NCBI GenBank assembly: GCA_902523065.1
Contig: CABYXZ010000001.1
Coordinates: 263,540 to 327,539, forward strand
Direction of reading: 5' to 3'
DNA length: 64,000 bases
Source: an uncultured Marinoscillum sp.
Lineage (GTDB): Bacteria > Bacteroidota > Bacteroidia > Cytophagales > MED-G16
Each line of letters opens with the position of its first letter. Position 1 is the first letter of the stretch. This document shows positions 1 through 64,000 of this stretch, in pieces. A program made the position numbers and the translations under genes. The notes beneath the pieces were generated by a model. It was not told the DNA's origin, did no database searches, and was given only the letters and a program-made list of their open reading frames with translations.

Positions 1-181
1 ACAATTCAATATTTCGAAAATGGTAAATCTGTAAGGAATCAGTATTTAAGAAAAAAATTAGCCCTCTAAGTGAAAAAAAATAAAGAACAATCAAAAGGTC
101 AATTAGCTCAGATAGCAAGGAGAAAAAACACAACAAAAATTAAACCATCAGGAAAAATTTATAAGAGATCAAAAAAAATAG

Positions 182-1717
182 ATGATGAATAAATTATTTT
201 TAATCGCATGCCTTCTAATACCAAATTTACTTTTATCACAAAGTGATGAAAAGATTAAAAAGACAACTTATTCTACAATTCAGAATAATTGGGATAGATT
301 TTTTGAGATGCTATCAATACCTAATGACGGATATGATACCCCAAACATTGAAAAAAATATAATATGGTGTGAGGAAACATTTACAGAACTTGGTTTTGAT
401 GTTGAAAGGGTAATGGCCGAAAGTACTAGCCCAATGATGCCAAATCATCCGCTATTAATTGCAAACAAGTTTATATCAAAAAATTATAAAACTGTTCTGA
501 TTTATTTTCATATGGATGGTCAACCCGTTGACCCTAGTAAGTGGAACCAAGAAAACCCATTTATTCCCATACTTTCTGAAAATGTTGATGGTAAGTGGGT
601 AGAAATAGAAAGAGATAAAATCAAAAACAATCCAAATCCAGATTGGAGAATTTTTGGTAGATCAACTAGTGACGATAAAGGACCTCCTATGATGTTGGTT
701 AATGCATTAGAGGTTCTTGAAAAGCTAAATAAGGAACCTAAATTCAATATAAAATTGATCATTGATTTTCAGGAGGAAATGGGTTCACCAACAGTTGTTA
801 GTGCAGTATCTCTTCACAAAGAAAAACTTAAGTCTGATTTTCTTTTGATAATTGATGGACCAAGACACCCTTCGAATAAACCAACCTTAACATTTGGAGC
901 GAGAGGTATTAGTAGAATCACACTAACCTCATTTGGACCAATTAAACCACAACATAGTGGACATTTTGGTAATTATGCACCAAATCCAGCAATGAATTTA
1001 TCAAAAATTCTTTCGTCAATGAAGGATTATGATGGTAGAGTTGTAATTCCTGGATTCTATGATGGAGTAACCTTTAGCGATGAAATTAAATTAGTAATGG
1101 ATGCAGTTCCAGACGATGAGGATCAAATAAAAAAAGAACTAATGGTAGCATCGGCTGATAAAGTAGGAGAAAATTATCAGGAAGCAATACAGTATCCATC
1201 TTTAAATGTTAGGGGATTACAATCAGGTTGGGTTAGAAAAGAGGTTAGAACAATAGTACCAGACATGGCAATTGCTGAAATTGATGTAAGGCTTGTAAAA
1301 GAAAGTAATCCAGAGAGGTTATTAAACTTAATAAAGAATCATATAATTAAGGAGGGTGCATATGTTATTGAAAATAGAGATCCTTCAGATGAAGAAAGGC
1401 TAACCAAAAAAAATATAATTAGGTTTGACTCAAAAGTAAGTTACCTAGCGTACAGGACTGAGATTAATTCACCTATTGGAAATTGGGCATCCAAAGCGTT
1501 GAAAAAAGCATTTAATGAAGATCCTATTAAGAAAAGAACATCAGGTGGTTCAATACCGATTTCTCCATTTGTGACAACATTAAATGTTCCAGCTTTAACA
1601 TATCCCTCTGTAAATAAAGATAATAATCAGCACAGCCCTAATGAAAATATTAGAGTAGGTAATTTTATTGATGGAACATTAGGCATGGTTTACCTTCTTC
1701 TAGAAAAAATTGATTAA
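182..1717 (+). CDS. M20 family metallopeptidase (dipeptidase-like), exported
   Basis: 511-aa ORF with a hydrophobic N-terminal signal. M20 metal-site style motifs 'FHMDGQPVD', 'GRSTSDDKGP', 'DFQEEMGSP'. Confidence 0.8.
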   Translation: MMNKLFLIACLLIPNLLLSQSDEKIKKTTYSTIQNNWDRFFEMLSIPNDGYDTPNIEKNIIWCEETFTELGFDVERVMAESTSPMMPNHPLLIANKFISKNYKTVLIYFHMDGQPVDPSKWNQENPFIPILSENVDGKWVEIERDKIKNNPNPDWRIFGRSTSDDKGPPMMLVNALEVLEKLNKEPKFNIKLIIDFQEEMGSPTVVSAVSLHKEKLKSDFLLIIDGPRHPSNKPTLTFGARGISRITLTSFGPIKPQHSGHFGNYAPNPAMNLSKILSSMKDYDGRVVIPGFYDGVTFSDEIKLVMDAVPDDEDQIKKELMVASADKVGENYQEAIQYPSLNVRGLQSGWVRKEVRTIVPDMAIAEIDVRLVKESNPERLLNLIKNHIIKEGAYVIENRDPSDEERLTKKNIIRFDSKVSYLAYRTEINSPIGNWASKALKKAFNEDPIKKRTSGGSIPISPFVTTLNVPALTYPSVNKDNNQHSPNENIRVGNFIDGTLGMVYLLLEKID

Positions 1718-1896
1718 TATCTATCAGGTATAATCAACCAGGCAATTAGATAAATAAATATTCCCCCACCAAACATAAAGAAAAAGGCAATAAATAATAG
1801 TCTAAAAATTACAGGATCAATCTCAAAATATTCACCTAAACCTGAACACACTCCTCCTAAAATTCCATTAAAACTATCTCTAAAAACTCTTTTCAT
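1714..1896 (-). CDS. PspC domain-containing membrane protein
   Basis: 60-aa ORF. 'GVCSGLGEYFEIDPVIFRLLFI' is the classic PspC-domain signature and is followed by a TM helix. Confidence 0.75.
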   Translation of the reverse strand: MKRVFRDSFNGILGGVCSGLGEYFEIDPVIFRLLFIAFFFMFGGGIFIYLIAWLIIPDRY

Positions 1897-2530
1897 TTGA
1901 TTTCAATTTAGAGAAAATGTAATTAAAACGCACCTGAGTAGATAAATTTCTAACTGAACTTCCAAAACCACCAGCAGGTCTAATATTTAATATTCCGTAA
2001 GATATATATATGCCTAAACTAAAACTATTTTGGTTATAGGAAATTCCACCTTGAGCTCCAATGTCTAGAGGCTTTAACTTATCATCATAATTACTACCTA
2101 TATTTCCATAAACCTTAGACTTAGTGATGTTGTTTTTTAAATATTCTCTAAAAGCTATTCCTATGTAAGGACCTACTTCTATCGCAAATTGTTTAGAGGA
2201 ATAATATTTCAGTCTAAAAGGTATTTCAAAGTATTTATAGAAGGATTTTACTCTTACTCCAGTTTGATTTATTGTAAAACCTTTTGTTGAATAATTTATC
2301 TCAAATAATAGGCTGTAATCATCTCTAATTAAATACTCTGTATTCAGTCCAAATGCCAGGCCTGGTAGAAAGCCCCTTCCATTATTGAATTGGTCTGAAG
2401 TATTTGAGTTGACGATGGTGGAAAAATTAAATCCTGTATTTAATCCCAACGTAATTTTATCCGTATATCCTTTAAATTGAAAAAAAAATAAAGGTATTAC
2501 TAAATAAAACTTTATTTTTGAATTGATCAT
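1880..2530 (-). CDS. outer-membrane beta-barrel protein (porin-family)
   Basis: Signal-like N-terminus, alternating amphipathic beta-strand pattern with Gly/aromatic girdles, C-terminal aromatic 'F'. Confidence 0.55.
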   Translation of the reverse strand: MINSKIKFYLVIPLFFFQFKGYTDKITLGLNTGFNFSTIVNSNTSDQFNNGRGFLPGLAFGLNTEYLIRDDYSLLFEINYSTKGFTINQTGVRVKSFYKYFEIPFRLKYYSSKQFAIEVGPYIGIAFREYLKNNITKSKVYGNIGSNYDDKLKPLDIGAQGGISYNQNSFSLGIYISYGILNIRPAGGFGSSVRNLSTQVRFNYIFSKLKSNEKSF

Positions 2531-2559
2531 ATCAATAATTTAGTGAATATTATATCATT

Positions 2560-3324
2560 ATGCTATCAGTAAAAAGACTTAATCTTGATTCTTCATGGTC
2601 AATAGATTTTAATTCAGTGAATTTTATTGTAGATCCGTGGTTAATTGGATCAGAGATTGATGGTTTTAAATGGCTAAATGAAGCATGGCATATTAAAGAT
2701 CCTGTTAAGATTGAGGATTTACCAGAATTTAAATTTTTAATGATATCCCAAAATTATGAGGATCACTGCCACATTGAAACTTTAAAAAAAATTTCAGATA
2801 AAAAGCCAATAATAGCAACAGAATTAGCATATAAAAAAATATTAAAACAGTTCCCAAATAGAGAAATAACATTAATGGAAGAAAATAAAAAAACCACATT
2901 TGAGAAACTTGAATTCATTTCTTTGAGACCAAATAAGATTCTTGATCCAATTTACTTTGCTGTTGTGATAATAAATAATAAAAATGAGGCAATATTTTAT
3001 GCACCCCACGGTTTTGTACTAAGTGATGAACAATTAGAACTTATTAAAGACATAAATATTAGTTTACTAATTACAACTTTTACACATTTTAAAATACCAA
3101 AAATTATGGGAGGAGACGTAAATCCTGGGATGGAAAATGTTTACGAACTTTATAAACAACTTTCTCCAAAGAAAACTATAAATACACATGATGAAGAAAA
3201 GAAGGCAAAAGGATTAGTTTCTAATTTAGCAAAAATAAAATACGCTGACTATGATAAAATTGAATCTAATAATGATATTAATTTTATAAGAATTGATAAC
3301 TATAAAAAAACCACAATCAGTTGA
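2560..3324 (+). CDS. MBL-fold (metallo-beta-lactamase-like) hydrolase family protein
   Basis: 'ISQNYEDHCH' sits where the HxHxDH motif of UlaG-like MBL-fold proteins lies, with a later 'APHGF'. The motif is degenerate. Confidence 0.5.
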   Translation: MLSVKRLNLDSSWSIDFNSVNFIVDPWLIGSEIDGFKWLNEAWHIKDPVKIEDLPEFKFLMISQNYEDHCHIETLKKISDKKPIIATELAYKKILKQFPNREITLMEENKKTTFEKLEFISLRPNKILDPIYFAVVIINNKNEAIFYAPHGFVLSDEQLELIKDINISLLITTFTHFKIPKIMGGDVNPGMENVYELYKQLSPKKTINTHDEEKKAKGLVSNLAKIKYADYDKIESNNDINFIRIDNYKKTTIS

Positions 3325-3719
3325 TTTCAAATCTCATAATTTTATTGATTTCTATCGTAAATGTAAAAGATGAGATTCCTTTAGATGATCTGGTTGGTAA
3401 TTGGGAGAGAGTATGTATTGAAAATGACGCTCTTGGATTTCAAGTTTCGCACTGTAGGTTTTTTGGAGATAAAAAAATGTATATTAATGAGTGGAATTAT
3501 ATTGAAATGACATTCAGAAATGGTGAAAGAAGATTTTATGATTTTAAATTAGATGGGGATAAAATTCAAATTTTTTATAAATACAGAGAAAATATTGAGA
3601 GTGTGCTAAGCATAAATGGAGACACACTTAAAATTGAATCTAATCAAGTTTACAATGATATGATGAATAGAAAATATGATGCAAACCGAAACAGTGTCTA
3701 TTTTGTTAGAGGAGACTAG
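3321..3719 (+). CDS. hypothetical small exported protein
   Basis: 132-aa ORF with a TTG start overlapping the upstream stop by 4 nt. Hydrophobic N-terminus, no recognisable motifs. Confidence 0.35.
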   Translation: MISNLIILLISIVNVKDEIPLDDLVGNWERVCIENDALGFQVSHCRFFGDKKMYINEWNYIEMTFRNGERRFYDFKLDGDKIQIFYKYRENIESVLSINGDTLKIESNQVYNDMMNRKYDANRNSVYFVRGD

Positions 3720-4372
3720 ACAATAGACATCATTAATAAGAAGTGTGAAGCTGATGCAAGAAGTACAAAAATATGCCAAATAACGTGATTGTATTTGAGG
3801 TTATTGAAAGAATAAAAAGCAGCTCCAAAAGTATATAATAGACCACCCAAAACCATCAGATTTACCTGATACTCTGAGAAATAAATTAGGATATTTTGAA
3901 ATTCAATAACTATTAGCCAGCCCATTATCAAATAAAATACGAGGGAAAGGTTTTTGTATAAATTAAAGAAAAATATTTTATGTAAAGTTCCTATAATAGC
4001 CATAAACCAGATTATCAATAGTATATTCTCCCCTACTTCTGTATTTAAATAAATGACTATTGGTGGTGTATAAGAACCTGCTATCAAAAAATAAATACTT
4101 ACATGATCAAGTTTTTGAAGTACATTGGAGTACCTAGTGTCAATTAAATAATGATATAAACTTGAGGACAGATACATAAAGATTAGAGATGAACCATAGA
4201 CCAATGAACATATTAAGTTTTTTATTGATGAATTATCGAAATCTAGAGAGTTATAAATTAAAATACTTACTCCAATAAGACTAAGTATAAGGCCAAAAAA
4301 ATGAGTTATAAAATTATATTTCTTCTCAAATTCAGATTCTTTTCTCTCCTTAAAAATATTATTAATCATCAA
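3716..4372 (-). CDS. hemolysin III / PAQR family membrane protein
   Basis: Seven predicted TM segments. Conserved PAQR histidines ('SSLYHY', 'LDHVSIY', C-terminal 'HVIWHIFVLLASASHF'). Confidence 0.8.
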   Translation of the reverse strand: MMINNIFKERKESEFEKKYNFITHFFGLILSLIGVSILIYNSLDFDNSSIKNLICSLVYGSSLIFMYLSSSLYHYLIDTRYSNVLQKLDHVSIYFLIAGSYTPPIVIYLNTEVGENILLIIWFMAIIGTLHKIFFFNLYKNLSLVFYLIMGWLIVIEFQNILIYFSEYQVNLMVLGGLLYTFGAAFYSFNNLKYNHVIWHIFVLLASASHFLLMMSIV

Positions 4373-4439
4373 TAATAATTAAGCTTCTATTTATATATAT
4401 ATTTATGTTTTAAGGTAATTATTTTAGATTAAATAGCTC

Positions 4440-7352
4440 ATGAAAGCAAAAAAAATTAAAAACATTTTTCTCATAACTCTTCTAAGTCTAATATTCAAAG
4501 TTTCAGCCCAAGAAAATGATATCTCTTCTGATTTAAAATGGAGAAATATTGGGCCAGCCAATATGATGGGAAGAATTGCTGCAATTGATGCTAGCAATAA
4601 AGATTACAGAAAAGTTTTAATTGCCTCAGCATCTGGAGGAGTATTTAAATCTGACAATGGAGGTATAACATGGGAGAGTATTTTTGATAATTATGGTGCT
4701 GGATCAATAGGTTCTGTAAAATTTGATCAAAATAATTTAAATACTATATGGGTAGGAACAGGTGAGTCAGCAAACCGTAACTCAAGTGCGTGGGGTGATG
4801 GAATCTACAAATCTGTAGACGGTGGCAAGACTTTTAAAAATATGGGCTTAGAATCCACTCATCAAATTGCTGAAATTGAAATACATCCTAAAAATCCAGA
4901 TATTGTTTACGCTGCTGCAGTAGGACATTTGTGGGGGTATTCTGGTGATAGAGGACTTTTTATGACTAAAGATGGAGGTTCATCATGGAATCGTGTTGAG
5001 GGTGGACTGCCTAATGATGGAAAAACAGGTTGCACAGAGATAATATTTCATCCAGAAAATCCAGATATTATGTTTGCTGGATTTTACCACAGATTGAGAC
5101 AACCTGCTAGTTTTGTGAGTGGAGGAGAACAAGGTGGACTATTCAAAAGTACAGACGGAGGAAAAAACTGGAAGAAAATTACTACGGGTCTTGCCAGAGG
5201 AAAAAGTGGGATGATAGATATATCAATCCATCTAAATAATCCTAAAATAATGGTAATGGCATATGAGGCAGATGAAAATATTCCTGAAAATGAGCCAGGA
5301 ACAGGAGTTTATATTTCATATGATGAAGGTGAATCTTGGAATTTTTTATTAAAACATGCAGTAAGACCTTTCTATCATGGACAGATAGAGATTGATCCAA
5401 TAGATCCAGACAATATTTACGTTGTTTCTAGAGGGTTTATGATATCTAATGACGGAGGTAAAAGTTTTTATCCGAGAAGATGGAGAACAGATGGAGGTGA
5501 TGACCACGACATGTGGATTGCACCTTATGATAATAAAATTATGTATTTAGCAACTGATCAGGGTTCTAGACTATCTATTGATGGTGGTCAAAGTTGGTTA
5601 TCACACAACAATATGGCTATTGGTCAGTACTATGCAATTGGTGTTGATATGCGAGATCCATATTATGTTGGTGGAGGATTGCAAGATAATGGTCTTTGGG
5701 TCACGCCAAGTAACAGCAGAGAGTATAGAGGAATTTTAAATATGCATAGTACGTGGATTGCAGAGGGAGATGGTTTTCATACCCAAATAGATCCTGAGGA
5801 TTGGAAAACTGTATACACAGTTAATCACGTTGGATTTGTTGCAAGGCAAAATATTGAGACAAGAGAATATTCATTTATTACACCTACTCCTGAAACTATT
5901 TCAAATTTTAAAGATTTTGTTGATTATAATTATGATGAGTCAAGAAATAGATATACAATTGACCCTGGTGAACATTGGTTTTTTAGAGAGAGACCTGACA
6001 GACCTCTTTTACCTCCTCAGTTTAGGTTTAATTGGAGTAGTCCATTTATAATTTCATCCCATAACTCAAAAAAAGTCTTATTTGGATCAAATCATCTATT
6101 CCAGTCTTTTGACAGAGGAGACAACTGGAAAATAATAAGTCCAGATCTGACAACAAATGATAAAAAACTTAGAAATACTTCGAATGGAGGTGGCCTGACT
6201 AATAGTAACACTGGAGGTGAAAATCACTTTACAATTATTACAATTAGTGATACTCCTATAGATACAACATTAATATGGGTTGGAACAGATGACGGAAATG
6301 TTCAGGTAACAAGAAACAATGGCGATTCATGGGAAAATGTAAAAAATAATATTGATGGTGTTCCTGAGAAGATATGGGTTAGTAGGGTTGAAGCGTCAAA
6401 ACATTCAAAAGGAAGAGCATATGTATCATTTGATAACCACAGATTTGATGATAATAAACCTTATGTTTTTATTACAGAAGATTATGGGAAAACATGGAGT
6501 AATATATCATCCAATCTACCCCAGGATTATTCAGTTTATGTAATAAAAGAAGATTATGTAGATGAAAATTTACTTTTTGTTGGTACAGAAAAATCTGTCT
6601 ATTTCAGTAATGATAGAGGAACTACCTGGGAACAACTTGGTAGCAATCTTCCAACTGTTGCAATACATGACTTGGTTATTCATCCTAGAGATGGAGATCT
6701 AGTTGCTGGTACTCATGGAAGAAGTATCTGGATTCTTGATGATATTTCACCCTTGCGATTTTTAAATGAAAAAGAAGATAACCTACTACCAACAAGAATT
6801 TCTACCAAATGGGTAAAAATTAATACAGGAAGAAAACAACCTTTTTTCGAGTTTAGAGGTGAAAATCCTCCATACGGGACTTTAATTAATTTTTTCAGTA
6901 CTAGTAATACAAAAGGTGAATTAATAATCTCAAAAAATAATGTAGATGATAATTCTAAAGAACCAATTTTTAGAAAAAGTTTAAATATAAAGGCAGGTAT
7001 AAACAGATTTGTTTGGCCTTTTGAATTAGAGAGAACAGAAGATGAGTTTTTGAGGTATAGAGATAATCTTATTAAAATAAAAAAAGAATTTAAGGGTGTT
7101 GTTATTGATAAGAAAGGACTTGACAAATATAATTTTATTGATCAAAAATCTTTTACTGATCTAAATAAAGTAAGAAAAAGCTTTCTTGATGATTACGGAA
7201 TGTATGCCGGTGGTGTAAAAGTTTTTGATTACAAACTATATGATAATTTTGAAGCAGATGAGGGTATATATAATGTTGAGATACGACTTAATAACGGCAA
7301 AAAATTTACAGATAAAATTATTGTTAGAGAAGACCCACTTAAATCTAATTAA
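4440..7352 (+). CDS. BNR/Asp-box repeat (sortilin/VPS10-like) beta-propeller protein, secreted
   Basis: 970 aa with a signal peptide. At least 11 Asp-box repeats of type S-x-D-x-G-x-(T/S)-W (e.g. 'SDNGGITWES', 'TKDGGSSWNR', 'STDGGKNWKK', 'TEDYGKTWSN', 'SNDRGTTWEQ'). Confidence 0.8.
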   Translation: MKAKKIKNIFLITLLSLIFKVSAQENDISSDLKWRNIGPANMMGRIAAIDASNKDYRKVLIASASGGVFKSDNGGITWESIFDNYGAGSIGSVKFDQNNLNTIWVGTGESANRNSSAWGDGIYKSVDGGKTFKNMGLESTHQIAEIEIHPKNPDIVYAAAVGHLWGYSGDRGLFMTKDGGSSWNRVEGGLPNDGKTGCTEIIFHPENPDIMFAGFYHRLRQPASFVSGGEQGGLFKSTDGGKNWKKITTGLARGKSGMIDISIHLNNPKIMVMAYEADENIPENEPGTGVYISYDEGESWNFLLKHAVRPFYHGQIEIDPIDPDNIYVVSRGFMISNDGGKSFYPRRWRTDGGDDHDMWIAPYDNKIMYLATDQGSRLSIDGGQSWLSHNNMAIGQYYAIGVDMRDPYYVGGGLQDNGLWVTPSNSREYRGILNMHSTWIAEGDGFHTQIDPEDWKTVYTVNHVGFVARQNIETREYSFITPTPETISNFKDFVDYNYDESRNRYTIDPGEHWFFRERPDRPLLPPQFRFNWSSPFIISSHNSKKVLFGSNHLFQSFDRGDNWKIISPDLTTNDKKLRNTSNGGGLTNSNTGGENHFTIITISDTPIDTTLIWVGTDDGNVQVTRNNGDSWENVKNNIDGVPEKIWVSRVEASKHSKGRAYVSFDNHRFDDNKPYVFITEDYGKTWSNISSNLPQDYSVYVIKEDYVDENLLFVGTEKSVYFSNDRGTTWEQLGSNLPTVAIHDLVIHPRDGDLVAGTHGRSIWILDDISPLRFLNEKEDNLLPTRISTKWVKINTGRKQPFFEFRGENPPYGTLINFFSTSNTKGELIISKNNVDDNSKEPIFRKSLNIKAGINRFVWPFELERTEDEFLRYRDNLIKIKKEFKGVVIDKKGLDKYNFIDQKSFTDLNKVRKSFLDDYGMYAGGVKVFDYKLYDNFEADEGIYNVEIRLNNGKKFTDKIIVREDPLKSN

Positions 7353-9459
7353 TATTTCCTTCAGCCAATCTGATTAAAAAGTCAGCAGTACCTTTATTTA
7401 CTTTCATTTGATTTTCAAACATCATAAAATGATGAGTATCATCAACTATAACCATAATCTCCATATAAACTTTTTTCTTCCTTAATCTTTGTACTAAATC
7501 AGTACTCTGTTTAAAGTATACATTTCTATCATCATCGGCGTGAATGATTAATACTGGAGATTTCCATGTATCTATATCTGCGATAGGAGAAGATTTCCAG
7601 GCTGTCTCTCTTGCTAAATCGTAATCGGGGGCTTTCTCATAATTGATTGAGTTTAAATATCCATATAAAGTTCTATCGTGTACTCCATGTATATCTACAC
7701 CACCAGAAAATAAATCTGAATCTCTACCAAGAGCCATAGCTGTTAAATATCCTCCATAACTTCCACCATAAACATAAATTCTATCTTTATCAATATTATT
7801 TTGTTGATTGAGCCATAAACCTGCAGCTTTCACGTCTCTATATTCTGACGCACCCTTGGTACCTCCATCGACTGGATTATGGAACTCAAATCCATAACCA
7901 ATTCCAAGTCTATAATTAACAGAGATAACTACAAAACCTTTATTAGCTAAGTATTGATTTAAAGCGTATGCATTAGAGTAATAAGATGAGTAGTGCCATC
8001 CTAATAACATTTGTCTTGGTGGGCCTCCGTGAATATAAATCACAGCAGGCTTATTTTTTTTATTGTCCTTTTTCTCAAATTTTGTAGCATATACTTCAAT
8101 TCCATCAGTAGATTTAAATTTTATCTGAGTTGGAATTACCATCTTGTCAGAAGGAAAATCATTAGGTATCCTGTCTTCTGATAACAATTTAATTTTATTA
8201 TTATTCAGATTTAATACTGAAGGCAAAGGGGGCCTGGTTGATGTTGCACTTATGAATGCAACATTGTTTAAGTCTCCAGTAATTAGAGGAGTCCACTCAA
8301 GTCCAATACCATTAGTAAGAACTTTCATGTCTGACTTATCTACTGATACTTTTACGATATGTCTTCTGTCTATATCATACTCATCATCCCCCGTATTTGC
8401 GGTAAACACTAGTGATTTTTTATCAGGAGATAATTTAATGTACTCACACATAAAGTTTCCTGGGGTAAGTAGGGTTGGTTCTCCGCCACTTTCTGGTATG
8501 GAATATAAATGTTGCCATCCATCGTGGTATGAAAGAAAGACTATGCTTTTGTGCGCCCAGTGCAGATTAGCACCACCCTGAGTCCTTGGGTATGATCCTC
8601 TAATAGTTTTGGGAGCTTCCCACAATTCTTCACTTACCATTGTATTTATGTCTGACTTCACAAGTTTCCACGGTACATGTCTTGCTCCGAGTATTGAGTC
8701 AGGTTCTCCAGCAGCTCCTGGTTGTCTTATGTAAACAATCTCATTTCCGTCAGGAGACCACCTAGGAGATGTGTCTCTATCAAAAGATGGATTAATCCAC
8801 TTTATATTACTTTTTTCATCTTTATAAACTCCAATAAAAGATCTATCACCTCTATAAGAAACAAATGCTATTTTTGAACCGTCGGGAGACCAAGAATGAG
8901 ATCCATTTCTTCCTCTTGAATGAAAGAGTTTTTTTGATTCACCTTCACCATCAATTGAAGAAATCCATAATTGTCCATCTTTGGTATAAACAACTTCTTT
9001 ACTTGATGGCGATATTACAGGATTTTCAATAGCTTCTTCATCAATTGCTTCGTCAATCATAATTGGATCACCACCACTAAAGGGGATACTCCAAATCTGA
9101 ACCTTAGGGGGATCAGGATTAAATGTAGGATTCACTGGAAGTCCATCATCCCAGTTAGAACCATAATCTCCTCCTCTTATATATACAATCCATTTACCAT
9201 CTGAGGAAATTGAAACACTTGATAATTCTTGACCGGTATCCTCCAAGTATGAGGTTAACTTTTTGGCAATAAAGGAAGGTCCTTCAGCGACGTATAAATT
9301 TCTTTTTCCCTCTTCATCAAATGCCCAAGCAATCCTTGATGTCTCTGAAGATCCTGTTAGCTCATTTGGGAATGGATATGATTTAATCTGATCTAAAGTA
9401 AAGTTTGATTGAGAATAAGAGAGATTAGTTATAAATAAAAGTAGTACAAAATATCTCAT
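7345..9459 (-). CDS. S9 family serine peptidase (prolyl oligopeptidase/DPP-like) with N-terminal TolB-like beta-propeller
   Basis: Signal peptide. Repeated 'SPDG' propeller blades ('WSPDGSKIAF', 'WSPDGNEIVY'). Nucleophile elbow 'YGGSYGGYLT'. C-terminal 'HADDD...H'. Confidence 0.85.
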   Translation of the reverse strand: MRYFVLLLFITNLSYSQSNFTLDQIKSYPFPNELTGSSETSRIAWAFDEEGKRNLYVAEGPSFIAKKLTSYLEDTGQELSSVSISSDGKWIVYIRGGDYGSNWDDGLPVNPTFNPDPPKVQIWSIPFSGGDPIMIDEAIDEEAIENPVISPSSKEVVYTKDGQLWISSIDGEGESKKLFHSRGRNGSHSWSPDGSKIAFVSYRGDRSFIGVYKDEKSNIKWINPSFDRDTSPRWSPDGNEIVYIRQPGAAGEPDSILGARHVPWKLVKSDINTMVSEELWEAPKTIRGSYPRTQGGANLHWAHKSIVFLSYHDGWQHLYSIPESGGEPTLLTPGNFMCEYIKLSPDKKSLVFTANTGDDEYDIDRRHIVKVSVDKSDMKVLTNGIGLEWTPLITGDLNNVAFISATSTRPPLPSVLNLNNNKIKLLSEDRIPNDFPSDKMVIPTQIKFKSTDGIEVYATKFEKKDNKKNKPAVIYIHGGPPRQMLLGWHYSSYYSNAYALNQYLANKGFVVISVNYRLGIGYGFEFHNPVDGGTKGASEYRDVKAAGLWLNQQNNIDKDRIYVYGGSYGGYLTAMALGRDSDLFSGGVDIHGVHDRTLYGYLNSINYEKAPDYDLARETAWKSSPIADIDTWKSPVLIIHADDDRNVYFKQSTDLVQRLRKKKVYMEIMVIVDDTHHFMMFENQMKVNKGTADFLIRLAEGNIN

Positions 9460-9463
9460 CTAA

Positions 9464-10939
9464 TTAATATTTCGCTGGTGATGTTGGGATAGTATTTTTT
9501 ATAAATTCCCTAATGTCATCATTAGAATTTTTTAAATCTTCTCTTCTCAAATACATCATGTGACCACTCTCGTAACCCTTGAAAGATAGTCTGTCTTTCA
9601 TCTTCCCACTAGGATCAATATGCCACATAGTATATTTAGCATCAAAATATTGAGTAGCACCGTCATAATAACCGGATTGAATCATAACATTGAGGAAAGG
9701 ATTTTTAGCCATTGCCTGTCTTAGATTATCTCCAGTTCTGTCATTATCTCTATTCCAAGGTCTCACATTACCCCAGACATTATAATTCATATTTGTCTTA
9801 TAATTTAATTCGTTATTAAGATAATATTGCATAGCTGGTGTGAACGCGTGATCCCAAGCATCTAGCTCAGGATAACTACCCACAGAAACACCTGAATTTT
9901 TTTTATCTATACCTCTATATCTTGAGTCCAATCTTCCAAGAATAAAGCCCTCATCATATAATAATTTTTTCCAAAAATATTGATCCGTTACATCTAAATT
10001 ATTGTCAATAAAATCTCTAGCTGAAAGACCAGAATATTTTGAGGCTATTTTTGCAATTTCTGATCTTTTATCGTCAGTTATCGAATTACCAAGAGTAATA
10101 GCTGGCAGAAACTCTTCAACAGTAAATTTTTCAACAACTTCTAAGAGATCCAAAAGTTCCATCTTTTGTAAATCATCATCTAATTTGTCGTGGTACCATG
10201 CTGTTGCTGCAAAATAAGGTAATCTTAATGCAGATCCTACTGGACCATCTCTGTCAATACCTAAACCTGTTGGTGAAACCAAGATAACACCATTAAGATA
10301 TGTGGTGTGGTATCGACTTTGAAGCTCAAGAGCTAGCCCTGAGCATCTTGTTGTTCCATAACTTTCTCCAATAAGATACTTAGGAGATAACCACCTATTA
10401 TATTTATTGATAAAGTCTTCAATCCACTGAGCTAAATACTCAATATCTGAATTAACACCAAAAAACTTTGACCTATCATAATCTTTGTCTAGTATTCTTG
10501 AGAGACCAACATTTACAGGGTTTACATAAACAATGTCAGCTACATCGATAATTGAGTGAGGATTATCCTTTATGCCATAAGGTTGTACTGGGTAGCCTTC
10601 ATCATCAATGTTTAGTGTTCTCGGACTTGTATATCCCATATGCATCCATATAGATGCAGCGCCTGGACCTCCATTGAAGGAAAAGAATATTGGCCTGTTT
10701 TTGATATCTTTTACATCGGATCTCTTATAATATGTATAAAATAAAGTTGCGACTGCGTTGTCATCTTCACTCCAGACCGGTAGAGTTCCTGCAGTTGCTG
10801 AATATGGAATTCTTGTGCCATTCACTGTTACAAAATGATTCGTAACGACTGAGCTTTCAGCTTCTATACTTCTAGATACCTGAGAGAGAATATTGTTACT
10901 AACAAAAAATATTAAGATTAATAAAAAAAAGTTTTTCAT
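9464..10939 (-). CDS. S10 family serine carboxypeptidase, secreted
   Basis: 'FNGGPGAASIWMHMG' and 'GESYGTT' are S10 hallmarks. Start moved to the second Met (MKNFFLLILIFF...) because the first Met lies inside the upstream gene's terminator hairpin. Confidence 0.85.
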   Translation of the reverse strand: MKNFFLLILIFFVSNNILSQVSRSIEAESSVVTNHFVTVNGTRIPYSATAGTLPVWSEDDNAVATLFYTYYKRSDVKDIKNRPIFFSFNGGPGAASIWMHMGYTSPRTLNIDDEGYPVQPYGIKDNPHSIIDVADIVYVNPVNVGLSRILDKDYDRSKFFGVNSDIEYLAQWIEDFINKYNRWLSPKYLIGESYGTTRCSGLALELQSRYHTTYLNGVILVSPTGLGIDRDGPVGSALRLPYFAATAWYHDKLDDDLQKMELLDLLEVVEKFTVEEFLPAITLGNSITDDKRSEIAKIASKYSGLSARDFIDNNLDVTDQYFWKKLLYDEGFILGRLDSRYRGIDKKNSGVSVGSYPELDAWDHAFTPAMQYYLNNELNYKTNMNYNVWGNVRPWNRDNDRTGDNLRQAMAKNPFLNVMIQSGYYDGATQYFDAKYTMWHIDPSGKMKDRLSFKGYESGHMMYLRREDLKNSNDDIREFIKNTIPTSPAKY

Positions 10940-10945
10940 GATATT

Positions 10946-10975
10946 AAAAAAAAAGGCCAAACATTTATTGGCCTT
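10946..10975 (-). terminator. rho-independent terminator downstream of the 11001..11447 gene
   Basis: On the minus strand: AAGGCCAA-(7 nt loop)-TTGGCCTT followed by a run of 9 T. Confidence 0.7.
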
Positions 10976-11000
10976 AATTTAACAATAATTTTCAAATAAA

Positions 11001-11447
11001 TTATTTCATATCCATATTTCCAGCCAGAGTCTTAGAGATTGCAACTAACATCATCAATGAATATATAGCATGATATACTCCAATTACTGTTGGTAGTAGT
11101 GGATTTGTAAGTATAAGGTATGCAAAAGAAGCATTGATAACTAAAATGGATGATTGGACCTTTAAAGACCAGGTTTTTTGAACTGAATCTTTATTTGGAC
11201 TAAGAAATCCACCAAAAGGACTTGCCAGTATAGCCTGAACAATAAATATCACAATAGAGACAAAGCTAAAATAATCCTGTGGATCCTCTAATAATAAACC
11301 TACTCTGTGAATAATAGGTATAAATGAGTACAGAAAAAGGCCTCCTAAAGCAAAAAATCTATCTTTTGCTACAGCTAGACCATAAATACTAATTGCAAGG
11401 CAAATTCCACCTGCAATAATTGGTATTAATAATTCATTTACTTCCAT
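11001..11447 (-). CDS. hypothetical integral membrane protein (4-5 TM)
   Basis: 148-aa ORF, strongly hydrophobic throughout, with its own terminator. No family recognised. Confidence 0.45.
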   Translation of the reverse strand: MEVNELLIPIIAGGICLAISIYGLAVAKDRFFALGGLFLYSFIPIIHRVGLLLEDPQDYFSFVSIVIFIVQAILASPFGGFLSPNKDSVQKTWSLKVQSSILVINASFAYLILTNPLLPTVIGVYHAIYSLMMLVAISKTLAGNMDMK

Positions 11448-11524
11448 AAATCTTAAATGTTTGGTTGAAAAATTAAATATAGTTTTTTTTGAATTAATTA
11501 ACGTTTATCATCTATATTAAAAAA

Positions 11525-12262
11525 ATGGATTTATTATCATCAAAAAATCATTACGAAAGAGATGAAAGAATTCAGTTTAGTAATTCAGATCATACATATC
11601 TAATCGACAAAAAAAATAAAGCAGTTTCAGTAACAGAACTTATTGGTAGATATTTTCCAAAATTTGATAAAGAGTTTTGGGCAAATAAAGAAAGTATTAA
11701 AACCGGAAAACCCAAAAATGAAATATTAAAAAAATGGGATGAACTTGGAAAGAAAGCTAGAGATCTTGGAACAGAATTACACGAACAAATTGAAAATTTT
11801 TATAATTCAAAAGAATATATTAGATCAAAAGAACTAGATAAATTTTTCAAATTCCATAAAAATCATATACAAGATAAATACCAGCCCCACAGGACAGAGT
11901 GGAGAATATTTGATGAAGATAAAAACCTTGCAGGTACTGTGGATATGGTGTACGAAAAAGAAAACGGTGAACTATTCATTTTTGATTGGAAAAGAAGCAA
12001 AAAAATAATCAACTCTGATGGATCAATAGAAAAAAATAATCCATTTGAAAATGGGCTCAACGGATTAAGTCATCTACCCTCAAGTGACTACGTAAAATAT
12101 TGCTTACAACAAAATATATATAAGAACATTCTGGAATCTAAATACGACAAAAAGGTTTCAAGCATGAACCTATTAATTCTACATCCTTACCTAGAAAATT
12201 ATCATATTATACAAGTAGAAAGTTTCAAGAATGAAACAAAATACCTTCTAGATTCGATTTAA
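11525..12262 (+). CDS. PD-(D/E)XK nuclease superfamily protein (RecB/MGME1-like exonuclease fold)
   Basis: Ordered motifs 'GTELHEQIE', 'GTVDMVY', 'IFDWKRSKK' (D..D/E-x-K) and 'CLQQNIYKNIL' (QxxxY). Confidence 0.7.
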   Translation: MDLLSSKNHYERDERIQFSNSDHTYLIDKKNKAVSVTELIGRYFPKFDKEFWANKESIKTGKPKNEILKKWDELGKKARDLGTELHEQIENFYNSKEYIRSKELDKFFKFHKNHIQDKYQPHRTEWRIFDEDKNLAGTVDMVYEKENGELFIFDWKRSKKIINSDGSIEKNNPFENGLNGLSHLPSSDYVKYCLQQNIYKNILESKYDKKVSSMNLLILHPYLENYHIIQVESFKNETKYLLDSI

Positions 12263-12269
12263 AATTCAT

Positions 12270-12869
12270 ATGGATTACTCTGATGCATTTAAGGTTTTAA
12301 AAAATGATCAAGTCATGAGTTTTTTAATTAAAAGATTTAAAAACGAAATTGATATCACAGATAGATATAACAATGATTATGCTAAAGCAATTTCAGACTT
12401 AATAATTGAACAACAAATTAGTTTCAAGGCTGCTATAACAATTAAGAAAAAATTTAATGTTCTCCTAACCAAAAGTGATAATCTCCTGGATATACCGGAC
12501 GAGAAAATTAGATTAATTGGTATTTCTTCAAGAAAGGTTGAATACATAAAAAATGTATATAAATTTTTTGAATCAAACGAATTTGACTTTCAAAAATTGA
12601 CTGACGAAGAAACAATAAAAATATTATGTGAAATAAAAGGTATTGGTAGCTGGACAGCAGAGATGTTCCTTATATTTATTTTATTTAGACAAGATATTTT
12701 CTCAAAAAAGGACTTGGCACTTATTAATAGTATTAAAATAAATTATGGTATTAAAGACCTTTCAAACAAAAAACTAGATAAACTAATATTGAGTTGGAAA
12801 CCATACAATACGATAGCTTCACTTTTGTTATGGAAGTCAATAGAGGAAAAATATTTCTATCGTTTTTAG
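12270..12869 (+). CDS. alkA: DNA-3-methyladenine glycosylase II family (HhH-GPD) protein
   Basis: HhH-GPD signature 'IKGIGSWTAEMFLIF' with a downstream catalytic-region 'KKDLAL'. Lies 7 nt after the nuclease gene. Confidence 0.7.
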   Translation: MDYSDAFKVLKNDQVMSFLIKRFKNEIDITDRYNNDYAKAISDLIIEQQISFKAAITIKKKFNVLLTKSDNLLDIPDEKIRLIGISSRKVEYIKNVYKFFESNEFDFQKLTDEETIKILCEIKGIGSWTAEMFLIFILFRQDIFSKKDLALINSIKINYGIKDLSNKKLDKLILSWKPYNTIASLLLWKSIEEKYFYRF

Positions 12870-14540
12870 TTACTTTGGATATCTGATGTTATCAATTAAC
12901 TCAGCCACATGCTTAGGTGGTTTTTTAAATACCATCGACACTGTTATTGATGTTACAAAATTGCACAACATTGCAACTGATCCAAATCCTTCTGGAGAAA
13001 TACCAAACCACCACTCAGACTTTGGTGGAATATCACCCAACCAACCTAGTTTAAATTTCATCATGTAGAATAACATTACAGATATTCCAACAAGCATTCC
13101 ACTTATAGCGCCCTCCTTATTTACTCTTCTAAAAAATATTCCAAGAATGATAGCAGGAAATATTGATGCAGCAGCTAAACCAAAAGCCAAAGCAACAACA
13201 GCGGCAACAAAATCAGGAGGATTGTAAGCAAAATAACCGGCCACTAGAACAGCAAATGTTGCTGATAATCTAGCTATGATAAGTTCATTTTTTTGCGATA
13301 TAGATGGATATAAAATTTTCTTTATTAAATCATTAGATACAGCTGTTGATATAACAAGTAACAAACCTGCAGCAGTTGATAATGCAGCAGCTAGACCTCC
13401 AGCTGCAACTAGAGCTATAACCCAAGCTGGTAGATTTGCAATTTCAGGGTTTGCTAAAACCATAATATCGTTGTTAATATAAAGTTCATTCTCAGAAGAG
13501 TTTATATAATTTATTATACCATCATTATTTTTATCATTAAACTTTATCAGACCTGTATTTTCCCAATTCTTAAACCATTCGGGCATCATCACATACTCCT
13601 TATTACTAACTGTTTCGATTAGATTAACTTTTGAAAATACAGATACTGCTGGTGCAGTTGTATATAAAATTGTTATAAATAATAATGCTAACCCTACAGA
13701 TTTTCTTGCGTCACTAACCTTCTTAACAGTAAAAAATCTTACAATAACGTGAGGTAAACCAGCAGTTCCAACCATGAGTGCCATGGTAATACAAAATACA
13801 TCAATAACTGACTTTGATCCCTTGGTATATTCTGTGAAACCCAAATCTTTTGATAGCATATCAAGTTTATCCAGAAGATATATACCTGAACCATCATTAA
13901 TTACTGATCCCATTCCCAGCTGGGGAATAAAATTTCCAGTCATCTGGATCGATATAAAGATAGCAGGAACCATAAAGGCAAAAATTAGAACACAGTATTG
14001 TGCAACCTGAGTGTAGGTAATACCTTTCATACCACCGAGTACAGCATAAAATAATACTATAACCATACCGATTAACACACCCACTTCAAAAGGGACCTCT
14101 AAAAATCTGGAAAATACAATTCCAACTCCTTGCATTTGGCCTGCTACATATGTAAAAGATACGATCAAAGCACAAAAAACAGCAACTAATCTTGCATTGG
14201 TTGAGTAGTACCTTTCTCCTATAAAATCCGGTACTGTATACTTTCCAAAGTTTCTTAAATAAGGAGCAACTAATAATGCAAGTAGAACATAACCCCCAGT
14301 CCAACCCATTAAGTAAACTGATCCATCATATCCTGAAAATGCTATAATTCCTGCCATTGAAAGAAATGACGCTGCAGACATCCAATCAGCAGCAGTAGCC
14401 ATTCCATTAGCTAAAGGAGATACGCCTTTACCAGCAATATAAAACTCATTTGTAGAATTTGCTTTGGACCATATAGCAATTCCTATGTAAAGCATAAATG
14501 TAATTCCAACAATTATATATGTCCAGGCTTGTACATCCAT
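12870..14540 (-). CDS. sodium:solute symporter family, large subunit (ActP/VC_2705-like)
   Basis: 556 aa with about 13 TM segments. SSF-type sequence throughout. Paired with a DUF4212-type small subunit immediately upstream. Confidence 0.85.
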   Translation of the reverse strand: MDVQAWTYIIVGITFMLYIGIAIWSKANSTNEFYIAGKGVSPLANGMATAADWMSAASFLSMAGIIAFSGYDGSVYLMGWTGGYVLLALLVAPYLRNFGKYTVPDFIGERYYSTNARLVAVFCALIVSFTYVAGQMQGVGIVFSRFLEVPFEVGVLIGMVIVLFYAVLGGMKGITYTQVAQYCVLIFAFMVPAIFISIQMTGNFIPQLGMGSVINDGSGIYLLDKLDMLSKDLGFTEYTKGSKSVIDVFCITMALMVGTAGLPHVIVRFFTVKKVSDARKSVGLALLFITILYTTAPAVSVFSKVNLIETVSNKEYVMMPEWFKNWENTGLIKFNDKNNDGIINYINSSENELYINNDIMVLANPEIANLPAWVIALVAAGGLAAALSTAAGLLLVISTAVSNDLIKKILYPSISQKNELIIARLSATFAVLVAGYFAYNPPDFVAAVVALAFGLAAASIFPAIILGIFFRRVNKEGAISGMLVGISVMLFYMMKFKLGWLGDIPPKSEWWFGISPEGFGSVAMLCNFVTSITVSMVFKKPPKHVAELIDNIRYPK

Positions 14541-14542
14541 CT

Positions 14543-14800
14543 TTAATTATCTTTTTCTTTCTTATACACTCTATCAAGACTATTTATGAGATACACATAA
14601 ATAAATATGATAATTACAAAGACGTACATTGAGCCTTGCTGAGCAAACCAAAATCCTAGTTTAAATCCAGCAAATGAATAACTATCCAAATAATCCTTAA
14701 GTAGTATTGAAAAACCAAATGACACTATAAACCAAACTGAAAGTAATATCCCGACATACTTTAAATTATTATTCCAGTAATTAGTTTTTTTATCATTCAT
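14543..14800 (-). CDS. solute:sodium symporter small subunit (DUF4212)
   Basis: 'MNDKKTNYWNNNLKYVGILLSVWFIVSFGF...GFKLGFWFAQQGSMYVF' is typical DUF4212. Start set at the internal ATG (14800); the track's longer start would overlap the divergent M24 gene. Confidence 0.75.
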   Translation of the reverse strand: MNDKKTNYWNNNLKYVGILLSVWFIVSFGFSILLKDYLDSYSFAGFKLGFWFAQQGSMYVFVIIIFIYVYLINSLDRVYKKEKDN

Positions 14801-14846
14801 TATGATTAGCTTATAAAAATTTATAATTTTTAGAAAAGTTAATGTT

Positions 14847-16178
14847 ATGAAGTTAATTAATATAATCCTATTAGTCATATTGTCAAACCAAATTCAATCA
14901 CAGAGTATACTTGGCCTAAAAGAGAGAGCAAGAGTAATTAGTGAAATTCAAAAAGACAGATTAGATAATCTGCTACCTAAACTAATGGATGAGACAGGAA
15001 TTGATATGTGGGTTCTTATTACAAGAGAATATAATGAAGATCCCATTATCAAAACACTACTACCTCCTACCTGGCTTAACGCTAGAAGAAGAACCATAAT
15101 AGCATTTTACCACAATAAAGATGAAAATAAAGTAGAAAAAGTTGCGATTGCAAGATATAATTTTGGTGAAAACATACCATCAATATGGAACAAAGATGAG
15201 GAACCTAATCAAATGGCAGCATTATCTAAATTTATCGAAAGTAAAGATCCAGAAAAAATTGGATTAAATTATTCTGAACACTTTGCACTTTCTGATGGAA
15301 TTGTAAAAACTGACTATGAATTATTCATGAGTAGCATATCAAATAAAATGGCAAAGAGAGTTGTCTCAGCTGAGGAACTTGGAATTAGATGGATAGAGAC
15401 TAGGACAGAAAAAGAGATGATTATCTATGACCAACTTGTTGAGATCACCCACGGAATAATAAGAGATGCTTTTTCAACAAAAGTTATAACCCCGGGTGTC
15501 ACAACAACTAACGATGTTGTTTGGTGGATGAGAGAGAGGGTTAATGAGTTAGGTTTGAAGACATGGTTCCATCCAACTATTGATGTACAAAGAAATGATG
15601 TAAGTGATCTCTATGCTTTTGATGGAAAATCAAAATTCGATATTATAATGCCTGGAGACCTTGTCCATTGTGATTTTGGAATTACATATTTAACATTAAA
15701 TACTGACTGCCAAGAGCTTGCATATGTATTAAAACCTAACGAAACAAAAGCCCCAAAATATCTAGAAGATGCACTAATTGAGGGCAACGAAGTTCAAGAT
15801 ATAATGACTGGATTATTTGAAAAAGGAAAAACCGGTAACGAAATTTTAAGTGAGACTCTTAGAATTGGAAAAGAAAAGGGATATAAACCTCAAATATATA
15901 CCCACCCACTTGGAACTTATGGCCACTCAGCAGGAACAACTATTGGGATGTGGGATTCTCAAGGTGGTGTACCTTTTAATGGTGATTTTCCAATGAACTA
16001 TAACACTGTTTATGCAATTGAGCTAAATACTAAGGTATTTATCGAGGAATGGAATAAAGAAATTAGAGTTATGTTAGAGGAAGCTGGAACTTTTGAAGAA
16101 ACTGGTTTCAGATATGTTAATGGAAGACAAACAAAACTAATTCTTATAGGTGATCAAAGAGTACACTTAGGAAATTAA
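14847..16178 (+). CDS. M24 family metallopeptidase (Xaa-Pro aminopeptidase-like), exported
   Basis: Signal peptide. Pita-bread fold motifs 'GDLVHCDFG', 'HPLGTYGHSAG', 'VYAIELN...MLEE'. Confidence 0.75.
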   Translation: MKLINIILLVILSNQIQSQSILGLKERARVISEIQKDRLDNLLPKLMDETGIDMWVLITREYNEDPIIKTLLPPTWLNARRRTIIAFYHNKDENKVEKVAIARYNFGENIPSIWNKDEEPNQMAALSKFIESKDPEKIGLNYSEHFALSDGIVKTDYELFMSSISNKMAKRVVSAEELGIRWIETRTEKEMIIYDQLVEITHGIIRDAFSTKVITPGVTTTNDVVWWMRERVNELGLKTWFHPTIDVQRNDVSDLYAFDGKSKFDIIMPGDLVHCDFGITYLTLNTDCQELAYVLKPNETKAPKYLEDALIEGNEVQDIMTGLFEKGKTGNEILSETLRIGKEKGYKPQIYTHPLGTYGHSAGTTIGMWDSQGGVPFNGDFPMNYNTVYAIELNTKVFIEEWNKEIRVMLEEAGTFEETGFRYVNGRQTKLILIGDQRVHLGN

Positions 16179-16180
16179 AG

Positions 16181-17086
16181 TTAAGAGTCAACCCTTCTGT
16201 AGGCATCAATTAGTTCTTTTTCTCCTTTTATTCCTGATAAAGATTTACCATGCTCCATACCTAAGATTCCATCGAAGTTTTTCTCTTTAATAAATTTGAA
16301 TATGTTGTTATAATTTATCTCTCCTGTAAGAGGTTCTTTCCTTCCTGGATTATCTCCTATCTGGAAATAACCAATTTCATCCCAACAACTCTCAATATTC
16401 GGTATTAAATTTCCTTCTTGTATTTGCTGATGGTATATATCAAATAAAATTTTACATGATGGCGAGTCAACTGATTTACATATCTGATATGCCTGAGGGC
16501 TTCTACTTAGAAAAAGACCAGGGTGGTCACGAAAGTTCAAAGGTTCAAGTACCATAACTAATCCGTGTGGTTCTAGGATATCTGATGCTCTTTTAAGAGT
16601 TTCAATTACATTTGATGTCTGATATGATATGTTTTTTCTCTGATCTAATAAACCAGGAACAACTGTCATCCACTTTGCATTAACCCTTTTGGCGACATCC
16701 ACAGACTCTCTGATATCTTTGAGGAATTCTTCCCTGAAACTAGAATCACCACTCGTTAAATTAGGTTTATCCCAATAAATTTTATGTGCAACAAATACTC
16801 CCATCGACATATTGTTGCTCTCAAGTGCTTTTGAAATCTTATTTTGAGTACTTAAGCTTCTACTTTTCATTGAATTATCCTCAAATGCAGCAAAACCCAT
16901 TTCAGACATAAAACTAATTTGATCAGCTTCATCTTTACCTGCAGAGTTTTCAAACATTCCAAGATGAGGAGCATAGTTTAATTTAAATTTCTCATTTTCA
17001 TAAATACTAGAAAAAAGTTTATTCGAGGAGATAATAGCAAGAGAAGCTCCAAATGATAATTTTTTAACGAAAGGTCTTCTATCCAT
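16181..17086 (-). CDS. xylose-isomerase-like TIM-barrel protein (sugar phosphate isomerase/epimerase, Hyi-like) with Tat signal
   Basis: 'MDRRPFVKKLSFGASLA' is a twin-arginine leader. 'VLEPLN', 'FDIYHQQI', 'GMEH' are TIM-barrel metal-site motifs. Confidence 0.75.
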   Translation of the reverse strand: MDRRPFVKKLSFGASLAIISSNKLFSSIYENEKFKLNYAPHLGMFENSAGKDEADQISFMSEMGFAAFEDNSMKSRSLSTQNKISKALESNNMSMGVFVAHKIYWDKPNLTSGDSSFREEFLKDIRESVDVAKRVNAKWMTVVPGLLDQRKNISYQTSNVIETLKRASDILEPHGLVMVLEPLNFRDHPGLFLSRSPQAYQICKSVDSPSCKILFDIYHQQIQEGNLIPNIESCWDEIGYFQIGDNPGRKEPLTGEINYNNIFKFIKEKNFDGILGMEHGKSLSGIKGEKELIDAYRRVDS

Positions 17087-17095
17087 ATAAAGAAT

Positions 17096-18406
17096 TTAAA
17101 TAAATTTTGTTATTCCTGGTATTGGCACATCATATCTTCCATCTCCATTTGGCATTATCGGAGGTGGCGAATTCCAATCTAAGTTGTCAGGGACAAGATC
17201 TTCTTTAGAGTTCATAATCTGATCCCAAGTTATTTTTTGACCTGTATATGTCGCCATCCTACCCATTATTGCAGCAAGTGTACTTTTTGCTCCATTAAAT
17301 GCATCATTTATTTCTCCTCCCTCTCTAATAGATGCAAACAATTTATCGTGTTCGACCTGATAGGGGTTCGCATCTTTAGATGATGAAATAGGATACTTAT
17401 AAATTGAACTTCCATCGAGTGATGATATTTCACCTTTTCCCAATGTGACTGTTCCTCTTGATCCCTGGAATACCTCATCTACCCTACTTTCAGTTCCTTT
17501 CTGGTGTCGACACTGGCTTGAAATAACCTGTCCAGACGGATAGGTGAATTCAACAAAATGATGATCGTATATATGACCGTGATCTTTTCCGTTTCTCACC
17601 TCTCTTCCTCCCATACCTTGAGCACTTTTTGGATAATCACCAATGAACCAGTTGGCAACATCAATGTTATGAATATGTTGTTCAAGGATATGATCGCCAC
17701 AAATCCAGTTAAAATAATACCAGTTTCTCATCTGATACTCAAGCTCTGTCTGGTTAGCTTTCCTGTTATTGGTCCAAACTCCTCCATCGTTCCAGTAAAC
17801 TTGACCAGATACTATTTTACCTATTGCACCAGATTTTACTTTTTCGTATAAGTCTAGGTATTTATTCTGATAATGTCTTTGTAAACCTACTATAACATTT
17901 AGTCTTTGTTCTTTTGCTTTTTGTGCCGATTTTAAAACTCTCCTTACACCTGTAGCATCTGTAGCAAGTGGTTTTTCCATGAAAACATGTTTTCCATTAT
18001 CTATGGCACACTCAAAATGTAGAGGTCTAAAGCCTGGTGGCGTTGCAAGAATCACCACATCACATAAATCTATAGCCTTCTTATATGAATCAAAGCCGAC
18101 AAAAATATTTTTCTCTTTTAAATTTATTTTTTTCTTATTTCCAAAATGCTCTCTTATACCCTTAAGACTTTTCTCAATTCTATCAGAAAATACATCTGCC
18201 ATAGAAATTATCTCAACATTATCATCCGCCTCCATTGCCTGTACTATTGCACCAGATCCTCTGCCACCACATCCTACAAGTGATATTTTTAATTTTTTAT
18301 TCTCAGTAACATTAGCAAATGCGTCAACTGGAAGTGTTGTAGCTAGAGTTGCTGTTGATAAAACAGCTGTTTTTTTTACAAAATTTCTTCTTGATTCTTT
18401 ATTCAT
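17096..18406 (-). CDS. Gfo/Idh/MocA family oxidoreductase with Tat signal
   Basis: 'SRRNFVKKTAVLS' Tat leader. Rossmann 'LVGCGGRGSG', 'MEKP' motif, and a C-terminal domain typical of the periplasmic Gfo-like family. Confidence 0.85.
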   Translation of the reverse strand: MNKESRRNFVKKTAVLSTATLATTLPVDAFANVTENKKLKISLVGCGGRGSGAIVQAMEADDNVEIISMADVFSDRIEKSLKGIREHFGNKKKINLKEKNIFVGFDSYKKAIDLCDVVILATPPGFRPLHFECAIDNGKHVFMEKPLATDATGVRRVLKSAQKAKEQRLNVIVGLQRHYQNKYLDLYEKVKSGAIGKIVSGQVYWNDGGVWTNNRKANQTELEYQMRNWYYFNWICGDHILEQHIHNIDVANWFIGDYPKSAQGMGGREVRNGKDHGHIYDHHFVEFTYPSGQVISSQCRHQKGTESRVDEVFQGSRGTVTLGKGEISSLDGSSIYKYPISSSKDANPYQVEHDKLFASIREGGEINDAFNGAKSTLAAIMGRMATYTGQKITWDQIMNSKEDLVPDNLDWNSPPPIMPNGDGRYDVPIPGITKFI

Positions 18407-18436
18407 ACTAGTTAGTTTATATTTTTAATTTAGAAT

Positions 18437-19375
18437 TTAATCCGAATAATTCCAAAACATCCTTTTCAACTTTTCAGATTCATTGTTTAATGGTCTTACT
18501 ATCCTAAAACCTATGTTAGGAGCATCAGTATTCCACCAAAGGCTTTTAGGTATCTGAGGATCTCGTTTCTGTAAGTCTTTAGTTGAAAAATCTCTGTAAT
18601 AGCTCTTTAAATTTGATGGATTATCTTCCCACGATCCACCCCTTATAACCCTGGGGTACTTACTATCTCCAGATTTAAACGGATTTTTTTTTCTCCTTTT
18701 CTTGTATGTGTTTTTCTCGTAAACGTCTGCAGTCCACTCTGCAACATTTCCTAGCATATCATGAAGTCCAAAACTGTTTGGTTTTTTTTGTCCTACTTTC
18801 TGGTATTTTCCTTCCGAGTTAGAACTATTCCATGAGTAATCATTGATAATTAAATTATCCATGTCCTCAGAACATGCATATTCCCATTCTGCTTCGGTGG
18901 GTAATCTATAATAATAACCAGTCTTAGATGAAAGCCATTCACAAAACTTGGACGCAGCATAATGAGTCATATTAACTGCTGGAAAATCTTTTTTACCCAT
19001 TCCAAAACTCATATCTACGTATGGAGTTGTAGGTCCTGATATACCATCTATCTCATCTATGAAATCAGCCCTTTCAAAATTTTCTTTTTCATCAAAATTT
19101 GTCTGATCCATAAATAATTGATATATATCCCATGTAATTTCATACTTTGAAATCCAAAATGGTGACACTTCAATTTTTTTGGAAGGCGAATAATCCATAG
19201 ATTTTATAGAATCATTTCCCATATCAAAACTACCATTAGGTATATAAACCATTTCCAATGTGGACCCATCTATTGGTAGGTCTTGAACATAATTTTTTTT
19301 TGATGCAAACTCAAAATATTGAATATGTGGGTTAAAGAAAAGATTTAAAATATTGAAAAAAAGTACTTTGATCAT
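18437..19375 (-). CDS. formylglycine-generating-enzyme (SUMF1/GldK-like) family protein
   Basis: 'YRLPTEAEWEYA', 'GLHDMLGNVAEW', 'RVIRGGSW' and 'IGFRIVRP' are FGE-sulfatase domain hallmarks. Confidence 0.8.
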   Translation of the reverse strand: MIKVLFFNILNLFFNPHIQYFEFASKKNYVQDLPIDGSTLEMVYIPNGSFDMGNDSIKSMDYSPSKKIEVSPFWISKYEITWDIYQLFMDQTNFDEKENFERADFIDEIDGISGPTTPYVDMSFGMGKKDFPAVNMTHYAASKFCEWLSSKTGYYYRLPTEAEWEYACSEDMDNLIINDYSWNSSNSEGKYQKVGQKKPNSFGLHDMLGNVAEWTADVYEKNTYKKRRKKNPFKSGDSKYPRVIRGGSWEDNPSNLKSYYRDFSTKDLQKRDPQIPKSLWWNTDAPNIGFRIVRPLNNESEKLKRMFWNYSD

Positions 19376-19405
19376 TAGAATTGAAATATAAATATCAAAT
19401 AAATT

Positions 19406-20053
19406 ATGAAAAATTCAGAAATAATAAAAAAATCAAAATCATTATTGAAAAGTAATTATGGAAAAGTTATGTTTCCATACTTCATTACAGGTTTTACTGT
19501 TGTACTTTTTAGTAATATTCAAGATCTATTTATATACATATTAAATATCGCTGAAGTAGAATCTGAAATAGCATTTCAAATTACTGGAATAGTTTCACCG
19601 ATTATTACTTTAATTGTATCTTCATGCTTAGGCATCGGTCTTGCTTCATTTTCAATATCTATAGCAAATAAACAAGAAATTAGATCTAATAAAATTTTTG
19701 AAGGTTTTAAAATAATCCCTAAGGCAACATTAATTGGATCAATTGTATTTATAATAATTTTAATTGGACTTGGCTTGCTAATAATACCTGGATTAATCCT
19801 ATCGCTTATGTGTAGCCAGGTCTATTATATAGCTTTGAAAAATCCAGATTTAGGAGTAATCGAAGTATTTAAAAAAAGTTTTAAGCTAATGAAGGGAAAT
19901 AAATGGCAACTATTTCTTCTAAATCTAAGATATACCCTATTTTTTCTCTTAAGTTTTTTCACATTGTTTATATGGGCTCTTTGGTTGATACCACAGTTTC
20001 ATGTGGCAAACGCTTTATTCCATGAAAAAATTAGTAACGAATATACAGACTAA
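19406..20053 (+). CDS. DUF975-like integral membrane protein
   Basis: 215 aa with 5-6 TM segments and an N-terminal 'K..LKSNYGK' pattern seen in DUF975 proteins. Memory-based assignment. Confidence 0.5.
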   Translation: MKNSEIIKKSKSLLKSNYGKVMFPYFITGFTVVLFSNIQDLFIYILNIAEVESEIAFQITGIVSPIITLIVSSCLGIGLASFSISIANKQEIRSNKIFEGFKIIPKATLIGSIVFIIILIGLGLLIIPGLILSLMCSQVYYIALKNPDLGVIEVFKKSFKLMKGNKWQLFLLNLRYTLFFLLSFFTLFIWALWLIPQFHVANALFHEKISNEYTD

Positions 20054-20057
20054 GTTG

Positions 20058-20131
20058 CGCCTTCTCTAGGACTCGAACCTAGGACCAATAGATTAACAGT
20101 CTACTGCTCTAACCAACTGAGCTAAGAAGGC
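20058..20131 (-). tRNA. tRNA-Asn (anticodon GTT)
   Basis: The 74-nt cloverleaf folds by hand: acceptor GCCTTCT/AGAAGGC, D-stem GCTC/GAGC, anticodon stem GTAGA/TCTAT with loop CTGTTAA, T-stem CTAGG/CCTAG with loop TTCGAGT, discriminator G. CCA is not encoded. Confidence 0.95.
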
Positions 20132-20335
20132 GTTAGGATTGCAATATTAAATTTTCGATATCAAATGTGCAATAATATTTTAAAAATAAAAAATAAATAG
20201 AAATTGTGTCAAATTGGCATCTTTTTAAATTATAATTATCAAAACATGACAATATGACATATAATTTGTCTGTTTTTACAAATGGTATAATTTTTTCAAT
20301 AGTATAAATTGATTTTAATTTAAATTTTTTAATAA

Positions 20336-20752
20336 ATGAGACACTTAATTTTAAGACCATCAAACAGCTATGTTAGACCATTTATGTTTGATAATTTTTT
20401 TGATAACTTTTTTGATAACGGACTTGATAATGATTTTTCACCAAAAGTTGATATTGTCGAGACAGAAAAATCTTTTGACTTCAATGTGGCTGTGCCAGGC
20501 ATGAAAAAAGAAGATTTAAATATTGAAATTGACAAGGGATACTTAACTGTATCAGGAGAGAGAAAGGTAAACGATTCGAAGAATAATTACCACTCTATTG
20601 AAACAGGTTATGGTAAATTTTCAAGATCTTTTCAATTACCTGAAAACATTAATGAAGATAAAATTAATGCTAAACATCAAGACGGTATCTTGAGCATATC
20701 GGTAATGAAAGATCCAAAATCGATAGTAAAGAAAACAATACAGATCAAATAA
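20336..20752 (+). CDS. Hsp20/alpha-crystallin family small heat-shock protein
   Basis: Alpha-crystallin domain motifs 'PKVDIVETEKSFDFNVAVPGMKKEDLNIEI', 'GYGKFSRSFQLPENI' and 'AKHQDGILSISV'. Confidence 0.85.
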   Translation: MRHLILRPSNSYVRPFMFDNFFDNFFDNGLDNDFSPKVDIVETEKSFDFNVAVPGMKKEDLNIEIDKGYLTVSGERKVNDSKNNYHSIETGYGKFSRSFQLPENINEDKINAKHQDGILSISVMKDPKSIVKKTIQIK

Positions 20753-20776
20753 CACGTATTCATAATTGATCTATTT

Positions 20777-20803
20777 AAGGGTGAGTTTTCTCACCCTTTT
20801 TTT
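20777..20803 (+). terminator. rho-independent terminator after the sHSP gene
   Basis: GGGTGAG-TTTT-CTCACCC hairpin (20779-20796) followed by 7 T. Confidence 0.75.
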
Positions 20804-20858
20804 ATGTTAAACATTGTTAATTTGAATAATTACAAAACATTTATCTCGTTTGGAAGTA

Positions 20859-20866
20859 TAAATTTG
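20859..20866 (+). promoter_or_regulatory. possible Bacteroidota -7 promoter box (TAnnTTTG) for the htrA-like gene
   Basis: 'TAAATTTG' lies 20 nt upstream of the ATG at 20886. No convincing -33 TTTG at canonical spacing. Confidence 0.3.
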
Positions 20867-20885
20867 TAAGAATAAAATTATTACG

Positions 20886-22370
20886 ATGAAAGACCTTAAA
20901 AATATTATCTACGCAATTATATTTTCAACTATAGGTGGTGTTGTATCCATAACTGGTTACAACTACATGTACCCAAGAAATAACACAGTCGCTGAAATTA
21001 ATAACGACAAAATCAAATTCGCAAACTACATTTATGATACTACTGATGTAGTCGTTCCAGAGGGACTTAATTTTATTTACACCTCAAAAAAAACAACACC
21101 TGCAGTAGTTCATATCAGAACAACATACGAGGGAAGAACTTCTTCAATGAGAAGAAACCCATTTGAAGATATGTTTCGTGATTTTTTTGGAGAAAGATAT
21201 GAATACAGAGAAAGGGAAGCTCCTAAAAGAAGGGGATCAGGATCTGGAGTAATTATGACTAGCGATGGATATATACTAACTAATAACCACGTCGTAGAGG
21301 ATGCGAGTGAGATTGAGGTTTTACTTAACGACAACAGAACATTTAAGGCAGAAATTGAGGGCACAGACCCAACAACTGATATAGCTGTTCTTAAAATTGA
21401 TGCTGAAAATTTATCAACAGTTGAATTTGGAGATTCTGATGACTTAGAAATTGGTGAGTGGGTTCTAGCTGTAGGGTCACCTTTTGAATTCAGATCGACA
21501 GTTACTGCTGGTATTGTTAGTGCTAAAGCAAGAAATATTGGTATATTAAGAGACAGAAATAATTTGCAAATTGAAGCTTTCATACAACACCAAGCACCAG
21601 TGAACCCTGGAAATTCTGGTGGCGCTCTTGTAGATTTAAAAGGAAATTTGGTGGGAATCAATACAGCAATCGCTACACCAACCGGTACTTTTGCTGGTTA
21701 TTCCTTTGCGGTACCATCTAATCTTGTAAAAAAAGTATACAATGACTTAACTGAGTTTGGAGTTGTACAAAGGGCCTTACTAGGCATTACAATTTTAGAT
21801 GTAAATGCTCAGATGGCTGAAGAAAATGATTTGCCAGTTGTCACTGGTGTGATGATCGATAGAGTGAATGGTGGAGGAGCAGCAGATGATGCTGGCCTTG
21901 AGTCAGGTGATGTAATAATTGATATAAATGGTGTTGAAATTAAAAACGTTTCTAACCTACAAGAGCAGGTTGCTATTAACAGACCTGGAGATAAAATTCT
22001 TGTAACTTACATAAGAGATGGAAAAACAAAAACAACGAATGCTACACTAAAAAATACTTTAGGAACTACAGAGGTTGTTGCATCTACAAATTCATTCTCT
22101 ATTGACGGAGCAAAGTTTGCAGACGTACCAAAAGATCTGAAAGAGAAACTAGAGATCGAAGGAGGTGCACAAGTAGCTGAAATTGAAAATGGTAAATGGA
22201 AAAGCTCTGGAATTACAAAAGGGTTTATCGTTACGTCAATAAATAAAAGAGATATATCTGATGTAGAGGATCTTTCTTCAACACTATCACAGTTACCAAA
22301 AGATGATGGCGTTCTGGTTGAAGGTGTTTATCCTAATGGCGTCAAGGCTTATTACGGTATTGGTTGGTAA
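20886..22370 (+). CDS. htrA: Do/HtrA family periplasmic serine endopeptidase (trypsin-like domain + 2 PDZ)
   Basis: Catalytic triad contexts 'TNNHVV', 'DIAVLKI', 'GNSGGALVD'. Two PDZ-like C-terminal segments ('GLESGDVIIDINGVEI'). Confidence 0.9.
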   Translation: MKDLKNIIYAIIFSTIGGVVSITGYNYMYPRNNTVAEINNDKIKFANYIYDTTDVVVPEGLNFIYTSKKTTPAVVHIRTTYEGRTSSMRRNPFEDMFRDFFGERYEYREREAPKRRGSGSGVIMTSDGYILTNNHVVEDASEIEVLLNDNRTFKAEIEGTDPTTDIAVLKIDAENLSTVEFGDSDDLEIGEWVLAVGSPFEFRSTVTAGIVSAKARNIGILRDRNNLQIEAFIQHQAPVNPGNSGGALVDLKGNLVGINTAIATPTGTFAGYSFAVPSNLVKKVYNDLTEFGVVQRALLGITILDVNAQMAEENDLPVVTGVMIDRVNGGGAADDAGLESGDVIIDINGVEIKNVSNLQEQVAINRPGDKILVTYIRDGKTKTTNATLKNTLGTTEVVASTNSFSIDGAKFADVPKDLKEKLEIEGGAQVAEIENGKWKSSGITKGFIVTSINKRDISDVEDLSSTLSQLPKDDGVLVEGVYPNGVKAYYGIGW

Positions 22371-22393
22371 ATTAGTTTTACTTAAATTTAAAT

Positions 22394-22522
22394 ATGCTAA
22401 GGGTCCTTCTATTATCTGTTTTTATTTTATCAGGCTGTGGTTTTGAGGATAACCTACCTTGTAGGTCTGATGAGTGTGAAAATAATCCAGACGAATTACC
22501 AAAGTCTGAAGATGAAGGCTAA
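22394..22522 (+). CDS. small Cys-containing lipoprotein (42 aa), absent from the ORF track
   Basis: The ATG at 22394 gives MLRVLLLSVFILSGCGFEDNLPCRSDECENNPDELPKSEDEG*. Lipobox 'LSGC'. A hairpin follows immediately. Confidence 0.5.
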   Translation: MLRVLLLSVFILSGCGFEDNLPCRSDECENNPDELPKSEDEG

Positions 22523-22526
22523 AAAA

Positions 22527-22546
22527 AACCCTCACGAATGAGGGTT
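22527..22546 (+). terminator. hairpin after the small lipoprotein gene (weak terminator candidate)
   Basis: AACCCTCA-CGAA-TGAGGGTT perfect 8-bp stem. An A-run lies upstream but the downstream T tract is poor. Confidence 0.4.
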
Positions 22547-22605
22547 ATATAGTAAACCAAACCATTAAGATATATTCATAACGGGTCAACTTTATTTTTG
22601 TTACG

Positions 22606-22797
22606 ATGTCGACTAAAGAATTTGTGATTAAAGACGATAATGGTAGAATATATCATCCTGAAAATCTAAATGAATTCAAAAATCATATTAAAAAATATCA
22701 TACGGTAGATGGTGTTGGTGATAATAGTTTGCACATTGAAGGTGGGAGATTTTTTACAATAAGTAAAACTTTCTATGAAAACTTAATGAAAGTTTAA
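22606..22797 (+). CDS. hypothetical protein (63 aa)
   Basis: ORF only. Hydrophilic with no recognisable motif. Confidence 0.3.
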   Translation: MSTKEFVIKDDNGRIYHPENLNEFKNHIKKYHTVDGVGDNSLHIEGGRFFTISKTFYENLMKV

Positions 22798-22905
22798 TTT
22801 TTCTTAAACCTTTAATAACACACAAAATCGGCTTTATCTCTTCTAATTATTGGCTTTTTTAAGAAAAAAAAATTAAATTATACCCCTTAATAAAAACCAA
22901 TTACC

Positions 22906-24468
22906 ATGAAAAACATTTATTTAATTTTAATAACACTATTTTTATTATCCTGCGGTGGAGGCTCTGAAAATGCTGGACTTCCAGACATCACTATAACTAC
23001 CAAATCAAGTGAAGCCAAAGAAGCATATCTAAAAGCTTTGGATCTATTTGATCTAAGAAGACAATCAACAAATGAAGAGAGAAAAAGTCTGCTAAATAAG
23101 GCTATAACTCTTGACCCAGATTTTTTATTGGCTAAAGCTACATTATACTCATTTACGGGAACTGACTATAATAATAAAATCTTAAAGGAGGTTTATGATG
23201 AAAGAGAAAATGTTAGTGATATGGAAGCTAAAATTATAGAGTTTTTCTATAATGATAGAACGAATAGAGACAGAGAAGTTTCGACATATAATATTTCTAT
23301 GCTAACTGAAGAATATCCCGAATTATGGAGATTATGGTACTGGGCAGGACTTGTAAAATCTGGTAATCCAAGTTTAATTTATGATGCAATCGATGATTTA
23401 GAGACAGCCTTGGAAATTAATCCTAATCATTTTGGTACAAAGCTAATGTTAATCGCTAAACATCTTCAGTTTGGAGGGTTTGGGAATTTACTTCCAAATG
23501 ATGAAATCGATCTTGAATACCTTAAAACAATGATTGATGACGTTGAGTTAAATCACTCTGATAATGCATACACTCACGTTGTTGTGGGTAATTATCACAG
23601 AACATTAGGTGACTTTGATAATGCTTTAATCAGTTATAAAAAACTAGAAGGCTTTCAAGACCAAGGAATTTTTAACTTATATACTGCCAATCATTATGCT
23701 GCTCTTGCGAATACATTTAAAGGCGACTTTGACCAAGCGGAATCATTTTTTAGAAAAAATGTTGAATTAGGAAATCAGTTTAATGCATATACTTGGCTGC
23801 CTCAAATGTTTTTATTTAATAATGATTTTAAATCAGCTATTGATGTTTTGGGTGAGTTTGAAGATAATTTAATATCCATGGAATACCCTGCACAACAAGA
23901 GTTAAATCAAGTTGTCAACATAAATAGGTTAAAATTTATTTGTCATGCACACAATAAAGATAAAGATGAGTCTTTGAAGCATATTGAACTCCTTAAAGAT
24001 GCTCAAATTAATTCTATAAATCTTAGAAAAAATAGGTTGACTCAGATTGAATATAAAAATCAAGTTGATTTTGCTAATTATACAAATGAGACGTATTTAA
24101 TATGGCACGATATACTATTTGGAAATTATCAGGATGCTTCTTCAAAACTTAAAATATATGAAAGAACAAGTAAATCAATTGATAGACCTGATAATCTTCA
24201 CAACTTCTATGTTTTGAATGCAATGTTAGAGCTTAAAATGAATAACCCTGAAAAATCTATTGAATTTTTCAATAAGACTAATAAATTCTATGGATTTGGT
24301 GACCAAATACCTTTAAATGATGACTATTATACATATTATAAAGGTCTTGCTCTAAAATCATCAGGGGATATTGAGGGCGGTAAAAAACTATTTGAGGAAA
24401 TTTCATCAAAAAACTTTTATGGAATTCAGCCTGCTCTAGTTAGAAATCTTGCAATTGCAGAACTATAA
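22906..24468 (+). CDS. TPR-like helical-repeat lipoprotein, paralog 1
   Basis: Lipobox 'LLSCGGG'. All-helical repeat character. Collinear with the next gene over its full length (shared blocks 'VSDMEAKIIEFFYN', 'EYPELWRLWYW', 'IDDLETALEINPNHFGTKL', 'LIWHDILFGNY', 'ALVRNLAIA'). Confidence 0.7.
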   Translation: MKNIYLILITLFLLSCGGGSENAGLPDITITTKSSEAKEAYLKALDLFDLRRQSTNEERKSLLNKAITLDPDFLLAKATLYSFTGTDYNNKILKEVYDERENVSDMEAKIIEFFYNDRTNRDREVSTYNISMLTEEYPELWRLWYWAGLVKSGNPSLIYDAIDDLETALEINPNHFGTKLMLIAKHLQFGGFGNLLPNDEIDLEYLKTMIDDVELNHSDNAYTHVVVGNYHRTLGDFDNALISYKKLEGFQDQGIFNLYTANHYAALANTFKGDFDQAESFFRKNVELGNQFNAYTWLPQMFLFNNDFKSAIDVLGEFEDNLISMEYPAQQELNQVVNINRLKFICHAHNKDKDESLKHIELLKDAQINSINLRKNRLTQIEYKNQVDFANYTNETYLIWHDILFGNYQDASSKLKIYERTSKSIDRPDNLHNFYVLNAMLELKMNNPEKSIEFFNKTNKFYGFGDQIPLNDDYYTYYKGLALKSSGDIEGGKKLFEEISSKNFYGIQPALVRNLAIAEL

Positions 24469-24496
24469 TTTCTTTTAATTCTTAATTTTAAATAAA

Positions 24497-26044
24497 ATGA
24501 AAAACTATTTTTTAATTCTAATTTCAATAATAACAATTAGCTGTGGTGGTGGAAATGAAAAACTTAATCTACCAGATATAACAATTACAACTAATTCAGA
24601 GGAGGCTAAGAACGCATTTCTTGATGCAATGTATAATTTTGAAACTAGAGGTAGTAACGAACAAAGAAGAACTCTCTTAAATCAAGCTATAACAATTGAC
24701 CCTGACTTTCTTTTAGCAAAAGCTGCTTTATACTCATTTGTTGGAACTGAATTTAATAACTCAGTTTTGGAGTCAGTTTATGAAGAAAGAAATAAAGTTA
24801 GTGATATGGAAGCAAAAATTATTGAATTCTTTTATAATCGCAGGACTAGTAATGATCCTGAGATTGCATCATACAATATAACAATGCTTACAGATGAATA
24901 CCCTGAATTGTGGAGACTGTGGTACTGGTCAGGTCATACTAAATCTAGAAACTACAGTGAAATTTATGAAGCAATTGATGATTTAGAGACAGCACTAGAA
25001 ATTAATCCTAATCATTTTGGAACAAAATTGGAGTTAATTACAAAGCACCTTCAAGTTGGCCAATTTGGATTCCAATTACCTTCAGATGAAATTGATATGG
25101 ATTATCTTGAAACTATGGTTTACGATCTTGAAAAAACAAATCCTGATTTAGGTTTCACTTATGTAATATTAGGCAACTATAACAGAGCTGTTAGTAATTT
25201 TGATGAAGCCATTAAGTATTACGCTAAACTGGAACAGTACCAGGATCAAGGAATTGAATTTTTAAATCAGTCAATATTTTATAGGGCTTTAGTAAATACT
25301 TTCAGAGGTGATTATGATGAAGCTTTAAAATTTTTCAGAAGACATTTAGAACTAGGAAATAACTCTTATACATGGATATCTCAAATGTATCTCTTTAAAA
25401 ATGATTTTGAAGGAGCTATTGATATTTTAAATGAATTTGAGGAAAACCTAGTTTCACTCGAACTACCTGCACAACAGGAACTTAATGCATTGGTTAATAT
25501 TAATAGAGCCAAATTTTTATGTTATGCTCATAATCAGGTTGAGGATGAATCATTTCAACACATTAGACTTACTAAAGAGGCTCAAATAAATGCCATCAAT
25601 TTAAGAAAAAATAGAATACCTGATAATGTATACAATGAACAAATTCAAATTGCTAATTATGTTGAAAGTACAAACCTAATTTGGCACGATATACTCTTTG
25701 GTAATTATGATGAAGCAAAAAATAAATTAATTGGTTATAAAGATGAAAGTGAAAAAATTAATAGACCAAATAATATGCATAATTTTTATGTACTTAACGC
25801 GCTTGCTGATCTGAATCTTGGTGATCCAGAAAGTTCAATTAAAAATTTTAATTTAACAACAGAAAATAATGGTTTTCCAGGAATTCCATTGGATAGTGAC
25901 TATTATACTTACTTCAAAGCTTTAGCATTAAAAGCTAATGGTGAAACAGAAGAAAGTAATGCTCTATTTGACGAAATTGCTACAAATAATTTTTTTGGAT
26001 TTCAACGTGCACTTGTTAGAAACCTAGCAATAGCACAGTTGTAA
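24497..26044 (+). CDS. TPR-like helical-repeat lipoprotein, paralog 2
   Basis: Lipobox 'ITISCGGG'. Full-length paralog of 22906..24468, lying 28 nt downstream of it and 17 nt upstream of the sensor phosphatase gene. Confidence 0.7.
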   Translation: MKNYFLILISIITISCGGGNEKLNLPDITITTNSEEAKNAFLDAMYNFETRGSNEQRRTLLNQAITIDPDFLLAKAALYSFVGTEFNNSVLESVYEERNKVSDMEAKIIEFFYNRRTSNDPEIASYNITMLTDEYPELWRLWYWSGHTKSRNYSEIYEAIDDLETALEINPNHFGTKLELITKHLQVGQFGFQLPSDEIDMDYLETMVYDLEKTNPDLGFTYVILGNYNRAVSNFDEAIKYYAKLEQYQDQGIEFLNQSIFYRALVNTFRGDYDEALKFFRRHLELGNNSYTWISQMYLFKNDFEGAIDILNEFEENLVSLELPAQQELNALVNINRAKFLCYAHNQVEDESFQHIRLTKEAQINAINLRKNRIPDNVYNEQIQIANYVESTNLIWHDILFGNYDEAKNKLIGYKDESEKINRPNNMHNFYVLNALADLNLGDPESSIKNFNLTTENNGFPGIPLDSDYYTYFKALALKANGETEESNALFDEIATNNFFGFQRALVRNLAIAQL

Positions 26045-26061
26045 AAATCACTTGAGTAAAT

Positions 26062-29000
26062 ATGATAATTAGGCTCACTATTTTTTTATTTTTTTTATTA
26101 TCGTTTAAATCAAATTCACAGGATGGCCTAGTATTTAGAAAGATTGAAATACCAAATCTCCTGACAGAAAATATTAATTCTATTTTTGTTGATAACAGAG
26201 GATTTAATTGGATAAGTACAGAAGAGGGTCTGGTAAGGTACGATGGAATAAATAGTACTTTCTTCAGATCAAATCCCTTTGACGAAAATACCATTTCAGA
26301 TAATTCTATTAAAAATGTTTTTCAAGCTGACTCAGATGGAGTATTTATCTCAACTCAGACAGGTCTGGATTATTTTGATTACAATAAACTTTTATTTAAA
26401 AGGATTGAGTCAAGTGCTACACCAACTTCTAATTACAAATTTTCTAATTTTCTCTTTACATCAACAGAAAACCAAGGTCTATTTATTTATGATCTCAAAA
26501 AAGACACAATAATTGAAAATTTAAAATTTGATCCCCGGAACCCTTTATCAATATCCTCATCCAATTTTAGTTCAAATCAAAATGATAATATAATCCTAAT
26601 TGCTGAAAAAGAGCGTGATAGCACTCTTTGGATTGGTACAACTAATGGTTTAAATAACTATAATCTGAAAACAAAATCTAATAAAAGATTTTATAAGGAT
26701 AATTCTAGAGAAAGCATTTCATCAAATTTTATTTATGACCTATACTCATTTGATAGTTTATTATTTGTTGGAACAGATCAAGGTTTATCAACAATTAACA
26801 GAAATAACAATTCAATTAATGAAATTGACTTTTTAAAAAATTCTCAGGTTTACAATATTTTCGAAATAAGTGGAAACTTATGTTTTCATACCTCAAAAGG
26901 GATTTATAAACTAAAAAACCTGTTCACTAACTCATTTGAAGAAATATATAGTGGAAAACAATTAAATCTTAAGGTAATAAATAATAATGAATTTGTAGTT
27001 TGGAATACTTTATCAAAAATTGATAGAATATTTTATTACAATGATAAATTTCAAACTCAATTATTAAGCAATGGATCAAGTCAGAAAATAAATGACATAA
27101 ATAATTTTAAAGGTGCTTATTATATTTCTACAAATGAAGGAATAAATAAAATAACAGAGGATCTCAAAAATATATCTAAAGTCTATAAAAGAAATGAGAA
27201 TATAATAGCTGTAAAAGAAAATGATTTTTTTAGAGTTATTATGACTGATAAATTCCTTTTGGTATATGAGGAGGAAGAAGTTGTATTTTCATTTGAACTT
27301 GATATTATCCTTAAAGATCAAGATAGATCTAATCCAGTAATTTTCTTAGACGAAGATGAATATCTATATGTTGGAACTAATAAATTAAATGTTATAGATC
27401 TGTATGAAGAAGATGATATTAGAGTTTATGAAACATCAGCTGGTTTTAATTCTATACTCGAGGGATACATTAATAATTTAGAAATTATTACTAGAAATAA
27501 CGTAAAAGAATTATGGATATCACTAAATACTGGTATTTCAATATTTAATATAGAGCAAGATAGATTTGAAAATTTTAAATTCAATCAAAGAAGTTCACGA
27601 AACAGATTTCCAGAAGGTTTTTCATCCATTTTATTATCCAGAAATAATGAATTATGGATGACTAATTCTGTATCAGGTTTGTACAAATATGAAATTGAGA
27701 ATCTTGATTTAATAAAGCATTATATATTTGATATTAATGATAAAACAAGTATAACAAGTTCATCAATTACTAGTATATCAGAATATAATGATGAAATATA
27801 CGTAGGTTCAAAAGGTGATGGGGTTTTTGTCTATTCAAATGACTCAATTGGATTTCAAAATATTAATACAGAAAATGGGCTTTTATCTAATAATATTATC
27901 TCTTTTCTAAAAACCTATCAATTTTTATTTATACTAACAGATAGAGGAATCAACTATTTTGACTTTGAAGTAATCTCCTCTTTAACTGATGGTAATAACA
28001 ATAATTTAAGAAATATAAATAATGACGACGGGCTTGATATTAATGGTATAATTAATAGTGGCATTACATTTTACAATGACTTTGTTTACTTATTCACAAA
28101 CGATGAGATCCAGAAAATTGATCTTTATAATTTATTTGAAGACAACGAAAGTCCGATAATTAATCTAACAGAATCGGAATATATTGATCAAAATTTTGAT
28201 AGAAAAAGATACGACATAACTGAAAGTAAAATTAATCTATCCTCGGATATCTCTAACATTGAATTAAGTCTATCTTCTCCATCCTTCTATAAACCACAAA
28301 GCTCCCAAATATTTTATAAGATTGAGGAGCTTAATGATCAATGGATAAATCTCGGAAATGAAAGAAAATTGATAATTCAAAGTTCTGGTTACTCAAATAG
28401 TTTTGTTAATGACAATAAAATTCTTGCACCTTATGGAGAATATAATCTAAGAATAAAGTCCACAAATAGCTCCGGAATAGAAAGCTCAAACCAATTAGAA
28501 TATAATTTATCAGTAACACCACCATGGTACTTAACCACAATTGCTTTCATATCTTATTTTTTAATTATAGTAGGTAGTATTTTCACCTATGTTAGGTTTA
28601 GCCAAGGTAGAACAAGGAGATTAATGGAAGAGAAAAGAAAAGAAGAAGAGTTAGAAGAAGCTCATAATTTACAGATGGGACTTCTTGCAAAAGAAAATCC
28701 CAAAAGAGAAGATCTTGATATTAGTACATTTATTAGATGTGCAACTGAAGTTGGAGGTGACTATTATGATTTTATTGAATTTGAAGATGGAAGCTTATTA
28801 GCTATTTGCGGTGATGCCACAGGGCACGGTACTGCATCTGGAATGATGGTATCAATAACAAAAGCAGGACTACTTGGAATTGACTCAAATGATCCAAATT
28901 TTATTTTAAAAACATTAAATAAAATAATTAAAAAAGTAGATATAGGAAGATTAAGAATGAGCTTAAATCTTGTACATTTTCAAAATGGAAGTATAAAAAT

Positions 29001-29358
29001 GAGTTCTGCTGCAATGCCACCAATGTACCATTATGAAAAAAAGAATAATAAAGTAGATGAAATAACGATTTCTAATCTTCCTTTAGGTGGGCTAATGTCT
29101 GAAAATTTTACTGTCCTTGACAAGAAATTTGCTAAAGATGATGTTTTAGTTATGCTTTCGGATGGACTACCAGAAGCGCCTAATAAAGATGGTGAATTAT
29201 TAGATTACGCAGCTGTTAAAGACTGTATTGAAAAACACTCAACTAAGACAGCCTCAGAAATTAAAGATGAATTGGTAAAATTATCAGACAAGTGGATGAA
29301 TGGAATTCATAATCCAGATGATATAACAATTGTAGTCTGTAAAAAACTCAAGAATTAG
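26062..29358 (+). CDS. sensor protein phosphatase: signal/TM - two-component-regulator beta-propeller repeats - Y_Y_Y domain - TM - PP2C/SpoIIE (RsbU-type) phosphatase
   Basis: At least 9 propeller blades of type 'W(I/V)xTxxGLxxY(D/N)' ('NWISTEEGLVRYD', 'LWIGTTNGLNNYN'...). Y_Y_Y-like 'IFYKIEELNDQW...GEYNLRIKSTNSSG'. TM 'WYLTTIAFISYFLIIVGSIFTYV' (~28525-28595). PP2C motifs 'VGGDYYDF', 'CGDATGHGTASGMM', 'MLSDGLPE', 'DDITIVV'. Confidence 0.85.
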   Translation: MIIRLTIFLFFLLSFKSNSQDGLVFRKIEIPNLLTENINSIFVDNRGFNWISTEEGLVRYDGINSTFFRSNPFDENTISDNSIKNVFQADSDGVFISTQTGLDYFDYNKLLFKRIESSATPTSNYKFSNFLFTSTENQGLFIYDLKKDTIIENLKFDPRNPLSISSSNFSSNQNDNIILIAEKERDSTLWIGTTNGLNNYNLKTKSNKRFYKDNSRESISSNFIYDLYSFDSLLFVGTDQGLSTINRNNNSINEIDFLKNSQVYNIFEISGNLCFHTSKGIYKLKNLFTNSFEEIYSGKQLNLKVINNNEFVVWNTLSKIDRIFYYNDKFQTQLLSNGSSQKINDINNFKGAYYISTNEGINKITEDLKNISKVYKRNENIIAVKENDFFRVIMTDKFLLVYEEEEVVFSFELDIILKDQDRSNPVIFLDEDEYLYVGTNKLNVIDLYEEDDIRVYETSAGFNSILEGYINNLEIITRNNVKELWISLNTGISIFNIEQDRFENFKFNQRSSRNRFPEGFSSILLSRNNELWMTNSVSGLYKYEIENLDLIKHYIFDINDKTSITSSSITSISEYNDEIYVGSKGDGVFVYSNDSIGFQNINTENGLLSNNIISFLKTYQFLFILTDRGINYFDFEVISSLTDGNNNNLRNINNDDGLDINGIINSGITFYNDFVYLFTNDEIQKIDLYNLFEDNESPIINLTESEYIDQNFDRKRYDITESKINLSSDISNIELSLSSPSFYKPQSSQIFYKIEELNDQWINLGNERKLIIQSSGYSNSFVNDNKILAPYGEYNLRIKSTNSSGIESSNQLEYNLSVTPPWYLTTIAFISYFLIIVGSIFTYVRFSQGRTRRLMEEKRKEEELEEAHNLQMGLLAKENPKREDLDISTFIRCATEVGGDYYDFIEFEDGSLLAICGDATGHGTASGMMVSITKAGLLGIDSNDPNFILKTLNKIIKKVDIGRLRMSLNLVHFQNGSIKMSSAAMPPMYHYEKKNNKVDEITISNLPLGGLMSENFTVLDKKFAKDDVLVMLSDGLPEAPNKDGELLDYAAVKDCIEKHSTKTASEIKDELVKLSDKWMNGIHNPDDITIVVCKKLKN

Positions 29359-30928
29359 GTTTTCTTTTATGTGTATATAGCCAAACTTCTATTGGCTTAG
29401 CCTTTCCTTTAACTGCTATGGAAGGGATTTTTTTGAAATTGTGCTTTTCAGAAATGTGATCTTTTACTGAGTTTGATATCAATATCTGACCTGATTTAGC
29501 GTGAGAACATAGTCTTGCCCCTAAGTTTATCGTATCACCAATAACAGTGTAGTTCATTTGTTGTTCTGAACCAATATTTCCTGAGACAGCCTTACCTTTA
29601 TTTATACCGATACCAATTTGGAAAGGTTCAAAACCCTTTTTTATGATTTCTTTATTGAAGTTATCAAGTTTTTTAAACATTTCAACAGCAGTGTTTACAG
29701 CATTTTCAGTGTCCATTTCATTCTTTAAAGGCACACCATATAATACCATCAACTCATCACCGACAATCTTATCTAATGTTCCATTATATTTAAATACTAC
29801 ATCAATCATAGATTGAAAATATTTATTTAAAAGTTTTACAATTTGTGTAGGACTTAATTTTTCAGACATACTAGTAAAGCCTCTTATATCAGAAAATAAA
29901 ATTGTAATGTCACTTTCTGTTCCACCAAGATTTAAAGAATCTTCACTTTCTAGAAGTTTGTCAACTATATTTTTTGAAACATATTTTTTAAAGGTTGATT
30001 TTACTTTATTGATTTTTGACAAATCATCAACTGCAATTACAATTCCACTAAAATTTTTATTATCATCAAATACTGGTGAGCAAGAAAGGTTAACACTTAT
30101 TTTTTTCTTAGCAGGTTTGATTGTGAACTCCGTTTCAAATAATCTTTCCTGTTCAAGTTCTACTTTTTGAATTAATTCATGAAGCTGCTCATCTTTCTCA
30201 AAAATTATTAAATAATGGTTGCCCACAACCTCCTCTTTTTCTTTTTTAATTAATCTTAAAGCTTCCTTATTTACGAACTCAATTTCACCAAAAAGATTTA
30301 TACCTATGATGCCAGTTGTAATAGATGACATTACATTTTCATTGAGTTCATTTGATTTCTTTAATGACTCCAGCAACCTTATATTTTGATATGCAAAACT
30401 TGCCTGAATTGTTATTGAATCTAATAATTTTAGATCATTCTTATTAAAATCTCTAACTCCTTGCCTTGTCTCTTTATCAAAAATGATAATAGCTCCAACT
30501 AACTTTTTACCATTAATTATAGGACAAACTATTGAGTAATTAGAATCAAAAAGCTCATGATTGAATTTGTGTTCTTTTGATACTATGAAAGATTTTTTTT
30601 CTTTATTTAAAATTTTCAAAAATCCACTTCTGGTATTGAAAATCTGCTTTTTTATTTTTTCTTCGTTCAGATTGAAAACCGATATAGGATCAAATATGTT
30701 TGATACTTCGTTTTTAATTAAAACAATTCCCTTGGAGGAGTTGAGTATTGAAGATGAAAGTGTAAGAACATTGAAAAAAAGACTATCTAAATCATCTAAT
30801 GAATTGATAGTATTTGTTAAATCCAATAAAGTCTCTAACTCTAGATATTTTTCAGTAAGATCTTTGTTTTTTAATAGTAGCTGATTTTCTAGATCTTCTA
30901 TAGATTTACTTTTAGAAGGTCCATTCAT
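29348..30928 (-). CDS. GAF-PAS-class III adenylate/guanylate cyclase (predicted adenylate cyclase)
   Basis: Catalytic domain 'ITILFSDIRGFTSMSE', 'GTLDKIVGDELMVLYG', 'NYTVIGDTINLGARL' carries both metal Asp, a Lys/Thr substrate pair, and Asn/Arg transition-state residues. A PAS-like segment ('TTGIIGINLFGEIEFVNKEA...') and a GAF-like region lie N-terminal to it. Confidence 0.85.
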   Translation of the reverse strand: MNGPSKSKSIEDLENQLLLKNKDLTEKYLELETLLDLTNTINSLDDLDSLFFNVLTLSSSILNSSKGIVLIKNEVSNIFDPISVFNLNEEKIKKQIFNTRSGFLKILNKEKKSFIVSKEHKFNHELFDSNYSIVCPIINGKKLVGAIIIFDKETRQGVRDFNKNDLKLLDSITIQASFAYQNIRLLESLKKSNELNENVMSSITTGIIGINLFGEIEFVNKEALRLIKKEKEEVVGNHYLIIFEKDEQLHELIQKVELEQERLFETEFTIKPAKKKISVNLSCSPVFDDNKNFSGIVIAVDDLSKINKVKSTFKKYVSKNIVDKLLESEDSLNLGGTESDITILFSDIRGFTSMSEKLSPTQIVKLLNKYFQSMIDVVFKYNGTLDKIVGDELMVLYGVPLKNEMDTENAVNTAVEMFKKLDNFNKEIIKKGFEPFQIGIGINKGKAVSGNIGSEQQMNYTVIGDTINLGARLCSHAKSGQILISNSVKDHISEKHNFKKIPSIAVKGKAKPIEVWLYTHKRKPNS

Positions 30929-30933
30929 GGCTA

Positions 30934-31278
30934 TTAAGCTAGTTTTTCGACGCCAGCATCAATTGATTCGTAAACTTCACAATATTTTGTAATACCCATT
31001 ATATTGAAAGTTTTTTCAACAATACCCGCAAGATTTGTAAATGCCATTTTACCATCAACACCCTGAAGCTTTTCAATAATTTCAATAAGTATTGAGACAC
31101 CAATACTATTTACTACTTTAGAATCAGACATATCAATCAAAAATTTTTTAGATCCAGATTCCATTTTCTCATTAAAAACCTCAAGTACTGCATCACCTGC
31201 GATATTATTAAAGTAACCATTGGTGCTAATAACTACAACACCATTTTTTTCTTCTACGTTTTTTATTGAATCACTCAT
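30934..31278 (-). CDS. STAS domain anti-sigma-factor antagonist (RsbV/SpoIIAA-like)
   Basis: 114 aa. 'LIDMSDSKVVNSIGVSILIEI' places a Ser in the SpoIIAA phospho-site position (D/N-S-x-G). Confidence 0.85.
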   Translation of the reverse strand: MSDSIKNVEEKNGVVVISTNGYFNNIAGDAVLEVFNEKMESGSKKFLIDMSDSKVVNSIGVSILIEIIEKLQGVDGKMAFTNLAGIVEKTFNIMGITKYCEVYESIDAGVEKLA

Positions 31279-31687
31279 TGCCTTCTTTCTTTTTTGTCAT
31301 TGTTACAGTCGTACCTGACTCGTCACTATCATATTCAACAGTATCCATTAATTCAGCTACCAGCTGTAAGCCCCACCCTCTTTTTCTTTCAGACTTAAGT
31401 TTATTCTCAATATTTGGAATTTCAACTTTAGATTTATCAAACCCCTTGCCATGGTCAATAACTTTAACTGTTAACTTGTCGTCAGACACTATAAAATGAA
31501 TATAAATTTCTTTTGTTTTCGAATGCTCGAAAGCATTTATACAAGACTCAATAATAGCCATACTTATTTCGCCTGTTTTTTCTTCAGACAAACTCATATG
31601 TTTTGATATGACTTCTGCAGTTTTTGTTGCAGTCAATTCAATATCTGGAATAACTGGTAATTTTAATTCTACTTCTGGATTTTTCAT
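31271..31687 (-). CDS. anti-sigma regulatory factor-type serine protein kinase (RsbW/SpoIIAB-like HATPase)
   Basis: 138 aa. N-box 'ESCINAFEHS', G1 'VIDHGKGFD', G2 'RGWGLQLV'. The stop overlaps the STAS start (ATGAGTGA). Confidence 0.8.
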   Translation of the reverse strand: MKNPEVELKLPVIPDIELTATKTAEVISKHMSLSEEKTGEISMAIIESCINAFEHSKTKEIYIHFIVSDDKLTVKVIDHGKGFDKSKVEIPNIENKLKSERKRGWGLQLVAELMDTVEYDSDESGTTVTMTKKKEGNE

Positions 31688-31835
31688 AATAAGTAAATTT
31701 AATCATGTTTAATTACTATAACAATATTATTAGTATCGTTTTGATAAATTATTAATAACAAAAAGCTTTAATTATTTATTTTAAGTATGATTTTTATAAA
31801 ATTATAGATTAATTTAACAACCTGTTTATGTAATA

Positions 31836-32348
31836 ATGAAAACTGGAAGTATAATTTCAAATTACTGGGATCTTATAGAATACAATGTTCACCACATTAG
31901 ACATTCTGAGTTAAAAGCATCCCTAATATTGACGGCATATGGAATAATTTTTGGATTGGCGTATGATGTTAGTGGTAACTTTCCTATGCCTGAAAAGTAT
32001 AAATATGTTCTATACACTTTGATCATTATATTTATAGGATTCACATTAACTTCTATATTCTATAGCTTCAAGACCTATATACCTAGGATAAATCATAAAC
32101 TTAAAAAATCTGTCTTCTTTTTTCATGACGTTAATTTTCATTATAAAAAACCAGAAACTTACTCAAAAGAGCTTATAAGAGTGATGGAAAATGAGAAAGA
32201 ACTAAAAGAACTACTTGCTGAGCAAGCATATATTAATGGTGTTATTGCATCAGATAAATACGTGAATGTCTCGAAATCGATAAAGTTTATGATCTACTCA
32301 TTCTGCTCTTTGGTAGTATTATTGGTGTTTGAGTTTTTAGTTATGTGA
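31836..32348 (+). CDS. three-TM membrane protein resembling the Pycsar-effector TM domain (PycTM/DUF5706-like)
   Basis: 170 aa. N-terminal 'HIRHSELKASLILTAYGIIFG', two TM helices, then 'IPRIN...KSVFFFHDV', a helical linker and a C-terminal TM. From memory the pattern matches DUF5706 (hADtKA..ll / P+...S.iFF). Not verified by HMM. Confidence 0.45.
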   Translation: MKTGSIISNYWDLIEYNVHHIRHSELKASLILTAYGIIFGLAYDVSGNFPMPEKYKYVLYTLIIIFIGFTLTSIFYSFKTYIPRINHKLKKSVFFFHDVNFHYKKPETYSKELIRVMENEKELKELLAEQAYINGVIASDKYVNVSKSIKFMIYSFCSLVVLLVFEFLVM

Positions 32349-32942
32349 TTTCTCCATCATCGACTTAGCATATTCAATGTTCTTTTTTTTCTGGTCTCTT
32401 CCATTTTCCTGCATATATGCAGTATAGAAGTTATGAGAAAGCAGAAATTCATATTGAATTTTATAAAACTGAGAATCATTTTCGACCACACCACATTCAA
32501 GCCATTCTTTCTTTAAGTATTCAGAAATTTTTTCAAAGTCATCTGACCCGATATATTCAAGATCAGCATCTCTTATTATAGATTCTAACAGATTACTAGG
32601 CTTTTCAGCAACCTTTGTAATCAAAATAAGAGAAGATATAGTTTCAATGTGATCATCAGAAAAATAATATTCAGGTAAAATATCTTTAGACATTTTAGCA
32701 CCAGTCTCTTCATGTTCAACATGTGATTTTATAAAACCATAGTCATGAAGTAAACAAGCAGTAAGAAGGTCTCTCCAATCGTCTCGACTTAGGTTATAAA
32801 AATCTCCAATGTTCTGAGCTGATGTTATAACTCTTTTCGTATGGTGCAGATTATGATAGTGATATTTTGAATCTAATTTATTTGACAAGTCAGAATAAAT
32901 TCGTTCAATTAAGTCCTCAGGTACATACTTTTTAATTTCCAA
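32337..32942 (-). CDS. HD-domain metal-dependent phosphohydrolase
   Basis: 'YHYHNLHHTKRV' (H), 'CLLHDYGF' (HD), 'IIRDADLEYIG' (D). Confidence 0.8.
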   Translation of the reverse strand: MEIKKYVPEDLIERIYSDLSNKLDSKYHYHNLHHTKRVITSAQNIGDFYNLSRDDWRDLLTACLLHDYGFIKSHVEHEETGAKMSKDILPEYYFSDDHIETISSLILITKVAEKPSNLLESIIRDADLEYIGSDDFEKISEYLKKEWLECGVVENDSQFYKIQYEFLLSHNFYTAYMQENGRDQKKKNIEYAKSMMEKSHN

Positions 32943-32999
32943 AATATATTTTTAATCAAAATTAATATCTAATAATAAAGAAAAATTATCAAATAAATT

Positions 33000-33007
33000 T
33001 AATTTTG
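33000..33007 (+). promoter_or_regulatory. possible Bacteroidota -7 promoter box (TAnnTTTG)
   Basis: 'TAATTTTG' ends 22 nt upstream of the ATG at 33030. No clear -33 element. Confidence 0.3.
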
Positions 33008-33029
33008 CTCTGTAAAAAAACCATTTCAA

Positions 33030-33824
33030 ATGAATATAAAACATATACTTTCTTTTATTATAACAGCATTTTTTTTCAATTTTTCATCAAGTTCACAGAC
33101 AGTAATCAATACCGAATCAAACCTAAATAAAATTGATTCTACCTTCCATTTATTTATTGATGGTATGGGAGATTACAAGAAAGGAAACCTAGACTTTTTC
33201 ATGATAAAATCAAATTTGACAGTAGGATCAAGAGTTAAGGGAAAAAACCTGTTGAGATTAACCTTCTCAAATAACTATCAAAAATTTAATGGAAATGCTT
33301 TTAAAAATAATATTTCAGGACAGTTTAGATACAATTACTTTTATAATGTTGAAAAACACCATTCAATTTTTTCATTTATTCAAATTGGTAAAAGTATGAG
33401 ATCCTTGATAAATAGAAGATTCCTTGCTGGAGGTGGGGTAAGGAAAAGAATAACACCATCAAAAAATACAGGTTACTTTGATATAGCTCTTGGGGGATTC
33501 TATGAAAATGAGTCATATCCGAGTTATAAATTTCAAGAGGTTGAATTTACTCCAAAGACTTATAACAACTTAAGGCTAACTCTTAATGTTTTCACAAGGT
33601 TAAAATTCAATACTCACTGGAATCTAGTTACAGTCATGTATAGTCAGTGGAAATCAAGTAGGTTAAAAAACTATAGAATATTTTTTGATACTACATTAAA
33701 CTATATAATTAGCAAAAGAGCTACCATATTTCTAAAGTTTAATGCTAGAGTCCAATCTGAACCTTATATACCATTTATCACAAATGAGACTGATACCCTG
33801 ATTGGCTTTAGAGTGAATATATAA
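33030..33824 (+). CDS. outer-membrane beta-barrel protein (possibly DUF481-like)
   Basis: Signal peptide, amphipathic beta-strand periodicity, aromatic-rich strand ends ('FRYNYFYN'), C-terminal 'IGFRVNI'. Confidence 0.45.
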   Translation: MNIKHILSFIITAFFFNFSSSSQTVINTESNLNKIDSTFHLFIDGMGDYKKGNLDFFMIKSNLTVGSRVKGKNLLRLTFSNNYQKFNGNAFKNNISGQFRYNYFYNVEKHHSIFSFIQIGKSMRSLINRRFLAGGGVRKRITPSKNTGYFDIALGGFYENESYPSYKFQEVEFTPKTYNNLRLTLNVFTRLKFNTHWNLVTVMYSQWKSSRLKNYRIFFDTTLNYIISKRATIFLKFNARVQSEPYIPFITNETDTLIGFRVNI

Positions 33825-33827
33825 AAA

Positions 33828-33850
33828 AAGCTCCCCGATATGAGGAGCTT
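33828..33850. terminator. bidirectional hairpin terminator between convergent genes
   Basis: AAGCTCC-(9 nt)-GGAGCTT flanked by an A-run upstream and a T-rich tract downstream. Lies between 33030..33824(+) and 33871..34653(-). Confidence 0.5.
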
Positions 33851-33870
33851 ATTTATTCAGAATTTAATTT

Positions 33871-34653
33871 TTATTTGCTTACAGCAGGATCTGGTCCCTC
33901 ATAATACACAACCTCATAAATAACTGAACTCGTAAACTTTCCATTTGGCAACAAATCATTGATTTCCTGTAATCCTTCTGGCCAATTTGCACCTTCTGGG
34001 AAAGAATTTAGTGCACCGCTTAGAGTAGTAAAATGATCAACAGTTGCAACGCTCCAAGAAAATCCGTTACCAGTTGGAGATACAACTCTGTGTACTTCCC
34101 ATCCGGCCCATGTAGAATTTTCATCATTTATGTAATTTTCTATGAATGGTTTCCAAACCTCACTCTGTAATCTAATAAAAGCATTTACATCCGATGGGTT
34201 AGCAGTATTGATAACAATATAGTTACCAACTTTCCCACTAAGGGAAGTTGCTGGGCTAGTGTACGCAGTTCCAAGTACTCCATTAGACTTTACAGGTTTT
34301 AAGCCAAAGGTACTTCCAGATCCCCATGGGGAATTATCCATATCTTCAAACTCCTCAAAACCATTATAGAAGAAAAAGTTATGTCCATCAGAAGTATTTC
34401 CACTTACTTTTCTCAATAAACCCCAATGTTTCATCCTTCCGTCATCAATTGCATTCCTGACAAATTTTCTGTAAACTTTATCCTCATTACTTAAGAAGTT
34501 AGCAACGTCACCCGGATCAATTTGTCTAAATTGCCACGTGCCAATTTCATGGTCTACTCCAGTATCACTATCTTGAGCAAATGACCCAAAAGATATTAGA
34601 GTTATTAAAAAAATGTTAAGTATATATTTCATAATTTGTAATTTAATTTTCAA
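33871..34653 (-). CDS. secreted protein, paralog E of a five-gene array (two alpha+beta repeats; unknown family)
   Basis: Signal peptide '...ISFGSFAQD'. Two repeat halves carry 'DDGRMKHWGLLRKV' and 'NSTWAGWEVHRVV', matching paralog D ('GKKMQWSIWKT', 'AQTFWGFTRVE'). An alternative start at 34632 would remove the overlap with D. Confidence 0.6.
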   Translation of the reverse strand: MKIKLQIMKYILNIFLITLISFGSFAQDSDTGVDHEIGTWQFRQIDPGDVANFLSNEDKVYRKFVRNAIDDGRMKHWGLLRKVSGNTSDGHNFFFYNGFEEFEDMDNSPWGSGSTFGLKPVKSNGVLGTAYTSPATSLSGKVGNYIVINTANPSDVNAFIRLQSEVWKPFIENYINDENSTWAGWEVHRVVSPTGNGFSWSVATVDHFTTLSGALNSFPEGANWPEGLQEINDLLPNGKFTSSVIYEVVYYEGPDPAVSK

Positions 34654-35398
34654 ATAATATTAATTCCATTGAACCAGTATTTGGAATCATTTCTCGTGAC
34701 TGCAAACCAAGTTCAACTAGTTTCTGAGTTTTAAAATCATTTTCAACAGTATTCTCGTTCTCTCCATCAATATTAAAACATATATGAGAAAATTGAGTAT
34801 AAGCATTCTCAGATCTCTCCTCTACCCTGGTAAATCCCCAAAAAGTTTGAGCACCTATATCTACGGCTTTTTGAAACTGATCTTTAAAAACTTCTTTCTC
34901 AAAAGATTCATAATCATCATTTTTCTCTTGCATGAGAGAAATTGAACAAACAATACCAGGTGTAGGATTAAAATCTGCTGCTGCTGCCTGAGCCTGTATT
35001 GAAAGTGTATATGACCTAGTAGCCTCCCTTGGGTCAAATGAACTGTCAATCATCTTCTGGGCTTTTTTATTTGAAATTCCGTGTACCTTCTGTGCAATAG
35101 CAACATAATCAACATCTTGACTTGCATCATATTGCTCTTGAGATTCATAAGAATTAAAAATCATGTAATCAGCAGGTTTTGAATCTTCAGTAAGTGGATC
35201 TCCTGGAAGAGTTTTCCATATTGACCACTGCATCTTTTTTCCTTGACTAATTATTTCTGCATGAATTTTAGACCAAAACTCCTCAATCTCTAAATAGTCA
35301 GCATCAGAACCTTCTTTTAAAACCACAGCGTCCATTACACTTATCTGCTGTGCATTTACAATAAAAGGTGTAAATAATATTAATAATAGTTTTTTCAT
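34643..35398 (-). CDS. secreted protein, paralog D of the five-gene array
   Basis: Signal peptide '...FIVNAQQ'. Same two-half architecture as E. Confidence 0.6.
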   Translation of the reverse strand: MKKLLLILFTPFIVNAQQISVMDAVVLKEGSDADYLEIEEFWSKIHAEIISQGKKMQWSIWKTLPGDPLTEDSKPADYMIFNSYESQEQYDASQDVDYVAIAQKVHGISNKKAQKMIDSSFDPREATRSYTLSIQAQAAAADFNPTPGIVCSISLMQEKNDDYESFEKEVFKDQFQKAVDIGAQTFWGFTRVEERSENAYTQFSHICFNIDGENENTVENDFKTQKLVELGLQSREMIPNTGSMELILFEN

Positions 35399-35411
35399 AT
35401 TTAATTATAAT

Positions 35412-36104
35412 TTAATTCCACTTTTTAACAAGTCTTCTTGCAAATGATCTTACCATCTCGGTCTCACCCCTTTCTGACCTGAACTTTCTCCAAGCATCAG
35501 ACTCGGCTTTTGACCTGTTACCTCCTTCAACAAGGTCTTTAAAATCCTGCTGAGCAGATAAAACATAATGCGTAACACCATCTTCTCTGCCGGATACTAT
35601 TGTACCAAGTTCTACAAAGTTATCTGGAGGAAACTTATCTCTTAGATTATTCCATCCTTCAACAAATTTATCAGACTCAGACACATTCATAACCCACAGT
35701 TGATGAATTGGAGCACTGTCGTCATCTGCATTGTATGACTTAATTGCTCTTCCAGCAAGCGAGGCAACTGGGTCAATAAATTGATTTAATTTTTCAATAA
35801 ATAAAAACCAATCTGAATCCTGCACTGTCGAATAAGCTTTATTCATACTACCCATATCACCATAAATATTTAGTGTATGTGTTGCCTCAAAACCATCACC
35901 AGCAAACATAACTTCATATAATGCAACAGTTGTTCCTTCGGTTACATTACCTGCTTGAGACAGATAATCATTACATATATTAAATACAGTTGATACATCC
36001 TGAGGTTTAACTTTCCACTCGTAAACACTCCATGCATTTTGAGCTATGGAATAAGATGAGATAGAAAAAAATAGAATTATTAGTTTAACTTTTTTTATCA
36101 TCAT
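35412..36104 (-). CDS. secreted protein, paralog C of the five-gene array
   Basis: Signal peptide '...YSIAQNA'. First half 'ALYEVMFAGDGFEATHTLNIYGD', second half 'ELGTIVSGREDGVTHYVLSAQ'. Shares the 'ATHxL' and 'G(G/R)E(Q/D)GxTHxV' motifs with paralog A. Confidence 0.6.
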   Translation of the reverse strand: MMIKKVKLIILFFSISSYSIAQNAWSVYEWKVKPQDVSTVFNICNDYLSQAGNVTEGTTVALYEVMFAGDGFEATHTLNIYGDMGSMNKAYSTVQDSDWFLFIEKLNQFIDPVASLAGRAIKSYNADDDSAPIHQLWVMNVSESDKFVEGWNNLRDKFPPDNFVELGTIVSGREDGVTHYVLSAQQDFKDLVEGGNRSKAESDAWRKFRSERGETEMVRSFARRLVKKWN

Positions 36105-36119
36105 ATTTTAATTTAAATA

Positions 36120-36893
36120 TTATTGTAAAGCAATTGGCGGAGAACTTAATTCTGGTAAGAACCTTACAAGCTCTGTCCTAGCACCCCACATTTGTATTGT
36201 TCCTCTTAAAAGATCTAGATCAGTCTCCCATGAATCTTCGCCAAACATCTCTTGGTAAGTATCACCAACCTTACTCATAACTTTATAAAAATTACCGTAT
36301 TCCTCCATGGTTCTAAAAGCAAACGATACCTGTACATGACCTTGTTCACCTCCACCTCTTGATCTCCAAACATTAACTGTTAAATCTTCTCCTGATTCTT
36401 TAATAGCAGAAGCAAGATTACCTCTGAATTTCCAGAAGTGGTTTCGATCAGATCCTGGGGCCATTACATAGTGGATATTTAAACCAACTACCTTTTCTCC
36501 CGGCTTACTTTGATCGTGACTTGCATCATCGACTCTCTCAAAGTATTCTCTACCACTTGAAGATGCAATCATAGGATCAACATTTTTCATCCAATAATTA
36601 AACTCTTCTGATGTAACAGAATTATTATCAAAATCAGCCCACGTTGGACCAACACCAGCTCTTGCAAGCTGACCTTGTCTCGGACCAGATATTACTTCAA
36701 ATGTGTAAAGCTGGAAAGTTCCTGGGCCTTGGTTATATTTTTTAGTTTTATCTCCTACAGCCTCCCTAAGTTCACTACCCTTACCTTTCACAGGGTCATG
36801 ATAATCAACCCATACAACCATTGACTGAGAAATACCAGCCTGTACTACAAATAAAAAAAGTATTAGAAAAATATTTTTCATATCACTGTACAT
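36120..36893 (-). CDS. secreted protein, paralog B of the five-gene array
   Basis: Signal peptide '...VQAGISQS'. 'RSRGGGEQGHVQVSFAF' aligns with the GGEQG motif of A and C. An alternative ATG lies at 36881. Confidence 0.6.
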   Translation of the reverse strand: MYSDMKNIFLILFLFVVQAGISQSMVVWVDYHDPVKGKGSELREAVGDKTKKYNQGPGTFQLYTFEVISGPRQGQLARAGVGPTWADFDNNSVTSEEFNYWMKNVDPMIASSSGREYFERVDDASHDQSKPGEKVVGLNIHYVMAPGSDRNHFWKFRGNLASAIKESGEDLTVNVWRSRGGGEQGHVQVSFAFRTMEEYGNFYKVMSKVGDTYQEMFGEDSWETDLDLLRGTIQMWGARTELVRFLPELSSPPIALQ

Positions 36894-37587
36894 TATAAAA
36901 TTGAAGTGGTCTACCAGAAGTAGTTTGTATTACGTCTGTGTATGGTCTAGTAGCAGCTGCAAATTCTTGGAATGCTTTTGTTTGTATAAACTCATTCCTA
37001 CCAGATAACCATTCAGCCATTGAAGGGGCTCTTACTATTACAACATGTGTAATACCTTGCTCACCTCCTGCAATTATTTCGTGTAGCTCAATTGTTCCAG
37101 TAGACTCTCTCTTATCGAAAGCAGCTTTCATTTTAGTGAAAGCACCAGCATATGATAAAGGATCTTGTACATTAATACCGTATAAAACTGAGAATCGTAG
37201 ATTAAAATCTCCTGGATCTGCAATAAGAGACTGACCCATATAATTTGATATCTCTGTTACGTTATTAATATATGTATTAACAACAGGAAATAATTCCATG
37301 AACTTAGCAGAGGCAAATATTCCTTGGTTTGCCTCAAGTTTAGCAGGATCATCAGAGAACCAGCAAAGCTGATGAGTAGCACTATTAGTTGAGTTAGTGT
37401 TTACGTACTCAAAAACCGCATGTGGTGTCATTTGTTTTCCTAAGGCAGAATTCATAAACTGATCCCACACTGTTACAAAAGCTGGAGCATTGTCCACTTC
37501 TACATCAGAGCACTGCCATGTAATTTGTTGTGCATTGGACTGAAACGCAAAAAATAGCATTATCAACCCTAAAAAGGTATTTTTCAT
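36883..37587 (-). CDS. secreted protein, paralog A of the five-gene array
   Basis: Signal peptide '...FQSNAQQ'. 'NSATHQLCWFSD' in half 1 and 'HEIIAGGEQGITHVVIVRAPSMAEW' in half 2, a NIPSNAP/Dabb-like pattern. Confidence 0.6.
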   Translation of the reverse strand: MKNTFLGLIMLFFAFQSNAQQITWQCSDVEVDNAPAFVTVWDQFMNSALGKQMTPHAVFEYVNTNSTNSATHQLCWFSDDPAKLEANQGIFASAKFMELFPVVNTYINNVTEISNYMGQSLIADPGDFNLRFSVLYGINVQDPLSYAGAFTKMKAAFDKRESTGTIELHEIIAGGEQGITHVVIVRAPSMAEWLSGRNEFIQTKAFQEFAAATRPYTDVIQTTSGRPLQFYNVQ

Positions 37588-37617
37588 AATTTTATAAGTT
37601 TTTAGTTACAATAAAAA

Positions 37618-37635
37618 TTAGAACAAAAGTTCTAA
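37618..37635 (-). other. perfect 7-bp hairpin in the leader of the five-gene array (attenuator, terminator or operator candidate)
   Basis: TTAGAAC-AAAA-GTTCTAA. On the minus strand it is followed by TTTTTATT and sits about 30-48 nt upstream of the ATG at 37587. Confidence 0.3.
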
Positions 37636-37785
37636 AAGTTTTTCAAGTTCAGGTTATGTAAAAATTAATAAACAATTATTAATTCTTTATAGAATTAGAT
37701 AGTGGTTTATAAAATTTTGGATATCTAATATAATGCAAAATTTTATTTTTCAAAACATATAAAATAGAATTATTATTAATAGAAC

Positions 37786-38367
37786 TTAAATGTCTTCTTC
37801 GTTAGCTCTAGCAAAATTTAAATAATAAATTATCTCCTTTGTCCTTCTAAAATAGTCCTCAAAAATATCAGGTCTGTATACTTCTGGCTTTCCTGTATTG
37901 AGCCTAGTAATTTTTGGATCAAAGAATGCGTACGTATAAAAAGATGCTAAAACTATTTCATCAACTGGCAATATTTTATCATAAGCATATATGTACTTAA
38001 TTAGTGTATCTTTTTTTTCAGGATAGATATTAATCATTTGCCAGAAGGCAAGTTTAATATCCAGATTACTTAAACTTATTCCAACATCATACAGAGTGTA
38101 TTCATCTTTATAAATTTTATCTCTGAATATGCTGTCATTTAAAAGTTTTATTCCTTCTTCAGAAAAATAAATTTCTTTCTCACCTGAAGAAACTCCCTTC
38201 TCTGTTAAGTTTTTAATCCACTCTTCATTTAATTTTTGATTTTTTTCAATATCCGATAAGAAATTTATGAGATTTAATGAGTCAGTTAAATCAATAGTTA
38301 GCGTATCCTCAGAATTTGAGATAAATGGGATAAAATTTATGTAGAAAAGTAAAACCTTAAGATTCAT
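37786..38367 (-). CDS. hypothetical exported protein (last gene of the fibre cluster)
   Basis: 193 aa with a hydrophobic N-terminus. Only 3 nt downstream of the fibre gene. No recognisable motif. Confidence 0.4.
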   Translation of the reverse strand: MNLKVLLFYINFIPFISNSEDTLTIDLTDSLNLINFLSDIEKNQKLNEEWIKNLTEKGVSSGEKEIYFSEEGIKLLNDSIFRDKIYKDEYTLYDVGISLSNLDIKLAFWQMINIYPEKKDTLIKYIYAYDKILPVDEIVLASFYTYAFFDPKITRLNTGKPEVYRPDIFEDYFRRTKEIIYYLNFARANEEDI

Positions 38368-38370
38368 TTT

Positions 38371-40518
38371 CTAAGGATTCACCTTCAATAGGTTTTTTTC
38401 AACAAGTTCGTTTACAGTTTTCTCAAACTCATTTAATTTATCTTCAAATTTTTTCTGATTGGACTCAAATCTTTTAAAGACATTCACCCAGTCTCCGTTG
38501 TGAACTCCTATAACTGTGTTTATAAGTTTTGGACCATCATTAAGGTTAGTATCCCAAGATCTTCCAACAGCAAACCTAAAATTTTCAGCTACCATCTCTT
38601 TTGGATTAATTGCTTTTCCATAACCAGAAATTTCTCCGTGAGCAACAATGTAATCACCTGACGAAACTGGACCGATAACCTTTACCGGAACTTGCCCCAT
38701 AAACGCAACATTATTTCCAAGATGACTTTTTCCCTCCTCTGGAATATTACCTAGGACAATGGGTTTATGGGAAACTACCATTACCTGTTCTAGGTCTTTT
38801 AAGTCTTTAGTTATTTTTGCTCCCTTAACTGCAACTATATCTCCTGCAGTCAAATATTCTAGATGATCTTCTCTCTCAAGCCACTCCGCATAATCACCGT
38901 TACCCGAAGCGTATGAAACTCCAAGTATATTATACTCATAAAGAAAATTAGAAGCTGCTGCATTAGCTCCAATAATTGCCTGAAGTGGATCAACACCTAC
39001 AAAGCTTGCAATTAGGTCAAGCATATACACGTCATTAAGAAAAGTTCTATCTCTCCACTCTGAAAGGTTTTCAGCTTGAATTGTTCCCATTCTCCTTCCC
39101 TCTTTGTCCTCAAACCTTATATACTCATTACTATTGTTGAGAGAATTATTAACATTTTCAACAATTATTCTAATATCTGGAACATCAGGCAATCCTGGAA
39201 TATTAATTTGTGGTATATCTGGGGTAACATCTCCTCCCTCAAATAATGTTTCTCCTGGATATATGGTTTGACGACCTATTAACCTAAAACCGTTGGTGAC
39301 TGTAAATGTTCCTAAATCAAGAACCTTAACTCTCAATCCTGGTAAATTTACTTCTGGTGATTGAATTTTTGGCACCTCAATTTTTGGTATATCAACTTTT
39401 GGCATAACCTTATTAATTTCAGATGTTATCCTATTAGTAATATCCTGAGCTGCAGCAACAATCAAAGCATCAGGTGAAGCTTTTACAATATCCAAAGGGG
39501 AAATATCTGTTGGTTTTTTCTTTCCATCAATTAGATCTCTTAGAAGTTGAAGAAGTTCTTGATATGGCTCAGTTGTTGGCATTGGAGCACTAACGAAACC
39601 ACTTCCATTCCAGGCACTATGCGTTCGTCCTAATTTAATTAATATTCCATCTCCTTCGCCCCCGTCTTTATTATTTAATGTTGCAAGAAATTTATCATTA
39701 GAACCCTCGATAGATAATGTATTCTCAAGCTTAAGATCTCCACCTAAATTAAGATCCCCTTGAAATGAGGCGTCTCCGCTAACATCTAGAGAACCAGTTA
39801 AAGTTGTGCTACTACTATCAAGAACAGATAAGGATTTATTTAATGTTGTTATACCACCTACCTTTAGGTCACCACTTAATTCTGAAAGAGATTGATTAGC
39901 TACTGTTAATTTTGAATTAAGTAATGTATTATCCTCAACCTTTAGTTCACCTAATAATTTAGTATTTCCACCAACATCTAGGTCATTATTAACATCAAGG
40001 TTTCCTTTTATAAGTGAATTTCCATCTACACTGAGCTCCTGATTAATATTGAGGTTTCCCTTTAGAAGTGAATTTCCATCAACTGTTAGATTTCCAGATG
40101 CTATGATATCCCTGTGGTATGCGTATGGTATAAAGAGTAATTCCTGATCACTAAGGTCTGAGTAAGTCCCATCCAAATTTATTTCAACCTTTAAATTTTT
40201 GGTAGAACCGTCCCAGTAAATTTCTGTGAATCTTCCAGCAACTGAATTTCCTTTTCCAATAACCAAATTTATCATTCCATACTCATCTGTTTTGGTTGTA
40301 TGGATTTCCTGATACTCCGTGTTACCAGAATTACCATAAATGGTAAATCTTACATTAATTTCTTTATTTGGCAGTATGTTACCTGTAACATCTATCCCAG
40401 GAATTTCTTCTGGTTCAGGGTCAATTATGACTGCCTGATAATTTAAACCATCAGTCTGAGCAAAGACTTGAAGGTTAATTAATAAAATAAAAGAATGTAG
40501 AGTTATTAAATTTTTCAT
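38371..40518 (-). CDS. cell-surface fibre protein: N-terminal 'NYQAV' Ig-like domain, beta-helical repeat stalk, Pro-rich linker, C-terminal tailspike-like (Peptidase_G2/IMC-type) domain
   Basis: Signal peptide. 'GLNYQAVIIDP...INVRFTIYG...EYQEIHTTKTDEYGMINLVIGKG' matches the N-domain of Bacteroidota 'tail fiber domain' proteins. Periodic 'GNxLLxGxLxV' repeats span aa 140-272. 'GDYAEWLE...VAFMGQVPVKVIGPVSSGDYIV' resembles the phage IMC autoproteolysis domain. Confidence 0.65.
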   Translation of the reverse strand: MKNLITLHSFILLINLQVFAQTDGLNYQAVIIDPEPEEIPGIDVTGNILPNKEINVRFTIYGNSGNTEYQEIHTTKTDEYGMINLVIGKGNSVAGRFTEIYWDGSTKNLKVEINLDGTYSDLSDQELLFIPYAYHRDIIASGNLTVDGNSLLKGNLNINQELSVDGNSLIKGNLDVNNDLDVGGNTKLLGELKVEDNTLLNSKLTVANQSLSELSGDLKVGGITTLNKSLSVLDSSSTTLTGSLDVSGDASFQGDLNLGGDLKLENTLSIEGSNDKFLATLNNKDGGEGDGILIKLGRTHSAWNGSGFVSAPMPTTEPYQELLQLLRDLIDGKKKPTDISPLDIVKASPDALIVAAAQDITNRITSEINKVMPKVDIPKIEVPKIQSPEVNLPGLRVKVLDLGTFTVTNGFRLIGRQTIYPGETLFEGGDVTPDIPQINIPGLPDVPDIRIIVENVNNSLNNSNEYIRFEDKEGRRMGTIQAENLSEWRDRTFLNDVYMLDLIASFVGVDPLQAIIGANAAASNFLYEYNILGVSYASGNGDYAEWLEREDHLEYLTAGDIVAVKGAKITKDLKDLEQVMVVSHKPIVLGNIPEEGKSHLGNNVAFMGQVPVKVIGPVSSGDYIVAHGEISGYGKAINPKEMVAENFRFAVGRSWDTNLNDGPKLINTVIGVHNGDWVNVFKRFESNQKKFEDKLNEFEKTVNELVEKNLLKVNP

Positions 40519-40521
40519 TTT

Positions 40522-41223
40522 CTATTGAGTATCGATATTTTTCTTTTTAAATCCTTTTATATCAACCAAAACTCCTACCCCAATTGAATGATTTCTAATA
40601 CTCAACTGCTCAAGACTGCTTGGAGAGTCATCCTTCATCACATTACTTGTTGAGTATAAATATTGTACATAGACTCTTGCCTTTTCCGACATTGGATATG
40701 TTATGCCAGCACCTCCTTTAAAGAAGAAGGAAAATGGATCAAATTCTTCAACATTTTCTAATGAATATACTTGATTATTTATCATCTGAGTACCTCTAAG
40801 ATAATAGTCTGAAGATGCACCTCCAGTAAGGTAAAGAGTAAAATCACGCATCTTTATCAGGTCATAATTAATTGCTAGATTAAGACCCAAGTAGTCAAGA
40901 TCCCATTCGTATATATTATACAGTATGTCATTGCTCCCCTGGGCACCATAATTATTGTAGTCAAGAGAGACTGAAAAACTAAACCTGTTTGGTTGGAGAA
41001 CACTTTTATTACTGAAATACCAGTCGTGATTGTAACCTAATCTAAAATAATTTTTTGACATAGGCTGCAGGTTATCAAGGTTAACCCCTGAGCTATTGGT
41101 ATAGTCAAAACTAGAAATAGATTTTCCATATTCAACATAGATTGCATCCTGTAAAATTTTAATCTTTTGCCCGCTTACTTGGAAAATGGAAATTAAAAAA
41201 AAAATTAGTGTAAGTCTCTTCAT
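40522..41223 (-). CDS. outer-membrane beta-barrel protein
   Basis: Signal peptide '...IFQVSGQ', alternating beta-strand pattern, many Tyr/Gly strand termini. Confidence 0.55.
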   Translation of the reverse strand: MKRLTLIFFLISIFQVSGQKIKILQDAIYVEYGKSISSFDYTNSSGVNLDNLQPMSKNYFRLGYNHDWYFSNKSVLQPNRFSFSVSLDYNNYGAQGSNDILYNIYEWDLDYLGLNLAINYDLIKMRDFTLYLTGGASSDYYLRGTQMINNQVYSLENVEEFDPFSFFFKGGAGITYPMSEKARVYVQYLYSTSNVMKDDSPSSLEQLSIRNHSIGVGVLVDIKGFKKKNIDTQ

Positions 41224-41717
41224 TACTTTCTCTTTATAATTTTTGTTTGAAAGTACTTCTCTTTACTCTCCAGTCTAAGGATAAATTGAGATTCTGGAAT
41301 TGAATTTAGGTAGATTTTATGTTGAGCTTTTATTGGAAGTTCGTCATCAAAAACTAACTTTCCCATCAGATCATAAATCTTAACTTTTATCTTGTTTTTA
41401 ATTTCCTCAGAGAAGACTACATCTAAAGCTTCCGTAAATGGATTAGGAGAGATTTTAACCTTTAAGAGCTTATCAAGAATTGAATTTTTTTCAATAAATT
41501 TAGGAGGCTGTATAAAGCCTTGCCTAGCATTTACCATCATTGTATTTATTTTTCCAATTGGCCCTTGCTGACCAATTGAGTACTGAACTCTGTAAGATTT
41601 GTCTAATGTTTTAAGGGTTTTTGATCCTCCAGAAACATTTAAAACAGACCTATAATCTCTTGAATTTGAATGAAAGGAAATAAAAATTAGAATTATAAAA
41701 AAAATCCTAGGCATCAA
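41223..41717 (-). CDS. small secreted protein with T9SS type-A C-terminal sorting domain
   Basis: C-terminus 'VKISPNPFTEALDVVF...IKVKIYDLMGKLVFDD...KIYLNSIPESQFILRLES' fits the Por/T9SS CTD pattern. N-part carries 'YSIGQ...QGFIQP'. Confidence 0.65.
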   Translation of the reverse strand: MMPRIFFIILIFISFHSNSRDYRSVLNVSGGSKTLKTLDKSYRVQYSIGQQGPIGKINTMMVNARQGFIQPPKFIEKNSILDKLLKVKISPNPFTEALDVVFSEEIKNKIKVKIYDLMGKLVFDDELPIKAQHKIYLNSIPESQFILRLESKEKYFQTKIIKRK

Positions 41718-41756
41718 TTAAAATATTATAACTATACCTAATATAGATATGAAAAT

Positions 41757-43295
41757 TTAAAAATCAAATTTTATACCTTGAGCCAAGGGCAAGTCGTCAG
41801 AGTAATTTATCGTATTTGTCTGTCGCCTCATGTATGCTTTCCATGAATCTGATCCAGACTCTCTACCTCCACCAGTCTCTTTTTCACCACCAAAAGCGCC
41901 ACCTATTTCGGCACCTGATGTTCCAATATTTACATTTGCAATACCACAATCTGAACCAGAGGATGAAAGAAACTCCTCCGCTTCAGATATTTTGGTTGTC
42001 ATTATAGCTGAAGATAGTCCTTGAGGTACATCATTTTGTATGTTAATTGCATCTTCTAAACTTGAATATTTTATAAGATATAAAATAGGAGCAAAGGTCT
42101 CTTCCTTAACTACTGAAAATTTATTTTCCACTTCATATATTGCAGGTTTAACGTAACAACCAGAACTAAAAGATTCTCCATCCAAGATACCACCATCAAT
42201 AATAGTTTTACCACCTTCTTTCTTTACTTTAACTATTGCGTCTAAATACAGTTTGACAGCATGCTTGTCTATTAGCGGACCCATATGATTTTTTTCATCT
42301 AATGGATCACCTATTTTAATTTGTGCATAAGCTTTGATTAACAAATCTTTAAACTTATCATAAATTGATTCGTGAATAATTAATCTTCTGGTTGTCGTAC
42401 ACCTTTGTCCGGCTGTACCAATTGCACCAAAAACTGCTCCCCTAATGGCAATATTTAGATCGGCATTCTCAGTAATTATCATTGCGTTATTCCCACCTAA
42501 CTCTAATAATGTCTTGCCAAGTCTTTTACCGACCACTTCTGCAACAGATTTACCCATTCTAGTTGAACCTGTTGCACTTACCAGAGAGACTCTAGAGTCT
42601 GAAGCAATCTTTTTTCCAACTAACTGATTTTGACAATCCAATACCAAATTTAAAACACCTTCAATTTTATTTTCTTTTAAAACTTTAGATATAATATTTT
42701 GAGTTGCTATTGCAGATAAAGGAGTTTTTTCTGAAGGTTTCCAAATACAAACATTTCCACAAACAATAGCAATCATAGCATTCCAACTCCACACAGCGAC
42801 AGGAAAGTTAAAGGCAGAAATTATCCCAACAATTCCGAGAGGGTGCCACTGTTCATACATTCTATGATTTGGTCTTTCAGAATGCATTGTTAGTCCATAT
42901 AATTGTCTAGACAGACCAACTGAAAAATCACATATATCTATCATCTCTTGAACTTCACCAAGACCCTCTTGCAAAGACTTACCCATCTCATATGACACTA
43001 GCTGGCCTAATGAATCTTTATTTTCTCTCAACTCATTGCCTATCTGTCTTACAATTTCACCTCTTTTAGGAGCAGGGACTTTTCTCCAGGAAATATAAGC
43101 ACTTGAAGCAGCTTCAATTATTTTCTCATACGTATCTTCATCGGTTTCAATAATTGACGAAATTTTATTGCCATCTACAGGAGAAAAAACATCACTTATT
43201 TTACCGCTAGAATTTAGCCATTGATAGCCAGTACTTGATCCCTGATTTATATCCTTTAAACCAAGACTGCTTAATAACTTAGACTTATCAACCAT
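41757..43295 (-). CDS. ALDH7-type aldehyde dehydrogenase (alpha-aminoadipic semialdehyde / piperideine-6-carboxylate dehydrogenase-like)
   Basis: 'LELGGNNA' (catalytic Glu), 'GTAGQRCTTTRRL' (catalytic Cys in antiquitin-type context), 'EETFAPILY'. Confidence 0.85.
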   Translation of the reverse strand: MVDKSKLLSSLGLKDINQGSSTGYQWLNSSGKISDVFSPVDGNKISSIIETDEDTYEKIIEAASSAYISWRKVPAPKRGEIVRQIGNELRENKDSLGQLVSYEMGKSLQEGLGEVQEMIDICDFSVGLSRQLYGLTMHSERPNHRMYEQWHPLGIVGIISAFNFPVAVWSWNAMIAIVCGNVCIWKPSEKTPLSAIATQNIISKVLKENKIEGVLNLVLDCQNQLVGKKIASDSRVSLVSATGSTRMGKSVAEVVGKRLGKTLLELGGNNAMIITENADLNIAIRGAVFGAIGTAGQRCTTTRRLIIHESIYDKFKDLLIKAYAQIKIGDPLDEKNHMGPLIDKHAVKLYLDAIVKVKKEGGKTIIDGGILDGESFSSGCYVKPAIYEVENKFSVVKEETFAPILYLIKYSSLEDAINIQNDVPQGLSSAIMTTKISEAEEFLSSSGSDCGIANVNIGTSGAEIGGAFGGEKETGGGRESGSDSWKAYMRRQTNTINYSDDLPLAQGIKFDF

Positions 43296-43298
43296 ATT

Positions 43299-45359
43299 TT
43301 AATTTTCAACAATGAAATCAGTATCAGAAACCTCAGGATTTAATGTTAGGTTAATTACATTCATGTCGAGTGACTGAGGTCCCATTGGAATTTTTACTAC
43401 ATAAGGAAATAAAATTCCATTTACATCTCTGTAATCTTCAAAATATGTTGACTGAGGAGATCTTGAACCATCAGGCATTTCTACCAATTCTGTCATCTTG
43501 TACTTTAAACCTGTTTCAGCATCGTATGATACAAAACTATTATCAAAAACTTGAAGTACATGTAGAGTTTTACCGTCCTCCTCTTCTACTGAACTGAATT
43601 TTACATTTTCATCATTCAACCATCCAATTTCCTCGAAAGGTAATGTTGAATTTATCATTTTCTGAACCTGATCATCAGGTAAAGGATTGTTCATTCCTTG
43701 CTGATTTAAAGAACCTTTCTCACCGTCAAATACCATCTTCATCATAGTGTTACCCATCATCATCATCATCATTACCAGTTTATTAGGTTTTGCTTTAATA
43801 TCTATCATCTGTAATTTCATTCCCTGAACTTCAGCCTCAGCTAATGTACTAATAGCATTGATTTCTGCAACTTTATCTATGCCACCTATTGCGTTTAAAT
43901 AATTATTCAAAACAGACTCAACTGTAATTCCTGATGGAGTTGAAAAATCAGGTTTTTCGGTAGCATTACCTTCCTTGTCATAATAATTGATATTATATGG
44001 CATTTTTTCTAGAGATGAAAGAACATCTTGGCCCTTACCCACAACCAAAACTCTTAAATTATCTTTTAAAAGATATTTATTTATGACTCTCTTAACATCA
44101 TCAGTAGTAACACTTTGAAAATTTTCTAGATATTTTTCGTAAAAATTTTCAGGTAGATTAAACTTAGATATATTCGTGGCAAAATTAGCAATTGTAGAAG
44201 GTTGTTCCGTTGACATTATGAAACTACCTACATATTTTTCTTTAGCTGCATCCAACTCCTCATCCGTTACTCCCTCTTTAGATATTAAATTAATTTCTTT
44301 TATTATCTCAGTTATAGCGCTATCGGTAACCTCATTTCTTACACTTGCAGAAGCAGTAAATGAACCTTTAAATCTACTAGTTGAAGCTGAGGAATAAGAT
44401 CCATAGGTAAAACCTTTATCTTCCCTTAGATTCATAAATAATCTCGCTGTTGAGCTACCTCCTAATATTTGATTACCAAGTTTTAAAGCAAAGTAATCAG
44501 GGTTAGTCATAGAAATATCCATAAGATTACCTACATAAATTTCAGACTGGACAGCATTAGACATATCTACAAAATTTATTTCAACATTATCTAAGTTATT
44601 TGCTTGAGGTAAGGTATAACTTGATTTTTTACCTTTCTTCCAATCTCCAAATAAAGATTCAATAAGAGATTTAATCTCATCATATTGTACATCACCAACA
44701 ACTGTTAAGTATGCATTATTCGGTATCGCAAATTTTTTATAATAATTCTGAATATCCTTTAATGAAATATTGTTTAAACTCTCAATTGTCTCAAATTCAC
44801 CAAAAGGATGGTTATCACCAAATCGCAGCTTACTATGTACCCTATTTGCAATCGTTTGAACATCTTTTTCAATAGATTTTATTCCTTCTAGAGCAACATT
44901 TTTTTCTCTCTCAAAATCTTCTTTTGTAAATTTTGGATTAATTAATCCATCAGCCATCATTTCTAAAATTCTAGGGAAATATCTCTTTAAAGAAGAAACA
45001 TATCCACCGCTGGCAGAGAGGACAAGGGTTGCTCCCATATAATCCACTTCTTCATTGTAACTATCTTTTGATTGATTTTTTGTTCCGTTACCCATCATTG
45101 CTCCAAGAAGGCTAGAAACACCTTTAATATCTCCCTCGTAGTCTGGATAATTGTCAATATCTAAATTAGCATAAGCTCTTGGTAATTTATTATTTTCAAC
45201 AACAATTACTTTTAAACCATTATCTAAGACAAAAGATTTAGGATTTCCTAAGTCTATGGATGGAGCAGGTCCAGCTTTTGGAGGTTTTGACCTATCAATT
45301 TGTGAATATGTAACATTCACAGTAAATAGAATTAGTAATATAACTTTTAAGTATTTCAT
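43299..45359 (-). CDS. M16 family peptidase, non-catalytic subunit, with an extra C-terminal domain
   Basis: M16 fold sequence but no HxxEH. About 190 extra C-terminal residues contain the Met-rich tract. Start placed at the ATG at 45359 (MKYLKVILL...); the track start at 45377 overlaps the upstream gene. Confidence 0.8.
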   Translation of the reverse strand: MKYLKVILLILFTVNVTYSQIDRSKPPKAGPAPSIDLGNPKSFVLDNGLKVIVVENNKLPRAYANLDIDNYPDYEGDIKGVSSLLGAMMGNGTKNQSKDSYNEEVDYMGATLVLSASGGYVSSLKRYFPRILEMMADGLINPKFTKEDFEREKNVALEGIKSIEKDVQTIANRVHSKLRFGDNHPFGEFETIESLNNISLKDIQNYYKKFAIPNNAYLTVVGDVQYDEIKSLIESLFGDWKKGKKSSYTLPQANNLDNVEINFVDMSNAVQSEIYVGNLMDISMTNPDYFALKLGNQILGGSSTARLFMNLREDKGFTYGSYSSASTSRFKGSFTASASVRNEVTDSAITEIIKEINLISKEGVTDEELDAAKEKYVGSFIMSTEQPSTIANFATNISKFNLPENFYEKYLENFQSVTTDDVKRVINKYLLKDNLRVLVVGKGQDVLSSLEKMPYNINYYDKEGNATEKPDFSTPSGITVESVLNNYLNAIGGIDKVAEINAISTLAEAEVQGMKLQMIDIKAKPNKLVMMMMMMGNTMMKMVFDGEKGSLNQQGMNNPLPDDQVQKMINSTLPFEEIGWLNDENVKFSSVEEEDGKTLHVLQVFDNSFVSYDAETGLKYKMTELVEMPDGSRSPQSTYFEDYRDVNGILFPYVVKIPMGPQSLDMNVINLTLNPEVSDTDFIVEN
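43755..43772 (-). repeat. (CAT)6 trinucleotide run encoding Met6
   Basis: catcatcatcatcatcat on the + strand encodes 'MMMMMM' within 'KLVMMMMMMGNTMMKMVF' of the M16 C-terminal extension. Confidence 0.95.
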
Positions 45360-45363
45360 ATAA

Positions 45364-46683
45364 TTATTGTTTAGCACTTTCTGGTAAATAATCTATTACA
45401 GCTCTAGAATCTTTATTTAGATATTTATTAGCAACATCTCTAATTTCTTCTTTGGTAATTGATTTATATATATCTAATCTTTGATTTATTAGGTTTACAT
45501 TATCATGTAGCAAATAATATGATGCAAGTGAATTAGCTATACCTGACATACTTGCATTCGTACTTATAAAACTGTTTTCAAATTCGTTTTGTAATTTTTC
45601 GTACTCTCTGTCAGAAATTAAATCAACCTTTAGTTTTTCAATTTCCTCATCAATATTATCATATAATGTCTGGAGTGTATTTTCACCAACTGGTAACGAA
45701 AGAATGACATAAATCCCATAATCTTCAAATGATAAATTGACAGCCTGTACTTGTACAGATACTTTCTTATCATCCACCATTTTCTTATATAGTCTGGAAC
45801 TTTTACCACCGCTCAATATTGATGATATCATATCTAAAACATATGCGTCTCTATCCTTAAAAGAAGGAATTCTGTATGAAACAAGACCCATTGGTAGCTG
45901 GATATTAGGATCATAAAATTTCTTTTTAATTTCGGCTGTTATCGGATCTTCGGTGATGTTAATCCTTGGTACATCATTACCTCTTGGAATTGGACCAAAA
46001 TAATCACTGATTTTTTTCTTAACATCATCTATCTCAAAGTTACCTGCCACAACTAAAACTGCATTATTTGGAACATAAAATTTCTTATTGTATGCTATAA
46101 ATTCGTCGAGAGTTGCCGCATCAAGATGCTCCATTGAACCAATAGGAAGCCACCTGTAAGGATGTTTTTTAAATAAACTTTGGGTTATTTGTGGTAACAA
46201 CTGACCATATGGTCTGTTATCATAGTTTGATCTTTTTTCTTCTTTTACAACTTCATTCTGAGTCTGTACACCTATCTCATCAATTACAGGATGCAACATT
46301 CTCTCGGATTCCAGCCAGAGACCCAATTCTAATTTATTTGAAGGGAAAAATTCAAAATAATATGTTTCATCATTTGAAGTATAAGCATTTAATGACCCTC
46401 CGTTACTTTCTACAATTTTCATAAACTGTCCCCGATCTATATTTTTAGTTCCCTCAAAGAGTAGGTGTTCAAAAAAGTGAGCAAAACCAGTTCTATCTGG
46501 ACTATCATCCTTAGAGCCAACGTGGTACATAACAGAAGTAACTGCTAATGGAACAGTTTTATCTTGATGCAAAATTACATGTAATCCATTATCAAGATCA
46601 TATTCAATAAAATCTACATTTTGAGAAATAGAATCAAAATTTATAAGTAAAATGATTGTAAGTGAAAGTAATTTATTCATCAT
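45364..46683 (-). CDS. M16 family zinc peptidase (pitrilysin-like), catalytic subunit
   Basis: Inverted zinc motif 'HFFEHLLFEG' with downstream 'E' ('NAYTSNDETYY'). Start placed at the ATG at 46683 (MMNKLLSL...); the track start is a GTG at 46704. Confidence 0.85.
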   Translation of the reverse strand: MMNKLLSLTIILLINFDSISQNVDFIEYDLDNGLHVILHQDKTVPLAVTSVMYHVGSKDDSPDRTGFAHFFEHLLFEGTKNIDRGQFMKIVESNGGSLNAYTSNDETYYFEFFPSNKLELGLWLESERMLHPVIDEIGVQTQNEVVKEEKRSNYDNRPYGQLLPQITQSLFKKHPYRWLPIGSMEHLDAATLDEFIAYNKKFYVPNNAVLVVAGNFEIDDVKKKISDYFGPIPRGNDVPRINITEDPITAEIKKKFYDPNIQLPMGLVSYRIPSFKDRDAYVLDMISSILSGGKSSRLYKKMVDDKKVSVQVQAVNLSFEDYGIYVILSLPVGENTLQTLYDNIDEEIEKLKVDLISDREYEKLQNEFENSFISTNASMSGIANSLASYYLLHDNVNLINQRLDIYKSITKEEIRDVANKYLNKDSRAVIDYLPESAKQ

Positions 46684-46766
46684 ATTTTTATTTATTTGAG
46701 CCACGAATATAATTAAACTATAAGAATTCTTTAAATATTATCTTTAATAGAATATTCAAAAAGGTA

Positions 46767-47042
46767 TTATTTATGTCTATTAAATGATATTTGACGTTGA
46801 GATTTAGACTTAAATCTTTTTTTATCTGAATCACTTAAAGCTTTATGTTTTGTCTTCCTATTGTCAACCCGCTTCCTCCAATTAAGGAAGGATTTTTCCT
46901 TTAAATTATTTCTCATAACAGAAATAATTTCTTTTTCAGAAATTTTAAATTGATTTTTTATTGCATCAAATGGTGTTCTATCTTCCCAACACATCTGAAT
47001 AATCCTATCGACTTCTCTTTCTGTTAAATTAAAATTCTTCAT
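46767..47042 (-). CDS. TIGR03643/DUF2805 family protein
   Basis: 'DRIIQMCWEDRTPFDAIKNQF' is the signature of this small conserved family. Confidence 0.75.
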   Translation of the reverse strand: MKNFNLTEREVDRIIQMCWEDRTPFDAIKNQFKISEKEIISVMRNNLKEKSFLNWRKRVDNRKTKHKALSDSDKKRFKSKSQRQISFNRHK

Positions 47043-47448
47043 AGAAAATGTAGAGTATTATAAAAATTTTAGATGTCCATAAAACTGTCCTAATCCAATT
47101 ATACCTAATAAGAGAAACTATTTTTTCAATTTCTAACTTCTTAGATAACTGATTATGGATGGGAACTATAATGATGAAAGTAACTAACCATATAACAATT
47201 AACACCAATAGAGACTTCATGAATAGTAGGTTGTTAATGTAAACATTCATGTAGACAAGAGTCAACAATTCCAATGACATTGTTGGCACTGCAACAATGG
47301 ATATATTTTTTACATAATTATTATGAAAACTAACAAATTCATTCTTATCAATTTTTAGAAATGAGGGATATGTAATTAGCTGAGTCATCAGAATAACTCC
47401 AATCATTATTGAATTACAGATAAGGTGAATGAAAAATATAGTTTTCAA
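47029..47448 (-). CDS. DUF1772-like (anthrone-oxygenase-like) membrane protein
   Basis: Four TM segments. 'IIVPIHNQL' and 'YNWIRTVLWT' resemble the P-x-N and W..R motifs of DUF1772. Memory-based assignment. Confidence 0.45.
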   Translation of the reverse strand: MKTIFFIHLICNSIMIGVILMTQLITYPSFLKIDKNEFVSFHNNYVKNISIVAVPTMSLELLTLVYMNVYINNLLFMKSLLVLIVIWLVTFIIIVPIHNQLSKKLEIEKIVSLIRYNWIRTVLWTSKIFIILYIFYEEF

Positions 47449-47451
47449 ATG

Positions 47452-47730
47452 TTATACAGATAAATAAATTAAAAACAATACAAGGTAGACGGTAAGATAT
47501 GATCTGTAGTTGTTTCTTAGACTAATATATTCAACATTTTCAGGATACATATTAGTGAACAATGCAACAATTTCTTTCTTAAATAAAGGCTTTATATTGA
47601 TTTTCCAATCATTTGTTTTATAAACAATTTTTCTAAATTTGCTTCTGAAATACGTACTAGGTATCCCCCAAATGAATAACGAAATAATTAAAATTTCTTT
47701 TGTAGACATAAAGCTAAAATCAAAACTCAT
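47452..47730 (-). CDS. hypothetical 2-TM membrane protein
   Basis: 92-aa ORF 3 nt upstream of the DUF1772-like gene. Its 5' end overlaps the divergent lipoprotein ORF. Confidence 0.35.
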   Translation of the reverse strand: MSFDFSFMSTKEILIISLFIWGIPSTYFRSKFRKIVYKTNDWKINIKPLFKKEIVALFTNMYPENVEYISLRNNYRSYLTVYLVLFLIYLSV

Positions 47731-48028
47731 AATACTTGTACTTTTTTTTGTGGTGAATGGTTGTTCCTCAGTAAATAAAAAAGAAGAGGAATGTTATTAT
47801 GAAAAACCTAAAAGCTGTCAGCCGTACCTCGAAAGAGAGGTAGAAAGTAGAGGCAGTATTTTAGCTTTGGATGGAACGGTCCCACTAGAGGGATGGATAT
47901 TTTACCTTACCTATTTTGATAATGTAGAACAAAAAATAACTGAGAAATACGTCAAGTTAAATTGTAGGTGCGAAATTCTTTATTTCGACAATAAAAAACC
48001 TCAAGAATTAACAACTCCATTCAACTAA
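47672..48028 (+). CDS. hypothetical lipoprotein
   Basis: From the ATG at 47672: 'MNNEIIKISFVDIKLKSKLIILVLFFVVNGCSS' (lipobox-like 'VNGC'). Confidence 0.4.
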   Translation: MNNEIIKISFVDIKLKSKLIILVLFFVVNGCSSVNKKEEECYYEKPKSCQPYLEREVESRGSILALDGTVPLEGWIFYLTYFDNVEQKITEKYVKLNCRCEILYFDNKKPQELTTPFN

Positions 48029-48060
48029 AACAAAAATAGTTCGATACCGTATCCTCAAGT

Positions 48061-48219
48061 ATGTTTGGACTATTTAAATCAAAGAAAGAAAAACTTATAG
48101 ACAAGTATAACAAGCTCCTGAAGGAGTCGTACGAGTTGTCTAATGTCAGCAGAAAAGATAGCGATGCAAAACTTGCTGAAGCAAATAAAGTTCTTGAAGA
48201 AATTGAGGCTATAGGTTAA
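48061..48219 (+). CDS. Lacal_2735-family micro-protein (52 aa), absent from the ORF track
   Basis: MFGLFKSKKEKLIDKYNKLLKESYELSNVSRKDSDAKLAEANKVLEEIEAIG*. The 'MFGLFK...KY..L..E.Y.LS...R...D....EA' pattern matches the Flavobacteriia Lacal_2735 family as I remember it. Confidence 0.6.
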   Translation: MFGLFKSKKEKLIDKYNKLLKESYELSNVSRKDSDAKLAEANKVLEEIEAIG

Positions 48220-48220
48220 T

Positions 48221-49393
48221 CTAGAAGCTATATTTCATCTGTATATAAACGCCTCTCATCAAATTCTCAAGTTTCTGATTATTCTCTAAGAAAAATATTT
48301 GAGCAATCAGACTCAGATCTATTCTAGAGGTCACATCATATGAAATGCTTGGAGATAAATAAAGCAGATTTATTCCTGCTCCATACATTATGGTTAGGGA
48401 TGTGTTGACTGGAGGAGATATAGGTTTCGAAATCTGAAATAAGTAAGAGTTTTTTGATGGCATAAGATTTTTTGGAGATAATACATTATCAGTGATGTTA
48501 ATTAAATTAAGTAATCCTGGAGAATTTCTGCCTTGAGAATTATAGAGATATGAACCCAATAAATAATATCCATTTCTAAAAGAATAATCAATTGAAGTGG
48601 ATAAACTTAAAGCATTGTCCACGTAGTTATTTATAAAATATGAAATTTCACCTTTAAAACCAGCTTTTAAGATATTTCCAGCCCATCCACCTCCAACCAC
48701 AACATCATCAAAATAGTCAGCCCCTATTATTTGAAAATCGTAGCCAAGTTTGTTGAATTTATATATTCCAGCGAGAATATTTTGCCCTCTATTTGTTGGC
48801 ATAAAAACAAGTTCAACACTAGAAAGATTATCACCAGTATATATTAATCTTACTACGTCTGATCCTGGTCTTTCGACGTAATCAAAATCAATAAAATTAT
48901 ATGCATTAAATAAGTCATTAGAATTCCAAATAGTATTAATTCCCCAGTTAACTCTTTGTCTACCAATACTAATTTCAAGTTTATTTTTTTGATACTTAAG
49001 CCAAAGTCTATCTATCATGGTATGAAAAATGAATTTTGGTTTTTCAAAAACATAGAAAGACATATCAACCCATCCCTGATCTCTCTGGATTGTTTGTAAA
49101 TCTCCAAACATAGCTCTATTTCTTAACTCAAAACCAAGGGTGAAATTATCACCAAAGTAGCCTCTCATATTTAGCCTATTGTGTATTAGGTGAGATGTCT
49201 GAGGTTGAAGTAACGTAGGAGATATCCATGTTGATGGTTCAATATTATAATCTAAGTGAGATGGTAAATATTTAACATATCCATTAATTGAGAATGAAAT
49301 GTTATCATTTTGACTATAAACTTTATTAAAATTTATAAAACAGAACAGTATAAATATTACTCTACTTTTTTTTATCACTAACAATTTTTCCAT
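48221..49393 (-). CDS. outer-membrane beta-barrel protein, last gene of the ABC/LolA-like operon
   Basis: Signal peptide '...FNKVYSQ', extensive beta-strand periodicity, C-terminal 'YIQMKYSF'. Its 5' end overlaps the ATPase gene. Confidence 0.55.
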   Translation of the reverse strand: MEKLLVIKKSRVIFILFCFINFNKVYSQNDNISFSINGYVKYLPSHLDYNIEPSTWISPTLLQPQTSHLIHNRLNMRGYFGDNFTLGFELRNRAMFGDLQTIQRDQGWVDMSFYVFEKPKFIFHTMIDRLWLKYQKNKLEISIGRQRVNWGINTIWNSNDLFNAYNFIDFDYVERPGSDVVRLIYTGDNLSSVELVFMPTNRGQNILAGIYKFNKLGYDFQIIGADYFDDVVVGGGWAGNILKAGFKGEISYFINNYVDNALSLSTSIDYSFRNGYYLLGSYLYNSQGRNSPGLLNLINITDNVLSPKNLMPSKNSYLFQISKPISPPVNTSLTIMYGAGINLLYLSPSISYDVTSRIDLSLIAQIFFLENNQKLENLMRGVYIQMKYSF

Positions 49394-50039
49394 CCTCAAG
49401 TGTTAAAACTCTTCTAGCCCTATCAATAACTCTTTGATCGTGAGTAGAAAAAATAAAAGTAATTTTCTCATTTTCATTAAGCTTATTCATTATATCGAGC
49501 AAGTTTGATGTTGAAGAGGTATCTAAATTAGCTGTAGGTTCGTCAGCCAAAATAAATTTTGGTTTAGATGCTAATGCTCTTGCAACGGCTACTCTCTGCT
49601 GTTGTCCACCAGATAATTCTGAAGGTCTCCTATTTCTCATATCATATAAACCCACTTGATTTAAGAGTTCATCTGTCCTCTCTCTTCTGATTTTATCATT
49701 AGCACCCTGAAGAAGCATTATCATTTCAATATTTTCTCTAGCCGATAGTACAGGAATTAGGTTATAAGCCTGGAAAACAAATCCAATATTTTTTAGTCTA
49801 TACTGAATGATCTCTGTGGAAGAAAGTTTATTCAAAGATTCTCCGTCAATTATTACTTCACCACCTGTTGGCTTATCGAGACCACCTACACAGTTAAGAA
49901 AAGTAGTTTTTCCAGATCCAGAGGGACCAACAACAGAAGTAAACTCACCCTTTTTAAATGTTGATGATATTTCATCAACAGCCTTGACGTCAAACTTCCC
50001 CTGGCTGTAAATTCTAGATAATTTTTTTGTCTCAATCAT
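49362..50039 (-). CDS. ABC transporter ATP-binding protein (LolD/MacB-type)
   Basis: Walker A 'GPSGSGKTT', Q-loop, signature 'LSGGQQQRVAVARAL', Walker B 'ILADEPT', H-loop 'THD'. Confidence 0.9.
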   Translation of the reverse strand: MIETKKLSRIYSQGKFDVKAVDEISSTFKKGEFTSVVGPSGSGKTTFLNCVGGLDKPTGGEVIIDGESLNKLSSTEIIQYRLKNIGFVFQAYNLIPVLSARENIEMIMLLQGANDKIRRERTDELLNQVGLYDMRNRRPSELSGGQQQRVAVARALASKPKFILADEPTANLDTSSTSNLLDIMNKLNENEKITFIFSTHDQRVIDRARRVLTLEDGKIVSDKKK

Positions 50040-50048
50040 GATATAAAT

Positions 50049-51275
50049 TTAAATACTTTTTGTTGCTTCAACAGGATTAATTTTTAGGGCTCTTATCGAA
50101 GGAAAAATAGATGATATAAGTGAAATTACAAATACCATCCCGGATACTACATAGTAGTCACTAGTTGGTAACTGGAAATATAACCTTGTACCAACACCAA
50201 AATTTTCAAGACCAGCCTCAACCATACTCAAATCTATTCCAACAACTGAATAATACTCTACAAGCATATAAGATATCAATAGTCCGAACGGTAATGCAAC
50301 AACAGTTAAAAATATAGTTTCAAAGCCAATCATTAAAAATATTTTATATCTATTCATACCTATTGACATGAGCATACCGATCTCTTTTTTTCTTTCTAAA
50401 ATAGCCATGAGCATTGTATTTACAATACCAAAAGAAAGACCAGAAAGAATAATCATCATAAAAATGTATAGAACTGCAGCCAACATCTCATTAGCGTAAG
50501 CGAGATCTTTCGATATATCGTCCCATGACTCTACAATATTTTCATCGCTGAATGGTATAAGTTCAGACTTGACCTTGTCCTTGAGTTCAATATCAGTCAG
50601 TAGTATTGGGATTTCATGGAATCCTGAAAAATTTGGAAGATTTTTTATGATACTTGAATTTCTTACAAAAACATTTGCGTCATCATACCTAGAGTTTCCA
50701 GACCTAAATATTCCCTCGACTCTATACAAGAGAGAAGTAAGATTATTATTTTCATCTTGAAAGGTGACAACTACTTTTGATTTAATTTTTAAATTGAGTC
50801 TGTCTGCAAGTTTTTTTCCAACTAAAATTGTATTGTCTCTACTTGATTTAAAATACTCGCCCTCAATAACTTTCTCATATGTATTTGTGACATTGACCTC
50901 CTGATCTGGATCTACTCCTTTTACCTGGATACCATATGAACCATTAGAGTTTGAAAGCATCCCATTTAAGATTATTCTTTTAGAGTAAGACACTACCCTT
51001 TCATCATTATTAATTTTCTCTTCAATTTCAGAGAGGTTAAATATCGTATGTTTTAAGTTAAAATCATCAGAAAATTTTTTGTTATGAATTTGTATATGAG
51101 AAAGATATGTATCAACAGCATTATTCATCCTCTCCATATTGAGACCATAAGACATTGCAATAATGATTATGCCTCCAACAATTCCAAAAATAACAGATAG
51201 TATAACAACAGAACTTCTAAGCTTACTTCTCCAGAGGTTTCTCCAAGCAATTTTAACGATAGTAAGAATATTCAT
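50049..51275 (-). CDS. ABC transporter permease, FtsX/MacB-like (LolC/E-type)
   Basis: N-terminal 'AWRNLWRSKLRS' + TM, large periplasmic domain, three C-terminal TM segments (FtsX domain), 'ALKINPVEA'. Confidence 0.85.
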   Translation of the reverse strand: MNILTIVKIAWRNLWRSKLRSSVVILSVIFGIVGGIIIIAMSYGLNMERMNNAVDTYLSHIQIHNKKFSDDFNLKHTIFNLSEIEEKINNDERVVSYSKRIILNGMLSNSNGSYGIQVKGVDPDQEVNVTNTYEKVIEGEYFKSSRDNTILVGKKLADRLNLKIKSKVVVTFQDENNNLTSLLYRVEGIFRSGNSRYDDANVFVRNSSIIKNLPNFSGFHEIPILLTDIELKDKVKSELIPFSDENIVESWDDISKDLAYANEMLAAVLYIFMMIILSGLSFGIVNTMLMAILERKKEIGMLMSIGMNRYKIFLMIGFETIFLTVVALPFGLLISYMLVEYYSVVGIDLSMVEAGLENFGVGTRLYFQLPTSDYYVVSGMVFVISLISSIFPSIRALKINPVEATKSI

Positions 51276-52495
51276 ATTTTCATTGATTTTACAGGATTTA
51301 ACCTAAAGATTCTAATTGCAGGATATACAGATATTAACAATGAGAAAGTGAATATGATAAGAGCGTGAGAAAATGGTATATCCAATGAAATTGAAAAAGG
51401 AACTACAGGATCAAACCCAAATTCTTCAATCATAACATCAGCTCCCTCTCCCATCAAAGTCACAATATTGATAGGGTTCAGATAGAAATAATAGGATATC
51501 GGATAGGTTACCAAAATAGCAAGTACGACACCTATCATGGACAAAATAACTGTCTCTACTAAAATAATTGAGAACAGTCGAATCCTACTCATTCCAATTG
51601 AAATAAGTACACCAAACTCATACTTTCTCTCCTCTGTCATCATTAAAACTGTTCCAAACATTCCAAAAACGACAATTATATATAGTATAAAAGCCATTAT
51701 TAATCCCCCTGCACTATCAGCTGTGATGGTTTGTTCAATTTCTGGAAGTGTCTCTTTCCATGTCATCACCTCGTAATCGCTTGATAAAATACTCTCCAAA
51801 TCATTTAGAATTTTATCTTCACTATAATACTGTCTTTTATCTATAATTATATGAGTAGAAATATTATCGGAAGAGACATAATCACGTGCACTCTCCAGTG
51901 TCATAAAAATACCGAGTTTATTTAGATTTGGATTTTTTAGGTCAATTATACCCTTAACTGGATACTTTCCTGCTGCCATCATTCCCCTATATCCTTGACC
52001 ATACAATATTAGTGAATCTCCAATCTGTAAATCAAAGTACTCGGCAATACCTTTCGCTATAATTATTTCATTTCTTTCTAACTGAAATGATCCATCTATG
52101 ATATTTTTATTCCAATCTGTTATTTTTTGTTCGTCTTCTATGACTACACCGTTTATAACTCCCCCTCTTGTCTTTTCACCCGTTGAAATCAGCGAGAAAG
52201 ATTGGAGCCTCTCTACCGTATTTTCTACTCCATTAACAGATTCAATATTTTTGATGAGTTCATTATCAACAACCATCGAATTCTCTAAATTCTGATTATC
52301 CCAAAATCCCTTTGCATGAACTTCTACATATCCAGCATACGACTCAACAACTGTCTTAATTAAATTATCATAGAACCCGAACTGGAGGGCTCTCATGAAG
52401 ATAATTAAAAAAAGAGCAGCAAAAATAGAAGTTATGGTTATAAGACTCCTCTTCTTATTTCTGTAAATATTTCTCCAGGCAATTTTAAAGATCAT
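51272..52495 (-). CDS. ABC transporter permease, FtsX/MacB-like (LolC/E-type)
   Basis: 'AWRNIYRNKKRS' + TM, periplasmic domain, FtsX C-terminal TMs, 'IFRLNPVKS'. 4-nt overlaps with both neighbours. Confidence 0.85.
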   Translation of the reverse strand: MIFKIAWRNIYRNKKRSLITITSIFAALFLIIFMRALQFGFYDNLIKTVVESYAGYVEVHAKGFWDNQNLENSMVVDNELIKNIESVNGVENTVERLQSFSLISTGEKTRGGVINGVVIEDEQKITDWNKNIIDGSFQLERNEIIIAKGIAEYFDLQIGDSLILYGQGYRGMMAAGKYPVKGIIDLKNPNLNKLGIFMTLESARDYVSSDNISTHIIIDKRQYYSEDKILNDLESILSSDYEVMTWKETLPEIEQTITADSAGGLIMAFILYIIVVFGMFGTVLMMTEERKYEFGVLISIGMSRIRLFSIILVETVILSMIGVVLAILVTYPISYYFYLNPINIVTLMGEGADVMIEEFGFDPVVPFSISLDIPFSHALIIFTFSLLISVYPAIRIFRLNPVKSMKI

Positions 52496-53244
52496 CTTAA
52501 ATTTTTCATATAACCTGGTGTAAAGAATCTTGGGTTGATATCTATATCAAACTCCCAAACTAATCTTTCAATTACCGTCTTATTTCCTTCTTTCTCTAAT
52601 GGGATAAACTCAATTTTAGAAGGCAACTTTTTGCCACCAAAATCAGCAATCTCTACTGAATTCATAACATTTATTAAATCACCAAACTCATCAAAGAATT
52701 GAGTTTTCATTTGCATATAATTTTTCTTATCTATCCACATAACAAGTTTTCCCCACACCACTGGAGCATCTTCATTGGGAAGGAGCTCAATAATCCAACA
52801 GTCAAAACCATTAACTACCTCTTCTCCTATTATTGAATTCGAATAGTCATCAGCTATAGAAGATCTTTGAACAAGATCATCATTTGTAAAATCTGTCCCC
52901 ATCCAATTTTGCATCATCATAGACGGTGGTAATTTTATTGTTCTCTCTATCGATGGAACATAATTCCATACCTCATTTTCTCTTTTTAAAAATACAGTTC
53001 CCTTTTCCTTTACAGGAGTCAAAACAACTGAAGAAAAATAATCATCTCCTATTGACCATCCTTTCATTGTCATCTCCTTAGTCCATTTTGGTCTTACTAC
53101 ACTTATTATCATTTCAGTGTATGAAGATTTTATTCCTTGAATTTGCTGCTCAGATTTTTGTAAAATTTTAGTAGCATTATTTTCCTGAATATTAGGCACA
53201 AAAAAATTAAGATATAGAACTATTAATAGATACATTACAGTCAT
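52492..53244 (-). CDS. LolA-like outer-membrane lipoprotein-sorting protein
   Basis: 'PPSMMMQNWMGTDFTNDDLV' matches the (S/N)WMG(S/T)DF(T/S)xDD motif of the LolA_like family. First gene of the operon. Confidence 0.7.
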   Translation of the reverse strand: MTVMYLLIVLYLNFFVPNIQENNATKILQKSEQQIQGIKSSYTEMIISVVRPKWTKEMTMKGWSIGDDYFSSVVLTPVKEKGTVFLKRENEVWNYVPSIERTIKLPPSMMMQNWMGTDFTNDDLVQRSSIADDYSNSIIGEEVVNGFDCWIIELLPNEDAPVVWGKLVMWIDKKNYMQMKTQFFDEFGDLINVMNSVEIADFGGKKLPSKIEFIPLEKEGNKTVIERLVWEFDIDINPRFFTPGYMKNLR

Positions 53245-53254
53245 ATTTTATATA

Positions 53255-53629
53255 ATGAAAGTTACAATCATAAAATCTTTTTTAATAATAATATCATCTA
53301 TTTTCTATGTTATTGTCGGAATTAAACACTTTATTGAACCAGAATATTTTCTAAGTATTGTTCCTCCCTACTTACCTTATCACCTTGAACTTGTTTATAT
53401 AAGTGGTTTGTTTGAGATTTTATTTGGTCTACTTATTTTATTTCCAAAATACAGATATTATGGTGCAATTGGAGTCATATTATTACTTGTGGCAGTATTT
53501 CCAGCAAATATATATCTTGCCCAAAGTAAGGAAGCCCAAGAGGCTTTAGGTGCTACACAGGAAATCGCTACATGGAGACTGCCTATCCAGGGAGTTTTAA
53601 TATGGATAGCTTACTACATTAGGAGATAG
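53255..53629 (+). CDS. DoxX-like family membrane protein
   Basis: Four TM segments. 'GIKHFIEPEYFLSIVPPYLP...SGLFEILFGLLIL...VFPANIY' fits the pattern of the DoxX_3/COG4270 type. Confidence 0.5.
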   Translation: MKVTIIKSFLIIISSIFYVIVGIKHFIEPEYFLSIVPPYLPYHLELVYISGLFEILFGLLILFPKYRYYGAIGVILLLVAVFPANIYLAQSKEAQEALGATQEIATWRLPIQGVLIWIAYYIRR

Positions 53630-54454
53630 CTATTGCCTTACAATCTGAAAGCTTATTGTATCACTTGCAAATGCAGTGAAAATACCAAAAGCATTTACGA
53701 TGTTTGATGGTGGTTCATTTAGCTCCGTTCCATCTTGAACTTCACTTTCAAAGAGCCTCACGTAATCGTCATTAATTTTATAGAGTGTCACCAAATACTT
53801 TCCATAATTTTTAAGGCTCATACAGATCACATTATACATTTCATCTTGAGTTGGAGCTGATTGAATTGAGAAGTTAGAGAAAAACTCACCAACAACTCCT
53901 GGGATATCTTCTGAAAATATTGGATCAGCCTGATTACCAACATACTTTATAGTCAAATAGTGATGTTCATTTGCCAGGTTATCCCATTCAATATTTATCC
54001 TGGCGTTCTCAAAAAGATTGGCAAGAATATTAGGAAGAGCTGGGGACAATTTTAATGGTGGAACTACTATTTTATTATTTGAAAGTCTTAGACCAACAGG
54101 TTTTGTTGGAACTATTGTCTCTGCTGTTGCTACTCTATTATTAAAGTCAACTTTGATTCCATATGTATTACCAGAGATAATATCAATATCTTCCTCTGAC
54201 GCATATGACTGTTTAATATTATCAAATGACAAATCATAGTCATTTCCATTAGCATATAATTTTACATTAGCGTTATCAATAATAACATCAGTTGTATCAT
54301 CAGAATTCCACAATTTTGTTTCTTTTATTTTTATATCATCAACTTTTTCTCCTTGAAATAAAAAACCCTCAACAACAAAATTATCTTTTATGGGTGTCTC
54401 CTCATCACAAGAAAAAAATGATAAACTAACTATAAATAAAAAGATTCTTTTCAT
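53630..54454 (-). CDS. DUF4249-like lipoprotein (TonB-receptor partner)
   Basis: True start 'MKRIFLFIVSLSFFSCDEE' (lipobox) is 1 nt after the receptor stop. The position immediately downstream of a CarboxypepD_reg TonB receptor is typical for DUF4249. Confidence 0.6.
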   Translation of the reverse strand: MKRIFLFIVSLSFFSCDEETPIKDNFVVEGFLFQGEKVDDIKIKETKLWNSDDTTDVIIDNANVKLYANGNDYDLSFDNIKQSYASEEDIDIISGNTYGIKVDFNNRVATAETIVPTKPVGLRLSNNKIVVPPLKLSPALPNILANLFENARINIEWDNLANEHHYLTIKYVGNQADPIFSEDIPGVVGEFFSNFSIQSAPTQDEMYNVICMSLKNYGKYLVTLYKINDDYVRLFESEVQDGTELNEPPSNIVNAFGIFTAFASDTISFQIVRQ

Positions 54455-54455
54455 A

Positions 54456-56819
54456 TCAAAAAGTAAGTTTAAATGATACATTTGGTACAAGACCCAAATA
54501 TTTTTTTGTTTGTCTTGCGTATGGCCTCTGATCAAAATTGTACTCATAGTACCATGTATTAATCTTATTATATAAATTAAAAATTGATACCCCAATATCT
54601 CCTTTTGACTTTTGAATATTGAATATGTGGTGAACGGATAGATCAAGTCTGTGATAATCAGGAAGTAAGGAACCATTCTTTGGTCCAACTCCAATATAAT
54701 TTAACTCCGATTCATCTAGCAAGGTAATATTGTAATTATAGGACGGCTCAGTAAATGCTTTCCCTGATCCATAAATAAAGTTTAATGAAAAATTCCAACC
54801 ATTAATCTCATAATTATTAAAAATTTTAAACTCATTTTTTTGAGTATTAGGTGCTGGGAAGGGATCACCATAATTTAAAAGTGGAAAAATATTTTCTGCG
54901 TCTATATACGTATATGATATCCATCCAGTATACTTGTCAATTTTCTTTTGAACTAAAGTCTCAAAACCTTTCACCTCACCATCACCATTAAAAAATAAAG
55001 AATTCAAATTTGTATTTTGAAATCTAAGACTGAACTCAGTAATATTTTTAATATCCTTATAAAAAAGTTCAGTGTCAATTAGCCATGAACTGTTCTCATA
55101 AGATAATCCAGCTATGTAATGAGTCGACTCGCCAACGTTTATATCACTATCATCTGATAGTTGCCAGAAATCTCTTGAACGTGAGGTGACGTTTTCTCCA
55201 ATAATCTGTTTTACAAATTGGTTATGAACTCCGTAACCAAGTTTAATCTTCACATTCTTTATAAATTCATAGTCTAGCTGAAACCTCGGAGCCAGATAAT
55301 TTTCTTTTGTCAGCTCATACCGGCTAGCTCTAAGTCCAACTTTCAAATTAAGATTTTTAACTGATGTTAGGTTGTATGATATATAAGCAGAATAAAGGTC
55401 TGATAATTGCGAGTTATCAATTATAGACAATGTGTCATCTCTAACAAAAAGATAATCTATGTCAGACCTTGTAAACTCAAGACCAATCTCGAATTTATTA
55501 TTTTTCCCTGATAATAATTCTGCATCGTAGCGAGCAGTAAAGTCTTCCACTTTATTGTCTTGATCAAGAATAACACTAAGATCAAAGATTGTTGAATCTA
55601 AATCAGGAATAATTGCATTTACAAAGTAAGAATCATCTTGATAGTTATAATATTGTGAATAGGATACGTTAAAGGTGTTAAAAAATTTTGGATTCCATTG
55701 TCTGGACCACTTAAAGGAATACCCATTATTTCCCCATCTTGATATTCTGTCCAAATCGCCTCTTATCTCAATCTCGTCAATATCACCAAAGTTGGGATAC
55801 TGAAAACGTCTGGTATCACTTGTTTCTACTAAGTTATCTTCCCCACTGTAAAAACTGAAAGTTATCAAATCATCTCTTGTGGGTTTATAAGATAGTTTAG
55901 CATTCAAGTCAAAGAAATTAAAATTTGGGACCCAAGGGTCAAGGTTTTCAATGTCATCATCTGGATCAAACTGATCGTATATTTTTTCAAAAAAAGACGT
56001 TTGTAAAATGTCCGTGAATGATCTTCTCCCAGTTGCAAAAAAACTAAACTTATCTAAAAATGGGATCTCAATTGATCCAGATGCACTTAACAAATTAACG
56101 TTTAGTCCACCCTTGACCTCGTTAAAACTTCCAACCTTTCCTGTAAGGTCAATCACACTTGAGAGTCTGCCACCATACTTCGACGGAAATGCACCTTTGT
56201 ACAGGTCTACACTTTTAATGGCATTTGCATTAAATGCACTGAAAAATCCAAAAAAATGATCAACATTATATACCTTAATTCCATCAAGTAGTACAAGGTT
56301 TTCTTGAGGTTGTCCCCCCCTAACATATAAACCTGAACTATTTTCGTTTGTAGCACTTACACCTGGTAGCAGTTGCAAAGACCTAAAGATATCAACTTCT
56401 CCTATGGATGGCATAAGACTTATTTGTTGGACAGACATCCTGTGATTACTTATCTCTGCACTAGCTTGTAAGAATTTGCTAGACTCAGTTGAAACCACAA
56501 CCTCGTTTAAAGTTGACGTAAGAGCAGTTAAACTAACAACTAAGTTTCCATTTAACATATCATCTGTCAGGATAATATTTTGGGTTTTATAACCCACATA
56601 GCTTGCCCTAAGTGTCATCCCAGATTTTATTTCTCCAATCAGAGTATAGTAACCGTTCTCGTTAGCGCTCGAACCAATCTCAAGTTCACTTACATATACA
56701 TTAGAATATGGTAATCTCTCACCTGATCCCTCCTCCTCTATGTACCCCGTAAGAACAATCTGAGAATAGGAAGAATTGAATAGAAGTAAGAAAAAAAGTT
56801 GGAGTATATACTTAACCAT
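54456..56819 (-). CDS. TonB-dependent receptor with N-terminal carboxypeptidase-regulatory-like domain
   Basis: Signal peptide. 'LTGYIEEEGSGERLPYSNVYV...NGYYTL' (CarboxypepD_reg), plug region 'RGGQPQENLVLLDGIKVYN', long beta-barrel, C-terminal 'VSFKLTF'. Confidence 0.85.
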   Translation of the reverse strand: MVKYILQLFFLLLFNSSYSQIVLTGYIEEEGSGERLPYSNVYVSELEIGSSANENGYYTLIGEIKSGMTLRASYVGYKTQNIILTDDMLNGNLVVSLTALTSTLNEVVVSTESSKFLQASAEISNHRMSVQQISLMPSIGEVDIFRSLQLLPGVSATNENSSGLYVRGGQPQENLVLLDGIKVYNVDHFFGFFSAFNANAIKSVDLYKGAFPSKYGGRLSSVIDLTGKVGSFNEVKGGLNVNLLSASGSIEIPFLDKFSFFATGRRSFTDILQTSFFEKIYDQFDPDDDIENLDPWVPNFNFFDLNAKLSYKPTRDDLITFSFYSGEDNLVETSDTRRFQYPNFGDIDEIEIRGDLDRISRWGNNGYSFKWSRQWNPKFFNTFNVSYSQYYNYQDDSYFVNAIIPDLDSTIFDLSVILDQDNKVEDFTARYDAELLSGKNNKFEIGLEFTRSDIDYLFVRDDTLSIIDNSQLSDLYSAYISYNLTSVKNLNLKVGLRASRYELTKENYLAPRFQLDYEFIKNVKIKLGYGVHNQFVKQIIGENVTSRSRDFWQLSDDSDINVGESTHYIAGLSYENSSWLIDTELFYKDIKNITEFSLRFQNTNLNSLFFNGDGEVKGFETLVQKKIDKYTGWISYTYIDAENIFPLLNYGDPFPAPNTQKNEFKIFNNYEINGWNFSLNFIYGSGKAFTEPSYNYNITLLDESELNYIGVGPKNGSLLPDYHRLDLSVHHIFNIQKSKGDIGVSIFNLYNKINTWYYEYNFDQRPYARQTKKYLGLVPNVSFKLTF

Positions 56820-56859
56820 TTCAATTATTTCTCTAATTTAATTTGAATCAGAGCTTAAT

Positions 56860-59340
56860 TTAATCTTTCTTTCTAAAAGAATAAGATAAATTAAATATGA
56901 AATTTCTTCCCATTTCGTCTGCAAAATATCTCATGGAGTTAAGGTAATTTCTATATTTTTTATTGAGTACATTCGTAACCATTATTGAAGCAGAAAAATC
57001 TTTGATATCTATTTTCCACGAAAAATCAAGGAGAAAGTATCCATCCGGAGCATCTTTAAAATCAAAAATATTTGTGTCAGGAGAAATCTTATTTTCTCCA
57101 TTTATAAGACTCTCAGGAGAAATCGTCATTGGCGCCTGTGACTGCCTGAAAGTGTAGCTCGGAGACAAACTAACTTCTGAGTAATCAAACTTCCAAAATC
57201 TATTGGTCTCAAAAACAAGCTTTTTCTCAACTCTGACAGGAGGTTGATTAATTAGATTTCCATTATTATCTAAATTATTTGACCATAAATAATTTAAGGT
57301 TAGAGATGAATTGAAGTTTTCACTAATTTTTCTTTTAAGTGTAACATCTGAACCAACAAATAGTACGTCACTTTGATCAAAAATAAAGTAAGGCATAGGA
57401 CCTCTAATGGTTCCGTACAAACCTATTGGTCTCTCGAAAACATAATTCAATATATAATTAGAAAATAAGGTGATTTTGACATTATTCTTGTCGGAATCAT
57501 AATCGAATTCGTTAATGAATTTTAAAGATTTTTCTGAAGAAAGTAAACTCTCACTCATTAGAATAACTTTGTCTGTTCTAAGTTCCTGGTCTTCATTATA
57601 ATAGTATCTTAGCAACCCAAACGAGTTCTTAAACCCATGAGATCCAAAGCTGTATAATTCTGCCATATTAGGTGTCCTCCAGGCTGAACCTAAATTTGTT
57701 CTGAATGAAAAACTATCTGAGATCTTATTTTCATATCCAAAAGAAAATGTGACATTATTTAGGGAGTGTTCGTCCCTAAAAATATTCTGAGAAATATCTC
57801 TCCCTCTGACATTATAATCCTCATAATCAACTCTAGCACCAAACTCAAAAAGATTTTTTCTAAACTTCAGATTTTCAATAATAAAGAAGCTAAATCTATT
57901 GGTATTATAATTTGGTATGTATGGAGTTGTTTGAGTTCCAGGGTTGTTATCATTATCTTGATTGAAATAATGAAATCCAATCAGGCCATCGGACCTTTCT
58001 GAAAATGAATGATCCCACTCCAGCATTATATCTGTCGTTATGAGATCAAGATCAATAATTGGTCTTTCTGCATTTCTTCTTACATCAAATTCTTTTCTTT
58101 TGTTTAACTGCCGACCAAAGGTTAAAGAAACTTTTTCGTCTTTATCATACCACCAATTAATTGTTCCCTTCGTTAAATGATGCTTCACTAGTTGGTTAGG
58201 CTCATTGATATCGTATGAGAAAGGTCTTATAAACAAAGGTATCTCTGAACTTATAGCCCTAGATATTGCGTTTCCACTATGAAAAATTGATGAGCGAAGC
58301 AGAGCAAGATTTACGTCCACGTAACTGTAGTATAGTTTTATATCAAAATTATTTAAGTGATAATGCAATCCTGCATTTAACCCAATTTCTTCCTTACCAG
58401 AATTTGTAAGAGAATATGAAGGCGCGTGCCTATCTCCTAATTTCATGTGACTAAGGCCCACATTAAAAGCAAAATTATCAAATCCTTTTCCTGTCTTTAA
58501 ACTAAAATTTGAACCTTTTCCATTGGTCTGGTATCCAGAATTAATATTCAAATAATATGGTTTTCTTAAATCCATCGGATCCGGTTCGACTATTATTGCT
58601 CCACCTAATGCCTCGGGACCAAAACGAACTCCAGATGAACCCTTTAAAACTGAGATTCTCTCTACGGATGCAATATTAATTTCTGGAGCGTGATCATCTC
58701 CCCAATTCTGGAATCCATGCTTAATATAATTATTTAGAACTAATACTCGGTTACCATACAATCCATGGATAACTGGCCTCTCTACATTTGACCCAGTAGA
58801 GATAAAAGTAACACCATCAATTTCACTTGCTATACCTGCAAGAGATGATGTCCTGTCAACGACCCTATCATCTAAATTGATAGTCTGCCTAGAAAGTGTC
58901 TGTGTTCCTGAAATTTTTTCTCTTTCATCTGATATTAATACATTCTCTAACTCAAAAGATGTCTCAGTTAGTGATACTGTCCAAAAGTCTCCTTCTAATG
59001 AAATTAATGAGTCCTTATAACCAATTCTTGAAAATACCAGGCTGTCTTCTTCGAGGCATAAACCTTCTAATAAAAATTTACCATTTGTATCTGAAATGGA
59101 AAATTTATCTGAGTTTGCACTTCTTACTAGAACATCTGGTAAAGGATTATTGGTTTCATTGTCAAAAACTTTACCTGATATTATTTTATCACAAGGGTCT
59201 TGAGATTGAATATCTGGTGACAACAATAAAAGAAAATAAAGAATACAACAAGACTTTATAACAGTGTTGTATGAGTTTTGTTTATTACACATACATTTAC
59301 CGTCATTAGAAGGTCTTATTGTATTATTAATTGAACACAT
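56860..59340 (-). CDS. TonB-dependent receptor with N-terminal carboxypeptidase-regulatory-like domain
   Basis: 'ISGKVFDNETNNPLPDVLVR...TNGKFLLEGL', plug 'ERPVIHGLYGNRVLVLNN...WGDDHAPEI...VLKGSSGVRFGPEALGGAIIVE', barrel, C-terminal 'NLSYSF'. The start is uncertain (an alternative Met lies at 59292). Confidence 0.85.
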   Translation of the reverse strand: MCSINNTIRPSNDGKCMCNKQNSYNTVIKSCCILYFLLLLSPDIQSQDPCDKIISGKVFDNETNNPLPDVLVRSANSDKFSISDTNGKFLLEGLCLEEDSLVFSRIGYKDSLISLEGDFWTVSLTETSFELENVLISDEREKISGTQTLSRQTINLDDRVVDRTSSLAGIASEIDGVTFISTGSNVERPVIHGLYGNRVLVLNNYIKHGFQNWGDDHAPEINIASVERISVLKGSSGVRFGPEALGGAIIVEPDPMDLRKPYYLNINSGYQTNGKGSNFSLKTGKGFDNFAFNVGLSHMKLGDRHAPSYSLTNSGKEEIGLNAGLHYHLNNFDIKLYYSYVDVNLALLRSSIFHSGNAISRAISSEIPLFIRPFSYDINEPNQLVKHHLTKGTINWWYDKDEKVSLTFGRQLNKRKEFDVRRNAERPIIDLDLITTDIMLEWDHSFSERSDGLIGFHYFNQDNDNNPGTQTTPYIPNYNTNRFSFFIIENLKFRKNLFEFGARVDYEDYNVRGRDISQNIFRDEHSLNNVTFSFGYENKISDSFSFRTNLGSAWRTPNMAELYSFGSHGFKNSFGLLRYYYNEDQELRTDKVILMSESLLSSEKSLKFINEFDYDSDKNNVKITLFSNYILNYVFERPIGLYGTIRGPMPYFIFDQSDVLFVGSDVTLKRKISENFNSSLTLNYLWSNNLDNNGNLINQPPVRVEKKLVFETNRFWKFDYSEVSLSPSYTFRQSQAPMTISPESLINGENKISPDTNIFDFKDAPDGYFLLDFSWKIDIKDFSASIMVTNVLNKKYRNYLNSMRYFADEMGRNFIFNLSYSFRKKD

Positions 59341-59351
59341 AAAAAAGATTT

Positions 59352-59386
59352 AAAAAAAAAACACTCTCTAAAGTTTTAGAGAGTGT
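59352..59386 (-). terminator. strong rho-independent terminator between the lipoprotein gene and the TonB receptor
   Basis: On the minus strand: ACACTCTCTAA..TTAGAGAGTGT (10-11 bp stem) followed by about 10 T. Confidence 0.8.
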
Positions 59387-59414
59387 ATTAATTATTTAAT
59401 CTAAAAATTAATAT

Positions 59415-60017
59415 TTAGTTAATATTTAAATTAAATGTTAATGCCCAATCAGTATCCCCATCAGTTGATCCTGACGTTGCTGTCTTCACATCAGGCTGAT
59501 GCTGCAGCTGAACGGTAAATGTACCTGTGCTTGCAGAACCAGTAGTCCATGAAGTGTTTAGTCCAAGAGGATTACCATTACCATCAGAATCATTATAATT
59601 AATTGGATCTGACGCGCTATCGATATTTCCGTTTCCAGCTGGACTTGTGAAAGCATCATTAGTAAAAGCAAAGAAAAACTGATGCTCATCATCTTCCTCT
59701 TCTATCTCCTCATTCATTAACTCGCATGGAGACTCTAAGCAGTTCTCGATAACCATTGTAAGTGTATAGCTTGTATTTGCTGCAAGATTAATTGCACCTA
59801 ATACCTGAAGTTCCTGTACACCTGCACCGTCTGGATCTTGAGCCGCAGCCTCAACCGCAGCACCTCCACCTGCTGGTGTAAATACAAGTTTTACATCAGT
59901 GAAAACCTCCATCTCGTTCTCTTCTTCAGGTGCGGCTTCGTCTTCCTCACAAGCTGTGAAAATAAAAAGGGTGAGGACAGCATATAATAAATAATTGAGT
60001 CTAAATATATTTTTCAT
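59415..60017 (-). CDS. acidic Gly/Ala/Thr-rich lipoprotein, TonB-receptor associated
   Basis: Lipobox 'IFTACEEDE'. 'EEIEEEDDEHQFFFAF' acidic patch. Locally GC-rich codons. Confidence 0.6.
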   Translation of the reverse strand: MKNIFRLNYLLYAVLTLFIFTACEEDEAAPEEENEMEVFTDVKLVFTPAGGGAAVEAAAQDPDGAGVQELQVLGAINLAANTSYTLTMVIENCLESPCELMNEEIEEEDDEHQFFFAFTNDAFTSPAGNGNIDSASDPINYNDSDGNGNPLGLNTSWTTGSASTGTFTVQLQHQPDVKTATSGSTDGDTDWALTFNLNIN

Positions 60018-60104
60018 ATTTAAAAATTTTTAAATGTTAAATAAAGTTTAATAATAAGTGTGACCGAAAAATATTAAGGAATTATACTAAGGTCAGGAAT
60101 ATAA

Positions 60105-60410
60105 TTACGATAAGGTTAATGGCGGACCTCTAAGCGAAATGCTGTGATCATATGATCTATTGTAAAAAACTAAGTCATATTCTTTATTATAAATTTCATA
60201 ACATGTAAGATAGCTATGAGGATTAAACTTATAATTAGTAAATGAATTAGAATTTACATTGCTAAATAAACATAAATTACAATCTTGAAAATTTTCGTGA
60301 GCAATAATTCCCTTGTCTTCAATTTCGTGATGATGGTGATGAGATAATGTATCACCTACTAAAAATGTTAAGAAGACTAAAAGGAAAAAAATTGAGTAGT
60401 TTTTCTTCAT
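60105..60410 (-). CDS. small secreted His-run protein
   Basis: Signal-like N-terminus followed directly by 'SHHHHHEIEDKG', plus three Cys and four further His. 3 nt downstream of osmC. Confidence 0.45.
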   Translation of the reverse strand: MKKNYSIFFLLVFLTFLVGDTLSHHHHHEIEDKGIIAHENFQDCNLCLFSNVNSNSFTNYKFNPHSYLTCYEIYNKEYDLVFYNRSYDHSISLRGPPLTLS

Positions 60411-60413
60411 TTG

Positions 60414-60833
60414 TTATGTAAGCGTTGAAGATAAAGATATTTTACAATTTAACAAACCTGATATGGGACAATTTTCTTTCGCTTCCTCAGCACACTCATT
60501 AAATTTTTCATCTGAAATATCTGGGACTTTAGCAGATAAAGATAGTTCAATGGATTCCACAATACCATCAACAAAAGTGAGCACAGATTCTGTCTCGAGA
60601 GACTCAGGAGAAAAACCATTCTCATTAAGAACAAAACTCAACTTCATATTAAAACAACCTGCATGAGCAGCAGCAATTAATTCCTCGGGATTAGTTCCAA
60701 GTTTTCCGTCGTCATTTTTGAATCTCATCTTGAAATCGTAAGGTAACTTTTGTATTGCTCCGCTACCAGTTGTCAACTCCCCAGATCCATTCTCGCCATC
60801 TCCTCTCCATACAACATATGCTTTTCTTTTCAT
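60414..60833 (-). CDS. osmC: OsmC family peroxiredoxin
   Basis: 'NPEELIAAAHAGCF' and 'AKENCPISGLL' carry the two conserved OsmC cysteines in their usual contexts. Confidence 0.85.
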   Translation of the reverse strand: MKRKAYVVWRGDGENGSGELTTGSGAIQKLPYDFKMRFKNDDGKLGTNPEELIAAAHAGCFNMKLSFVLNENGFSPESLETESVLTFVDGIVESIELSLSAKVPDISDEKFNECAEEAKENCPISGLLNCKISLSSTLT

Positions 60834-60880
60834 ACTTAATAATTTTACGTAAATTAATTAAAAATGATTTTAAATTAAAA

Positions 60881-61879
60881 ATGAAAACCAGTTCCAGAAG
60901 AAAATTTTTATTTAACTCACTTGCCCTCACTTCATTTCCTTTTTTAAGTAGCGGAATACAAGGATGTACTTTTCAAAAAAACAAACTTGAACTAGCACTC
61001 CAGATTTATTCTTTTGCCCCTCTACTTTTCCAAAATAAACTTGATATTCTAATGTTTCCTCAAATGATAAAAGAGAATTATGGAATAAATGCCGCTGAGT
61101 ACTGGTCTATTGCCTTCATGGGGAAAGAAAAGGACAAAAGTTTCATCAAAGAATTACAAACAAGATCTAAAGAGTATGATATTGATAACTTAATTATACT
61201 AGTCGATAACATTGACCTAAAGACTATGGAAAACGGGCCTAGTCTTGCATCATCAGAAAAAGCTGAGAGAGATCAATCCTTAAGTTTTCATAAGTATTGG
61301 ATTGATACAGCCTCAGAGATAGGATGTCACTCCATAAGAGTTAACCTCAGGTCAGATGAGTCTGATGACAATAAAGTTTTAGATAATTCATCCGAAAGCA
61401 TTTCCAAACTTATAGAACATTCAAAAGGACAAGGAGTTAGCATAGTTGTTGAAAATCATGGAGGAATCACAGGTGATGCAGACTGGTTGGTGAGACTAAT
61501 GAAGAATATAAATAGTGATTTTGTCGGAACCCTACCAGACTTTGGATCATACAATTTTTGTGTGGAGAGAGGGGATCTTGACTTTGAGGGTCTTACCAGT
61601 AAATGTAAGAACCAGTATGACAAGTATATTGGAGTAAAAAAGTTGATGCCTTTTGCCAAAGGTGTAAGTGCTAAGTCACACCAATTTAACAAAAGTGGCG
61701 AAGAGACCTCCACTGATTTTTCAAAGATGATGGATATAATTTCAAGTTCATCTTACGAAGGATTCATAACCATTGAGTACGAAGGTGCCATGATGAAAAT
61801 GTTTGGTGGAAAAGGCGATTATCTCGAACCTCATGAGGGGGTAAAGGTCACAAAAAAATTGATAAATAAATATATCTAG
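60881..61879 (+). CDS. xylose-isomerase-like TIM-barrel protein with Tat-type signal
   Basis: True start 'MKTSSRRKFLFNSLALTS' at 60881; the track's upstream extension overlaps osmC. 'IRVNL', 'VVENHGG', 'ITIEYEG' are TIM-barrel motifs. Confidence 0.75.
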   Translation: MKTSSRRKFLFNSLALTSFPFLSSGIQGCTFQKNKLELALQIYSFAPLLFQNKLDILMFPQMIKENYGINAAEYWSIAFMGKEKDKSFIKELQTRSKEYDIDNLIILVDNIDLKTMENGPSLASSEKAERDQSLSFHKYWIDTASEIGCHSIRVNLRSDESDDNKVLDNSSESISKLIEHSKGQGVSIVVENHGGITGDADWLVRLMKNINSDFVGTLPDFGSYNFCVERGDLDFEGLTSKCKNQYDKYIGVKKLMPFAKGVSAKSHQFNKSGEETSTDFSKMMDIISSSSYEGFITIEYEGAMMKMFGGKGDYLEPHEGVKVTKKLINKYI

Positions 61880-61880
61880 G

Positions 61881-62333
61881 ATGGACTGGGTTGAATATTT
61901 TTATAATATAGCAGAGGAGGTTAAAAAAAAATCCAAAGATAAAAACACACAAATTGGAGCAGTCATTGTAGGTAAAGACAGGGAAATTGTATCTACAGGT
62001 TACAATTCTTTCCCTAGAGGAATAAATGACGAGGTAGTTGAAAGACAGGAAAAACCCGAAAAATATTTTTGGTTCGAGCACGCAGAAAGAAATGCAATTT
62101 ATAATGCAGCAAGGATAGGAGTTTCAACAAAGGGATGCACTATGTATTTGACATGTGACATGCCATGTGCTGACTGTGCGAGAGGAATAATAAATGCTGG
62201 AATTATAAAAGTTTATTTCATGAAAAAAGGTGGTGCTCACTCACAAAAATGGCAGGATTCAGGAGAAAGAAGCATGCAGATGTTCAAAGAAGCGGGAGTA
62301 GAAATTGAATCTTACAATTTCAATAAAAAATAA
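61881..62333 (+). CDS. comEB: deoxycytidylate (dCMP) deaminase, ComEB-type
   Basis: Zinc motifs 'HAERNAI' and 'MPCADCARGII'. Confidence 0.85.
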   Translation: MDWVEYFYNIAEEVKKKSKDKNTQIGAVIVGKDREIVSTGYNSFPRGINDEVVERQEKPEKYFWFEHAERNAIYNAARIGVSTKGCTMYLTCDMPCADCARGIINAGIIKVYFMKKGGAHSQKWQDSGERSMQMFKEAGVEIESYNFNKK

Positions 62334-62337
62334 AAAT

Positions 62338-63279
62338 CTATTTCCATTTAGTATTGAATGGTCCTAAAAACATAGGAACATTTTCTTGGTATTTTTTATA
62401 CTCTGGATATTTTCTTGAGCTAATTCCCTCACTAAATATGGCACTGTTAACAAAAAGAATTACAAGCAGAATACATCCAACAATTGACCAATTTAAATAT
62501 GTGCCGTTTGCTGAGGCGCTAAGAGAATAAAATGTAATCCATATCAGCTGCTCACATGTAAAATTTGGATGCCTAGAAAAAGACCATAAACCTGTCGTGA
62601 CAAATCCTCTTTTATAATCTCCATCTAATTTTTCATTATTTTCAATTCTTCGATATTTCTCAGTTTGAAAATCATACTGTTGTTGATCTGATATGTATTG
62701 AATTACAATTAACAAAAACATTATACCCCCTATGACATAATCCATTATTCCAAGTGGCTCAGAACCCTGCCAAGCTGCAAGGATTGGTAATGAAAAAAGA
62801 AATATCAATCCCATCTGGTAGAGACAGATAAAAAACAGGTTAAATAGTCCCCAAGTAAATCTTGAAGAGAGAAAAGGCATCGAAGCTTTCACTTCAACCC
62901 ATCTGTAGTCTTCCTCACCCTTCCAAAAGTAAATGCTGAAACCACCTCTTCTAGCAAAATTATACGTCAGTCTAGCTCCCCATAAAGTAACTAAAACTGC
63001 CATCATCATCATTCGATCATTGTAACCCGAGGCATAAGTAAAATACCACACGTAGGCAATTGGAATTAAGCTCCAAAACTTATCTACTTGACTATAATTT
63101 TTTGCAAGTTCGCTAACTACAAAACAATAAATTGCTGATCCCAAGTAAAGTTTAGTCATTGCAACTAATGCTGCATACTGCTCATCTGTAAAGGATGTAT
63201 CAAATACATCGGTTCCGAAAGTTATATATACTAGTGCACATAATGTGACAATAAGAAATATTGATTGTTTTGCTACCAT
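62338..63279 (-). CDS. DUF1295 / steroid-5-alpha-reductase-like membrane protein
   Basis: Polytopic membrane protein. 'GLWSFSRHPNF..EQLIW' matches the DUF1295 signature. Confidence 0.7.
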   Translation of the reverse strand: MVAKQSIFLIVTLCALVYITFGTDVFDTSFTDEQYAALVAMTKLYLGSAIYCFVVSELAKNYSQVDKFWSLIPIAYVWYFTYASGYNDRMMMMAVLVTLWGARLTYNFARRGGFSIYFWKGEEDYRWVEVKASMPFLSSRFTWGLFNLFFICLYQMGLIFLFSLPILAAWQGSEPLGIMDYVIGGIMFLLIVIQYISDQQQYDFQTEKYRRIENNEKLDGDYKRGFVTTGLWSFSRHPNFTCEQLIWITFYSLSASANGTYLNWSIVGCILLVILFVNSAIFSEGISSRKYPEYKKYQENVPMFLGPFNTKWK

Positions 63280-63315
63280 CTAACTATATTTTTTGTAATT
63301 CGTTCAATCTCAATA

Positions 63316-64000
63316 ATGAGTTTAATATTATCTAAAAAAATCTACGATATAAAGGAAATACCCAACGAGACGGGTATATACTATTTCATAGACTCACTTA
63401 ATATACCCATATATATTGGTAAAAGTTTAGATTTAAATAAAAGAATTTCTCAACACCTTAACTCCAAATCAAGGAAATCGGAGAAAATTAAAATGAGATT
63501 TGATCATATAAGATATTTAATTACAAGGTCTGAGTTAATTGCACTACTAATTGAATCACAAGAAATAAAAAAAAATACTCCAATACTCAACAGAAAATTA
63601 AGAAAAAAAAAGAGGGCTGTACACGTATCGAAATACATAAACGATAATGGATTATTTGGCTTAAAAATCACAAGGGATATAAAAGATAGTATTTCTAGCT
63701 TCAGATCAACAAAATCAGCTAAATCATTTCTTGAATTTATTTCAGAAAAGTATGGTCTATGTAAAAAATTGAATCATGTAATTTCTGGTAGTCATTGTTG
63801 TTTTTCAATATCATCAAAATCAAAGTCCAAAAAATGTTTGACAGAGGAAAGTAAGATAGTATATAATTCAAAATTCAATAAAATGATTAAATCACTTACT
63901 TTACCAAAAAAAAACTTTACAATATTTAATAAGAAACACAACAAACCTTATCCTTTTGTTTCCGTTAGAAATGGTGTTGTTGAAGGATATGGATTTACAA
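63316..64000 (+). CDS. GIY-YIG nuclease domain protein (UvrC/Cho-like), 3'-truncated by the window edge
   Basis: Read manually because it is not in the track. 'ETGIYYFID...IPIYIGKSLDLNKRISQH...ALLIESQEIKKNTPILNRKLR' covers the GIY, YIG, R and E/N elements. The frame stays open to position 64000. Confidence 0.7.
   Translation, partial: MSLILSKKIYDIKEIPNETGIYYFIDSLNIPIYIGKSLDLNKRISQHLNSKSRKSEKIKMRFDHIRYLITRSELIALLIESQEIKKNTPILNRKLRKKKRAVHVSKYINDNGLFGLKITRDIKDSISSFRSTKSAKSFLEFISEKYGLCKKLNHVISGSHCCFSISSKSKSKKCLTEESKIVYNSKFNKMIKSLTLPKKNFTIFNKKHNKPYPFVSVRNGVVEGYGFT

What the first reader, a model, noticed from the sequence alone, without database searches (positions are those of the whole stretch)
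37786..41717. Tightly coupled four-gene surface-fibre cluster: T9SS-CTD protein, OM barrel, 715-aa beta-helical fibre and an unknown protein
The four minus-strand genes are joined by a 1-nt overlap and two 3-nt gaps. The first is a 164-aa protein with a T9SS type-A C-terminal sorting domain. The second is a 233-aa predicted OM beta-barrel. The third is a 715-aa secreted fibre with an N-terminal 'NYQAV...' domain, about 130 aa of 'GNxLLxGxLxV' beta-helix repeats (39703-40101) and a Pro-rich '(D/E)(I/V)PKI' linker. The fourth is a 193-aa exported protein of unknown fold. The fibre itself lacks a T9SS CTD, so its export and anchoring may depend on the co-encoded barrel and the CTD-bearing partner. 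That would be a dedicated assembly pathway for a surface appendage or adhesin, and I do not know of one being characterised.
Basis: partly seen in the sequence, partly recalled or inferred. Interest (0 to 1): 0.55.

Follow-up and report, generated by a model that had tools for sequence, protein, structure and literature searches.

The report
Conserved Bacteroidota surface-fibre operon with helpers
The four genes are a real operon, conserved across the phylum Bacteroidota, that encodes a phage-like trimeric surface fibre and three helper proteins; it matters because the helpers are the first concrete candidates for how fibres of this kind are attached to the cell and folded.

Summary

**The fibre.** The 715-aa protein is a relative of the Bdellovibrio "MAT" chimeric fibres. 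It has:
- a signal peptide;
- a MAT-type N-terminal domain;
- a beta-helical repeat stalk of variable length;
- a variable middle region with a Pro-rich linker;
- a very conserved C-terminal module related to the Peptidase_G2 intramolecular chaperone of phage fibres.

**Synteny.** In 124 related loci the operon splits into two modules.
- The 164-aa protein is a ~50-aa mini-module fused to a bona fide T9SS type-A CTD. It and the small OM barrel follow the fibre's N-terminal domain, whatever the tip. The mini protein is present in 56/57 loci of G2-type fibres and 32/33 loci of non-G2 fibres. The barrel is present in 27/57 and 33/33.
- The 193-aa protein follows only the G2-type C-terminus (67/68 against 0/8). 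It has a confident helical model with no match in PDB or BFVD and no family.

Distance-matrix correlations support both pairings in one of two subsets.

**Most likely mechanism (inferred).** The mini-CTD protein, with the barrel where present, attaches the fibre base to the cell surface and possibly carries it through the T9SS. The 193-aa protein is probably a periplasmic chaperone for the C-terminal folding module.

No paper in the library describes this. I rate it a new variant of a known kind, interest about 0.6.

The parts
41223..41717 (-). Gene 1: 'mini-CTD' protein of 164 aa (163 aa if the ATG at 41714 is the start). Signal peptide, then a ~50-aa mini-module, a linker and a T9SS type-A C-terminal sorting domain.
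   Evidence: ORF. PF18962 scores 35.7 bits (cut-off 27) and TIGR04183 34.6 bits (cut-off 23). All 35 aligned family members carry PF18962. Found upstream of the fibre in 56/57 G2-type and 32/33 non-G2 loci.
41502..41660 (-). Mini-module of gene 1, residues ~20-72. Family motif: GG...(L)x(W/Y)(S/T)(I/L)G(E/Q)...(Q/E)GF(x)QP. The window copy reads 'SGGSKTL...VQYSIGQQGPIG...ARQGFIQPP'. Proposed partner of the fibre's N-terminal domain.
   Evidence: Alignment A2; no family hit for this part. An HMM of this part alone finds the neighbour of non-G2 fibres too. Its pairwise distances correlate with those of the fibre N-domain (rho 0.62, Mantel p<=0.0005) and not with the C-domain (0.09, n.s.) in 29 single-fibre loci. 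Coordinates.
41229..41453 (-). T9SS type-A C-terminal sorting domain of gene 1, residues 89-163.
   Evidence: coordinates.
40522..41223 (-). Gene 2: small outer-membrane beta-barrel of 233 aa with a signal peptide. About 8 strands by inspection. The stretches that I assign to extracellular loops 1-3 on a standard OMP topology are conserved.
   Evidence: PF13505 scores 32.9 bits (cut-off 28.7) and PF13568 29.6 bits (cut-off 27). 17/29 members hit PF13505. Alignment A9. The best PDB sequence hit is the 8-stranded NspA at E=1, not significant. Present next to 27/57 G2-type and 33/33 non-G2 fibres.
38371..40518 (-). Gene 3: 715-aa MAT-like fibre.
   Evidence: ORF. 343 homologues, with stalk length varying from 662 to 1078 aa. 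No CTD.
40102..40455 (-). Fibre N-terminal domain, residues 22-139, directly after the signal peptide (40456-40518). MAT-type base domain.
   Evidence: NCBIfam Bdello_MAT_N gives E 9.4e-5 for the window copy. 44/45 family members hit it, best 7.9e-15, though the window copy scores 22.3 bits, well under the 60-bit cut-off. 14,633 representative clusters carry this domain, and among the 150 listed it sits at or near the N-terminus in all but one.
39703..40101 (-). Beta-helical repeat stalk, residues 140-272.
   Evidence: 6/12/18-residue periodicity, z 5.6-6.5. Whole repeats are gained or lost between relatives. The weak Bactofilin and PHROG tail-fibre hits come from these repeats.
38896..39702 (-). 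Variable middle region, residues 273-541, including the Pro-rich linker (39343-39405). It would be the distal tip of the mature fibre if the C-terminal module is cleaved off.
   Evidence: Least conserved part among relatives and between tandem paralogues (median 42% identity, against 52-54% for the two ends). DNA repeat at 39364-39404.
38374..38895 (-). Conserved C-terminal module, residues 542-715. Peptidase_G2-like intramolecular chaperone with a D542-Y-A-E545 motif (38884-38895) and a terminal coiled coil (38383-38487).
   Evidence: PF11962 scores 22.4 bits for the window copy (cut-off 25). 42/44 members hit it, best 6.9e-9. Many columns are invariant. 32% identity over 130 aligned columns with the C-terminus of a virion protein of phage PA5oct, which shares D-x-A-E and VPVKVIGP..GD..VA. 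The structure model was poor, so there is no fold evidence.
37786..38367 (-). Gene 4: 193-aa exported helical protein ('U193'), the cognate partner of the G2-type C-terminal module.
   Evidence: Directly downstream of the fibre in 67/68 testable G2-type loci and 0/8 non-G2 loci. AF2 pLDDT 87.7, pTM 0.76. No fold match in PDB (best E 2.6) or BFVD (best E 0.78). No family, and every named homologue is called 'hypothetical' or 'uncharacterized'. Its distances correlate with the fibre C-domain (rho 0.34, p<=0.0005) and not with the N-domain (0.10, n.s.).

Best explanation
This is an operon for a MAT-type trimeric cell-surface fibre of Bacteroidota. It is built as two functional modules.

**Shown**
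- The fibre has a Sec-type signal peptide, a MAT-type N-terminal base domain and a beta-helical stalk of variable length. A variable middle region follows, then a highly conserved C-terminal module related to the Peptidase_G2 intramolecular chaperones of phage fibres.
- The mini-CTD protein and the small barrel co-occur with the N-terminal domain whatever the tip type.
- The 193-aa protein co-occurs only with the G2-type C-terminus.

**Inferred mechanism**
1. All four proteins enter the periplasm through Sec.
2. The C-terminal module nucleates trimerisation of the fibre. The periplasmic 193-aa protein helps as a dedicated chaperone or cap, playing the part of a phage tail-fibre assembly protein encoded just downstream of its fibre. 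The module is then probably removed by autocleavage before D542.
3. The ~50-residue mini-module binds the fibre's N-terminal domain. Its type-A CTD takes it through the T9SS.
4. After CTD removal the mini-module is fixed to the cell surface. It acts as the tether for the fibre base and possibly carries the CTD-less fibre out with it.
5. In Flavobacteriia and marine Cytophagales, the ~8-stranded barrel with its conserved loops adds a membrane dock.
6. The exposed variable region mediates adhesion to an unknown ligand.
For: **ORFs and domain calls:**

**Homology of the fibre ends, at family level**
- 44/45 N-domains hit Bdello_MAT_N.
- 42/44 C-domains hit Peptidase_G2.
- The C-domain resembles the C-terminus of a phage PA5oct virion protein that lies next to a tail-fibre gene.

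**Synteny**
- In 77 genome loci from Flavobacteriaceae, Saprospiraceae, Chitinophagaceae, Spirosoma, Cytophagales and one Ignavibacteria MAG, the order is mini-CTD, (barrel), fibre x1-2, U193.
- Median gaps are 1-26 nt.
- Independent gene calls in Constantimarinum furrinae agree.

**Dissection with 47 loci of non-G2 fibres**

| Neighbour | G2-type fibres | non-G2 fibres |
|---|---|---|
| mini-CTD | 56/57 | 32/33 |
| barrel | 27/57 | 33/33 |
| U193 | 67/68 | 0/8 |

**Mantel tests in 29 single-fibre loci**
- mini-module against N-domain: rho 0.62, p<=0.0005.
- mini-module against C-domain: rho 0.09, not significant.
- U193 against C-domain: rho 0.34, p<=0.0005.
- U193 against N-domain: rho 0.10, not significant.

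**Further points**
- Two tandem cassettes each carry their own mini-CTD gene in L064, L109 and L110.
- Bdellovibrio MAT fibres are on the cell surface. Their N-domain is expected to bind an unidentified surface element (PMC10769870).
Against: - No physical interaction was tested. Multimer modelling was not available.
- The window copy scores below the curated cut-offs of both Bdello_MAT_N (22.3 against 60 bits) and Peptidase_G2 (22.4 against 25 bits).
- The monomer model of the fibre's C-terminal half was poor (pLDDT 44). Its fold search found nothing significant. Profile searches of PDB sequences found no solved relative. The chaperone and cleavage assignment therefore rests on sequence motifs only.
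- In the barrel-containing subset (26 loci) all distance correlations are alike (0.39-0.59). Only the N-domain against C-domain control is lower (0.25). The barrel cannot be assigned to a partner that way, and the mini-module to N-domain pairing is not specific there.
- The '0/8' for U193 is a small sample from one N-domain subclade.
- As I recall it, cleavage of the phi29 G2 protein needs ATP, which the periplasm lacks.
- How the fibre crosses the outer membrane is unknown. Bdellovibrio displays MAT fibres yet lies outside the phylum to which the T9SS is reported confined (PMC7906972 abstract).
- The barrel is missing next to half of the G2-type fibres.
Confidence: 0.6

Rival explanations
1. 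Co-regulated but physically independent proteins. The mini-CTD protein and the barrel are ordinary envelope proteins that share a promoter with an adhesin gene. The fibre reaches the surface by some other route, as in Bdellovibrio, and binds something else.
For: No interaction was tested. Bdellovibrio displays MAT fibres although it lies outside the phylum to which the T9SS is reported confined. The barrel is dispensable in half of the G2-type loci. A two-component system often lies upstream, which suggests a regulon.
Against: The mini-CTD gene stays adjacent at 97-98% across phylum-level divergence and across fibre tip types. Each duplicated cassette has its own copy. The mini-module co-varies with the N-domain and not the C-domain. 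A ~50-residue mature product has little scope for a function of its own.
Confidence: 0.15
2. The C-terminal module is not a cleaved chaperone. It is the working, conserved tip of the fibre, and U193 is its binding partner: a second anchor, a periplasmic receptor, or an inhibitor or immunity-like protein.
For: The C-terminal module is the most conserved part of the fibre, which is unusual for an adhesin tip but expected for a self-interaction surface. It scores below the G2 cut-off in the window copy. No fold evidence exists. U193 is strictly linked to it.
Against: 42/44 members hit the G2 autoproteolytic chaperone family. The D-x-A-E motif is nearly invariant across the 44 aligned members and is shared with a phage virion protein. 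High conservation is also what one expects of an intramolecular chaperone. A terminal coiled coil suits a trimerisation nucleus.
Confidence: 0.15
3. Remnant of a prophage or a tailocin: a phage tail fibre with its assembly chaperone, not a cellular appendage.
For: Phage-like architecture, PHROG tail-fibre hits to the repeats, similarity to a phage PA5oct virion protein, and a chaperone-like gene downstream.
Against: No gene recurring among the neighbours of 124 loci, and none in the annotated C. furrinae locus, is a phage structural, lysis or integration gene. All four proteins have signal peptides, and one has a T9SS CTD. Flanking genes are housekeeping: aldehyde dehydrogenase and M16 peptidases. 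Window composition is even.
Confidence: 0.03
4. A split autotransporter-like system: the neighbouring barrel is the export pore for the fibre.
For: Barrel and fibre genes are separated by 3 nt. One source names a homologous fibre 'autotransporter outer membrane beta-barrel domain-containing protein'. 2/29 barrels give weak Autotransporter hits.
Against: The barrel is about 210 mature residues with about 8 strands by inspection. That is too small for a pore by established knowledge of OMPs. It is absent from 30/57 G2-type loci. The fibre has no autotransporter or YadA-anchor domain.
Confidence: 0.05

Closest known systems
Bdellovibrio bacteriovorus MAT (mosaic adhesive trimer) fibres (Caulton et al. 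2024, PMC10769870)
   Same: Signal peptide, then a conserved beta-rich N-terminal domain of ~130 aa, a long trimeric beta-helical stalk and exchangeable C-terminal ends, some of which are autoproteolytic chaperones. The N-domains here hit the NCBIfam model built on that family (44/45). The N-domain family also carries many different tips.
   Different: The host is Bacteroidota. The C-terminal chaperone is G2-like, not S74. The window copy scores far below the family cut-off. Here the fibre gene sits in a conserved operon with a T9SS mini-CTD protein, a small barrel and a 193-aa partner. The MAT paper names no accessory genes and says the surface element bound by the N-domain is unknown.
Phage tail fibres and spikes with C-terminal intramolecular chaperones (Pfam Peptidase_G2, type example the phi29 pre-neck appendage gp12; Peptidase_S74)
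   Same: A C-terminal conserved module after a beta-helical stalk. The family hits PF11962. D-x-A-E and VPVKV..GD motifs are shared with the C-terminus of a phage PA5oct virion protein.
   Different: It is a cellular, Sec-exported protein. There is no significant sequence match to any solved structure, phi29 gp12 included. Cleavage is unproven. As I recall it, phi29 gp12 processing needs ATP, which the periplasm lacks. A separate partner gene (U193) accompanies the module.
Phage tail-fibre assembly chaperones encoded downstream of the fibre gene (Tfa and gp38 types; 'transient chaperone caps', PMC10579305)
   Same: The gene lies directly downstream of the fibre gene. Its presence follows the type of the fibre's C-terminus and it co-varies with it.
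   Different: No sequence or fold similarity to any viral or solved protein. U193 has a signal peptide and so would act in the periplasm.
T9SS cargo with a cognate adjacent outer-membrane partner (SprB with SprF; type-B CTD proteins with PorP/SprF-like barrels).
   Same: A surface adhesin system of Bacteroidota in which a small OM barrel gene sits next to the T9SS-dependent gene.
   Different: The CTD is type A (TIGR04183). The barrel hits OMP_b-brl, with no PorP/SprF hit listed. The adhesin itself has no CTD, which sits instead on a ~50-residue adaptor.

Membership tests
T9SS type-A CTD cargo (TIGR04183 / PF18962) | The C-terminal sorting domain scores above the curated cut-off. | tested here: met
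   TIGR04183 34.6 bits (cut-off 23) and PF18962 35.7 bits (cut-off 27), residues 89-163. 35/35 family members hit PF18962.
T9SS type-A CTD cargo (TIGR04183 / PF18962) | N-terminal Sec signal peptide. | tested here: inconclusive
   A hydrophobic N-terminus 'MMPRIFFIILIFISFHS' is visible, and relatives have a conserved '...AQ' end. No signal-peptide predictor was available.
T9SS type-A CTD cargo (TIGR04183 / PF18962) | Secretion depends on the T9SS; the CTD is removed and the protein is attached to the surface. | not testable with these tools
   Needs T9SS mutants and proteomics.
Small outer-membrane beta-barrels (Pfam OMP_b-brl, PF13505) | Score above the gathering threshold. | tested here: met
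   32.9 bits against 28.7. 17/29 relatives hit at E<=0.01.
Small outer-membrane beta-barrels (Pfam OMP_b-brl, PF13505) | Eight-stranded barrel. | tested here: inconclusive
   Eight amphipathic segments by eye in alignment A9. The only PDB hit is NspA at E=1.
MAT fibre family (NCBIfam NF053851, Bdello_MAT_N) | The N-terminal domain matches the family model above its cut-off of 60 bits. | tested here: not met
   The window copy scores 22.3 bits, E 9.4e-5. 44/45 relatives match at E<=0.1, best 7.9e-15. Homology is supported, but subfamily membership is not.
MAT fibre family (NCBIfam NF053851, Bdello_MAT_N) | The conserved ~130-aa domain follows the signal peptide directly, then a repetitive beta-helical stalk and an exchangeable C-terminal end. 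| tested here: met
   Domain at residues 22-139. In 149 of the 150 best representatives the match lies at or near the N-terminus. Stalk periodicity. Both G2 and non-G2 tips occur.
MAT fibre family (NCBIfam NF053851, Bdello_MAT_N) | Trimeric and exposed on the cell surface. | not testable with these tools
   Only monomer prediction was available, and that model was poor.
Peptidase_G2 intramolecular chaperone (PF11962) | Score above the gathering threshold of 25 bits. | tested here: not met
   19.5 bits for the whole protein and 22.4 bits for the C-terminal 299 aa. 42/44 relatives match at E<=0.1, best 6.9e-9. Only model positions 45-96 of 228 align.
Peptidase_G2 intramolecular chaperone (PF11962) | An Asp/Glu pair at the cleavage site. 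Residue roles are from my recollection of the phi29 gp12 literature. | tested here: inconclusive
   D542-Y-A-E545 is invariant in the 10- and 17-sequence alignments and nearly invariant among 44 members. It aligns with D-L-A-E of phage PA5oct gp359. Equivalence to the gp12 catalytic residues could not be checked.
Peptidase_G2 intramolecular chaperone (PF11962) | Autoproteolytic release of the C-terminal module after trimerisation. | not testable with these tools
   Needs protein chemistry.
PorP/SprF-type T9SS partner barrels | Match to the PorP/SprF family model. | tested here: not met
   The Pfam scans of the barrel and of 29 relatives list only OMP_b-brl families plus sporadic weak hits.
Autotransporters / trimeric autotransporter adhesins | A beta-domain or YadA-type anchor within the fibre protein. 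| tested here: not met
   No such hit in the fibre or in five distant homologues.
Bactofilin (PF04519) | Score above the gathering threshold; a cytoplasmic polymer. | tested here: not met
   22.4 bits against 27.9. The hit lies on the beta-helical repeats of a protein that has a signal peptide.

The most novel reading that the evidence does not exclude
The ~50-residue mini-module with its type-A CTD is a secretion adaptor and tether. It binds the fibre's N-terminal domain in the periplasm and carries the folded, CTD-less trimer through the T9SS translocon. After CTD removal it remains as the surface anchor of the fibre. That would be piggyback secretion through the T9SS, and I found no paper in the library describing it. 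It would also identify the long-sought partner of the MAT-type N-terminal domain, for a domain family with more than 14,000 sequence clusters.
Probability: 0.25. Interest if true: 0.8.

Novelty: new variant of a known kind. Interest (0 to 1): 0.6.

Why it matters
MAT-type fibres were described only in 2024, in a predator. That paper states that what holds their N-terminal domain on the cell is unknown.

- **The domain is very common.** It heads a family of 14,633 representative clusters.
- **In Bacteroidota the fibre gene has fixed neighbours.** It almost always follows a tiny T9SS-sorted protein and often a small barrel.
- **One tip class adds a fourth gene.** That class always brings a protein with no detectable relative in the libraries searched, by sequence or by fold.
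- **This yields specific candidates.** They can be tested genetically for attachment, export and folding of these fibres. Cultured marine and soil bacteria carry the operon.
- **It also suggests a way for proteins without a CTD to use the T9SS.**
- **Possible ecological relevance.** Stalk length varies among near-identical marine relatives (662-721 aa). This hints at selection on reach or on the surface presented to phages and grazers.

Tried and rejected
- **PDB sequence searches.** Searches with the fibre, and with profiles of its N-domain, its C-domain and the barrel, found nothing significant.
- **AF2 model of fibre residues 271-715.** It came out at pLDDT 44. The fold search on it gave no match with E<=0.001. 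I treat this as uninformative, not as evidence against a chaperone fold.
- **Fold searches of the good U193 model.** Searches against PDB and BFVD found nothing.
- **Profile comparison of the mini-CTD family with the N-domain family.** Probability was 84%, but the aligned stretch starts in the signal peptides, the rest shows little similarity and identity is only 18%. I disregard it.
- **Mirror-tree test for the barrel.** All correlations were about equal in the Flavobacteriaceae-dominated subset, so it was uninformative.
- **Promoter and terminator scans.** Chance level.
- **First metagenome scan.** I repeated it with a narrower alignment.
- **Readings rejected:**
  - Bactofilin and YdcK hits, which are artefacts of the repeats;
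  - Baculo_E25, a weak hit;
  - the 'autotransporter' name given by one source;
  - prophage or tailocin, because no phage genes were seen in the neighbourhoods.
- **Literature.** Searches for T9SS piggyback secretion, for T9SS-linked chaperone fibres and for the MAT N-domain anchor found no relevant paper. One search failed on a term that was too short. I found no open paper on the G2 cleavage chemistry.

Full report
**1. Observation**

One search lists four minus-strand ORFs at exactly the stated coordinates:
- 41223-41717 (164 aa);
- 40522-41223 (233 aa);
- 38371-40518 (715 aa);
- 37786-38367 (193 aa).

They are joined by a 1-nt overlap and two 3-nt gaps. The TTG start of the first ORF is followed at once by an ATG. 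Upstream lie an aldehyde dehydrogenase and two M16 peptidases. Downstream, after a 199-nt gap, lie five secreted proteins with no family.

G+C content is even across the window at about 26-35%. The closest relatives come from marine Flammeovirgaceae and Marinoscillum MAGs.

- The 164-aa protein passes the curated cut-offs of the T9SS type-A sorting domain.
- The 233-aa protein passes those of OMP_b-brl.
- The fibre has no CTD.
- The stalk repeats show 6/12/18-residue periodicity with z about 6.
- The Pro-rich linker appears as a 15-nt DNA repeat.

**2. What the fibre is**

Homologues number 343 in the first search. Near relatives are 662-721 aa long and differ by whole repeats. Flavobacteriaceae versions are 1013-1078 aa, with the same two ends and a much longer stalk.

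*N-terminal domain.* It gives a weak hit to NCBIfam Bdello_MAT_N. Across 45 diverse relatives, 44 hit that model, the best at 7.9e-15. The window copy, at 22.3 bits, is well below the 60-bit cut-off.

*C-terminal region.* The last ~175 residues are the most conserved part. 42 of 44 relatives hit Pfam Peptidase_G2, the intramolecular-chaperone and autoproteolysis domain named after the phi29 pre-neck appendage protein. The best E-value is 6.9e-9. The window copy scores 22.4 bits against a cut-off of 25.

- The motif G-D542-Y-A-E545-W-L-E-R is invariant or nearly so.
- The module is 32% identical, over 130 aligned columns, to the C-terminus of a virion structural protein of Pseudomonas phage PA5oct. 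That protein is encoded next to a long-tail-fibre gene and shares D-x-A-E and VPVKVIGP..GD..VA.

*Fit to the MAT family.* The published description of Bdellovibrio MAT fibres is: signal peptide, conserved beta-rich ~130-aa N-domain, trimeric beta-helix, then an S74 chaperone or another tip. The architecture here fits it. The same paper states that the surface element bound by the N-domain is not known (PMC10769870).

*Size of the N-domain family.* A search of 1.84 billion representatives with the N-domain alone found 14,633 clusters. In 149 of the 150 listed, the match lies at or near the N-terminus of a protein. Of those 150, 118 are longer than 450 aa (the longest 2778 aa). Among these, 65 carry the DYAEW-type motif. 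The rest end in other domains.

The fibre is therefore a Bacteroidota relative of the MAT fibres with a G2-like rather than an S74 C-terminal module.

**3. Synteny**

A scan of one genome per species returned 77 loci. They come from Flavobacteriaceae, Saprospiraceae, Chitinophagaceae, Spirosoma, Cytophagales and one Ignavibacteria MAG.

I called ORFs, clustered them and labelled them with HMMs. The common order is:

mini-CTD protein, then the barrel (in some lineages), then one or two fibre genes, then the 193-aa protein.

Median intergenic gaps are 1-26 nt. Independent gene calls and Pfam labels in the complete genome of Constantimarinum furrinae give the same picture, with a HisKA_3 kinase, a GerE-type response regulator and a large HYR/CTD protein in front. 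A LuxR-type regulator lies upstream in 17 of 52 loci.

**4. Dissection into two modules**

The first set was found through C-terminal motifs, so it is G2-positive by construction. I therefore fetched a second set through the N-domain of a subclade whose members end in other tips. HMM labelling gave these counts:

| Neighbour of the fibre | G2-type fibres | non-G2 fibres |
|---|---|---|
| mini-CTD protein upstream | 56/57 | 32/33 |
| barrel upstream | 27/57 | 33/33 (complete copies E 1e-66 to 1e-90) |
| 193-aa protein downstream | 67/68 | 0/8 |

The mini-CTD protein and the barrel therefore go with the N-terminal domain. The 193-aa protein goes with the G2-type C-terminus.

A second line of evidence comes from Mantel tests on pairwise distances in 29 single-fibre loci:

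| Pair | rho | p |
|---|---|---|
| mini-module and N-domain | 0.62 | <=0.0005 |
| mini-module and C-domain | 0.09 | n.s. |
| 193-aa protein and C-domain | 0.34 | <=0.0005 |
| 193-aa protein and N-domain | 0.10 | n.s. |
| N-domain and C-domain | 0.10 | n.s. |

Caveats:
- The distances are raw and close to saturation.
- In the 26 barrel-containing loci all correlations are alike (0.39-0.59). Only the N-domain against C-domain control is lower (0.25). That test says nothing about the barrel and does not single out the mini-module to N-domain pair there.
- The 0/8 is a small sample.

**5. The three helpers**

*Mini-CTD protein.* After the signal peptide come only about 50 residues, with the family motif GG...(L)xW(T/S)(L/I)G(E/Q)...(Q/E)GF(x)QP. 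A short linker and the CTD follow. All 35 aligned members carry the CTD. The mini-module matches no family. Duplicated cassettes each keep their own copy (L064, L109, L110).

*Barrel.* It is about 210 mature residues. By eye it has eight amphipathic strands. On a standard OMP topology, which I assume here, the conserved stretches fall in extracellular loops 1-3. That fits a dock better than a pore.

*193-aa protein.*
- It has a signal peptide and a confident, mostly helical AF2 model (pLDDT 87.7, pTM 0.76).
- The model has no match in PDB (best E 2.6) or BFVD (best E 0.78).
- It matches no family, and every homologue that carries a name is called hypothetical or uncharacterized.

**6. Mechanism**

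*Shown:* the architecture, the operon, the two-module linkage, and the homologies at family level.

*Inferred:*
- All four proteins are exported by Sec.
- The C-terminal module nucleates trimerisation and is probably cut off before D542.
- The 193-aa protein acts in the periplasm as a dedicated chaperone or cap for that module. This is the role that phage tail-fibre assembly proteins, encoded just downstream of their fibre genes, play in phages.
- The mini-module binds the N-domain and is taken to the surface by the T9SS through its CTD. It stays there as the tether of the fibre base, with the barrel as an extra dock in some lineages.
- Whether the fibre rides out with the mini-CTD protein or crosses the outer membrane another way is open.
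- The ligand of the exposed variable region is unknown. That region is the least conserved part between tandem paralogues (median 42% identity, against 52-54% for the two ends).

**7. What did not work**

- The monomer model of residues 271-715 was poor (pLDDT 44). Its fold search was empty.
- PDB sequence searches were empty.
- Promoter and terminator scans were at chance level.
- No open paper in the library links the T9SS with such fibres, describes piggyback secretion through the T9SS, or identifies the MAT anchor.

**8. Verdict**

The fibre belongs to a known kind: MAT-like, phage-derived chimeric fibres. The conserved helper genes and their two-module logic are, as far as I could find, undescribed. 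I rate this a new variant of a known kind, interest 0.6.

Noticed in passing
window 33871-37587 (minus strand): Five tandem genes for 230-260-aa proteins with signal-peptide-like N-termini and no Pfam family. They are barely related to each other: the best pair is 23% identical at E 2.5e-8. They follow the cluster only in the closest relatives (L002, L075), so they are not part of the conserved operon.
   Followed up: partly
L126:1-6766 (Constantimarinum furrinae), and likewise L008, L009, L013, L015, L016, L018, L019, L025, L031, L034, L036, L057, L061, L063, L077: A histidine kinase (HisKA_3 in the one locus with Pfam labels, L126) and a LuxR/GerE-type response regulator often lie just upstream of the mini-CTD gene (regulator in 17/52 loci, kinase in 11/52). 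In many Flavobacteriaceae a 1100-1500-aa HYR-domain T9SS protein lies between them and the mini-CTD gene. This suggests regulated expression. The window itself has no such genes nearby.
   Followed up: partly
L003, L004, L008, L009, L013, L015-L019, L021, L022, L025, L026, L029, L031, L033, L036, L037, L041: Most Flavobacteriaceae loci carry two tandem fibre genes that share one mini-CTD gene, one barrel gene and one U193 gene. The two fibres are about 45% identical overall (measured for L008) and differ most in the region just before the C-terminal module.
   Followed up: partly
window 39703-40101 and proteins P0001-P0114: Close relatives of the fibre (76-97% identity) come in discrete lengths (662, 670, 683, 697, 712, 715 and 721 aa) that differ by whole stalk repeats. 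This is a stalk-length polymorphism within marine populations.
   Followed up: no
protein P0348 (916 aa): The core of the N-terminal domain (query residues ~43-131) occurs six times in tandem inside one protein that ends in a FlgD_ig-type domain. The fibre base domain is therefore also used as an internal repeat elsewhere.
   Followed up: no
proteins P0400-P0454, e.g. P0402: Many non-G2 fibres with this N-domain end in '...VRAVRAF'. The one such protein scanned (P0402) has a weak Lcl_C-like end (23.2 bits, below the 34.9-bit cut-off) and MopE-type metal-binding repeats. A group of giant ones (1782-2778 aa) ends in '...W.V.RALF'. These are distinct tip classes that were not examined for partner genes of their own.
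   Followed up: no
L015 (CAZBWO010000019.1): A locus with the full Flavobacteriaceae-type cluster comes from a MAG labelled 'uncultured Alteromonas sp.'. It is probably a binning error rather than transfer to Proteobacteria.
   Followed up: no
L020 (JACPPD010000006.1, Ignavibacteria MAG): The mini-CTD, fibre, U193 core also occurs in a groundwater Ignavibacteria MAG, outside Bacteroidota proper.
   Followed up: no
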